A stretch of 64,000 nt of DNA. Origin: Octopus vulgaris (Eukaryota). This document shows positions 1-64,000 of this stretch, in pieces. The position numbers and the translations under genes were made by a program. The notes under the pieces were generated by a model. That model was not told the origin of the DNA. It did no database searches and saw only the letters and a list, made by a program, of their open reading frames with translations. The DNA lies in the NCBI GenBank assembly GCA_951406725.2, contig OX597817.1:138446001-138510000 (forward strand), written 5' to 3'. The number at the start of each line of letters is the position of its first letter. Position 1 is the first letter of the stretch.

Positions 1-18
1 CGCACACACACACACGCA

Positions 19-81
<63 letters not shown>

Positions 82-114
82 TATTTTATTGAAGCCGAAA
101 AAGAGCTTCAGAAG

Positions 115-155
115 CTGTTACTCAGAGTTTCACGTCACCGTTCATCATCAGAGAG
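115..155 (-). ncRNA. Degenerate minimal hammerhead ribozyme-like motif
   Basis: Minus strand reads ctct-CTGATGA-tgaacggtgacgt-GAAAC-tctga-GTA-acag. Core boxes are intact, stem III is very short, and stem I has a mismatch. Confidence 0.5.
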
Positions 156-220
156 TTGTGATCATGCAAACTAGTAAAATGTTAATTTTGAGTCTATAAA
201 AGCATTCATGGTTAGCAATA

Positions 221-385
221 GGCGCAGGAGTGGCTGTGTGGTAAGAAGCTTGCGTCCCAACCACATGGTTCTGGATTCAGTCCCAATGCGTGGAACTTTG
301 GACAAGAGTCTTCTACTGTAGCCTCAGGCTGATCAAAGCCTTGTGAGTGGATTTGGTAGATGGAAACTGAAAGAATCCTGTCGTA
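221..385 (+). mobile_element. tRNA-derived SINE, family A, 5' part
   Basis: Head ggcgcaggagtggctgtgtggtaag...ggattcagtccc has pol III A/B-box-like motifs. The same sequence recurs at about 1672, 17841, 19355, 39934 (+) and 10880, 53228, 58212, 62935 (-). Confidence 0.85.
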
Positions 386-393
386 TATATATA

Positions 394-630
394 TCTATAT
401 ATATAAAACTGAGAATGGGTCTGTCTGTCTGTCTGTGTGAATCCGTAAAACTTGAGAACTACACAACCAATTTCATTCAAATTTTACACATGCCTTACGT
501 AGAGTCCATGGAGTGTCATGGGCAAAAAATATTTAACTTCTTGCCTAGGGCGACCCCACAGCAATATCATATCTTCTCCACTATTTCACTATTACGTGTT
601 AAAAGTGAAACAAAAACATCTCTCTATTGT
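394..630 (+). mobile_element. Helitron-like 5' end
   Basis: Begins TCTATATATATAAAACT after an A, followed by a tgtc tract, like the 5' end of the 13080 element. It may pair with the 3' end at 3106. Confidence 0.45.
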
Positions 631-639
631 ATGTATATG

Positions 640-702
<63 letters not shown>

Positions 703-885
703 TTATATATAGCTGTATATGTATACATGTATATGGATAGCTGTATATGTATAGATGTATTTCTATAGATATACATGTATGTGTATACACGGTACAATAA
801 ATTCAGGGTGAATACTTGATAAATGTAAGCACCTGTATATGCCAGCTAGTGGTATAGGTGATAGGATATATGTATCAAAAGAAAA

Positions 886-1529
886 ACAGGATGCAAAGGA
901 TCTTGCAGTACATATGTTTCGGGCTTTATTGAACAACTTATATCAATGCATAATTGATATAACAGGTAGATCAAAAGCCTTCTTCAGCCGCGTACAATTA
1001 CCACACCAAAGACATGTATCACATAACAGGTTTGAGAAAAAGTTTGAGAAAAACCGAGTTTCATTGGGAAAGTAAATCCTCATAGGCGTACATGGTATTG
1101 CGAGGCTCCAAAACAAATCGTCCATACCGTTTTTTCACTCGATAAAGAATGAATACTGGGTAGATTACTTCATTAAAGTTTCACCCCCGTCCCCTCCTTT
1201 CCTCTTTCTCTCAGCATCCAATTCCTTCCCTTATATGAAGTAATCTACCCAGTATTCATTCTTTATCGAGTGAAAAAACGGTATGGACGATTTGTTTTTG
1301 AGTCTCGCAATACCATGTACGCCTATGAGGATTTACTTTCCCAAAGAAACTCGGTTTTTTTTCTTAAACTTTTTCTCAAACCTGCTATAATGTGATACAT
1401 GTCTTTGGTGTGGTAATTGTACGCGGCTGAAGAAGGCTTTTGATCTACCTGTTATATCAATTATGCATTGATATAAGTTGTTCAATAAAGCCCGAAACAT
1501 ATGTACTGCAAGATCCTTTGCGTCCTGTA
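886..1529. mobile_element. Inverted pair (~290-bp arms) of Penelope-type terminal repeats, each with an HHR
   Basis: About 886-1173 is the near-exact reverse complement of about 1235-1529, with a ~60-bp pyrimidine-rich spacer. Both arms contain the HHR core. Confidence 0.75.
1423..1509 (+). ncRNA. Type I hammerhead ribozyme with extended stem II (mirror copy at 905-991, minus)
   Basis: gcgg-CTGAAGA(1427-1433)-a-ggcttt...[ttatatcaat/attgatataa hairpin]...aaagcc-c-GAAAC(1494-1498)-ATAT-GTA-ctgc. Stem III is the palindrome CATATG. Confidence 0.75.
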
Positions 1530-1671
1530 TGTGTATACATGTATGTCTAGATGTATATATATAGATGTACATGTAATATGTACACATATATATACACATA
1601 TATACATGCATACATATATACACCCATACACACACACATACACACCCACCCACACATACACACACATACAT

Positions 1672-1985
1672 AGGTGCAGGTGTGGCTGTGTGGTAACAAA
1701 CTTGGTTCCAAAACACATGGTCCTCAGTTCAGTCCCACTGTGTGGTAACTTGGAATGTGTCTTCTGCTATAGCCTCAGACCAACCAAAGCCTTGTCAGTG
1801 GATTTTGTTGACAGAAACTGAAAGAAATCAATTGTATGTATATGTATGTATATATGTAAGTCTATGTGTGTGTCTTTGTGTTTCTCCCTCATCACTGCTT
1901 CACAACTGGTTTTCGTTTATTTACATCCCCAGAACTTACTGGTGTCACAAGAAAAAACTGATAGAATAAGTTCCAGGCTTATCAA
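1672..1985 (+). mobile_element. tRNA-derived SINE, family A (diverged)
   Basis: Similar to the 221 and 39934 copies, including the internal microsatellite. Confidence 0.8.
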
Positions 1986-2104
1986 AATATAAAAAAGCAC
2001 TACGCAGTGTCTCATATTTTTGTTTGCCCACTCAGTTGTATCTCAGTTGTAGACAGGAACTGAAACAAATCAATCGTATATATATGTATGTATATATGTA
2101 AGTG

Positions 2105-2970
2105 CATGTGTTTTGGTATTGGCAACATGAATGACAAAGGTCAGAGACTACTTGAATTTTGCACATATAACCTGTGCATCTGAATTCTGTTCAACTGACC
2201 CTTAGTTACCACAGCGCGGATTGTGACACAGATCATTCACAAATAAGAAGTAGGGTGAGGATTCTGCCTAACAAAGTCCATTACTCCAAGAAAATGGCCC
2301 GACCACGCATTAACACTGCCAGAACCTCGGACCCTACACTGCGAAAATGTTTTGCTGTTTCTATCAAGGTTGCCCTCAGTAGCTGCCCAACCTCCTCAGC
2401 TGAAAGTAGGTGGAATTATATCAAGGAAGCTTTGTATACCACATCAATAGATACTTTCGGCATGAGAGAAAGGCAAAAGCCAGATTGGTTCAGTGCTGGG
2501 CTCTCAGAGCTGGAAACAGTTATCGAAGCAAAGCGTGCAGCTCTGATGCAATACAAGAGTGATTCATCTACAAAGTCACTGGAAGAACTCAGAAAGGCAA
2601 GAAACAAAACCCAACTGACTGCCAGACGCTGTGCAAATAGGTATTGGCAAGAAATCTGTCAGAGTATCCAGTCAGCTGCTGACAGTGGCGATACCCGTGG
2701 AATGTATGCCGGTTTGAAGAAGGCCCTCGGTCCATCCGCAACCAAGTCAGCCCCTCTGAAATCAACTACTGGGGATCTCATCAAGGACCAAAGCGAGCAA
2801 ATAGATAGATGGGTGGAGTAATACCAGGATCTCTACTCACGGGAGACCACGGTAGCTGAGGCTGCAATCGAGGGCGTCAAGATCTTGCCAGTCATGTGTG
2901 AACTTGACAGTCTGCCATCTATAGCAGAGCTCACCAAGGCTATTGACTCCCTAGCAAGTAACAAGGTGTG
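2105..2970 (+). pseudogene. RTE-like LINE ORF2 fragment (end of endonuclease plus linker)
   Basis: ORF 2174-2821 has SADCDTDH (endonuclease SDH-like motif), QKPDWF, ARRCANRYW and APLKSTTG..RWVE, typical of RTE ORF2. It is interrupted by stops. Confidence 0.8.
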
Positions 2971-2984
2971 TAAAGAGGGAAATA

Positions 2985-3106
2985 ACCCTCATCTGCAATT
3001 TTGATGAAATTCGAAACAGATATTCCAGTTCATTAGAGAAAATATAACAGAAAAGTCTAATTCTTCAATTGTATGTAACATGGGCTTCGCCGGGTATCTC
3101 TGCTAG
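2985..3106 (+). mobile_element. Helitron-like 3' end
   Basis: GC-rich degenerate hairpin (gggcttcgccggg), then ...ctgCTAG (3103-3106) followed by T, resembling the 13592 terminus. Confidence 0.5.
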
Positions 3107-3249
3107 TAAAACAATAAAGGTGGTCGGAAGCAGTAAAAAGCGACAGAAGTATTAATCCTCCCACTTAAAGTGGATGTCGTGTTAGAACACGTAATACTGC
3201 ATCAGTTATCATGAGAGGACCTCTCATATATATATATATATATCTTCAG

Positions 3250-3470
3250 CCATGTATGCACACACGTGTGTTTCCTGGACTTTTCCTTTCTTCTCCTTCT
3301 GACGAAGAGCTATGCACGAAACGTAAAAAACAACTAGAACTCCACTGTTTTTTCCATCTTTCCTGAGCATCAAGTTAATACATTTCATGTGCACGTCCTT
3401 TTGTTGTTTTGTTATCTGTGGTTTTTGATGTGGATCCACAGTTGCGGCCAAGTAAGAAACCGTGGACTGA
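3250..3470 (+). mobile_element. Penelope-type terminal repeat fragment with minimal HHR (3296-3328)
   Basis: CTGACGA-a-gagc-tat-gcac-GAAACGTA. Flanks resemble 59200-59440 (tttcctgagc..., ttgttg...). Confidence 0.6.
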
Positions 3471-3557
3471 ATGGAAAAAGAAAATACTTGTTTTGGTTTT
3501 ACTTCTTTCCTTCGTTTGTTCCTTGCATTCTAATCTCTTCTCTGTTTTCTTTTACAG

Positions 3558-5821
3558 ATTCCAATTCCACGGACCTGAAATACCAAGGCAACCAGACCGA
3601 GGTCAATGGGGACTCACAGAAGCAGAATCAACAGGAATTTGTTAAGGAAATGGCGATTGATCAAAATGCCTCGGATGTGAAAACTGATGTTCCACCAGAT
3701 GGCGCTAGCAGTGGTGGCGGTGATGGTGGTGGTGGTGATGACGTGGCTGGACCAAAAACTGTTGCCGACAGCATGCACGGTGTGATGATGCATGGGGATA
3801 AGACACCAGGGAAGGACCACAGCCATGAACATAGCGGATCAGAGAATGTTGTGGCCACAAACACAAAAGCTGGGCCTCAAGACATAGAGCAACAAATGCA
3901 TGGAGTTATGATGCACGGTGACAGTGCCCCTGGTAAGGATCACAGCCATGAACATGGTGACCCACAGAATGTTGCGCACACAAACACAAAAGCAGGACCT
4001 CAAGACATAGAACAACAAATGCATGGAATTATGATGCATGGTGACAGTGCCCCTGGTAAGGATCACAGCCATGAACATGGTGACCCACAGACTGCTGCTC
4101 ACACAAATACAAAAGCTGGGCCTCAAGACATAGAACAACAAATGCATGGAGTTATGATGCACGGTGACAGTGCCCCTGGTAAGGATCACAGCCATGAACA
4201 TGGTGACCCACAGAATGTTGCACACACAAATACAAAAGCTGGGCCTCAAGACATAGAACAACAAATGCATGGAGTTATGATGCACGGTGACAGTGCCCCT
4301 GGTAAGGATCACAGCCATGAACATGGTGACCCACAGAATGTTGCACACACAAATACAAAAGCTGGGCCTCAAGACATAGAACAACAAATGCATGGAGTTA
4401 TGATGCACGGTGACAGTGCCCCTGGTAAGGATCACAGCCATGAACATGGTGACCCACATAATGTTGCACACACAAATACAAAAGCTGGGCCTCAAGACAT
4501 AGAACAACAAATGCATGGAGTTATGATGCATGGTGACAATGCCCCTGGTAAGGATCACAGCCACGAACATGGTGACCCACAGAATGTTGTGGCCACAAAC
4601 ACAAAAGCAGGACCTCAAGACATAGAACAACAAATGCATGGAGTTATGATGCATGGGGACAATGTCCCTGGTAAGGATCACAGCCATGAACATGGTGACC
4701 CACAGAATGTTGCACACACAAACACAAAAGCTGGGCCTCAAGACATAGAGCAACAAATGCATGGAGTTTTGATGCATGGTGACAGTGCCCCTGGTAAGGA
4801 TCACAGCCATGAACATAGCGGATCAGAGAATGTTGTGGCCACAAACACAAAAGCTGGGCCTCAAGATATAGCAGAACAAATGCATGGGGTTATGATGCAT
4901 GGTGACTCACAGGCTGGCCTTCTTCATCACATCAAGGACAATGCCAAAAAATCTATAAACCCTAAATTTAGGGGTCAATTTAATGTTCAGAATTATGAAG
5001 AGTATTTACATGGTGTAATGATGCATGGCGACTCGAAACCTGGAAACGACCACCATGGCCATTCAGGAGAAGATGAAAATACTGCTGACAAGAAGAAAAA
5101 AGAAGGAACGGTAAATAGTCCAATGGACTATGAGGAATATCTTCATGGAGTTCTTATGCATAATGACGCCAAACCAGGAGAAAGTCATGTCCATGAAGAT
5201 GAGAAAAAGTTCCAGAAAGTTCGTAAAACAGATAAACCAGCGAGTCCTTCAGATGCCGAAGAATTAATACATGGTCTTTTAATGCATAATGATGCGAGAT
5301 CTGGTTATAAACATCATGAACACGAGAAAAAGGAAAAGGCTGACCCTCTTTCACAACCTGGGAGTGTTTTGGCTCCTGATATCGATGCTCTAGATAAGAG
5401 TTTAAGCAACGACAAGGTACCTGATGGAGCATCATTTGCAAAGAGAAAAATTGTAGTGAAAGGTGGTAAAGACAAAGACCTGGAAGAAAATGTGAAACCG
5501 GTGGAAGAAAGCCGAATTAGCGGTTATTTATATTCTATTTACAAAACAATTCATGATATGAAGGAGAAATATTTTAATCTAGATAAGAATAATAATAACA
5601 ATGATAGAAAGGAAAGAAGTCATAAAACGGAAAAAGCTTCTGAAGAAGGGGTGGGTGTAATTACGGCCGAAGAAGCCCGCAAACATCTTTCGCCTACCCA
5701 TGAACACAAGTCTGGTGACATGCGCAGTGATCTCGATTTAATTGGAAATACTGCGCCTCTTCATATGAACCATAGAGCTCATAGAGATAATGGAAAGAAA
5801 CATAAACACGATGAAGGCTAA
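3558..5821 (+). CDS. Terminal coding exon of a His/Met-rich tandem-repeat protein (function unknown; putative metal-binding)
   Basis: A polypyrimidine tract and ttttacAG acceptor end at 3557 (phase 1). About 750 codons are open to TAA 5819-5821. The repeats keep frame with many synonymous differences. ATTAAA/AATAAA signals follow at about 6012-6430. The ORF-track N-terminus (3389-3557) is probably intronic. Confidence 0.85.
3773..4879 (+). repeat. Coding minisatellite, 9 x 123 bp (41 aa: MHGVMMHGDSAPGKDHSHEHGDPQNVAHTNTKAGPQDIEQQ)
   Basis: ATGs at 3773, 3896 ... 4757 at 123-bp spacing. Four further degenerate HG-x-x-MH-(G/N)D motifs lie downstream. Confidence 0.95.
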
Positions 5822-5822
5822 C

Positions 5823-5951
<129 letters not shown>

Positions 5952-6787
5952 CTCTCCGTTTCTTGTAAATGCAAAAAATACTGTTTGGCGTCATTTATTT
6001 CAATTACATTCATTAAAGAACTGTGATAGCTTGGCATTTTTAATCCAATGAACAAAATTGTCCCAGTTGGGTTTTTCCTTTCTTTTTTCTTCTCTTTTTT
6101 TAAAAAAAAGAAATTGTTATTCTATTAAAGCCGAATTTCAGTAAATAAATATTAGTATGAAGTGAATGGTATATTGTTTAGCCTGTTTGGTTATTTGGGA
6201 GGATTTGCAACGAAGAAGGCAACGATACTCAATTCTGTTCATTAAACCCACACAACTTCTTACATAACTTCCTCTGAGTATCTGTTTGTTTAAGAAAATC
6301 ATTAGATGAAGCAACAACCATTTGCAGACGACCAAAATATATAGCAGACGACACAGACGCTGAATATAGGCTGTGTATTGCACAGTGACTTTATTCAGTT
6401 AGTGAGTTTTGCAGGCAATATAAATAAATAAATAGTCTAATTAACAGTCGTTATGGCTAATGAGTTTAATTAATGATGGGCCAGTCCACATAATTGTACG
6501 CAGAGACCAGGGTAAGTTGTTGTTTGGATTTGGGTTGGACCTGAATGAACAAACTAACACTGATCAGAGAGGGTCCATCCTATCTTGTTTTCAGGCATAG
6601 TGTATCCAGGACTCCATTACTAACAGGTTCATCACTGTTTAAGGCAGTTAGGTACAGTTTGAGGGGGATGTGGCTGCTATTTCAGGAAGGTCGAGCAACA
6701 ACAGTGACACAACTGTTCGCTCCTATCAGAATATGTAAAACACACAAAATAAAAATGCCGAGTACTCATCCATCCATCCATACTTAC

Positions 6788-6882
<95 letters not shown>

Positions 6883-6887
6883 GCATA

Positions 6888-6942
<55 letters not shown>

Positions 6943-6959
6943 ATATATATATATATATA

Positions 6960-7570
<611 letters not shown>

Positions 7571-7763
7571 AAAGAAACAAAAAAACACATAGTAAATGAT
7601 CCACAAACACTCTAGAAGAATGAGTCCTCAACCTGTTCTATTTGCCAAAAGGTTTGCAAGGCACCAGCAGACCTCAAGACACATATTCGTGTCTATAGAA
7701 CATGATTATCGCTTTCTTTCACTGAACTCTCATTTGTCGTTCACGACGAAAAAACCCATCATA

Positions 7764-7825
7764 TATGGCGGTGCCCCAGCATGGCCACAGCTCATGAGCT
7801 GAAACTAGAATCAATCAATCAATCA
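7764..7825 (+). mobile_element. Short SINE 3'-end retrocopy with (AATC)n tail; second copy at 8518-8583
   Basis: atggcggtgccccagcatggccacagctcat(g/a)agctgaaactagaatcaatcaatc occurs twice and resembles the family A 3' end. Confidence 0.7.
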
Positions 7826-7879
7826 TATATATATGTATATATATATATATGTATATATATCTATATATATATATGTATA

Positions 7880-7948
<69 letters not shown>

Positions 7949-8001
7949 ATGTATATATATATACATATATACATATATATACATGTATATTTATACATAC
8001 G

Positions 8002-8149
<148 letters not shown>

Positions 8150-8159
8150 GAGATGTATG

Positions 8160-10860
8160 TAGGTATGTTCTCTTCTAGTATTAATTATCAAAACTCTTCT
8201 TCTGAAGAAAGATCTGGTTTTTAACAAATGTACAAATCTCCATAGTTGAAATATAAATAACAAAAACATTTAAAACTTGAGAAATGTCTTGCACATTTTT
8301 ACTGTTCCGCTTGTATTTGTAATGTTCGAATTCGGTGGTTGATTTCTACTTCTAAAAATCCTAGCTTATCCACATTGTCACTTAACCAAGTACACCAACT
8401 ATTATTGTTACAAATATGAATTTATAATCTGTATAATCTGGAAACTGAAGGTTTCGAAACAGGTGTTATTCTCTTTTTCTTTGATTTTCGAAGAAATATT
8501 CACATCAGCTGGACAAAATGGCGGTGCCCCAGCATGGCCACAGCTCATAAGCTGAAACTAGAATCAATCAATCAATCAATCAACTGACCTCTATGACGGT
8601 ACAAGTTTTTTTTCCTCCCCTTTCCCAAACAACAATATCCAATCGGTTATATTTACACTCGACCAATGTTTTGATGGGAATCTTCCAACAGTATTCCCTC
8701 TGCTGATAGTTATGTACGCATTCAACGACAGGGGGATTCTCTGTATTTATTCCACGACAGTCTTGTTTCCTAATGGCATTGTATAATGTTTTTGCAACAG
8801 CGTCATGTCACAGCACTTTGATGACATTTCCGGACAGCTGCTAATCCCAAGTGTGATGTCTTCCACAGAAATATGACATAATCTACATTTTCGGTTGCAT
8901 CTTAGAACTCTAAAGGCTTCATCATCTCTTTTAATTGTTAGATAATTAGCAACAATTCCTTCTTCTTGGATTGAAAATACATAGCCTTCGAAATACGATG
9001 TAATGTAGCGCTCACGAGTTCACGGGCGGCTGCACTTGTGTTGTTATTACTGTCTTCAAGTCTTCGGAAAACATAACCATGCTTAGTCTTTTTTTGGTAT
9101 GCTGAATTGTACGGGAGGTTATCAGGAAGAGAGATCTTCCCGAGGAGCTCGCTACCGACACGTAGAATGTTGTTGTCACCCCTTTTTGTTGTAAGTGAGT
9201 GTATTTCTTTTTTGCTGCTGTCTGAGAGATCTATACGACATCGGAAAGCTGTCTACGCTAATCTCAAGCCTCTACCTCCTTTTTATCTCTTCTTTAGTAG
9301 AGTCTGTCGATGTTATTATTTCTGTGGAAGTTTCCAACTGATGTTAGTATCTTGCAGGTTTTAATGTCTATGGAGTGGATTTCGTCGACAGGCATGTTAT
9401 GTATGCCAAATATTGGAATCACCACTGGTACTGCAAATGGTGCCACCTCCTTGGAATATTCCCTTTGGAATATTTATAACATCGGAGGCGATCGTTCCGC
9501 TCTCAGTTGTGTCAGAATTATTGTCCAGGTCTTTGTTAAACTCTCAATTACAGCAAGTAAGGCAGCAGGGACTTTTGCCACATGTAGACACTTCAACAGC
9601 CACGAGGAAGGAATAGAGTCGAGGCTACTACGGTGTTTGCTTACTTACAAGTTTATCAATCAAATGTTATTCGTCACGACTCCACACTCCCTTCTTTCCC
9701 CCTACTTGCCTCTCGTCGTTGGCCTCGCAATGATCCGGGAAGAATTGGTTGAGGCGGTTTGTTTGCTGTTGGTTACATAAAGTCTAGGCAAGCGATGGGG
9801 CTATAGCTTTCCACCAACTCGATGGTTTCATTCTTGGCCACAAGATTCGTCCGTGCCATTTTGCAAGCCAATTTGATACGCCAGTATGACTTTCCATAGT
9901 CCTTTTCAATATACATATTAAGGATTTTCTTCTGTAAACTGTCATCTTCTTGTACCAATATTCAACTATTAGTTCTCTTCCTGTTGCCTTCCCATTATGC
10001 AGTTTGATTACAGCTCTGACGAAAGTTTCTCCGTCTGTTGTTTATGTTTTACAGTATTCTCTCCTAGCTGAATTGAGCCAGGATGCCAGAAGGGTGAAAT
10101 TCCTCTTTTCATTCCAGATTTTAGACTAGAATAATTCAAGATCTTGAGAAAGGGTGTTTCTTAACAGCAATGGTTTCCTCCCTCACCTCTCTGTATAATG
10201 TATTTGGCTTCGAAGCAAGTTTGTTCTTTATATTGGTTCGTTTGAGAATTTCCTTTCGGTAGCCGAGTTTTCTACTCAGCGTCCCGAGTTCGTCCCATTT
10301 AGAGTATTTCGAGTTCGTGCCAAGAGCCTAGTGTGAAGAGTCACTGTAGAGTTTTGTTAATTTACTCCTAAGATGTAATTGATGAGGTGTTAACTCATTA
10401 CTTCCCATCTGTTTTATTACCGTGATTAACCATCCAATATGGCGGTGCATATTGTTGGTGTTTTCTTCAGATCTTGTCTTCCATCCGGCTTGCTTCCGCT
10501 CAGTAAATTCATTACCATGTATACTGCAGACTTCTCGCAGGTGTTCTTTAAGAATGATAGTAATTACGTAATTGAAGGTAATTAACATCAAATGATTCCA
10601 CGTACTCTCCAGTGATATCGTCGATAACTTTCAACATTAGAACAGTTGAATTTTTCCGAAATCTTGTTGAAAATTTGCTCAACGAGAGTTTCAAAAAAGT
10701 AGAAAAGATGGATATATTCCACAGTTGTCTCTCAACTCAGCTATATTTGGAGAAACACGAGAATTTAGTGATGGCGGCAGCTGCTTGTTTTCATTATTTT
10801 CCCCTCTCTTCTCTGGCAGATTTTGGCCAGTTCTCAGTGTTTTCAGAAAATCGATAAGCA
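8160..10860 (-). mobile_element. Degenerate R4/Dong-like (restriction-like endonuclease) non-LTR retrotransposon
   Basis: Minus-strand remnants include KGGRGLR (~9200), FEGYVFSIQEE (~8970), a CRLC..ED...ISSC knuckle (~8830-8890) and CPADVNIS..K (~8500). The 3' part resembles 37455-38545. I could not see an RT core. Confidence 0.7.
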
Positions 10861-10879
10861 TCACAAAAACAAGCTCTTT

Positions 10880-11301
10880 ACTCTCTTTTACTCTTTTACT
10901 CTTTTACTTATTTCAGTCATTTTGACTGTGGCCATGCTGGAGCACCGCCTTTAGTCGAGCAAATCGACCCCGGGACTTATTCTTTGTAAGCCCAGTACTT
11001 ATTCTATCGGTCTCTTTTGCCGAACCGCTAAGTGACGGGGACGTAAACACACCAGCATCGGTTGTCAAGCAAAGCTAGGGGGACAAACACAGACACACAA
11101 ACACATACACACACATATATATATATATACATATATACGACAGACTTCTTTCAGTTTCCGTCTACCAAATCCACTCACAAGGCATTGGTCGGCCCGGGGC
11201 TATAGCAGAAGACACTTGCCCAAGATGCCACGCAGTGGGACTGAACTCGGGACCATGTGGTTGGTTAGCAAGCTACTTACCACACAGCCACTCCTACGCC
11301 T
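10880..11301 (-). mobile_element. tRNA-derived SINE, family A, near full length
   Basis: Reverse complement of the family A head, internal microsatellite and (taaaagag)n tail. Confidence 0.9.
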
Positions 11302-11649
11302 TTTATTTTTAAAGCCATTTATTTTTAAAGAAAAATGTTTGCTGGTGAAAGTGTTTCGCTGTCAAGGGTGTTTAACTTGAGCTGAGCTTCGCCCCAGTAT
11401 TTTCAGTCAGTTCCTACTTCCAATAGAAAGACTATCACAGAATTTTTTTCTGACCACCGAAGTAGATCTTACTTTAGATGTTGAGTCTGAGTAAAATGAG
11501 AAGTGTACTTATGTCTTCAGAGGTAGCTTACTGGCTACTGTCCAGCTGTTTTCATCGGTAGTGTTGTTGTTAGTTTCAGTCATGATTGTACTGACGGAAT
11601 TCCTCGTAGTACAAGACATATTTAAAAAAACAAAAAAACAAACTCTCAT

Positions 11650-11816
11650 ACAGTTTACATCAACAGAATTTTAAAAACTTCGAGGAACGTGAAATAAATC
11701 GTATTTCAAAGGTAGAACTCGAAGTAGATAAAGCTATCCATAAAGGGTTTTAAATATTAGCTTGAAAGAACCCAAATATTTAAACGCTATTACACACACA
11801 CACACACACACACACG

Positions 11817-11867
<51 letters not shown>

Positions 11868-11990
11868 ACACACATATTATTTTAGCTATATTATATTACA
11901 GACAGACAGACAGACAGACACACACACGTGTCACAGTTAGACGCTCGTGAAGAATGTAAAGTCTTTGCTTTTTCGAGCCATTGCTATTCG
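11650..11990. repeat. Local duplication, paralogous to 18612-19170
   Basis: A ~140-bp block (atacagtttacatcaacagaatt...aaacgctat) and the following block (attattttag...gacgctcgtgaagaat...tttcgagccattg) occur in the same order at both loci. Confidence 0.8.
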
Positions 11991-12144
11991 TTGGTAAGTA
12001 AAAAGTATTTCTATTACTATAATTGGAGAAATAAACCAGTTACTGATGTAAACTGGCGGAGTCGGCATAACTGTACAAGAAAGTATTAAAAACAATTTTA
12101 AAAGGACCTCTACTCCTGCACATCTGATTCTAACGGTGTCATAG

Positions 12145-12400
12145 TGTATGTATGTATGTATGTATGTATGTATGTATGTATGTATGTATGTATGTATGTA
12201 TGTATGTATGTATGCCTGTGTATATGTATGTATGTATGTATGTATGTAAGTATGTATGTATGTATGTATGTATGTATGTATGTATGTATGTATGTATGTA
12301 TGTATGTATGTATGTATGTATGTATGTATGTATGTATGTATGCCTGTGTATATGTATGTATGTATGTATGTATGTACGTATGTATGTATGTATGCCTGTG

Positions 12401-12432
<32 letters not shown>

Positions 12433-12642
12433 TGTATGTATGTATGTATGTATGTATGCATGTAAGTATGTATGCATGCATGTATGTATGTATGTATGTA
12501 TGTATGTATGTATGTATGTATGTATGTATGTATGTACGTATGTATGTATGTATGCCTGTGTATATGTATGTATGTATGTATGCCTGTGTATATGTATGTA
12601 TGTATGTATGCCTGTGTATATGTATGTATGTATGTATGTATG

Positions 12643-12676
<34 letters not shown>

Positions 12677-12830
12677 TGTATGTATGTATGTATGTATGTA
12701 TGTATGTATGTATGTATGTATGTATATATGTATGTATGCATGTATGTATGTATGTATGTATGTATGTATGTATGTATGTATGTATGCATGTATGCATGTA
12801 TGTATGTATGTATGTATGTATGTATGTATG
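12145..12830. repeat. (TATG)n array with recurrent gcctgtgtata variant
   Basis: About 690 bp of TATG with the same interruption six times. Confidence 0.95.
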
Positions 12831-13079
12831 TTTGAGCATAAATCCCAATTTCAGAAGTATAGAAGAAATTGCTAATAAAACTAGTTTACTGTTCCAAGGG
12901 AAATAACTCAAAATATATCTTGTAGAGTTATTGTCCTTACATTAACTGCCGTGCAGTTTGAAATTTTTTTTCAAAGAATAATTATTTATTTGATTACAAT
13001 GGAATAACTCGAAAGAGTATTTTACGGATATTATTTTATATAGAATGTTGTACGCAGTAATATGGCGATTCAAACTAAA

Positions 13080-13592
13080 TCTCTATATATAAAACTCTAG
13101 TTGTGTGAGTGTCTGTCCCCTTCGATTTAGATTCCTAACTCCTCCCACATTTTGCGGTGCAGTTTAACCAAATTCGGGTATCTTATAGTCGTGATTCATA
13201 TCGAGCCCGTCTGGCTATTAGCGCGCGTCAACGATGAGTCTACGATTTAAAAAATAATTTAACATCATTTTTTATTCCATTTTAATGCATAATTTTTCGT
13301 GTGTCGATGGCGGCGGAGTTGGCGTCCACGCTCACAGCTGCACCTGTTTGCTTCTCCCCCTTCTTCCCTCCCTCGTGAAGCTGTGGGGAAGGGAGTGTAA
13401 AGAAATCAACGTCGTAATGCGTTGTCAAGGAGACCAGCGTTCTTTTAGAACAACGACTTCATGGCTTGAAGACACCAAAACAGAAATGGCTAAGAAAGCC
13501 CGAATTGGCATCTATAAGGGAAGTAACTCTCTAAAAATGCTTATATAGTTATTTCCCTTACAAACCCGAGCAACGCCGGGCGATACTGCTAG
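13080..13592 (+). mobile_element. Non-autonomous Helitron
   Basis: 5' TC, 3' hairpin cccgagcaacgccggg then CTAG, inserted between A (13079) and T (13593), with no TSD. Confidence 0.85.
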
Positions 13593-13764
13593 TACTTTAT
13601 AAAGTTCTTCAATCTGCCGTTCAACTATTTCTTGTGATACTTAGAACTTTTCGTTTATCAGTGTCTCAGCTCGTTCACAATGCTGCATTCTTTGTCATAT
13701 GTCTTAGATTTTAGATTTTTCCATTTTCGGTGTTTTAACTGTTTATATTATGTCACGGTTCAAC

Positions 13765-14000
13765 TGCTCTTCCTTGAGTCGTACAGACTCACAGGACAGG
13801 TTTCTATGACGTAAATGTTTCTCACCTGGAACGGACGCCGATCCCTCGCCGGATTACTCATTTTTACCAGCTGAAGGGATTGGAGTAACATGAGATGAAA
13901 TGTTTTGCTCAGGAACAAGGCGCTTCACCCGGTCTAGGAATCGAAACCATAATCTTACAGTCATGAATTCAACACCTTAACCACCAAACCACGTGTCTCC
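13765..14000 (-). mobile_element. tRNA-derived SINE, family B-related (old)
   Basis: tRNA-like head on the minus strand; shares tttttaccagctga and tgctca..gga blocks with 21566-21894. Confidence 0.65.
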
Positions 14001-14087
14001 ACTCGGTTTAACTGACCATTTATAATATTATTCTGTTCTAAGAGGTACGCACACACGAACTGTACACACACGAATATATGGCACATA

Positions 14088-14108
14088 TGCTGCTGCCGCT
14101 GCTACTAT

Positions 14109-14150
<42 letters not shown>

Positions 14151-14188
14151 CACCACCACCACCACCACCGCCACCACCACCACCACCG

Positions 14189-14249
<61 letters not shown>

Positions 14250-14250
14250 C

Positions 14251-14292
<42 letters not shown>

Positions 14293-14308
14293 ACTACTGC
14301 TACTGCTA
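14088..14308. repeat. Compound trinucleotide microsatellite (GCT/ACT/ACC)
   Basis: Seen directly. Confidence 0.95.
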
Positions 14309-15479
14309 TGTCCATCATTTGCTTAAGCTGTATTTAAAAATCCACCTAACTATGCGACAACTAGGAGACAGGTAGAGTTTTCATTTTTTTCTGCCTCTTC
14401 TATAACCACCAGAGCTGCCTCTACAAAAGTAACCCGAACGAAACATCTCAGCCACAGACACTGCTGCTTTTCTCTGCCTCTTCACAATATCTCGCACACA
14501 CCAACGTACAGAGAGACTGTATATTCCGTTCCGTCTCTCCTATTGCTGCGACTACTGCCTCCACAAAGACTCAGTTGCCGATGCTGTTTTGTAGATGTAG
14601 AAGAGACACGAGCAGATAAACTATGCCTGTGACTTAATCATTGCAGTGTGACGAGTGATTTTTATATTTTTAGAGTTTATTGAAGTGGGTAGAGAGGAAA
14701 GAAAGGGCTGAAGCAGTGTAGCTGTGGGTTAGTGCTTACACTGTGTCGGTAAATGAATCTTTGTAGAGCCTGTTGTAGGAGGCGTAGAAGAGACAGAAAG
14801 CCTAAACTCTGTGTCTGTGAGACAATAATTGAGACGATATTACCATTTCTCCATTTCTTCCGCAGCTACTACATCAACCTCTATAAACATTCATTCCCCT
14901 AACATATAACTGTTGGCACCAGCAACACCTTAAGGCATGAACATTCTGGGCAGTTGCCTTGGGGCCTCACCGGTCTAGGGCCCAGTTCTGATCTATGTAT
15001 GCAGTGGTTTGCCGTCAGTAAATAAACACAATAGAGTCGAGTGCATCGACTCACACCAAAATCATTATAAATGTCAGATTTGGTCATCTTTCATGGCGAC
15101 CCCACATTTGTATCCCATGTCCCAATTTTTCTGGATTGTTTCTTGGATTTCACAAAAATCTCTTTCTAGATCCTTAAAATACTGCACTCTCGTTCAATTC
15201 CTGACCCTTTATAAACTCTAGGCTCCATAAAGGACTACGGCCCTTGGACAGGATGCGACAGGAAAAATTTTCTCATTCAGCATTTCTGATATGCGTTTCA
15301 ACATCAAACGGACGTTATGCTTCAATCCAAAGAATAATGGTAATTAAAAACATAATAAAACATTAGCTACAAGAAGTCATCATTTCAATCTGTCTAACTT
15401 CATTAGGGCCACGCCTAAAACCTAATCAAATATTTGAACTTATTCTGTCGTATACAGAATATGGTGCGATATTGCTCTT

Positions 15480-16830
15480 AACAGATATCTGACATTGTAC
15501 CCAAAATAAGATAAGTCAACCGATTAGATCAGGTGTGTGGATGTGGGAAAAGGAAAGCACCATTGCAGCGCGTTGCTGCATTCACCATTTGTGGGTTGAT
15601 TCCCGGGTCCTCATGGGCGATCCATCAAGCAGAATAGAATCTCAGTTAGTCCCCATCTCCACGACATACCTCCTCATCTGCTGCGACCATGTAGCTTGTG
15701 ATCGACTAATACGAGCCGTCAGCTCCACTGGATCCTCAGGGAAGAGGGCATGGTAAGAAGGTTCTGACTGAGAAAATCAAGCAACAAGGCCAACCAGTCT
15801 GAGCTGGCGCTCCCAAATCATGGAAGTAACAGGATGCATTTCAGTTTCTGAGTAGAGTCGTTGGTTGGATATGAAATCTGACCAATGATAACCCATAACT
15901 ATGCGAAGTGTCCTGGTACCAAAGGAGTTCAGGCAGCTCCCAAGGAGCCCCAGATTGTGTCTCATAAGGACATGGAGGATCAGAGACGTAAAGACCGGAA
16001 CCTTTGTTCTCCTCCAAAGATATTGGCAGCACCAAACATCCCTGTCCGCTGAACCAACTTTAAATCTTTTTGGAGCTTTGGACTTGAAGCCAATGTTGCA
16101 ATGAATCTTACTGCCGAGGTAAGTGAAGTGGTCAACAACTTCAACATTATCACACACATCGAAGACAAACAAGGCAGAGTCCACTAAGAAGCCAACAAAG
16201 GACTGGATTTTCGTCCTGACCCAAGAAACTCCCAGGCTAAGTGGTTCTGCTTCCTTGCAGTCAAAAGAGAGCATTCCTGAAGGCATCCAGAAAAACAGAT
16301 TGTTCTAATAACTGTGTTATTAGAACAATCTGAGTCTGTAATCCTAGTTTCGCCAATGAGTGCACCACAACTTGATTGAGCCACTGTTTGGCCAAGTATC
16401 CAATCCATGCAGGCATTGAACATGGTAGGAGCCAAGACCCAACCCTGACGGACCCTAGATCTAACTGGGAAAAAGCCAGATGTTGAGCTCCCCAATCCAA
16501 ACTGTACTGACTGTTCCAGTGTACAAACCATCATCAGCCCAATCTGTTGAGGAGGTACACCTCACAGCCCCAGAATCCTCCAAAGCAACATCCCTGTTCA
16601 CCGAGTCAAATGCCTTGCAGAAGTCGACATAGGCTGAAAGCAACCCCTGCTGAAAGGTCCGCTTGTGTTCAATGAGTACACAGAGAGCCAGAGTTCTGTC
16701 AGTAATCAACCTCTTTGGTCTGAACCCTGACATCTCCGGCTGCTGGGACGCAAGCAGATGATTTCGTACTTTGTTCAGAATAACCATGGAAAAAAGACCT
16801 TACCGGGCACTGAGAGATGTGTAACAATTA
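15480..16830 (-). pseudogene. RTE-like LINE reverse transcriptase fragment
   Basis: SGFRPKR..TDR, YVDFCKAFDSVNR, VRQGWVLAPTMFN, EVVDHFTYLGS, RQLRLVG; several frameshifts. Confidence 0.9.
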
Positions 16831-17671
16831 TTGTGCTGTCAGCTGATTAACAAGGATTTTTTCGGCAAAATTGTACAACTCCTGATTCACAAGTCATTTG
16901 CTTCTTCTCCCAAGTTCCTTATATTTCCACTGACCACTTCCGATCTCCCAAACTAACCAGTTGTATAGCCATATCAACCGGGTATCTAACGGTTTCACCT
17001 CCTGCCGCTTTTACTGTATCTCGTCATCTTAATCCCCGTACGGAACGCTCGGCCCAGCCCTTTCTTCTTTCATCTGCAAGGTTAGTGGGTGTAAAGTACG
17101 ATAGCTTAAAATTTATAAAAAATTTGGTATTATTTGTGATGACGTGGGAACTTGGTTTTTAAGGAGAGAGAAGAACATTTTAGACATGTTTTAACTTGGA
17201 GATTATGTGGGGGATTATACCAAATAACTTACCTATTCTTTATCACTGAGTTGTCCCCACCACCGTTTGACAACAGGTATTGGTGTGTTTACATTCCATT
17301 AACTTGACAGTTCGGCCAAAGGGACGGACAGAATAAGTACCAGGCTTAAAAACAATAAGCGGGGGTTTGTGTGATTCTTTGGACTAAAATTCTTTAAGGC
17401 GGTGCTGCAGCATGGCCGCGGTGTAATAACTGAACTAAACAAAGATAAAAAGACCAAATGTACCTATGAGCTGCGATATGATATATGCCGTGCGCATAGA
17501 GACAGTGCCAGACAAATATATTTAAATTTTGTGATTTATAAACCACTGAAGCCATTAACGTAGGAAGAGAACATAAAATGTTTGGTTGTTAATGGAAAAC
17601 GTTGAGGTGTATATACTTGTATGCGTAGTTATATCTATGTGTATGAGTACACATACGTACATGTGTATGTG

Positions 17672-17703
<32 letters not shown>

Positions 17704-17793
17704 TATATATATTTATAAAACAATACGCACATACAGACACACACATATATATATATACATATATGTATGTATATATGTATGTGTGTATATGTA

Positions 17794-17840
<47 letters not shown>

Positions 17841-17842
<2 letters not shown>

Positions 17843-18112
17843 CGCAGGAGTGGCTGTGTGGTATAGCTTGCTAACCAACCACACGGTTGCGGGTTCAGTC
17901 CACTGCGTGGTAAGTGTCTTCTGCTATATGCCTTGTGAGTGGATAGACGGAAACTGATATATATGTATATGTGTGTTTGTGTGTCTGTGTTTGTCCCCCT
18001 ATATGCTGGTGTGTTTATGTCCCGTCATAGCGGTTCGGCAAAAAGAGACCGATAGAATAAGTACTAAAAGGTGGTGCTCATAGTCAAATGACTGAAACAA
18101 GTAAAAAAAGAG
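17841..18112 (+). mobile_element. tRNA-derived SINE, family A, with several internal deletions
   Basis: Head, middle and tail blocks of family A are present but condensed. Confidence 0.8.
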
Positions 18113-18351
18113 TATATACGTGCATGTGTATTTAAATATATGTATATGTGTGTATATGTATATATGTATAAATGCATATATATGCAGTATATATATATAT
18201 ATATATATAGGTGTGTGTGTATTTATAAATTTGTATATGTGTGTATATGTATATATGGTCCATTTACGTCCATGCGTATACGTATGCGTTTGTGTGTGTG
18301 TGTGTGTGTGACTGTTACAGTTTGAGTCTGTAACTGAATCTACTTATGGTA

Positions 18352-18396
<45 letters not shown>

Positions 18397-18751
18397 GAAA
18401 GAGTAAGAAAGAGAGAGAGAGAGAGAGTGAATGAGAGTCAGAGAGAGCGAGAGAGTGAGTGAGAGTAAAGGAATCCTTCATGAATCGTCTCTTATTTAGT
18501 GAAATGCATTAACATCGATGAGAGTGTTGCATTCTATTTTAACAATACGCAAAATGGAGGCTTCTGAGAACGAACAAGCGCGCGCGCACACACGTTCGCG
18601 AGTGCTCGCACATACAGTTTACATCAACAGAATTTTAAAAACTTCAAGGGACGTGAAATAAATCGCGATTTCAAAGGTAGAACTCGAAGTAGATAAAGCT
18701 ATCCATAAATGCTTTTAAATATTAGCTTGAAAGAAACCAAATATTTAAACG

Positions 18752-18823
<72 letters not shown>

Positions 18824-18917
18824 GTAATTGAATTAATTATCTTATTAAGGATAATTCGAAAGCTAACCGATACCTGGGTAGCAAATTCACATCAGAAAGA
18901 ACACGGTTGAAGCTACG

Positions 18918-18998
18918 TCTCCTGATGAGAAATCTACATAATGTACTCCTTATTCCTTCGGAATTAGGAATATGCAGCCTTCGAAACATGTGTCGAGA
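18918..18998 (+). ncRNA. Type I hammerhead ribozyme in a ~230-bp insert inside (TA)n
   Basis: tctc-CTGATGA(18922-18928)-gaa...[tattcct/aggaata]...ttc-GAAAC(18983-18987)-atgt-GTC-gaga. Canonical core with G10.1-C11.1, GUC triplet and 4-bp stem I. Confidence 0.8.
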
Positions 18999-19047
18999 AT
19001 AAAGGATATTTGTTAACTAGTCGTTCAACTCCATTCTTTCATATACT

Positions 19048-19078
<31 letters not shown>

Positions 19079-19221
19079 TTAGTTATATTATATTACACAC
19101 ACACATGTCACACAGTTAGACGCTCGTGAAGAATGGAAAAGTCTTTGCCGTTTCGAGCCATTGGTATTCCACAGAAAGAGGAGAGGAAACATGGACAGAG
19201 GACGAAAAAGCAGAGGGAGAA

Positions 19222-19354
<133 letters not shown>

Positions 19355-19520
19355 GGCGTAGGAGTAGCTGTGTGGTAAGTAGCTTGCTAACCAACCATAT
19401 GGTTCCGGGTTCAGTCCCACTGCGTGGCATCTTGGGCAAGTGCCTTCTGCTATAGCCCCGGGCCGACCAATGTTTTGTGAGTGGATTTGGTAGACGGAGA
19501 CTGAAAGAAGTCTGTCGTAT
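19355..19520 (+). mobile_element. tRNA-derived SINE, family A, 5' part
   Basis: Near-identical to the head of the 10880-11301 copy. Confidence 0.85.
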
Positions 19521-19592
19521 ATGTGTATATATATATATATGTATATGTATATACATATACATACATAAACACACACACACACATATATATAT

Positions 19593-19624
<32 letters not shown>

Positions 19625-19683
19625 GTGTATACATATATATATATGTATCTATATGTATGTATATATATATACATATACATATT

Positions 19684-19732
<49 letters not shown>

Positions 19733-20129
19733 CCACCTGCCTTCGTCTTTTGTCTATTTTCATAAAGCTTCCCGTTATATATATATATATATTGTTGTTG
19801 GCATCCTTTTTGTCTCGGGAGACAATGGAGTTGCGCATAAAGTAGTCTAGTCCGGCTTTTACATTTCATGTCCTGATACATTTCTTGCTGTGGCTGTGTA
19901 GTCCTATCCTGGACAAACACTCCCTCTGGCAGGTACCGCAAATGTAGCGAAGACTGCTCCTGGCTGGTTGCAAGCTGGAATGTCAGGACCATGTGCCCTG
20001 GAATATTTGATGATTATATATATATATAAACATAATTAAAAAGGGTAATAACATAAGTTATTATTACCAGTGGCCTAGCACAAAAGACGAATTAGTCATT
20101 AGACAATATATTTTTCGTATAGAAATATA

Positions 20130-20210
20130 ATAAAGGCTCCCAAATAAGGAAGCAAGAGCTAGAAACACTTTGTGTTTCTAGCAATTGCTTCCTTATTTGG
20201 GAGCCTTTAT
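20130..20210. repeat. Hairpin, ~38-bp arms
   Basis: taaaggctcccaaataaggaagcaa..gctagaaacac pairs with gtgtttctagc..ttgcttccttatttgggagccttta. Confidence 0.9.
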
Positions 20211-20230
20211 ATGTGTGAGCATATATATAC

Positions 20231-20375
20231 ATGTTAGGTCATGTTTTGTATTAAAAAATAATCTACTGATGTGATCAAGTTCGTTTGCTTGTTGATCAAT
20301 TTTCTCCATTTTCTAATTATCATATATATATATATATGTGTGTGTATATGTATATGTATATATATATGTGTGTGA

Positions 20376-20415
<40 letters not shown>

Positions 20416-20558
20416 TCACACATATATATATATATACATATACATATACACACACACATATATATATGATAATTAGAAAATGGAGAAAATTGATCAACAA
20501 GCAAACGAACTTGATCACATCAGTAGATTATTTTTTAATACAAAACATGACCTAACAT
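20231..20558. repeat. Palindrome: ~100-bp unique arms around an inverted microsatellite core
   Basis: 20231-20330 is the reverse complement of about 20463-20558. The adjoining sequence has an HHR-like remnant on minus (CTTATGA...GAAAC-GGCC-GTA, ~20560-20640). Confidence 0.9.
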
Positions 20559-21565
20559 TTCTTACGGCCGTTTCCGCTTCCAATACCAGTTGATGCTTAC
20601 GAAAGAATTTCGAAAATAATATTCGTCCCCTTCATAAGACATTCGTTCTAGTACATGGAGCTTCATCAGTGTATGCAAATGCGTAAAGTAAAATAAACAA
20701 AGGCAAGAGGGAATAGGAAAAAACATGGCCCCGAGAAGAGGCAAGGAGGCTCAATATATTAAAATCATACCATCTTCCAATCTTCCAGTGTAGAGCCTTG
20801 AAGTCGGTAGGCGAAAGAGTGAACTAGCGGTGGTCCAGGGAAATATTTACGGGTTATTTTCTATATGAAGAGGGAACCAGGATGTTTGAATATTATTGAA
20901 ATGAAGTTAGCACTAAAATAAGACAAAAATTACCAATAAGTCTAGAAAAAGAATAGTACTTATGATATTGTAAATAGGGCTAGTTAATATTTATCCAAAA
21001 GCAATAACCGTAAGGTTTTTATAATGGCGTGCTTACTAAAATATTGTAAAGAACACCACCTGTTGTTCGCAATGGAATTGACCAAAGTCTATCCATCTCT
21101 ACAATAGGCCAATTATATTTGAACCAAGAGCAAAAGTTAAGACCGTTTCAGGAGATTTGTAAATAAAGAAGAAAACGAACTTGTAAATAAAGGGTGCACG
21201 GGAGAAGACTATGATATAAGTGGTGCGAGGCCGCTTATGGCCTTCTGCAATTTCTCAACATAACATAAATAAGAATAAAATAAATAGATAAACACTGTCA
21301 GTCAAACTGCTATAATTTTTTTTATAGTTAAGGGGAGACAACTAGTTCAAGAGGTGCATGCGAGTAGAATAACCTACAAAAAATGATACTGAATTTTACA
21401 TCCTCGATAGCCAGTAAAATTCCAAGAATGGACGAACGAGTAAATGTGTACACGTACCTAAGAAAATTCTACCCATAGGTACACGAAAGGGCAAAAGCAC
21501 AAAACCAGAAACATTTAAGCGATTAAAAATTAAAATTAAATCACATGCTAATTACTACCATGATT

Positions 21566-21894
21566 CCTTAAAAGACTCCGCCGGTTACGACGACGAGGGT
21601 CCCAGCTGATACGATCAACGGAACAGCTTGCTCGTGAAATTAACGTGCAAATGGCTGAGCATTCCACAGACACGTGTACCCTTAACGTAGTTCTCGGGGA
21701 TAATCAGCGTGACACAGAGAGTGACAAGGCTGACCCTTTGAAATACAAGTACAACTCATTTTTGCCAGCTGAGTGGACTGGAGCAACGTGAAATAAAGTG
21801 TCTTGCTCAAGGACACAACGCGTCGCCGGGAATCGAACTCACAACCTTACGATCATGAGCCGAATGCCCTAACCACTAAGCCACGCGCCCTCAC
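21566..21894 (-). mobile_element. tRNA-derived SINE, family B, full length with TSD
   Basis: 12-bp TSD actaccatgatt at 21554-21565 and 21895-21906. Head tggcttagtggttagg...gagttcgattccc carries A/B boxes. Confidence 0.9.
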
Positions 21895-22420
21895 ACTACC
21901 ATGATTACAATCTCCATGTTCCACCACAGTTTACTAAATCTTACTTAGTATGTATTACATTATCCTAAGAGCTTGTTTACATCAATAAATTTATTAATTA
22001 TATTAACCCTTACGTGGATGCAGCCATATTGGTCTACCTCTACGTAAAGTAGACCCTAATAGCCCTACCCACTAAGGAACAACATTACCCAACCCCGTGT
22101 AGAATTTAATTTAATGAACTCAATGTTACCTTTCCCCACTCTAGATTGCACAGGTCTGTACTTGGACAGTGCAGAAGCGGACTTTCCAGGAGACATTAGG
22201 ACACTTGGGTTGTGTCCTATGTATGATTGAAAGTGTAATTTGGTGGTAGACCCAGTATGACTGCACCCACGGGTTATTTTCTATATAAAGAGGGAACCAG
22301 GATGTTTGAATACCCATACCCAGGGATAGCACAGGTAACTGATACCGATAGTAAATACGGATATTATTATCCCTTAGACGGTTACTACAACAGCTAACTA
22401 TACTTACATTTATATATATA

Positions 22421-22804
22421 CTAGCAGTATCGCCCGGCGTTGCTCAGGTTTGTAAGGGAAATAACTATAAAGCATTTTTAGAGAGTTATAGCCAAAAAAT
22501 AGCAAAAAAATGGAAAAAAATTATGGTAAATTTTTTTTTGAGAGTTAAAAAAGGTGGAGTTGCGTCCCCTAGACGGTCTGTGGTTTGGGTTCCTGATTCT
22601 CGACCCCATGTCGAATTTATCGATTTTTTTCAGAACTGGGGGAACTTTTCAAAATTTTCGCTGCGTTAGTTTTGAATTATGACATTGGGCTATGTGTGTG
22701 TCAAGTTTCATCAGAATCGGTTGAAAGCCGTGGTCAGAGTGAGGGTACGAGAAAACAGACACACAGAAAACGCACAGACAAACAGCCGTTTATATAGAGA
22801 GAGA
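22421..22804 (-). mobile_element. Non-autonomous Helitron
   Basis: The 3' ~75 bp, including hairpin and CTAG, match 13520-13592. The 5' end is TCTCTCTCTATATAAA on minus; the interior differs. Confidence 0.8.
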
Positions 22805-22808
22805 TATA

Positions 22809-22859
<51 letters not shown>

Positions 22860-23006
22860 GAAATGAAGAAAATGCTGACAAAATAATTTAAGTAAGGGAG
22901 AGTGTATTTAATTAGGTGAAAGTTCTTTTTACCGGTTGCGCATTTGTTATGCTTATCAAAAGATATTTTTTAAAGAGAGATAGAGTTCCTTTCTGATAGA
23001 TTTTTT

Positions 23007-23072
<66 letters not shown>

Positions 23073-23096
23073 GTATATGTATATATATATATGTAT

Positions 23097-23160
<64 letters not shown>

Positions 23161-23263
23161 GAGAGAGAGAGAACTTTTTATAGACTAACAAATATTTCAA
23201 CTACAGCGATTAATAACCGATGCATTTGCAACCCTACAATAAAACCGGTGAATGTATGTGTGC

Positions 23264-23295
<32 letters not shown>

Positions 23296-23301
<6 letters not shown>

Positions 23302-23427
23302 TATATAGAAGGAGCTTCTACAGGACTAGAACTGTTTCATTCAAAAGAAATCATCAGGAAGCTTCCTGATGATTTCTTTTGAATGAAACAGTTCTAGTCC
23401 TGTAGAAGCTCCTTCTATATAATAAAT
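23296..23427. repeat. Perfect spacer-less palindrome (66-bp arms) containing an HHR on each strand
   Basis: Centre AAG|CTT at 23361/23362. Plus strand reads agcttc-CTGATGA-tttcttttgaat-GAAACAG-ttctagtc-CTGTA-gaagct. Confidence 0.85.
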
Positions 23428-23492
23428 TAATTTACTCTGCTATGTATTGAGTACCTTATTTACTGTGGTTAACCCCGACTCAACTCGGGACC

Positions 23493-23595
<103 letters not shown>

Positions 23596-23649
23596 CTGTG
23601 TCTGTCTGTCTGTCTGTCTGTGTGTGTGTGTGTGTGTGTGCGCGCGCGC

Positions 23650-23689
<40 letters not shown>

Positions 23690-23912
23690 GTGTGTGTGTG
23701 TGTGTGTATCTATGTATTTATGTATATACGTTTGTCAATTCGTTTTGCAAGATTCCTGATGTGAAATCATGTGTTGAAACAGATATTGTTGTATTTCGGG
23801 ATGGTCATTTTATTTATTATTATTATTTTTTGCTAAATAAACACACGCAGTATATTTTTTATTTCTTCACTCATTTATTACTGTTATTTTATTATTTTAA
23901 GGCTTGTCCATT

Positions 23913-23955
23913 GTCCAGAAATCTTTCGTCACACATCTGTGACCTCTTCAACGAC
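23913..23955 (-). ncRNA. Degenerate HHR-like motif
   Basis: gtcg-TTGAAGA-g-gtcaca-gatg-tgtgac-GAAAG-attt-CTG-gac. Stem II is 6 bp; the core and triplet are mutated. Confidence 0.4.
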
Positions 23956-24004
23956 ACTTTTCGTTTCCATGTGTGTTCTTGCTCTACTTACTCCATTCTG
24001 AGGA

Positions 24005-24079
<75 letters not shown>

Positions 24080-24922
24080 TAAGAATCAAAGTTAGGCAAA
24101 TTAACTTCACATATACATTTATATTTATTCATCCCTAGACCCAACATACATGAATTTCTCCGAAAGTATATCCAATACATCAAACATATCAAAAATATGT
24201 AGACATACAAAAATATATGGATAATCAATATATTAAATATATACATATAAAAATATATAAATAAATAGATATATACATTAAAAATATATTGAAAAAATAA
24301 ATACATATATAGGTCAACTTACAGATTATAAAGCGAAGTCATAAAAAGAGACAAGCGTCTATAAGATAAAAAAGTTTGGGTGTTATTAATCCAGTTAATA
24401 ATTCTACGGCCATTTCTGGAGATTCGGTTGTCCTGTCATGTAAAATATATTTACATCTATTAAAGGACACCACCTCCTTCATCAGGGATAATAAGTTTCT
24501 AAAAAGGCTCACACGTAATGCAGTGACACTTTTTTTACTGGTCATGCTTCAAGAACTCTGTGAAGGATTCTTGCAGTTCCAAGCAATGCTGATTTTTGTA
24601 GGTGTTCTACCTTCACACTTGCACCGATCTTTTACAGTCATGTTACTAGTTGAGTGCTTATATTTCTAAGTGCACCAATTACTATTGGTATCACGTCTAC
24701 TCTCCTCATTGACCACAAACTTCGGATTTCCTACTTTAAATCATCATAGGTGTTTATTTTTTCTTCTTCTTTCACATTGATCCTGCTGTTACTGGAGCAT
24801 GCTATGTCAATTATCGTACATAGTGTGTGTATGTATTACTTTAGTTCACTGGTAGTGAACGGCTGGCACCGTAGTACATCTCCAGAATTAGAAGCTGTGT
24901 GAAGACAATAATAATAATAATA

Positions 24923-24954
<32 letters not shown>

Positions 24955-25004
24955 GATGATGATGATGATAATGATGGTAACAGAAAAAACTATACATAGA
25001 CACT

Positions 25005-25385
25005 CATAAATATGTTTCTTTATTAGCCACACAGGGCTGCACACAGACGGGATAAATTACAAAGTAGAGCTTTTCTTTTTGGGGAGAGAAGAAAAAGTGG
25101 GGTGGGTTTTCGATCAAAAGGGATCGTAAAAGGGAAAGAAAAAAAAAGGAAAGAAGAAAAAAGGAAAAAAAGAAAAAAGGAAAGGAAAACAAGATCGATA
25201 GGGATCATGTATCACAGAAATGTCATGATATAAAGAGTAAAGGGGGAAGCAGATAAGGTTTATCCGTGGAAAGAAAAGCCTACGGAAAAGACCACGGTAA
25301 CCTCAATCAATAAGGTTACATGTTACCACATTTGTTTGCAAGTAGGTAACCCTCTGTTTTAAATTTTTCCGGGTTCATAGGATTA
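25005..25385 (-). mobile_element. Unclassified interspersed repeat (retroposon 3'-end-like); copies at ~32115-32420, 33125-33460, 63810-64000
   Basis: Shared blocks ccgtaggcttttctttccacggataaacc and aaagctctactttgtaattt, with tail ggctaataaagaaacata. Confidence 0.75.
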
Positions 25386-25413
25386 GATGGATAGGTAGAT
25401 AGATATATTGATT

Positions 25414-25464
<51 letters not shown>

Positions 25465-25486
25465 GGATAGATGGATAGACGGATGA

Positions 25487-25550
<64 letters not shown>

Positions 25551-25948
25551 GTTGTGAATGTCAGTGTTAAGATAGATATGAATGTAATAAAATGAAACGA
25601 GAGTTATTAGGTATGGATGTAGGCAATAACTTTATTGATGAGAAATAATAAAAGGAAAGCTGTATAATAATAAAAAAAACATAAAATAAAAACGTAGTAA
25701 TAAAATCAATCTATCAAAAACATGAAAGGGAGGTAAAACGAAATATAAAAGTAACGAAAGTAGAAAATAATTAAAATGATATGTTGATAGCGATATACAA
25801 AATATATAAATATATAATAATAATATATATAATTAATAATTATATATTCATAATTAGAATAGAAAGATTAATAGATATAAGAGCAACAATAATGAAAAAA
25901 GTAATTATGATAAGAATTAGATAGAATAGTATGATAAAAAGATAAAAT

Positions 25949-25992
<44 letters not shown>

Positions 25993-26007
25993 TAATAATA
26001 AAAATAA

Positions 26008-26038
<31 letters not shown>

Positions 26039-26044
26039 CTGCTG

Positions 26045-26086
<42 letters not shown>

Positions 26087-26092
26087 ATAATA

Positions 26093-26148
<56 letters not shown>

Positions 26149-26149
26149 A

Positions 26150-27347
26150 GGTGGTTAATTGTGGCATGGTTTTGAGGAGTGTCATGAGATTGGCGGAGAT
26201 TAAGAAATATTAAGATTAACGGGAAAGAAGAAATGCTTATGAGAATAAATTAGATAATTTAATGATATCTGAACTTTCGTGTGTGATTCGAGGTATTATC
26301 CAATGGGTTTCAAGATTTTTAGCGAATATTTAACCCGTGCATATAGAAAGATACTAACTATGACGATATGTTTAGGGCCGTTCTTTTGTAAAACAAAATG
26401 GCCAATTTTTCTGAGATGCAGACGTTGCAAGGTCCATTTTATATGCAAGGCTTTTCAAGATCTGATATATTTCACTTGAAGTTCTGTTTGTTTTTGTTTT
26501 GTTTCTCAATCAATAGACACGTTGGTTGAGTTTAGACTTGAATATGTCGGCTGCAAGGCTAATGTAACGGCTGGTTATGGGGTTCATGTTGGCAAAACTA
26601 TCGACACAATATACGATGCAAACGAGACCTGTTTGGAGGGAATCTTGTAGAGTTGTACAGCAGCAGGAGAAAATGTTGTCTGTGAGAGAAAGCGTAAGAG
26701 GTTTCAAGTGTTGATGCCAGTTGATTTAGATGAACCAAGTAAGATTACAGATTCAGCTTGGTTTTATATCTTTGTCTAATTGGGGTTGTGATTGATGTGT
26801 GTTTATAACTTGACGTTGTCGGCAAAGTGGAAGAGTACATTGAGACTGAAGGAGATGAGGTTAAACGAAATAATGTTTCGTGATCGGTGTTTGCTGGTTT
26901 GCGATCTGGTGCTTTTGTTTTCTGCATTGTTAACATTATTCTTATATCCACTCAGTAATAACGCATTGCTGTAACAGAGGAACGCCCTTTTGAATGCTTC
27001 TTCACCGGAAGAAATGTTTGACAGGCGTATGTTTAAGTTTTTAACAAAGTTATTGATAATAGAAGGTTGGATCCTATATTGACACACATCAGTTTTAATT
27101 GAGTTCTGTTTTTTTTTCTTTTTGACAGATAGAAACTGCGATAACTAGGAATATAACTAGGAACTGGTGTGAACTAATGTTAAAACAAGAGAATTGATCG
27201 TAGTTAAGTCAATGTATACAGCAATTCTACTAAAGTATTTAAAAGATTTTGGTGAATTTTTTGCGGAAGATGTCTTGTAGTGCATTTGTTTCGAAAGATT
27301 TAGAAACCATCGATTGATAGATAGATAGATAGATAGATAGATAGAAA

Positions 27348-27390
<43 letters not shown>

Positions 27391-27429
27391 TATATATATA
27401 GATAGATATATAGATAGATATAGATAGAT

Positions 27430-27496
<67 letters not shown>

Positions 27497-27850
27497 GATA
27501 ACCAAGTTATTGAACCTGAAACTTAAAGTATATTGGATGTTAAACATTATTTAATCTTTACTATATGATCGAGGTGTAGGAAGAAAGAAAGATTCAAGCA
27601 AATCTGTAGTAAATATAGAAAAATAACTTTCAGGAACAATAGTGATTTATTGAGATGGAAGGTTGCTGATTATTTTTTCTTATGGAAGTACGATACATTG
27701 AAAAAGTTTTTTTTTATTATTTCACAGTAGGCAACCAGGGTTGCCCGCATTGCGAATAAGAATACAAGAGTTAAAGAATGGAGTTGATAAGACCCGGGCT
27801 ACATATGTTTCTGAGGTTCCGTTCGCTATGAACCATATGTAGCCCGGATC
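26150..27850 (-). mobile_element. Degenerate Penelope-like element (RT C-terminus, linker, GIY-YIG endonuclease)
   Basis: PSIINNFVKNLNIRLSNISS.EEAF..A...Y.NAL..SGY...RSRNIISFN (26803-27087) and Cys cluster-IVY-x15-YISL..IFKS (26510-26707) resemble PLE thumb/linker and GIY-YIG. It is split by (TAGA)/(TA) tracts and has a terminal hairpin at 27794-27847 containing GAAAC-ATAT-GTA. Confidence 0.65.
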
Positions 27851-27891
27851 TTTAACTCTTGTATATATATAAGTACAGCACTGCAAACACA

Positions 27892-27986
<95 letters not shown>

Positions 27987-27994
27987 CTACATAT

Positions 27995-29151
27995 ACAGGG
28001 TGCAGTGGGAAAATTGTGGCAATCTTATATTTTTAATTTCGCGCATTGTGATTTTGTCGACTACACAGTATAGTAGGGTCAGTTGGACACCATTTGTGAG
28101 AAAAACAGCACCATGACGCAATTCACTGCCAAGAATTTCGAAATTTCAGAGTGTGTGGGTATCAATCTGAGTACAGTGCAAAGGATTCGGAAAGATTTTG
28201 ATGAGTTTAATGGTGATTACGCAGGTATTGCAGCTCAGAAAACTCACTCTGATTGTTCTGATATGAAAAGAACACTTGAATTTGTTGGTGAGATCCAGGC
28301 CATGATTGACAACGGTCCGTCCAAGTTAATCACGTCCATCGCCAGGGACATGGAAGTGTCTAAGTTTCTTATCAGGCAGGTAGTGCATGAAGACATTCGG
28401 TATTCCTCATACAAGATGAGAAAGGGCCAATTTTTATTCCAAGCCATCAAGGACAAGAGGAAAGACCGCGCTACGAAACGTTTCAACAAACTCAAGCATT
28501 CCCTCCAACTGAACATGCCTTGGTTTTACTCAAACAAGAAAAGTTTCTGCCAGGATCAGATGGTGAAACACAGAACAACCGTTGGCTTGCCATGTCTCCA
28601 AAACATGTACCGAGAGTGATAAAAATCAAACATCCAGTCAACATTGGAGTGATCACTAGTGACAGCGACGTTATGCCTCCATTCATCTTCCCATAAGGCC
28701 TCAGACTTAACACGGAGGCCTACATCGAGTACCCGGAGGAGGTAGTGCTGCCCTGGGTCAAGAGGGTGGCTGTTGGAAGACCCTGTGTCTGGCAAAAGGG
28801 CTCTGCATCATGTCACACAAGCAGGAGAACCCAGTCATGGCTGTCAGACAATTTCTGTGACCACACCACCCCGAACAACTAGCCACCTAACTTCACAGAC
28901 TCCCTGGGTTATTATATGTAAGGCGTGGTTGAGCGAGAGAGCAACAAAACTCCTTGTAACACCAAAGCAAGGATTTGGGCAGCATTCACCAGTTTAAACC
29001 AGTAAAGTAGTTGCAGGAGATTCTGAAATCGCCTGGAGGTCATGTCTGAAGCCAATGGCGATTTAATTGAATAAGTTTACTCTTTAGTATTTCAAGATAT
29101 CTGTTAAAATGTGATGTCAGTGTTATTTTCATTTTCCCGTAATTTAGACGA

Positions 29152-29153
<2 letters not shown>
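27995..29153 (+). mobile_element. Degenerate Tc1/mariner-superfamily (maT/DD37D-like) transposon
   Basis: HTH-like N-terminus (STVQRIRK; SIARDMEVSKFLIRQVVHEDIRYSSYKMRK), MPPFIFP, LPWVKRVA.GRP.VWQ, CHTSRRTQSWLSDNF. Stops and frameshifts are present and no clear TIRs were found. Confidence 0.8.
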
Positions 29154-29238
<85 letters not shown>

Positions 29239-29296
29239 TATGTATGTGTGTATGCATGTATGTATATATGTATGTATGTATGTATATATGTATGTG

Positions 29297-29600
<304 letters not shown>

Positions 29601-29812
29601 TTAGTTTAAATATGTTTGTGATTTATCTTAACTTCTTAAGGCGGTTTCATTTTAGTTTACTGAAGAGAAAAATCAGTCGCTTATGGTAAAAGTGTATACA
29701 AGCCATTGTTAGTTCAGTGGCGCCCTCTATTAGACACACAGATGCATTTCTGGTTCGTTATGCCGTCTTCAATAGAGGATACCAAAGAGGGATAACCTAA
29801 TACTTACACACA

Positions 29813-29943
<131 letters not shown>

Positions 29944-30084
29944 CTACATACAGATATGTATACACACATGCATCCATTCATCCATCCATCCGTCCATACA
30001 TACATACATAAATACATACATACGTAATACATACATACACATGAACACTTACGTTCGTGCGTACTACACATTCATACACATACA

Positions 30085-30164
<80 letters not shown>

Positions 30165-30855
30165 CAGATCCATACATACATATACAAACACACACACACA
30201 CATGCATGCACGCATGCATCCCTCTATATACACATACACACGTGCATGAATACATGTATACCTACATGATTGATGTTGTCAAAATACCAACATGAGAATT
30301 CTGTTTCTGGGTTAGAAACCGGAACTTCCTCCATTGGTGAGAAATTTTGAATAATTAAACCACAAGAACCGATAATAAAACCACAATATATCTACATATG
30401 TATACACACACACACACACACGCGCCGACACGTCCATCTATGCATAAATACGCGCGTCCATCTTTACACCTGAGCATGTTGTGTGTATATTGGCCAGGAT
30501 CTACGTATGGCGGCAGCTGGTTTGCTGTGCTTGACGTCACACACCACATTTCCATTACCAACGCCGACCCAACATTAACATCTCTTTCATGTTTTGTCGT
30601 TATTCTGGAAACTGTCATTTGATGTGACCATGTTCCTCTCACTCTCACACCCTCTTCTCTCTCTCTCTCTTGTTCTTTCTCTCTCTCCTTTTCTTCTTTT
30701 CCATGCTAATCTTGTATTTTACACTTTCCTTTTCTTCCTCTTTCTGCCATTAAACACATTCGTAGCTATATTTAATGCTAGCGGTGCACGCACGCATACG
30801 TAGGTGTGCTATGCGTATACATATATACATGCATCATACACACGTACAGATGTAC

Positions 30856-30895
<40 letters not shown>

Positions 30896-30963
30896 TTGTG
30901 TGTGTATGTATGTGTATATATATATGTATGTATATATATATATATATATATATACATATATAT

Positions 30964-31084
<121 letters not shown>

Positions 31085-31592
31085 CAGATAGATAGATAGG
31101 TAGATACACACGTACATATGATTAGATAGCACAGTCATTTATCTTTACACAAACACACACCTGCATATAGACACCTATCTATCATCTATGTAGGTACATA
31201 TATATGTCTATATATAAATGTGTGTGTGTGTGTATAAATATGTGTATATTAATGTGTATGTTTATATTCATATATGTATTTATATGTGTATATATGTGTG
31301 TGTATGTGTTTGTATGTATGTATGTATGTATGTATGTATGTATGTATGTATGTATGTATGTATGTATAAATACATGTATGTAAGTAAGCATGCGTGTATG
31401 TATGTATGTGTGTATGTATATGTATACAGTTTCTTGCTTCAGTGTTTCACAGGTAAATCTGAAAAGCAAAACGATTCTGAGCTGTATTCACTAACGACTC
31501 TTTGGTTTATTAGTACGATTAAATAACAATCAGCTGAACTTTGACCCACACGTGTGGCCATCATCAGTCATCTTAAAGTGATACATGCCCAC

Positions 31593-31679
<87 letters not shown>

Positions 31680-31806
31680 CGACTCCCTCTCTCGCACACG
31701 AGCACATTCGTACATGTACACATATATGCACATGTACGCTGACATACACACACACACACACGCGCGCGCGCACACGCACACACACACACCCACACATACA
31801 CAAACA

Positions 31807-31930
<124 letters not shown>

Positions 31931-32082
31931 TTCAGTATTGCATATTAAGAAGAAAACTGACCAGGAACTGCGTGGAGAACTCGACAAAATTTGGCGGAGA
32001 AAATGGTATAATTTGTTAGTGAATCATTCCCTGAACTCTTGTCCCTGTATTGCGAGTTGTTGCAGACAGCATTCAAATAGAG

Positions 32083-32625
32083 CATCGGTTCTCAGCCAGT
32101 TTTTTTTAACATGGCCCTATGAACTCGGAAAAATTTTAAACAGGGTTACTTGCAAACAAATGTGTTAACATGTGACATTATTGACCGAGGTTACCATGGT
32201 CTTTTCCGTAGGCTTTTCTTTCCACGGATAAACCATATCTGTTTCCCCATTTACACTTTACATCATGAAATTTCTGTGATACACGACCCCTATTGATCGT
32301 CTCTTTTTTTTTTTTTTTTCTGTTTTTTTACGATCCCTTTCGTAAAAAACAGAAAAAATCCTACTCCCACTTTTTTCTCCCCCAAAAGAAAAGCTCTACT
32401 TTGTAATTTGATCCCAATTTTACTCGGATGGAGTCCCTTAGCCATTCGATTAAAAAAAAAATACTATAGTATTTTTTTAATTAAATATTATTAAAAATTG
32501 TATAAAAAATTGTTAGAATATTTTGTGAATTCTAGAAGCAGAACCACATTATTGCAGATAAATTTTAACAACAAAGTCTAAAACGGACCTCCAGAAGTCA
32601 TATGGACCCTAGTTGAGAAACACTG
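32083..32625. mobile_element. hAT-type MITE with a nested repeat
   Basis: Imperfect TIRs catcggttctcagcc / cagtgtttctcaact (reverse complement). 8-bp TSD aaatagag (32075-32082) vs aaataggg (32626-32633). Confidence 0.65.
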
Positions 32626-32635
32626 AAATAGGGTG

Positions 32636-32696
<61 letters not shown>

Positions 32697-33022
32697 GGTG
32701 ATGTGATATACTGACATATATACACATTTTACTGGCTATGCAAGACTTAGACTGTTGATGCCATAACCTAGCAATGGTCTAAGGTTGGCATAACCTGTAA
32801 TATTTCTGATGATGTGGGATAAGCATTGCTTTAAATTAATTTTTATTGAAAATTTTTAAATATTAATTATGTATCTTAATTACGAAATTATTGAATTAAT
32901 AAAATAGAATTAATGATTTCTACTCCTAATGAAACGGCTGTTGAAAGTAACTATTGTACTTTTTAAACTAAATATAGATAAATATATACGTATCAATACA
33001 TGCAAACACGCATACACACACA

Positions 33023-33091
<69 letters not shown>

Positions 33092-33463
33092 GTTTGTCTG
33101 TCTGTCTATCTATCTATCGTGAGCATGACCCTATGAACCCGGAAAAGTTTAAAACAGAGAGTGACTTATTTGCAAATAAATGTGTTAACATGTGACATTA
33201 TTGACCGAGGTTATCATGGTCTTTTCCGTAGGCTTTTCTTTCCACGGATAAACCTTATCTGTTTCGCCCTTTATACTTTACATCATGAAATTTCTGTGAT
33301 ACACGATCCCTATTTATCGTCTCTTTTTTTCTTTTTTTTTCTGTTTTTTACGATGCCTTTTGATCGAAAACCTACTCCCCATTTTTCTCCCCAGAAGAAA
33401 AGCTCTACTTTGTAATTTGTCCTGTCTGTGTTCAGCCCTGTGCGGCTAATAAAGAAACATATT

Positions 33464-33497
<34 letters not shown>

Positions 33498-33498
<1 letters not shown>

Positions 33499-34290
33499 TA
33501 GCAGTATAACCCAGCCTTGCCCGGGATTAAGTTACGATTATTAAGCTAATCAAGTTCTTTATTTCAAACCAAACTAAACCTTTTTTGTGGTCCGTGAAAT
33601 GGAGTGGGGTGTGGTGGAAGCCTCACAAATTGTACCCATTTATATTGTGTAATTCACTGACAAATTGTTAGCTACCTCTTTGTTTCTTTGCTGTTAAATA
33701 AATGGATTGTCAACAAAATACTTTTTAACTCGGCATAAAATAAAAACAAAACTTTTTCGTCCCCTAAGTAATGTGTGTGAGAGAGAGGGAGCAGAAAGAT
33801 GAACAATTTAAAATAAATAAATGATTTAAAATAAATATATTGTAATTGCTGTGTAAGAAAGTATATATACTATGATTATAAAATATAGTGTCTTTCAAAA
33901 ACATTCTGAATTTGAACACTATATCTCGTGTGTAAGAAAAAACAAAACATTTTACATTTTATTTTTTATGAACGTCGTCACTTACTCTCTCTCTTCCCCC
34001 TCTCTCAGTTTGTCTTTCCCTTTTTTTGTTTAGACGCTGTGAAACTGCTTCTCTTCCACTTTTCTTTATCTTGTTTTTTTTTGTTAGACGCCGTCAAAAA
34101 TCTATGGCTGATAGTTTTTTATGGCTAAAAGCTATGGCTGAAAATAGATTTTTACCTGTATCCGCGGGTGCCTCGGGAAAAAATAAGTTGACAAACTTGG
34201 AGCGACATGCGTGCTAATTTGTGGATGTGCATAAATTACAATCACGTACACATACACACACACGCAAACACATCATGCCTTTTATAGAGA
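33498..34290 (-). mobile_element. Non-autonomous Helitron
   Basis: Minus strand: 5' TCTCTATAAAA, 3' cccgggcaaggctggg hairpin then tatactgCTAG, next to (TA)n. Confidence 0.7.
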
Positions 34291-34320
34291 TGATATATAT
34301 ACATATATATATATATACAG

Positions 34321-34439
<119 letters not shown>

Positions 34440-35129
34440 TATATACATACATATATATATATATATATATATGTATATAATGACCTGATCTGATGTTGAT
34501 CTCATCTGGTTGCAGTTGTTTAGCTGTAAGTGATCCGGGATTGAGCAGACGAAAGATCAAAGGCATTCCAGCCATAACCATCTTCTATCAGGGGCTATAT
34601 TTTCCATTTTTATGTGATTTGAGGAATTTCAGACTACCATTTCATTGGCCAGTGTTGGTCTGGTCTTTGGTAACTTTAACAAGTTACCAGTTATCAAAAC
34701 CTTCAACCAAGATGCTGGTTTAACGTACAACAGGTCTGTAACTGGAATTTAAAAAAAATCCCTGTCATTGACAATTGTAATTACTCCGAGTTTTTCTCCG
34801 AGTAAAAACAGCTCTTTCATCGCAACACTTGTCTACATCCCTCTAAAGAGCTTGTTGCCTCAACGTTGTTTAAATTTTTGTTGTTCGTAAATAACAGATC
34901 TTAGTAGCGTATTTCATCACATTTTACACGATCACTATATCAAACGAGAGATCCACCAATATGGTTTTTTATTGACCCCCGCTTCATAGAATCGTTCAAC
35001 ATTTATCGACACCAATCAAGTACGTTTCTAAAATAAAATTAATAGAACATTTCTTGATTTAAAACCAACAAATTCCTTCATTCTTTTGTATCATTATCAC
35101 ATTCTCATAAGAAATATTTAAAGACAACT

Positions 35130-35710
35130 GCAGCGTGGAAGGTGTTTATAAGCCATTTAAGAAACACACAAAACCGTTAGATTCACTTCAACATTTAAAT
35201 TTAATTTGTCAAAATATTTTCGTCGCTTTGAGACCGCGACCTGTCCACTGACAAAACTTCTTGTTGCATCTGAGAAAGTACACACTCTCCTAAATACTCA
35301 CATACATACGTAAGTACATAAGTACATACATATATGCGTATAGGCATGCACACATGCATGCGCACATACATGTACACACATACATACATACGCACATACA
35401 TACATACATACATACATACATACATACATACATACATACATACATACATACATACACATACATACGTACATATATATCATGAACTAACTGTTACTTTCTC
35501 AGATGCAGCAAGAAGTTTTGTCAGTGAACAGGTCGCGATCTCAAAGCGACGAAAATATTTTGACAAATTAAATTTAAATGTTGAAGTGAATCTAACGGTT
35601 TTTGTGTGCTTCTTAAATTGCTTATAAACTCCTTCCACGCTACAATTGTTTTCGTTCCAGCACACGATCTCAGATCAAGTCACTCGCTATGCAAGTACAT
35701 CTCCGTAATA
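35130..35710. mobile_element. Inverted pair of Penelope-type repeats flanking (TACA)n
   Basis: About 35130-35278 is the reverse complement of about 35495-35645. Confidence 0.8.
35517..35567 (+). ncRNA. Minimal hammerhead ribozyme variant with G3-C8 core
   Basis: tttgtca-GTGAACA-g-gtcgc-gatctcaaa-gcgac-GAAA-ATA-TTT-tgacaaa. Stem I 7 bp, stem II 5 bp, palindromic AATATT stem III. Confidence 0.6.
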
Positions 35711-36859
35711 TCTAAAGAAATTTAATGAAAATATTTAACGCAATTGATGAAAGACAATAAAAATTCAGTGATATATTGTATTAAGGATAAAGTTGGAATA
35801 TTTAATGTGAAATGTTTGGTTGGATACGAGTTAATATGGCATTCATATTTGGCTGTGAGTTTTAGCTATAAATTACTGACACTCTTCCAGATCCACTTCA
35901 CTAATAATCACGAAGACCCTCAGGGGTCAATACTGACTACCTTGCCGACGCTTTGTTCTATAAGGTCAATCCATCTGCAAGAAATGAGAGCTAGTTAACC
36001 TTCAAATCACATCTTATTGTCTTTAAAATTAGAAAGACACATTGAGTAATCTAATTCTAGATATACTATGCATAAAAAAGCCAAATGTAAATAATTGTAT
36101 GAATGGGTGAAGTTAATTATATCGAAGATTAAATAAGGTACAGTCGCATTGTTGAAAACTGGGTCTTTGAGTCCATTTGAAAACTGAAGAACACTTTACT
36201 AGAGGTGACGATCTTTGCTGTTTATCCCCGATTGAGCGGCCATATTGTCAAAGGCATTCCATCTACGACCACTTGTTTAATTTTCCCAGCATCTGATGCG
36301 TTTTTTTAGTCATCATTTTGTTGTTCCCTGATGACTGTGGCCTCGTGACTCTTCTTGGAAGAAAACTCTCAGAAAATAATAGACATATTACTGCAATGCC
36401 TCGACTGGAATTGGACAATTTAAAACAAATTCTGGGCTGGAGTGTCATCGAATGACCAATTGCATAGAAAGCTAACACACGACAAACAGACACATGGATG
36501 CTGGTAGTCAGTAGTTGCACAAGGAATTGAACTGACGGCCGCATGTGTGTATGTGTACACAAACACACAAGCACACACACACACACACGCATGCACGGCA
36601 CATGCACACACACACACACAGATACACACGAGTTACGTATATGTGTATGTATGTATATGTTATGTATGTTTGTATGCGTATACATATATATGTATGTATG
36701 TTTGTCTACGTATGTATGCATATATGTATGTATGTGTGTGTGTGTGTCTATGTATGTATGTATGTATGTATGTATGTATGCATGCATGCATGCATGCATG
36801 CATGTATGCATGCATGCATGTATGTATGTATGTATGTATGTATGTATGTTAGTATGTAT

Positions 36860-37311
36860 GTCGTTGTTCAGTTTTATTTCAAGTTTCTTGCCAATAGAGA
36901 AGGAACCGGTTTCTAACCTAGATCCGAGGCTCCTTCATTGGAATTTCAACATCAATAACAGGGTATTTTTTTATGTATGTATGTATGTATGTATGTATGT
37001 ATGTATGTATGTATGTATGTCTGTATGTATGTCTGTATGTCTGTATGTCTGTATGTATGTATGTATGTATGTATGTATTTGTGCAGATTTGTATGTTTTA
37101 TTTCATGTATGTATTCTCATGCATATAGTTGCATATCTAGACATGCTCATAAATATTTAAATGATAAACCTCTGGAAACTCTTACAGATTTTTACTGTTC
37201 CAGTGATGGACTGGATCTCTAAGCTTCAAATTAACTTTCTCCTTTCTGGTTTTGAGATGCCTAATTTCTCAAAATTGGTATTTAGGCAGAATGTTACATG
37301 CCCTAGGCCTC
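36860..37311 (-). mobile_element. R4/Dong-like LINE, short 3' copy within (TATG)n
   Basis: Paralogous to 37455-37790 and bounded on both sides by (TATG)n. Confidence 0.7.
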
Positions 37312-37313
37312 CA

Positions 37314-37344
<31 letters not shown>

Positions 37345-37454
37345 TGTATGTATGTATGTATGTATGTATGTATGTATGTATGCATGTATGTATGTATGTA
37401 TGTATGTATGTATGTGTGTATGTATGTACGTATGTATGTTTGCATGTATGTATC

Positions 37455-38545
37455 TCATTATTCAGTTTTATTTCAAGATTTCTTGCCAATAGAGAAAGAA
37501 CCGGTTTCTAACCTAGATCCAAGGCTCCTTCATTTTTGTTTGTATGTATGTATGTATGTGCAGATTTGTATATTTTATGTATGTATTCTCAAGCATGTAT
37601 TTACATATCTAGACATGCTCATATATATTTAAATGATAAACTTCTCGAAAGTTTTACAGACTTTTACAGTTCCAGTGATGGATTGGATCTGTAGTCTTCG
37701 AATTTGCTTTCCCCTTTCTGGTTTTAAGAAGCCTAATTACTTAAGATTGATATTTAGGCAGTATGTTATATATCCCAGTGCCCCAGTAATTACAGGTATA
37801 AACCTGAACTTGTAATCGAGATAGAGTAACTGCAGATTTCTCAATAGTTCAGCATAGGTGTTCTCTTTTTCACTGATCTTCAGCTTTATGTTAACATCCA
37901 CTGGACAGGTAATTTCCACAACTGTGCACAGTTTTTCTTTTCTATCCCAAATCACTATATCAGGTCTGTTGTGCTTATATTTTAATGAGGTCTCCCCTGG
38001 TATAGTCCACCAGTATTCCTTTTTATTATGAGTGGCTATGGCTTCTACCATATTATGGGTTTTTATTTCTTTGTCTTCGGGATTATCCTTCCGACAGATT
38101 TCGTCATAGAGTGTCCTAGCTACAACATCAGATCTCATCGGTAGATAATACTGTGATAACATTTTTGGACAACTGGTGATGATGTGGTATCTTTGGTGTT
38201 AACTCCACAAAGTCTGCATCGGTTGTTACACTTTCCTGCATATCTGCATAGTTTCACTGCTTCACTTACACTCTGTATTTGTAATGTGCAAATCAGTTGG
38301 ATGATTTCTTTTTCTGAAAATCCAGGCTTATCCAGACCGATAGTTAGGCATTTAATTACAAAACCAAGTGCTCCAATTATTATTGTTATTGGTGTGAATG
38401 TAAATTTATAATCCGGATATAGAAGCTGGAGGTTTCGAAGCAGTTTTCCGTAGTTATCTTCTTTGATTTCCAAAGAGATATTCACATCAGCAGGTCAGGT
38501 GACCTATGTGGCGGTACATACGGTTTCTTGTGTAACAATATCCGG
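37455..38545 (-). mobile_element. R4/Dong-like LINE 3' fragment with zinc knuckle and restriction-like endonuclease
   Basis: CRLCG; R(S)DVVA; HNRPDIVIWD..E.TCP..K..EKE..Y; FIPVITGALG. A second diverged endonuclease C-terminus is fused at about 38250-38545. Confidence 0.85.
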
Positions 38546-38628
38546 CTTATTGTGCGTACGTACGTATGTATGTATGTATGTATGTATGTATGTATGTATG
38601 TATGTATGTATGTATGTATGTATGTATG

Positions 38629-38661
<33 letters not shown>

Positions 38662-38857
38662 GTGTATGTGTGTATGTATGTATGCATATATGCATGTCTG
38701 TGTATATATGTTTAAACGTAAAAACGTAAGTATGAACTGTAAAAACATAAATAAATGAAGAACACGCCTAGAGGTGTGTTGCTGGATTATGTGAATCCTG
38801 TTGAATGGTGAAGAATTTAGCAGCCTTGAGCACTGTACAATATGGTTGCCTTTTCTA

Positions 38858-39080
38858 AGGCGTTAGAAACGTTAGCACGCCGGGCGAAATGCGTAGCCGT
38901 ATTTCGTCCGCCGTTATGCTCTGAGTTCAAATTCCGCCGAGGTCGACTTTGCCTTTCATCCTTTCGGGGTCGATAAATTAAGTACCAGTTACGCACTGGG
39001 GTCGATGTAATCGACTTAATCCCTTTGTCTGTCCTTGTTTGTCCCCTCTGTGTTTAGCCCCTTGTGGGTAGTAAAGAAAT
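38858..39080 (+). mobile_element. SINE family C; further copies at ~39385-39608, 48180-48390, 55585-55790
   Basis: Conserved gagttcaaattccgccgaggtcgactttgcctttcatcctttcggggtcgat and tail gtaaagaaata. Confidence 0.85.
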
Positions 39081-39933
39081 AGTTATTATTAAAGATCAGA
39101 TAATTGAAATTTGGGGTTTGTGTTGTCAAACCGATAAATGAGAAATATCAGGTCGGTGTTGGTTTTACTGTCAGGAAGAACTTGACTCACAAATTCGATG
39201 GAGTTGCTTTCCAATGTGAATGAACGCAACATTAAACTCGCCTACCACTGCCTTGTGGATGTCACGTGGCTTTTTGACCTGTGCATGCATTAATTCTTCA
39301 CTCGGCGGAAAAAAAGGAAACGCTCTTTTCCACAAGGATCTTAGGATTGCCATTCTTTCCATACCGACTATCATGCTATCTAATGGTAAGCTGGCAGAAA
39401 CGACAGCACACCGGACGAAATGCTTAGCGGCATTTCGTCTGCCGCTACGTTCTGACTTCAAATTCCGCCGAGGTCGACTTTGCCTTTCATCCTTTCGGGG
39501 TCGATTAAATAAGTCCCAGTCACGCACTGGGGTCGATATAATCGACTTAATCCGTTTGTCCTTGTTTGTCCCCTCTGTGTGCAGCCCCTTGTGGGCAGTA
39601 AAGAAATAAGATCATGCTATCTTATGAGTTTCATGCAGTACGTAGTTTAGTATGGGGTACTTCACCAAAAGTCAAATAAATAGTGATCTTCGCTTGTAGT
39701 AGTTATGTCCGAGCAGGGACTTCTGATAGGTGATACAGTTTCATTGGAAACCGAAACAGCTTCTTGGCTGAAACAAGTTTATCGCCATCATAGGAAATAC
39801 ATGACATTCGTAATCTCTTGTAACTTCAAATATTTCAGTAGGGCGACATGTTGAGGCTACATGTTGGACAGATCATAAACAAATGGAGCCAAATTGAAGA
39901 AGGTTGTCAAAAAAAAAAAAAAAAATTACAACA

Positions 39934-40098
39934 GGTGTGGCTGTGTGGTAAGTAGCTTGCTTACGAGCCACATGGTTCTGGGTTCAGTCCCACTGCGTAG
40001 CACCTTGGGCAAGTGTCTTCTACTATAGCGTCGGGTCGACCAAAGCCTTGTGAGTGGATTTGGTAGACGGAAACTGAAAGAAACCCGTCATATATATG

Positions 40099-40131
<33 letters not shown>

Positions 40132-40350
40132 ATGTGTTTGTGTGTCTGCGTTTGTTCTCCCAACATCGCTTGGCAACCGATGCTGGTGTGTTTACGTCTC
40201 CGTAACTTAGCGGTTCGACAAAAGAGTCCGATAGAATAAGTACTAGGCTTACAAAGAATAAGTCATGGGGTCGATTCGCTCGACGAAAGGCGATGCTCCA
40301 GCATGGCCGCAGTCAAATGACTGATAGAAGTAAAAGAATAAAAAGAATAA
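39934..40350 (+). mobile_element. tRNA-derived SINE, family A, near full length
   Basis: Head, internal microsatellite and 3' ccagcatggccgcagtcaaatgactga tail. Confidence 0.9.
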
Positions 40351-40859
40351 AACAAATAATGCAACGATTTGGAAACTCTGATCGCCAACAAAGTCCGCGG
40401 TCCACCGAGATGTTTCTACAGATTTTCGTATTTTAATTGAGAGAATCATGAAAGCGTCGGGTAGAAGGCTTTAGAATATAAGTTCTGGCAGTCTGTGCTC
40501 TAAGGTCAACTTTGCCTTGCATCCTTTTAGGGTCGATAAGTAAAGTACAAACACTACGCCGGAGTCTATTCCTTTCCTCCTCTTCCTCTTCCTCCTCCTC
40601 CTCCTATCCACCTCCTCTCTAAATTCCTACTGAAATTCGAAGCTCCAGCCGTATCACATTTTGGCATGTTAACTCGGTTTATGAATTTCATGAAGGATAA
40701 ACGTGTCTGCGGAAAACTCAGCCACTTATACAGGAATTGTAGGAATTTATTTGGCGGAAAAAAAAATCATCGTTGACATTGACGGAGAACCCACCACGTA
40801 GTATAATGATTCTGAATATATGAAAAATTAACTTGAGAAAGATTTAATGTTGTAAATGG

Positions 40860-40899
<40 letters not shown>

Positions 40900-40971
40900 C
40901 ACGGTGTCACCTTTTTAAACACAATACCCATGCCCGAACACACGTGCGCATCGACACATGTACACACCCAT

Positions 40972-41002
<31 letters not shown>

Positions 41003-41347
41003 TGCATACACGGACGCATGCATACACACACACATACACCACAGGTACTACTGCACACTTGTTGCGTTTCTATGAAGGCAACAAATGCAGAAACAACCAT
41101 TTATAGTTTGTTCCCTTCTGCGGTGATTTTAGGTGAGAGAGTTTGAGAGGTTTTGTAACGAGGGTGACAACGGTTTGCGACGAGAGAGAGAGAGAGAGAG
41201 AAAGAAAGAGAGAGAGAGAGAGAGAGAGAGGATAGGTGTCATTGACTGACAATGAAAGATAGCAAGAAAGAGGGGAGTAGATGTCAGGAGCATGCATGCG
41301 TATGTGTATATATATATAATATATAATATATATATATATATATATAC

Positions 41348-41400
<53 letters not shown>

Positions 41401-41786
41401 TGTGTGTGTGTGTGTTGGGTGATAATTGTGGGGGAAGACAAGGGGACAGTGTATATAAAGAAGAAGAGCAAAACTGTTGAAGAGAGTCTGGCTGGTAGCT
41501 TTAATGAGCCGTAATGAAGATGGCCCATTGACTACAAAAGCTGTGTAAAGTCTGTGTATTTAAGTGTCTAAACAATTGCAGCTGCTCACGACTATCAAAA
41601 ATAATTCGGTGTTTTCATTTACACGCTACGCTTAACACAGACGTCTTCGCTTAATTGATATATAAAAGATCCATAAAATTCTCATCCTGACCAATCACAA
41701 ACAACAACAGTCATGTGACACTTTTTTTATCGCAATCGTATTTGTTTTCTAACTTTTTTCAAAAGTTTATAGTTTATAGTTTATAG

Positions 41787-41843
<57 letters not shown>

Positions 41844-44149
41844 TAAATATCTATCATGTTATCACTATTGTCACCAATGTCACTAAGATTTTGTTACTGG
41901 TTTCGGTGTTTGCTATATTTCACAAAAGATAACTTGTATTGTTTTAGTCGCTGTTTTTTTTGTGTTATAACTGTCGTCGGCGTTATAGTTGTTGTTGTTG
42001 TTGTTGATGTAAAGCCGGTATCATAAAACCTTTAAACGCGTCGTTATTGTTATGGGTTACTTATAATCGTCACCGGTGCCTCAGATTTATAGAGCAACAC
42101 TCTATGGGATTGTGGGGCGTTTATAAAAGGGAATTACCTACGCCAAGATTTTCACGAAATGGATGTAACCGTGAAGCGAAACCGCGTGGAAGGCTCGGCA
42201 CGTGGAGCCGCCTGGCAGTGAACTCAGCGTAATTTCATTATGGTTGTTACGAGAAATAAGGGCCAATCAAATACAGAACGATTTAATCAACTATGAAACC
42301 ACCACACAAAAACTGAGGTTTTGGGTCTCTGTTAGAAATTTTAATTGTTATTAATTAGAAATTTTAATTGTTATTAATGAAGAGAGCTGAAGTGAAAGAC
42401 TTGATATTCAATTATGCGACTCTATAGGTGCTAAGTTCAAATCTTGTGCAAACAAGTCTGTCTTTTATATATCAAAGGTCAATAAAAAAAAGTACTTGTC
42501 GAATATTGGGGTAGATATATTGGCTGGTACCCTCGGTCCCCCACCAAATATGTGCCTGTGAACAATGGATAGGAATCAATGTTATTTGAAATGGAGGGCG
42601 ATAGATGGGGTGGTGCTTGTTTGGTAACCTTTTTACATTCAGAGCTCAAATCAACTTTATCTTTCAACCGTTGGGATACAAGTGTTATCCCTCACTCACT
42701 TTAACTGACAGTACCTCGTCCCAATACCTGTGGTCATACATCCTTGTTAGAATACAATATTATTGCTGTTGTACCTGTGTTCAAATTTCATCTCAATCCG
42801 GCCTTACTATTATATTTCCACTCAAACATGTTACACTCGGTGTATGTTACAATCAAGGGTGTTACAGCTGGCTTAGTAGTCAAGAATGTCACAGTTTCGT
42901 GTGTTGTAACTGGTGTCATAATTTGATGTGTTACAGCACAGTGTTACGGTTTGGTGTGTCACAGTAAAGTGTGTCACAGTAAGGTGCGAACAGTAAGGTG
43001 TGTCACAATACGGTGTGTTACAGTTTGATGTGTTACAAGAATGTGTCAGTAACAATGGTGACTCCAAGAGACTGTGGTGCATCAAAAAATTTAGTTGCTG
43101 TCAAAGTGTTTCAGCAAAGAAATATTGTCTGAATGTTTTTGGCAGCCAAAAAACATTTTCTGAAGAGTTACAGGCAGTTCTTCATGATTGTCTCAAACCC
43201 ATCATCAAGAAAAGGGATTACACCTGAACCTATGATAACATGACAATGAAGGATCCTAATATTATATGTCTAGTTTTATATACCACAAAGAGCGAGGAGT
43301 ATTTAAGGACACTTAATTATCAGTATATTACTGATTTCAAACCAATAAAAAGAATGTTATTTGTTTTGTATGCCCCGTGGCAGATAAAATGCTAACATAA
43401 GAACTAAAAAAACATGCATTCATTGTTACACTACGTGCAGGACAAAGTGATTTAGAAATTTCTAATTTTGTAAATGCTGCAAGATCTTTTGTAGATAATG
43501 TTTGGATGAAAATGATAACGTCATCACAATACCATAACTTCACTGAAGGTGATGTCTGAAATGAATAAAGATCTTTTAGTGTCAACGATTCCGGTCTGGC
43601 ACTGAAACGGTAATCAAAGATAGATTCTAAGAATTATTTCAAAAAGCAAAAAAAAAAAAAAGGCTTATCGAGAATTAGTACACAAATTTTTATTAAAAAA
43701 TATTTGTTTTTTTCCGCTCCATAGTTTTAAACCGCTTTATTAAATTACGAAGCTGGAGCAGAACCGCGCCAAATATAAGGAAGGGTACTCTATTTTAGGT
43801 TTGAGAAGTTGTTCTGATGGTGAGGAGTTCAAATAGCCCCGGTGTCAACCTGCTCCTTTCTGTCTATGAATAAAAACTGACAAAGTGTTTAATTAACTTG
43901 ATAAATATTTCTTATATTATTGAAACAAATAAACAAATATCAGAGTGTCTATTTACTAAAAGACTATATATAAATCAGGAGTCCTCATAAATGGTTTATT
44001 AGCATTGGCATCAGAGGAATTATGGTGAAATGTTCTTCCTGAGGAAATAGGCGTTTTCACCGAAGAGAAGAGACAAAAATTTGGAACCAAAAGCAGGCTG
44101 TTGTTATCATAGTCGTTATTGTCGTTGTTGTTGCTGTTGCTGTTGAGCG

Positions 44150-44500
44150 TAACGGTCCTCGCCCAGGGGAAGAAGTCCGAAACGTGGTCCTTTGCTATTC
44201 GTTAGACCCGCAGAAGAGAAAGCAGGTCAACCCCCGACACCGAGAGCATCGACAGATGGATGAATGCGCATCCAGGCTCAGCGGTTGCGTAGGAAGTCGG
44301 GGACAAGAAACAGGAAGAAAGAGTGAGAAAAATTGGAGCGAAAGAGTACAACAGGGGTCGCCACTACCCCCTGCCGGAGCCTCGTGGAGCTTTAGGTGTT
44401 TTCGCTCAATAAACACACACAACGCCCGGTCTGGGAATCGAAACCGCGATCCTCCGACCGCGAGTCCGCTGCCTTAATCATTGGGCCTTTGCGCCTCCAC
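44150..44500 (-). mobile_element. tRNA-derived SINE; related copy at 51265-51510 (+)
   Basis: Minus-strand head gcgcaaaggcccaatgattaaggcagcggactcgcggtcggaggatcgcggtttcgattcccagacc, inserted in a (TTG)n tract. Confidence 0.8.
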
Positions 44501-45979
44501 TGTCGTTGTTGTTGTTGTTGAATTGCCCTACTTTAACCCTGATCGACGACCAATAATGAAAAGCAGTTCAATTGCGAGCGTGAATTATATTGGACTTTAT
44601 CATTTTTAATGAGTTCTTTAAGACAACAGGTCGACTTAGAGAAGTTTTAACTTCTACGTTTTGTAGGTCTATTCACCATATAGGGTCTGTCCTTTTAGGT
44701 GGTAGAAAGAAGGTCACTGATAAAACTGATTATACTCAAATCTCAATGGTTAAGTGCTTCTAACGGAAAATAGCTCAGTGACAACACTATAAAATTGGCG
44801 AGTGTTTCATTCGCCAAGTGTTTAGTTTCACATCATCCTGTCAGCTTAGAGAAAACAATGGGAGATAACTGCTGAGGACTGGAGGGGTAGTTGAATATTT
44901 CTACGAAGATCCAGTATTGATGTACAAACGACCATTACAAAATTAATCAATACCATAAGCAGGAGTCATTTACCATGACTTCTTTGGGGTGGGTAGACTG
45001 GAGAACCTTCTCCAAGGAGCAACAACAACAACAAGGGACACCCATGTCGATGGGAGTGAAGTATTCTACATATTGAACAAAAAATATTTTATTATTTTGC
45101 CCGGAAGTTTTCACTTTATAAGCATTGATAGTCAGCAAGATCTTTTAGCATTTAAAAGACACCGACTTTCAGAAACCAGTTGCAATGGTTAGCACAGCCC
45201 GTGGTCTTCCCTGTAGTCGTACATTATAAAGAGAGTGTATTCACCCCACGGCGACCAACCGCTATTAGAATGGAGGACAATTAATGTAAGTTATCGTCAG
45301 AAAAATGGGTAGATCCTAATTTAAAGGGCTAATCTTCGGCGAGGTGACAGTACTAATAATTACATTCAATAATGTTATCTGACATCATACAATTGTATTT
45401 GATAACAATGACATGTAAATATCGTTAAGAATTGAGGAGAGGGTGAATAAATAGCACCAAAATGAAGAATAGAGAGAAAAGGAAAGAGTGAGCAGTCGTG
45501 TGCAGGTTACGAGCTATTACACGCTCAACTGCACAAATGTACCAAGCGTAGCCAAATCGGAGCATTATGTCACATCTGCAGGCAGGTGATGTCAGAACTT
45601 AGTATATCTCAGTGACACCTTCACCGATCTGTCACCACACACACACACACTCACATACACACACACACTCACACACACACAAACACACACACGCGTGTAT
45701 ACACAGAGGCGCGCGCATACACACGCTGAGAGATCGAAACCGTCGTACGGTTTAGCCCCACCACCGCCACCACTACGTGATTTTTGGTTACCTTTAACAG
45801 AGTTCACTCTGTTAGGAACATTTGGAACCAGTCATCCCGTTCAAGAGGCTTTCTTAAATTCCTCTCACCTGTCTCACAAAACTTCAAAACAACATTTCAA
45901 TTTTCGGTTAAAAGAGAAATATTCTGTGGCTTGAAAACGCAACAACACAAAACTTTAAAAAACACCAGAAACATCAATT

Positions 45980-46016
<37 letters not shown>

Positions 46017-46422
46017 CATCAATACAAACTGCTGGGCGCAATATAATATCATAAAATAAAAATTCAATCGTCACTAAATGTGACTAAGGGTGCCGAGACA
46101 CCTACATTGCTAGAAATAGGAGTAAAATGCACTTTATGCTGTAGGAAGAGCGCTGTCAGGGAAACAAAACTCCTCATGACCGAATGGAGAATATGTATAT
46201 AAAGAAAATATGTAATGTCTTAAATCGACAGCTGTTTCAAGAACCCCGGAGTTACGTAATAGTCACAACTTGCAGGCGATATATACACAAAGTAGTGGAT
46301 ATCCAACAGGATGATAGTCATATGTAAGTACTACAGTTAAGAGGTTGTTCCTCTCTTCAAGATGCATATGTATGTGCACACACACACACATATATATATA
46401 CATATTCACACACACACGCACG

Positions 46423-46505
<83 letters not shown>

Positions 46506-47052
46506 TGGCAAATTTGTTGATGAAAATGCACCTATATTTGAAACATTTGTAATCGTTTAAAATAAATTTATTTACATATATACCAAACTAGTTTCAACAA
46601 TATTTTTTGTTTATCAATGGTAAAAATTTAGAATTATGAATTAGAAAAACATGTTCAAAAATTTCGATGTTGATAAGTTTAAATGTTCATAACAGTCAAT
46701 AATATTAAAAGTGTGCTTGAATTTGAATGTACACACCTCATTAGTTTTAGTAGTGATCGATCAGAAATGAATATCATCAAAGTTTCAGTCATGAAACGCA
46801 GACAAGGAACAAAAAGAGACAATCAAACAATTGTTCGAGGTTTATAAAATATCCTGGTGGATTTCCTGCAGATGCAATGAGCCAAAGTGGTGAAACGTTT
46901 TACCAATTTATTATAGACAGAATTATTAAGAAATGAACGGAAAGTAAATATGACCTCGTTTCTGTCTTTTAGAATGGTTAAAATGCTTCTGTTCGGTTGA
47001 ATATATTTCATTGTTTCAGAACACCAGTTTCGATAAGTCACTTGCCAAACAT

Positions 47053-47119
<67 letters not shown>

Positions 47120-47293
47120 CAAACGTATTTGCATATATATAGACATATTCATTAACTTTGACAAGGATATGTGCTGACAGTGACCATATATAAACATTAA
47201 TAATAACACCTATATACGTTTATATACGAATATATACATATATAAACAGAAGTACATATAAATTTATATTCATGCATATATTCATACAGACAC

Positions 47294-47480
<187 letters not shown>

Positions 47481-47500
47481 CTATATATTTATAAAAATAT

Positions 47501-47535
<35 letters not shown>

Positions 47536-47554
47536 CATACATATATATATACAT

Positions 47555-47606
<52 letters not shown>

Positions 47607-47637
47607 TTTTATAAATATATAGATACACACACACACA

Positions 47638-47680
<43 letters not shown>

Positions 47681-47751
47681 CTATATATACATACGTATTT
47701 ATATATGTGTGAACGAACGTGTGTATATAAATTTATATACTTATATATGTA

Positions 47752-48847
47752 CGAGGTGTTGTCAAAAAGTATCCGACCTTGATTTTTTTTTGACAAAATA
47801 ATGCGCGAGCAAAATCCGCATCGGTATTAGGTGGTCGCGTCCTTCCTGAGCATGCGCATAAATGTTCGTGTCTGTAGATTACGCCATTCGCCGGCAGTGA
47901 TGTGTTGAGCGCAGATGTGAAGAGTGTGCTGTGCGATGATCTTTCTTCTTGAGCCAAGAGGATCGATCGCATTGAGCAAAGAGACTGTGTCAAATTCTGC
48001 CAAAAACTTGGTGATACGCAAGCCCAGACTATCGAGACGATTCAGAAGGCTTTTGGAGACGATGTTATGCGAAAAAACACAAATAAAGGAGTGGTACAAC
48101 CGGTTCAAAGATGGCCGCACATAAGCGAATCACGTTGTAGAATACCATTGACTAACTGAAACGACGTAATGATTGCAAAGCACGCCGGGCGAAATGTGTA
48201 GCCGTATTTCGTCTGCCGTTACGTTCTGAGTTCAAATTCCACCGAGGTCGACCGTGCCTTTCATCCTTTCGGTGTCGATAAATTAAGTACCAGTTACGCA
48301 CTGGGGTCGATATAATCGACTTAATCCGTTTGTCTGTCCTTGTTTGTCCTCTCTTTGTTTAGCCCCTTGTGGGTAGTAAAGAAAAAAAAAGGTTCGAGGA
48401 ATAGTTTATGAAAACTGCCCTGTGACTATTGAGGAGATTGTTGCCGAAGTTGGACTCAGCCATAGGCCAGTTCAGCCAGTTTATTCTGCCCACGTCGTCC
48501 AAGCACTACTCGTTAAGCAAAACACCTCATTTGTTCGTCAGGCTTCCTACTCCCCAGACTTGGCTCCGTGTGACTTTTGGCTATTCCCAAAGGTAAAAAA
48601 AAAAAAGGAAATCACTCAAAAGGAAAAGATTTGAGCCAACACAGGACATTAAGAAATGCGATGGCACGGCTCTACAGCATTGTAGGAAATGTTTTCCAGA
48701 AATGTTTCTGGGAGTGGCAGGAACACTGGCAGAAGTGTGAAGACTCCCAAGGCGAATATTTTGAAGGAGACTAAATCAAAATGGTGAGATTTTTTTTATA
48801 TTACTTGTTTTGGGGCCAAAGGTCAGATTCTTTCTGACTACACCTCG
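47752..48847 (+). mobile_element. Internally deleted mariner transposon with nested SINE
   Basis: ~29-bp imperfect TIRs cgaggtgttgtcaaaaagtatccgacctt with TA at both ends. Peptides EQRDCVKFCQKLG..EWYNRFKDGR and YSPDLAPCDFWLFPK. SINE C at 48180-48390. Confidence 0.9.
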
Positions 48848-48987
48848 TACACATACATACATACATACATATATACATACATACATACATACATTCATAC
48901 ATACATACATACATGCATACATACATACATAGATGCATACACACATACATACACACACACATATATACACGCACACATATATACAAG

Positions 48988-49024
<37 letters not shown>

Positions 49025-49072
49025 GCATCTCTCAGTCTACATACATCATAATGTATATAAATATGCATGTCT

Positions 49073-49112
<40 letters not shown>

Positions 49113-49246
49113 GAGAGGTATTGGTATCCAGAAGACCCAAGATGGCAGGTAAGGCTATGTAAGTGTTACGGGAGGACCGTACTTAGACTCTCGGTTCGAT
49201 AATAATACGGGTGAGGAGTTTAATGCGGGTCTTGTGTGAGCATATA

Positions 49247-49472
49247 TGTGTTAAATAAAATGAGACAACAAAGCCAAGGCTGTGTGGAATGTATAGGACA
49301 TTTATAAAGAGAAGGGTAGTCTTACAGCTGTTTCTGGGATATCCCTTCATATCGTCTCTGAGGAAGGGATATCCCTAATATCCGAGAAACAGCTGTAAAA
49401 CTACCTTCTCTTTATAAATGTCCTATAAATTCTATACAGCCTTGGTTTTGTTGTCTTGTTTTATTTAACACA
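49247..49472. mobile_element. Fold-back Penelope-type repeat with HHR at 49354-49401 (+)
   Basis: ~95-bp diverged arms. gtct-CTGAGGA-a-gggatat..atatccga-GAAAC-AGCT-GTA-aaac; the left arm has agac, which restores stem I. Confidence 0.7.
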
Positions 49473-49777
49473 CACGCACACACACGCACACACACACACA
49501 CACACACACTCACACTCACACACACACATATATATATGCATGTATGTATGTATATAATATAAATAATATACATGCATATATACATATGTATATGTACATA
49601 CTTACATCTATATGTATATATATATGCGTATACACACATATATACACATATATATATTTATATATATATATATATGTATTTATATACATATACATACTTA
49701 TAATATAATATATATATATATATATCTGTGTGCGTGTGTATGTGCATGTACGTACATGTGTGTGTGTACGTTTGTGT

Positions 49778-50459
<682 letters not shown>

Positions 50460-52249
50460 TATATGAAAGGTATTGGTACGTGTGTGTGTATAGAAAGCCA
50501 GAGCTGTACATACTCTCAGTTCCGATCCTCGGTCGATTATAATGAACAGAACATACGACAAATAGATATGCTTCGATTAGATAAGGATGGAACAAAAATA
50601 TCTTGCCTCGCCGATAAAGTAACCGTTATTGTGATGGGTGAATATACTGGTTAGAAAAGAAAATGAAGAGGAGAAAGAAGTAACATGGTGTAGGTGCTGT
50701 GTAAATACATATACAATAAAAAAAAATGGCTGTATAGATAAACCGGATGTGAGGGAGGAAAAAATAGATAAAATTTAAGGAGAGTAAATAAAAGGAAGAT
50801 AGATTTTAAAATGCGATGTGTTACGAGGGTCTAACCATGCAAAATTATTCAATGGTTTATTGATTCAATTACAACAAAAAACATCAAAGAGATTAATGTA
50901 AGGCGGTACAGAGGTGCAACAAAAAATAAACAAAGGTATGTTAATAAACTCTGAAAAATTCGGGCATTTTTTTTTTAGTTGTGAAAGTCGTAAAAAAATG
51001 AATAATTTGTCCTTTAAACACAGTTTACTTATAAACAGTTGCATCTTTGAGTGTTGTAAAAACCACCTGCCGCCAAAAATATATAAATAAAATATATTTA
51101 TACATATGTATAATATATAAATATAATATGTATGGCATAAAAATACAATATATGATACATTTCATACATATATCAAATAATATATAGTGTATTATACATT
51201 ATACAAAGATGATATAATATAAAAATAAATATAATACATACAATATATATATCACGTATTGCGTAATGGCCCAGTGGTTAGGGCAGCGGACACGCAGTCA
51301 TAGGATCGCAGTTTTGATTCCTAGACCGGGCGTTGTGAGTGGTGGCGAACCCTGCTGTACTCTTTCACCACAACTTCCTGTCACTCTTTCTGTTGTATCT
51401 GTATTTCAAAGGGCCAGCCTTGTCACACTCTGTGTCATTCTGAATCTCCCTGAGAACTACGTTAAGGGTACACGTGTCTGTGGAGTGCTCAGCCACTTGC
51501 ACGTTAATCTAAAAGATACCATCGTGCTAGAGATAGCAGTCAAAACTTGACTCTAAAACCACATCATGTATTCATACAGCACCAGGAGAAGAGACAAAGG
51601 GACAAATAAACTAGCAAAAGATTATCGGATAATCCCAGAAATCTAGATCTGGTCTAATTTTGTAAAGGATTAACTGGACCGTTCTGTTTTTTTTATTGTA
51701 CTGTGACTGCTCCAATTTATTTGAACTAGATGTGACAACCTGTCATGCCAAACATTCAAGAGGACTTTGAAGATGTGGAGTTTATTTCCAGCAAGATGGA
51801 ACAACCCAACGCTAACATAGTATTGTAAGGGCCTATCTTGATGATAGGGGATTTCGATGAAATGTTTCAATAGAATATACTCTACGCTCACCGGATCTTA
51901 CATCACCGGGCCTTTTTTGAAGGAGATACCAAAAAGTGTAAAACCCGCAGCAGTCGTCGAATTGAGGGCAACCAATGTATGAGCATGAATATAAATATAG
52001 CACAGGAAATGTTTCTTGATGTTTGCAATTCCATTGCTTTGCGTTTTGAGCGGTGCCTTGGCTACAGCAGTCATCAGTCTGCCAACTGATGTTCATAAAA
52101 TCTTTAAAGTCTTTCTGTAGATTCAATTAAATTTCGAAAATGAAGTGTATTTTAATAAACACTGACTTTATAATCATTCAGTGTGTGTGTATACATTTTG
52201 GGGGGGACTTTCCTTCCCGCCCCTCTCTCTCTACACACATATATATATA

Positions 52250-52500
52250 GGGAGAGTTTACGAAAAAAAAAACAAAAGACGAAGACAGGTGGTGTAAAAA
52301 AAAAAGAGATGTATTAGTATCACGCTCAGGAATAGAAAAAAGTCTTTTACGTTTCGAGCCTACGCTCTTCTACGAAAGGAACACAGAAAGAAACAAGGAG
52401 AGAAACAAGGAGAGAAAAAAGGAGAGAGAAAAAAGGAAAGAGAAAAAAGGAGAGAAAAAAGGAGAGTAAAAAGGAGAGAAAAAAGGAGAGAAAAAAGGAA
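52250..52500 (-). mobile_element. Penelope-type terminal repeat with HHR-like motif; related at 61575-61735 (+), 19073-19225 (-), 11875-11990 (-)
   Basis: Minus strand: tcgtaga-a-gagc-gtag-gctc-GAAACGTA-aaag. It runs into a 12-bp aaaaggagagaa tandem. Confidence 0.55.
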
Positions 52501-53604
52501 CACACACACATACACACACACACACACACATGTATATATACCGCCATTCTTACTAGTATATGTTGAATAGAAAAATTCTAAGGTTGAAAAAAGAAAAACA
52601 ACGCAGTATGTATTATGTATCATTGTGTTTGTGTTGTAATCGTTATATTAAACGATATCAATACATTACAAAGCAATAAACGGAAAGTCGACGACGTAGG
52701 CAGGGAGATCAACCGAAGCCTTCCATCATTCTTAGGGTCATGGCTTTTCACATTTTTGCACAACAGCAAGAAAATTGAGAGATTATATTCTTGTGAAAAT
52801 TGGTGGTATTGATAGTGGTAGTGGTATCGGGTGGTGGCAGTGGTAGGTTTCGTTTTTGTTTAGCAGACCGATAATCAAAAGTATTTCAGCCGTGACCATC
52901 CCGTTTGTTTCTTATTTGCAGAGAACATTAGCCCACATTATTCAGCGAGTTCTGTTTCCAAGATGCTGTGTGTGATGTGAGAAAGATTTGGCTGCTGTTT
53001 CAAGCTGATGTCGTTGGTATTAGTGAACAATGAGGATGGTGAACGCTGTAGCAGTTATTCGTGCTTTTGTAAGACTCTAATGGCGGGTTCAGACCCGTTA
53101 CACGGTGTCAGGTCAAGAACACTGATTGGTCAGTCAACTATTCTTTGATTGGTCAGTTTAAATATGTCTTAGAGGGATCAGTGAAAGGGTTTCGTTTGGT
53201 CAGCTAATGTCATTGACTGGTTATCTTTTATCTTGTTGCAGTCATTAGACTGGAGCACCGCCTTGAAGAATTATTTTTTTAGTCGAATGAATCAACCTCA
53301 ATGCTAAATATTTTTTCATAAGCCAGGTACTTACCCCATCGGTCTCTTTTGCCGAACCGTTAAGTTACAGGAACTTGAACACATCAGCATCGGTTATCAA
53401 GCGATGGTGGGGCACAAAAAAACACACACTCATATGTACGACGGGTTTCTTCCCACTCACAAGGCCCAAGGCGATAAAAGAACACTTACACAGACTGCCA
53501 CGCAGTGGGACTGAACTCGGAATCACGTGGCTGAGAAGCAAACTTCTTACCACACAGCCACGCAGTCCTTCACAGTAAATATGTCAGTTATGAGGAAAGT
53601 GAGA

Positions 53605-53637
<33 letters not shown>

Positions 53638-53864
53638 AGGAGGGATAGAGAGGAGAGAGAGAGGAGAGAGAGAGAGGAACTAACCAGTTTTCAGAATACA
53701 AACTGACATGTTGTACATGTGCAATATATGTGAACTGTGCCTCCCCGACCAGCATATTTTTGGGTTTTAGTTCTAAAAAATATTTTACAAGACGCTTTTT
53801 ATCAGACTTGTTTGCTTTGACTTATTTCCCAACAAAACTTTCTCCAACTTTCTTTTTAATTCAG

Positions 53865-53936
53865 TTACAAGACCAATCATTACGTATTGGATAATGTTTT
53901 TCATAAATCTTCACATAATGGAACTGGCACACACAG
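53865..53936 (+). CDS. Candidate 72-nt symmetric exon, hydrophobic (signal-peptide-like)
   Basis: ttctttttaattcAG acceptor and cag/GTAAGT donor. The phase-1 frame is open: TRPIITYWIMFFINLHIMELAHT. Confidence 0.3.
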
Positions 53937-55966
53937 GTAAGTTAATTAAAGGTAAGTTAATCAATGATAAGTTAATTGATTTGAGGTAAGTTGAGTTGAC
54001 TAAAGTATTCAAATGAGATCGAAGATAATAAGAGGTAAGCTAAAAGTAGGTCGATGATTAGGGGTGTTGAAGTGAGATTAATTAGGTGTAAATTAATAAC
54101 AAATGAATTGTTTAGAGTTATGTTTATTAGAGGTAAACAAATGGGAGTTATGTTAGTAAATAATAAATTAATTAGAAGTTAATTAAAAATAAGTTAAAGG
54201 GATGTAACTGGATTTGAGATAATTTAATTAAAAATAATTTTATTGGTTAATTAGTGGTAAGTTAGAGATAAATTAATTAGTTGTAGGTTGATTAGAGATA
54301 AACCGATTAGGTATAAGTTAATTACAGATAAATTTCTGGCCAGTCATATCCGTGATTTTCAATGGCAGCCATGATACAACCACTGACATTTCATGTGAAT
54401 TTAAAAACCATAAAACATCACCCGTTCTCATTTTTGTTCTGATTAAATCCGTTGTATTTTGAAAGAATTAGAAATTTCTTTCTAAAACCGGATATCTTCA
54501 CAATTCTAAAACAGAATTGACACAAGTTCAAACCCATGTCTAATCCAAAATAATGCTTAGAATAATTTTATTTCGTCGACATCAATGTCTGTATATTCTT
54601 TATGTTTGACGAAAAATGAAAGCTATTTGTCTTACATGCTAATTAGCTAATTATCTGATTATCTGCATGACGAAGATGTTTTACTGAATTCTATATTATA
54701 TAGTAGAATCAACTTCGTTCACTACAATGCCATACTACTAGCCGAAAATTGGAGAGATAGTATCACGTCACTGGCGCAGTATTGTTTCTCTGGTCAACGA
54801 TTAGTTCCTTGGTATTTGATTCTCCTCGGTATAGATAAAATGTAGATCATTAATTAACGAGTGTACATACAGATACAGTGAATAACCGTGGATTTTTAAC
54901 TAACGAGGTTATTAATAGATACAGTGTCTAATTATGGATTATTACTGCAGTATTAAGGGCTTTTTCATTAACGTGAATTATATTGTGTTGTTCAAGTTTT
55001 TTTTCTAGTAGAAAGCCAACAGGTATTTCTCCATTACTCAACAGAGATTAACGTCCCACACATTTTCATTGTATTAGGTTCGTTTCTAATTCCTCTGGTG
55101 ATGCCTGGTCATGATGAATCCGTTTAGAACTCTCTTCAAATGAACGTTTGCTTTTTCAATGGATATCGTACAATATGGCAGACATTCTCCCACTACTTCA
55201 TGTTCCGCCTACAGACTAAAAGCTGAACACTCATTGCAGACGGAGCCAGTCTCGCCGTTCGTATTTATCAACAACAGCGCAAATCAAGGAGCGGCAGCTT
55301 TTCACCGAAAATGGCGCTCTCGGTTATTCTCCAGTGGCAGACATTACAAATTAGATTTCTTAGAGACATCAAGAGAACCAATTTATGTCATTTGTCTGTT
55401 GTAACATTCTACAAGTTAACTTTTTAAAATATTGTTGCCTCCAACCATACAAATTTGTCTGTCACCTCTCTTGAATTTTCATTTAAAATTCTTTCTTAAA
55501 TATCAAAATATACAAAGTTGGAGCATAGCATTCATGCCTGAGACTTCATTCTATGCTTATACGTAATTAAATAACTGCATTGAAGGCGGCGATCTGGCAG
55601 AATTGTTTTTGCGTCTGATGAAAATGCTTAGCGAAATTTCTTCCGGCTCTTTACATTCAAAGGTCAGATTCTGCCGAGGTCGACTTTGCTTTTCATCCTT
55701 TTGGGGTCGATGAAATAATTACGAGTTGAACACTGAGATCGATGTGATCCGACAAACCCCCTCCATTAAAAATTACAAGCCTTGTAAAAATATTTTTAAA
55801 AAATGAAGCAATAAGACTGTATTGTACATAGTTATAATAAAAATATTTAAAACCTCTTCCTGTGTTTAGATAAATAATTGATTTGTGGGTGTGGACGACA
55901 TATTATTAAGAGTGGTACTTCACAAACGTACTCTGATTTTTTCCGTTGATATTTTGTATTCTGTTA

Positions 55967-56580
55967 AGGCGGCGAGCTGGCAGAAACGTTAGCATGGCCG
56001 GCGAAATGCTTAGCGGTATTTCGTCTGCCCTTACGTTCTGAGTTCAAATTTCGCCGAGGTCGACTTTGCCTTTCATCCTTTCGGGGTCGATTAAATAAGT
56101 ACCAGATACGCACAAGGGTCGATATAATCGACTTAATCCGTTTGTCTGTCCTTGTTTGTCCTCTCTGTGTTTAGCCCCTTGTGGGTAGCAAAGAAATAGG
56201 TATTTCGTCTGTCTTAACGTTCTGAGTTCAAATTCCGCCGAGGTCGACTTTGCTTTTCATCCTTTCGGGGTCGATTAAATAAGTACCATTTACGCACTGG
56301 GGTCGATATAATTGATTTAATCTGTTCTGTTTGTCTGTTCTTGTTCACCCCTCTGTGTGTAGCCCCTTGTGGGCAGTAAAGAAATAAAAAAACGTTAGCA
56401 CGCCGGACGAGATGCTTAGCGGTATTTCGTCTGTCTTTACGTTCTGAGTTCAAATTCCGCTGAGGTCGACTTTGCCTTTCATCCTTTCGGGGTCGATTAA
56501 ATAAGTACTAGTTGCGTACTGAGGGTCGATCTAATTGACTTCCCTCTCTCCCCAAATTTCAGCCTTGTGCCTAGAATAGA
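55967..56580 (+). mobile_element. Head-to-tail trimer of SINE family C
   Basis: Units at about 55967-56197, 56198-56386 and 56389-56580; the second and third are 5'-truncated. Confidence 0.85.
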
Positions 56581-56870
56581 AAAGGATATTTTGTACTCTT
56601 TTATTTCTGTGCTTGTAAATATCTTTCCAGGTCACGCAGGTAACATTCAACAAATGATTTTGCTAGATAGTGGCGCGCCTCGATGGAGAGGTCGTGCCTC
56701 TCAAACTGTCTCTAATTCATAAGTGGAATGTGGGATTTGATTACATTTGAGATCAAAATAATTTGAGTCGAAGAAATGAGATTTACCAAAGTTTGGTCTC
56801 ACAGAACCTTGATAATTCTACTTACAGAGAAGAAAAAAATCAGACATTTCGTTGTTTTAGAAAAAAAAAC

Positions 56871-56908
<38 letters not shown>

Positions 56909-58086
56909 TCTCTTTGAGCCTCTTATTCACGCACATACACACACTCATACATTTACATACACATACATTCTCTCTCTCTCTTGCTCACAAACATACACTT
57001 CATTCACTCACATGTTGGAATCTATATCATTGTAAACAGAAACTTTCGACACTCAGAACTGAAGACAAACCATACACAGTAAAAGAATGAATATAAGAAG
57101 GAAGGGAAGTGAGAAATAGGTAAGAAAACAAAGGGGTGAGAGACCGAACATAACAAGATGGTTCCCTTTTAGAGATGAAGAGTGAAGAATAGTGGAAAAT
57201 ATAACATTTTTTGCTCTTTTCTTGGCAACATTATTTTTAGTGCATGTGTCTTATTTGGGCAGTTGGCTACACTCCTACTTTGGACAATGTGCGCGCGCGC
57301 GTGTGTGTGTAAGTGGAAGACTTCTATAAATGGCTGAAGATTGCTCTACATTTTAAAACTGATGTAATACTTACAATGTTTAATAAAATGAAGTAGCATG
57401 AAACGATTGTACCAAATTACCTAAGATATACTTGTTGCTTATTTTGATTATATATATATATATATGTATGTATGTATGTAATGTAGTTATTAACGTGGGG
57501 TCAAACGCTTCTGGTTCACTAATACCATTTTCTCTCCTTACAGTAGCTACATGTTGAAGGATTCCATCAAATTTGGTTTAAAAGTGAACGATGGAAGCGA
57601 CAAAGATAAATAAAACACAATATTGTGAAGCGCTATGTTTGCACAACCAATTCTAAATATATTTAATAATTCATGTTTTCTTCTATGTCTGTCTACCTCC
57701 ATAAAACATGGAAGTTCCTGCAAAATGGAATAAAATTTAATTAATTCTGTTCGTGACTCTCCATATATGGAATATAACAATTTCCATTTATCTTTCGCCC
57801 CGCCTCCTCATTCATTCGTCTACGTCGCCTCTCCTCTTCCGCCACCTCCTCTCTATAATATCCACTCTCTATACGTAATTCTTCATCTTTATTTCAATGA
57901 TTTGCAATTTTCGTTTGAAATAAAGCGAATTCCAGCCTGGAAGTGTACAAGTTTAGATTGAAATTGTAACCAAGCCATACTTTCAGGCTTTTAGGATTGT
58001 GGCTCACTCACTACTTACGAACTAAACATACACGTACATACATACATACATACATACATACATAAATACATACATACATACATACA

Positions 58087-58122
<36 letters not shown>

Positions 58123-58123
58123 C

Positions 58124-58211
<88 letters not shown>

Positions 58212-58215
<4 letters not shown>

Positions 58216-58413
58216 CTTTTATTTGTTTCAGTCATTTGACTGCAGCCATGCTGGAGCACGGCATTTTAGTCGAGCAAATCGACCCCAGGACTTATTCTTT
58301 GTAAGCCTGGTACTTATTCTATCGGTCTCTTTTGCCGAACTGCTATGTTACGGGGATGTAAACATACCAGCATCGGTTGTCAAGCGATGTTGGGGAGACA
58401 AACAGAGGCACAT

Positions 58414-58504
<91 letters not shown>

Positions 58505-58536
58505 GGTTCTTTCAGTTTCCGTCAACCAAATCCACT

Positions 58537-58540
<4 letters not shown>
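58212..58540 (-). mobile_element. SINE family A, 3' part; other minus copies at 53228-53565 and 62935-63310
   Basis: Reverse complement of the family A body and tail. Confidence 0.85.
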
Positions 58541-58579
<39 letters not shown>

Positions 58580-58878
58580 TTATATATAAAATTAAAAAAA
58601 GTGACAACAAAAGAATGAGGCCTCGATATTAGGTAAATAGAGGATATTTATATATGTATAGTTAGAACAATCAGTAAGTCGTCATAATAGTTTCAAATGC
58701 CGGAGCTAAGAGCTACAATATCTATGTGTGGATGTGCTGTGGATGTGTGTGTATGCGTGTGTGCGTGTGTATGTGTACGTGTGTGTGTGCGTGTGTGTTT
58801 GTGTATGTCTTTGTAAGTTTATGTGTGATAGCATGTGAAAATGTGTTTCTTTATCTGTGTATATATGTAACAGTGCGA

Positions 58879-58933
<55 letters not shown>

Positions 58934-59050
58934 TGTGTGTGTGTGCTTGTGTGTGTGTAAGACTTTCGAATTATTGAACATATTCTTCTCCGATTTCTTC
59001 TCCCTCTATCTTTCGCTCGATTCTCCTCTTTGTCTATCTCTGCCTCCTTC

Positions 59051-59127
59051 GTTCTGATGACGTTTACCATTTGCAACGAGGTAAATACATATTTACCTCA
59101 GTATGGTACACAGAAACAGCTGTAAAC
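59051..59127 (+). ncRNA. Type I hammerhead ribozyme with extended stem II
   Basis: gtt-CTGATGA(59054-59060)-..taccat..[gaggtaaat/atttacctc]..atggta..-GAAAC(59113-59117)-AGCT-GTA-aac. Confidence 0.7.
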
Positions 59128-59305
59128 TCACTCTTACCTTCATCTTGCTTAACTAATTAATTAAATAATGGCTTTTTAGCACCAAAGACACTCTTCTCAT
59201 TGTTGTTTTTCCCCATTTTCTTATCGTGTATGTATATGACCGCGTGTGTACCGTTGGCGATTTTTTCCCTCCGTCTTCCCTTCCTTGGATCTTTCCTTTT
59301 CCTGT

Positions 59306-59340
59306 GTTTCTGACGAAGAGCTCCGCTCGAAACGTTAAAT
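59306..59340 (+). ncRNA. Minimal hammerhead ribozyme
   Basis: gttt-CTGACGA-a-gagc-tcc-gctc-GAAACGTT-aaat. Stem III is reduced to the palindrome ACGT. Confidence 0.65.
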
Positions 59341-59439
59341 CCTCCTTCTTTCTTTCCTTTCCTGAGCGTCTAATAACACTATACTTGTTCCACGACCTCG
59401 CGTTGTTGTGTTTTCTCTTTGTGTATTCATGTTTGGATT

Positions 59440-60059
<620 letters not shown>

Positions 60060-60739
60060 ATGCGTGTGGGTGGGTGTTTCATCGAATGTGTGCAAGTAGA
60101 CGCTGAATATAATGGGATGATATTGGTGCTGCCATCAGTTTAATAAAGCAATTCCTTAAGTGTTCACTCATCACTGTTAGGAACAGCAAAAAACTGTTTT
60201 GAAGGAAAAGTGGCCTATTTAAGTAATTTCCAAATGAGGGGTGCTCCATCATAATAATGCGTCGCAGCACATGGCAAAGGTCACATCTGAAAAGAGAGAA
60301 AAAATTTCAACCGGTAAAATACTTTCACCCGTTCCTTATACATCGCACCTTGCTCCTTTATTACCAACACCGAAGTTTACAGAAATATTTTGATGGACGA
60401 ATTCCTAAAAGAGGAAAAGTGGAAACTACCCGTCTTTACGTTCTTTCTCTCCAAGTGGTATTATTAATTGCTGGAACGACCTCATTAATGGTGATGGTAA
60501 TTATACTAATGAATAACGTAATTGATAATGATGACAAGTGAGTTAATGAATAAACTGAAAGAAAATATGGAATTTAGAGAACTTGTGTTCGAAGAATTTG
60601 GGCGCCACTTATGGATGACCTTATATACACATATGCTCTCACACACGCGTGCACACATGCACACATTCATATATATGTATGTACATATATAAATATAGAT
60701 ACAGACATAGATACTTACACATGTATATACATGTATATA

Positions 60740-61500
60740 TGGTGATTTGCTCCATCTTCACAGATGATTGCTGTCTCTGAGTTTCCTCATTTGTATTCCT
60801 GACTTTCCATCCATGACCTCTCAGATGACTATTCAGTCCTTTTGTGGATCGGCATGATTTTAAACATAGATGACAGGCAAAAGTTCTAACTTCCAGTGGA
60901 TTGATCGGATCACTCTGCAAGATATGACTCCTACAAGATAAGACTCCTGCAAGATATGGCCCCTGCAAGATATGGCCCCTGCAATATATGACCCCTGCAA
61001 GATATGACACCTGCAAGATATGACACCTGCAAGATAATATTCCTGCAAGATATGACCCCTGCAAGATATGAGCCCTGCAAGATATGACCCCTGTGAACTG
61101 CCATATATTTCTCTTCGGACCCAAAATCCATTTGCAAGCCATTTCTCACACTACACACCTCCAATTACCTGGTCCAAGGAGGAAGGACATTGCATACAGT
61201 TGCTCTTTCATGAGACTTCAGATGGTTGACATACCCGGCCTTGGGAAGGAGTGCACGGACAGCGATCTATGTTTTCATTAAGGTTCTAATGACAGCCCCT
61301 CTGAAACCAGCACTTTAGGCTTTCATGCACCGGGTGACCCTCTTTAAAAGATATACAACTTTCACTTATACACTTCCTCCACTCAATTTTTTCCAAACCT
61401 AATTCTTCCCAGTTCTTTACATGGATATGCACTTCTTTTAGGCTGTTTTGTTTAAGACTACCTTGGTTGCTTTTTTGTGATTTATACTAAGGACGCTTTA
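60740..61500 (-). pseudogene. RTE-like LINE 3' end with terminal C2H2 motif
   Basis: Minus ORF end FACHLCLKSCRSTKGLNSHLRGH; upstream sequence is degenerate. Confidence 0.6.
60915..61093. repeat. 16-bp minisatellite (ctgcaagatatgaccc) x 11
   Basis: Counted directly; it lies inside the LINE fragment. Confidence 0.95.
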
Positions 61501-62876
61501 CAGTGCACAGCTCACCATAGAACAACTACTTTGGAACCCTATTATCTTCAATACGCATGAAATCTAAAAGTTTTTGTTCATTCTCTCTCTGTTTATTTCC
61601 TCTTATTCATTTCCGTTGAAGAGCTTAGGCTCGAAACGTAAAAGACTTTTTCATTTTCCCGAGCGTCAAACTAATGCATTTGCTTGTTGTTCATACACCT
61701 GTCTTCGTCTTTTGTTTTTATATAAATTTCAACCATACATACACTCATACATACACACATACGGATTAGCCCATTAGCCCATAACATGTGTTTGAAAAGT
61801 TGAACAATGAAAATCCTTACACACAACAGGAAAGGTTCATGACATTTCCAAAAGATTTAGACATTCTGTCCTCAATAAGTACTAGGCGTTAAAAAAGATC
61901 CTGGGGTCGATCTGTTCGACTAAAACGCTTCAAAGCGGTGCCCCAGCATGGCCACAGACTTATGGCTAAAACAAGTAAAAAGTAAAAGATACATTTTAAA
62001 TATAGTAAGTGAATCAAGTACTTGTTATAAAAATGTTTAAATTCACGTACACGCACGCATACAAACACACACATATGTATATATACATGTATATTCATAT
62101 TCATATGTATGTATATATATTTATGTGAGAAAAGTAAAAGAGCGCGGAGCAAGCGTAACATGGCGACTCATTGAGTAGTCATCCGTAACTAGAGCAGCCC
62201 ATGTGATTGTGAACCCCTACTGGTGAGTACATACGGGTAGGTTAAGGAGTGGGGGAAGATCTATCCAAAGACGGGGGTGGTGCGGTGACAATTGGTTCGG
62301 TGTGGTGGTCGTACTTTCACTTGGTCTGGCACCGTCCAGACCAACAACTTTTGTGTCAGGTGAGACCGTGCCAAAACTCTGGCGTCTCCAGACTGGATTA
62401 CATCTAATGAGAATGGTGTCATTGTTAATGATTTTGGGGGTGGAGTGAGGGCGACGGGGAGGGGGAGGTTATTCGGGTGGTCGAGTAGAAGAAACGAGGC
62501 GGTGGTAGTGGCGGTGGCGGTGATGGTAGTAATGGAGAGAAGGAAGGTCGGGGTGGAGGAGCCGTCAAGGACGTAAGTACAAACTGTAACCGCTCCCGTC
62601 ATGGGGTCGAGAGCACCGTATGAAACGACGGATTAAGTATTTGAAGAAGAAGAAAAAACACAAAAAACCCCAAATAAGTGACATACAACATAGGAATGCA
62701 CACACACGCACACGGATCAAACATACAGACGCACACATACACACATACACATACACACACAGAGGCCTACATACACACGTACAAATATGTGACATATTTC
62801 AGAGCACTTTCAACGTATATGTATGTGTGTATACAAATATATATATATATATATCACATATACATATATATATATA

Positions 62877-62931
<55 letters not shown>

Positions 62932-63389
62932 TTATTCTTTTATTCTTCTACTTGTTTCAATCATTTGACTGAATGGTTTTAGTTGAACAAGTAGACCCCA
63001 GGACTTATTTTTTAAAGCCTTGTATCTATTCTATCAGTTTCTTTTGCCGAACAGCTACGTTACAGGGACGTAAACGCATCAACATCAGTTGTCAAGCGAT
63101 GGGGGGGGGGTTGACAAACACAGACACAAAGACGCACACAAATCTATACATATATAAACGACAGGCTTCTTTCAATTTCCGTCAATCAAATCTACTCACA
63201 AGGCTTTGGTCGTCTCGAGGCTATAGTAGAAGACACTTGCCCAAGGTGCCACGCAGTGGGACTGAACCCGGAACCATGCAGTTGGGAAGTAAGCCTCTTA
63301 CTATACAGTCACACACACACATGTATATATATATATATATATACATATATACATATATACATATATATATATATGTATGTATGTATGTA

Positions 63390-63670
63390 TGTATAAAAAG
63401 AGAAAAAGAGAGAGAGAGGGAGAGAGGGTGACGTGTGTGTGCATGTGTATATTACTAGCCACATTTATATATGTATGTGCGCGTATATATACATACACAC
63501 ACATACACACACACATATATATATATGTGTGTATATATATATATGTATAAAAAGAGAAAAAGAGAGAGAGGGAGAGAGGGAGACGTGTGTGTGCATGTGT
63601 ATATTACTAGCCACATTTATATATGTATGTGCGCGTATATATACATACATACACATACACACATATATAA
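63390..63670. repeat. Tandem duplication of a ~150-bp microsatellite-rich unit
   Basis: gtataaaaagagaaaaagagagagagggagagagg..gtgcatgtgtatattactagccacatttat occurs twice. Confidence 0.85.
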
Positions 63671-63708
63671 ATAGATAGATAGATGGGTATATGTAAATAG
63701 ATAGACAA

Positions 63709-63777
<69 letters not shown>

Positions 63778-64000
63778 CAAACAGATAGACAGACAGACAG
63801 GCAGACAGATAAGTTTCTTTATTGGCCACACAGGGCTGCACACAGATGGGATAAGTTACAAGGTAGAGCTTTTCTTTTGGGGGATGAAGAGAACAAAAAA
63901 CAAAAGAAAAAAAGGGGGGTGGCGTAGGTTTTCGATCAAGAGGGATCGTAAAAGGGAAGAAAAGAACAAAAACAAAAAAAATTGAATAAAATAAAAAGAA

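Follow-up and report, generated by a model that had tools for sequence, protein, structure and literature searches.

The window analysed here, a stretch of 64,000 nt from Octopus vulgaris, holds the last coding exon of a spliced gene whose product is rich in histidine and methionine (Table 1). A frame on the forward strand (3557-5821) runs for 754 residues to a TAA stop, and the exon itself (3558-5821) begins in phase 1 behind a polypyrimidine tract and the acceptor TTTACAG at 3557/3558. Among 24 listed sequencing runs, 20, from eight studies, contained at least half of the sampled words; none of the 24 is recorded as RNA, and 17 of these 20 were guessed to be so. Contigs crossing the exon start were found in four of four runs, where they continue before position 3555 for 136-249 letters with the same sequence in all. 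Since this upstream sequence is absent from the window when searched at up to three mismatches, the exon is joined by splicing to one that lies over 3.5 kb away on its upstream side, and the octopus locus is a real spliced gene. The original prediction is supported in this respect. Seven exon variants were seen among the runs, with the His, Met, and Asp of the motifs described below unaffected, and residues 365-754 are 88% identical to A0A0L8G269 of O. bimaculoides.

Table 1. Features of the octopus locus, with positions counted from the first letter of the window.
Feature	Position	Strand	Remarks
Intron end: polypyrimidine tract and AG acceptor	3500..3557	+	Sequence and contigs
Terminal coding exon, phase 1	3558..5821	+	754 residues including the split first codon; TAA stop
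Polar/Gly-rich N-terminal linker, residues 1-73	3558..3775	+	Disordered in model
Tandem array of 123-bp (41-residue) units, motifs 1-10	3773..4906	+	Tandem Repeats Finder
Diverged motifs 10-13	4883..5314	+	Cores from 4883, 5009, 5144, 5270
Amphipathic C-terminal helix, residues 656-673	5522..5575	+	Conserved; modelled helix 656-673, pLDDT 71-90
Motif D-x-R-[HS]-DL-[ED]-L-x-G-x-T-x-P, residues 721-734	5717..5758	+	
C-terminal HDEG	5807..5818	+	Instance of the family HDEx ending
(CA)n microsatellite, start of 3' UTR	5826..5950	+	
Candidate polyadenylation signals	6012, 6124, 6144	+	

The window as a whole is microsatellite-rich animal DNA. A long inverted repeat pair (812-1171 and 1177-1530), possibly a non-autonomous DNA transposon, lies in the intron upstream of the exon. 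By eye, fragments resembling LINE retrotransposon ORF2 were seen at 2171-2821 (+) and 7071-7400 (+), the longer one without a Pfam match, and decayed Tc1/mariner transposase-like frames, likewise without a Pfam match, at 28077-28696 (+). A degenerate reverse transcriptase fragment at 16187-16561 (-) matched RVT_1 at E 3e-5, below the curated cut-off, and nearby frames at 15780-16799 look like the same decayed element. A 16-bp tandem repeat of 11.2 copies occupies 60915-61093. No other clear host coding exon was seen at 6000-64000 among the 100 longest non-low-complexity frames of 224, and tblastn found no second family copy in the window.

The exon product contains 10.6% His, 5.0% Met, 1.3% Tyr, and no Cys, and its maximum hydropathy over 19 residues is 0.19, in keeping with the original claim that the exon has no hydrophobic segment. 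Three N-x-S/T sites (residues 3, 12, and 37) fall in the linker. The pattern HG[VIL][ML]MH[GN]D occurs 13 times, starting at residues 74, 115, 156, 197, 238, 279, 320, 361, 402, 443, 485, 530, and 572; successive starts lie 41 residues apart nine times, followed by intervals of 42, 45, and 42. The count of 13 agrees with the original prediction, and the pattern was found in none of 10,000 shuffles of the exon protein. The His cluster which that prediction placed after each motif shrinks to an HH pair downstream of motif 10, and the feature that is invariant downstream of the core is instead Gly12 with His15 (13 of 13 motifs). Both residues are kept in each of the diverged motifs 10-13, for each of which a short helix is predicted. 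The array comprises 9.2 copies of its unit with 92% matches, a copy number that comes from the assembly, no read or contig crossing the whole array. Compared with their own consensus, nine array units carry 30 synonymous codon changes and 26 non-synonymous ones; the two units at the ends account for 17 of the non-synonymous changes. Because the six motifs of Argonauta are collinear with the non-array part of the octopus protein (59% identity; octopus motifs 10-13 against Argonauta motifs 3-6), the array is a recent amplification relative to Argonauta.

A search for relatives, named as a check in the original prediction, was productive. Against 1.84 billion representatives, phmmer gave 36 matches, 29 of them with the motif; the other seven (P0020, P0028-30, P0032, P0033, and P0035) lack it and were dropped as unrelated repeat proteins. 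Two profile searches returned 76 proteins each, and 82 different relatives were collected overall, with lengths in the family of 280-780 residues. Thirty of them bear species names and represent 28 species: molluscs (O. bimaculoides, Argonauta, a chiton, 16 bivalves, and four gastropods), annelids (Owenia, Dimorphilus, and Paralvinella), nemerteans (Lineus and Tubulanus), and the flatworm Macrostomum. In this word-limited search no named relative lies outside Spiralia, the other 52 being without a taxon. Each named species has one entry except Tegillarca and Macrostomum, with two each; the two of Macrostomum are 91% alike. The Tegillarca models KUTeg_012174 (P0015) and KUTeg_012173 (P0039) adjoin each other and appear to be a single member split into an N-terminal and a C-terminal half. 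The gene appears to be single-copy and has persisted in four phyla of Spiralia. In a quick tree built from the final 190 residues of 78 rows, octopods (100), oysters (100), Mytilus, and unionids fall into groups, as would be expected of one orthologous gene; support for the deep branches is poor.

Database names of the relatives are either "uncharacterized" or driven by composition. The names Na/K/Ca exchanger 1-like, filaggrin-2-like, CFAP251-like, and Cation_ATPase_N were rejected, the named domains or membrane segments not being found; the Pfam check of such names covered the chiton and Macrostomum entries, which gave no match, the Argonauta and Gigantopelta entries lying outside the scan. 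At E 0.1 no Pfam family was found for the octopus exon or for 25 of 26 aligned relatives, the remaining one having a weak syntaxin-N match. NCBIfam and PDB sequences gave no match, the ESM Atlas gave nothing usable, and the family locus was not found in metagenome scans. Foldseek returned no match with the predicted model, and the best VIA-align hit was a generic helical hairpin (Z 5.2, rmsd 2.5, 46 aligned), both obtained with a low-confidence model. No paper was found for the motif or the accession numbers in a search of journals open without subscription and a minority of supplements, and a keyword search retrieved one paper, which was irrelevant. The chiton sequence, which stands in supplement file 2 of PMC6425005, apparently a set of unclassified candidates, is the sole trace of the family that we found in print. 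No characterised family matched, in agreement with the original prediction, in which the family had not been recognised. By sequence comparison we regard the family as distinct and unnamed, with a new motif, and as no member of the SilE, HBP, CREC, or proneuropeptide families. Databases currently mislabel its members, and a new family is defined even if the reading proposed below should fail.

Members usually have 5-7 repeats (range 3-13; Haliotis 3, Argonauta 6, and Pecten 10). From 297 cores the family profile reads GP-x-D-x-[EM]-[DE]-x-[LMF]-H1-G-[VI]-L-M5-H6-G-D8-x3-G12-x2-H15, with extra His at 13, 17, and 19 in a minority, so that the conserved unit, H1-G-V-L-M5-H6-G-D8-x3-G-x2-H15, exceeds the one originally described. 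Positions were counted in 278 cores of the relatives anchored solely on HG[VILMA]xxH, which are non-independent given the kinship among repeats and among species. Met occupies position 5 in 274 cores and Leu in one; Asp8 is present in 263, His15 in 248, and Gly12 in 217. Position 4 is Leu in 240 and Met in 30, position 0 is Leu in 158, Met in 91, and Phe in 20; conservation extends as well to the Leu at position 4 and the Gly at position 2. When the anchor is relaxed to HGxxxH (291 cores), Met5 stands at 88% and His15 at 78%, against a family background of 4.2% Met and 7.9% His. The suggestion that the potential ligands are under selection agrees well with this conservation of His, Met, and Asp positions across Spiralia. 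Since Met5 is nearly invariant and its neighbouring positions accept Leu, it points to a sulfur ligand, and the variability of positions 4 and 0 (Leu, Met, or Phe) argues that Met5 is not a generic hydrophobic residue. The absence of Cys, a correct observation for the octopus exon, does not extend to the family: in 44 of the 82 relatives at least one core has a PC-x(3-8)-C pair just before it.

Translated by hand in the frame of the exon, 30 letters before the octopus junction give T-H-L-D-A-K-P-T-Q, with two differences in one run (X13), both synonymous. The LDA|KPT pattern in which the upstream piece ends resembles G|KPT in the leaders of the chiton, Pecten, Solemya, and Ostrea. A signal-peptide-like start was seen in 23 of the 30 named proteins by a hydropathy heuristic (not SignalP), two of the 23 (Tubulanus and Dimorphilus) being possible intron run-ins, and a later membrane segment in none of the 30. 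The upstream octopus exon, beyond the window, thus probably carries a signal peptide. The database models of O. bimaculoides (P0005) and Argonauta (P0090) begin within the last exon and lack the probable signal-peptide exon that the spliced contigs reveal.

For Mytilus, AlphaFold2 predicts a helix of 9-14 residues at each core without a tertiary fold (pTM 0.23); motifs 8-13 of the octopus exon give the same result, and its motifs 1-7 are of low confidence (pTM 0.30). The helices are amphipathic, with a hydrophobic moment of 0.8-1.2, and place H1 and M5 at i,i+4. These models of isolated helices suggest a largely disordered octopus protein, as had been supposed. A predicted complex of two Mytilus C-terminal copies with zinc scored 0.00, obtained without use of the alignment, and speaks neither for nor against zinc binding.

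Beyond the repeats, the C-terminal region is conserved and non-repetitive. The helix there has the family consensus ISD-x-IL-x-DIELMK-x-RYL (of 78 rows, 69 have K669 and 70 have Y672). This helix motif was located in 68 proteins, and in 40 of them a dibasic pair stands before the conserved Tyr; the octopus sequence reads KEKY at this point, without a dibasic site. In the motif at residues 721-734, G730 is conserved in 70, P734 in 68, and T732 in 66 of 78 rows. Octopods have lost the family's D-x3-Y-x2-W and S-D features. The protein ends in HDEx in 16 of 83 members (octopods, a gastropod, annelids, and a nemertean), where 0.04 would be expected from the internal rate, and seven others end in KEEI/RVEI/KQEM-like sequences (0.1 expected). 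A canonical KDEL-type end, [KRHQSA][DENQ]EL, occurs in none of the 83, and many bivalves have neither an HDEx nor a KDEL-like ending. The HDEx ending is reminiscent of an ER-retrieval signal. Retention is weaker when the last residue is small, HDEA reporters being kept less firmly and not competing for the receptor (PMC7617889), so the protein probably travels past the ER.

Taken together, we favour a multivalent protein that binds Cu/Zn, is disordered over most of its length, and resides in the secretory lumen or outside the cell, acting like SilE without being related to it, and give this reading about an even chance of being right. The product would be a soluble, acidic protein with a signal peptide, in which each repeat forms a short helix followed by a turn and presents three His together with one Met and one Asp at constant distances. 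Such a repeat would most likely bind a soft or borderline transition metal, with Cu(I)/Cu(II) as the first candidate and Zn(II) as the second, and would fold upon binding. Strung on flexible linkers, 3-13 repeats could act multivalently to buffer or carry metal, either inside the secretory lumen or immediately outside the cell, protonation of His in acidic compartments could release the metal, and the conserved C-terminal helices may act in sorting or partner binding. We favour metal chiefly because Met5 is not exchangeable for Leu and a third His stands at an exact distance outside the helix, and also because of SilE and of the chemistry involved. Ligation by thioether and imidazole is established Cu(I)/Ag(I) chemistry in oxidising compartments. 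SilE is a disordered chain of short helices that acquires its fold upon binding and accepts Cu(II), Zn(II), and Ni(II) as well, and the i,i+4 His-Met geometry has been described for its Ag/Cu motifs (PMC5008109). However, the HxxM/MxxH arrangement of SilE is not reproduced in the octopus motif, and conservation of an amphipathic helix bearing His and Met would be just as compatible with binding to proteins. The computed charge of the octopus exon product goes from -48 at pH 7.4 to +17 at pH 5.5, but of the five proteins for which charge was calculated only that of octopus reverses sign: at pH 5.5 those of Mytilus, the chiton, and Owenia are still negative and that of Macrostomum lies close to neutral. 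This counts against the reading, as do the many bivalves without an HDEx or KDEL-like ending. Ten H-[ANGST]-H motifs occur in the octopus exon product (window 3818-4820), a pattern targeted by the His methyltransferase METTL9; methylation there could tune metal binding.

The foremost alternative, which we consider unlikely, is a granin-like or scaffold protein of secretory granules, whose repeated helix would bind proteins or self-condense under a His-protonation switch, metal being incidental. An acidic, disordered, signal-bearing chain of amphipathic helices fits it, as do the conserved Leu at position 4 and Gly at position 2 and the strong shift of charge with pH, but it leaves unexplained why Met5 gives way to Leu in no more than one of 278 cores and why His15 is held at a fixed distance outside the helix. 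A role as a structural or adhesive material outside the cell, in which metal or pH would bring about cross-linking as in squid beak HBPs or the His-rich domains of mussel byssus, is improbable. The protein is secreted, His-rich, and repetitive, with a lineage-specific repeat expansion; yet the exon product has neither GHG nor GHGxY, as the original prediction had noted when offering a structural role, and little Tyr, the family occurs in worms without shell or beak, and the C-terminus is conserved. Its peptides were not found in supplements on octopus skin mucus, ink, and salivary gland proteomes and a squid chromatophore study, in files that may omit sequences (PMC10138644, PMC7693380, PMC10142993, and PMC6397165), and the supplement of PMC7441323, covered in part, likewise gave nothing. 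We think still less of haem or iron binding with His/Met pairs of neighbouring repeats as axial ligands, which would likewise require an invariant Met but for which no fold or pocket is predicted and no CxxCH is present in the exon. His/Met axial ligation is established for c-type cytochromes. Least probable of all is a prohormone or neuropeptide precursor releasing the repeats or a C-terminal peptide, in favour of which stand the signal peptide, the repeats with acidic spacers, the dibasic pair before the C-terminal Tyr, and the place of the chiton member among unclassified candidates (PMC6425005). Against it, no more than 8 of 297 cores have KR/RR/RK within 12 residues upstream, and the octopus helix has no dibasic site. 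The core motif was not found in files 3-4 of PMC6425005 (file 3 in part) or in 11 searched Platynereis files, and identity with the annelid MNC neuropeptide proved wrong on checking.

If the protein does bind Cu or Zn in the secretory lumen, it would supply a missing piece of mollusc and worm metal handling together with a new metal-binding motif; an apparently single-copy gene with a sharply conserved, unnamed motif and restricted to one clade is in itself a rare novelty. A more far-reaching version of the metal-binding reading, which we find doubtful, is an ancient Spiralia-specific secretory Cu buffer or chaperone with a new three-His/Met/Asp mini-motif, loosely retrieved or sorted via HDEx and passing Cu to secreted cuproenzymes. 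Its recipients would be tyrosinases, amidating monooxygenase, and, where present, haemocyanin, and it would qualify as a candidate for the large stores of Cu/Zn in oysters and cephalopods. The original prediction had tied the protein to the copper flux of cephalopod haemocyanin. Flatworms, nemerteans, annelids, and many bivalves are for the most part not known to use haemocyanin. As the family occurs in these taxa, and as the number of motifs does not follow haemocyanin, its distribution gives no support to a role specific to haemocyanin; a part in loading haemocyanin within octopus is possible.

Among known systems, granins and proneuropeptides are likewise acidic and disordered, with signal peptides and amphipathic helices, but repeats of the octopus family are not flanked by dibasic sites. 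HRC, the histidine-rich calcium-binding protein, and the CREC proteins such as calumenin share the soluble, acidic, luminal character and the repeated ion-binding units, and CREC members end in HDEL/HDEF-type signals; the present family appears to differ in its His/Met ligand set, in having no EF-hand or other Pfam match, and in an HDEx end without a terminal hydrophobic residue. Squid beak HBP-1/2, whose repeat motif is GHGxY, are also His-rich, repetitive, pH-responsive cephalopod proteins (PMC6884462), whereas ours is acidic, Tyr-poor, free of GHGxY, and Spiralia-wide. SilE/PcoE are disordered His/Met metal sponges of the periplasm, the known kind of protein that the family most likely works like; it shares with them putative export, predicted disorder, and multivalent His/Met motifs repeated on short predicted helices (PMC5008109). 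There is no sequence relationship: the SilE motifs MxxHxxxxxxHxxM and HxxMxxxHxxM are absent, the octopus exon having no MxxH and ten HxxM that lie within a different motif. Unlike SilE/PcoE, the octopus family is an animal family of 280-780 residues, built on H-x3-M-H-x-D-x6-H in place of MxxH/HxxM and completed by a conserved C-terminal helical region.
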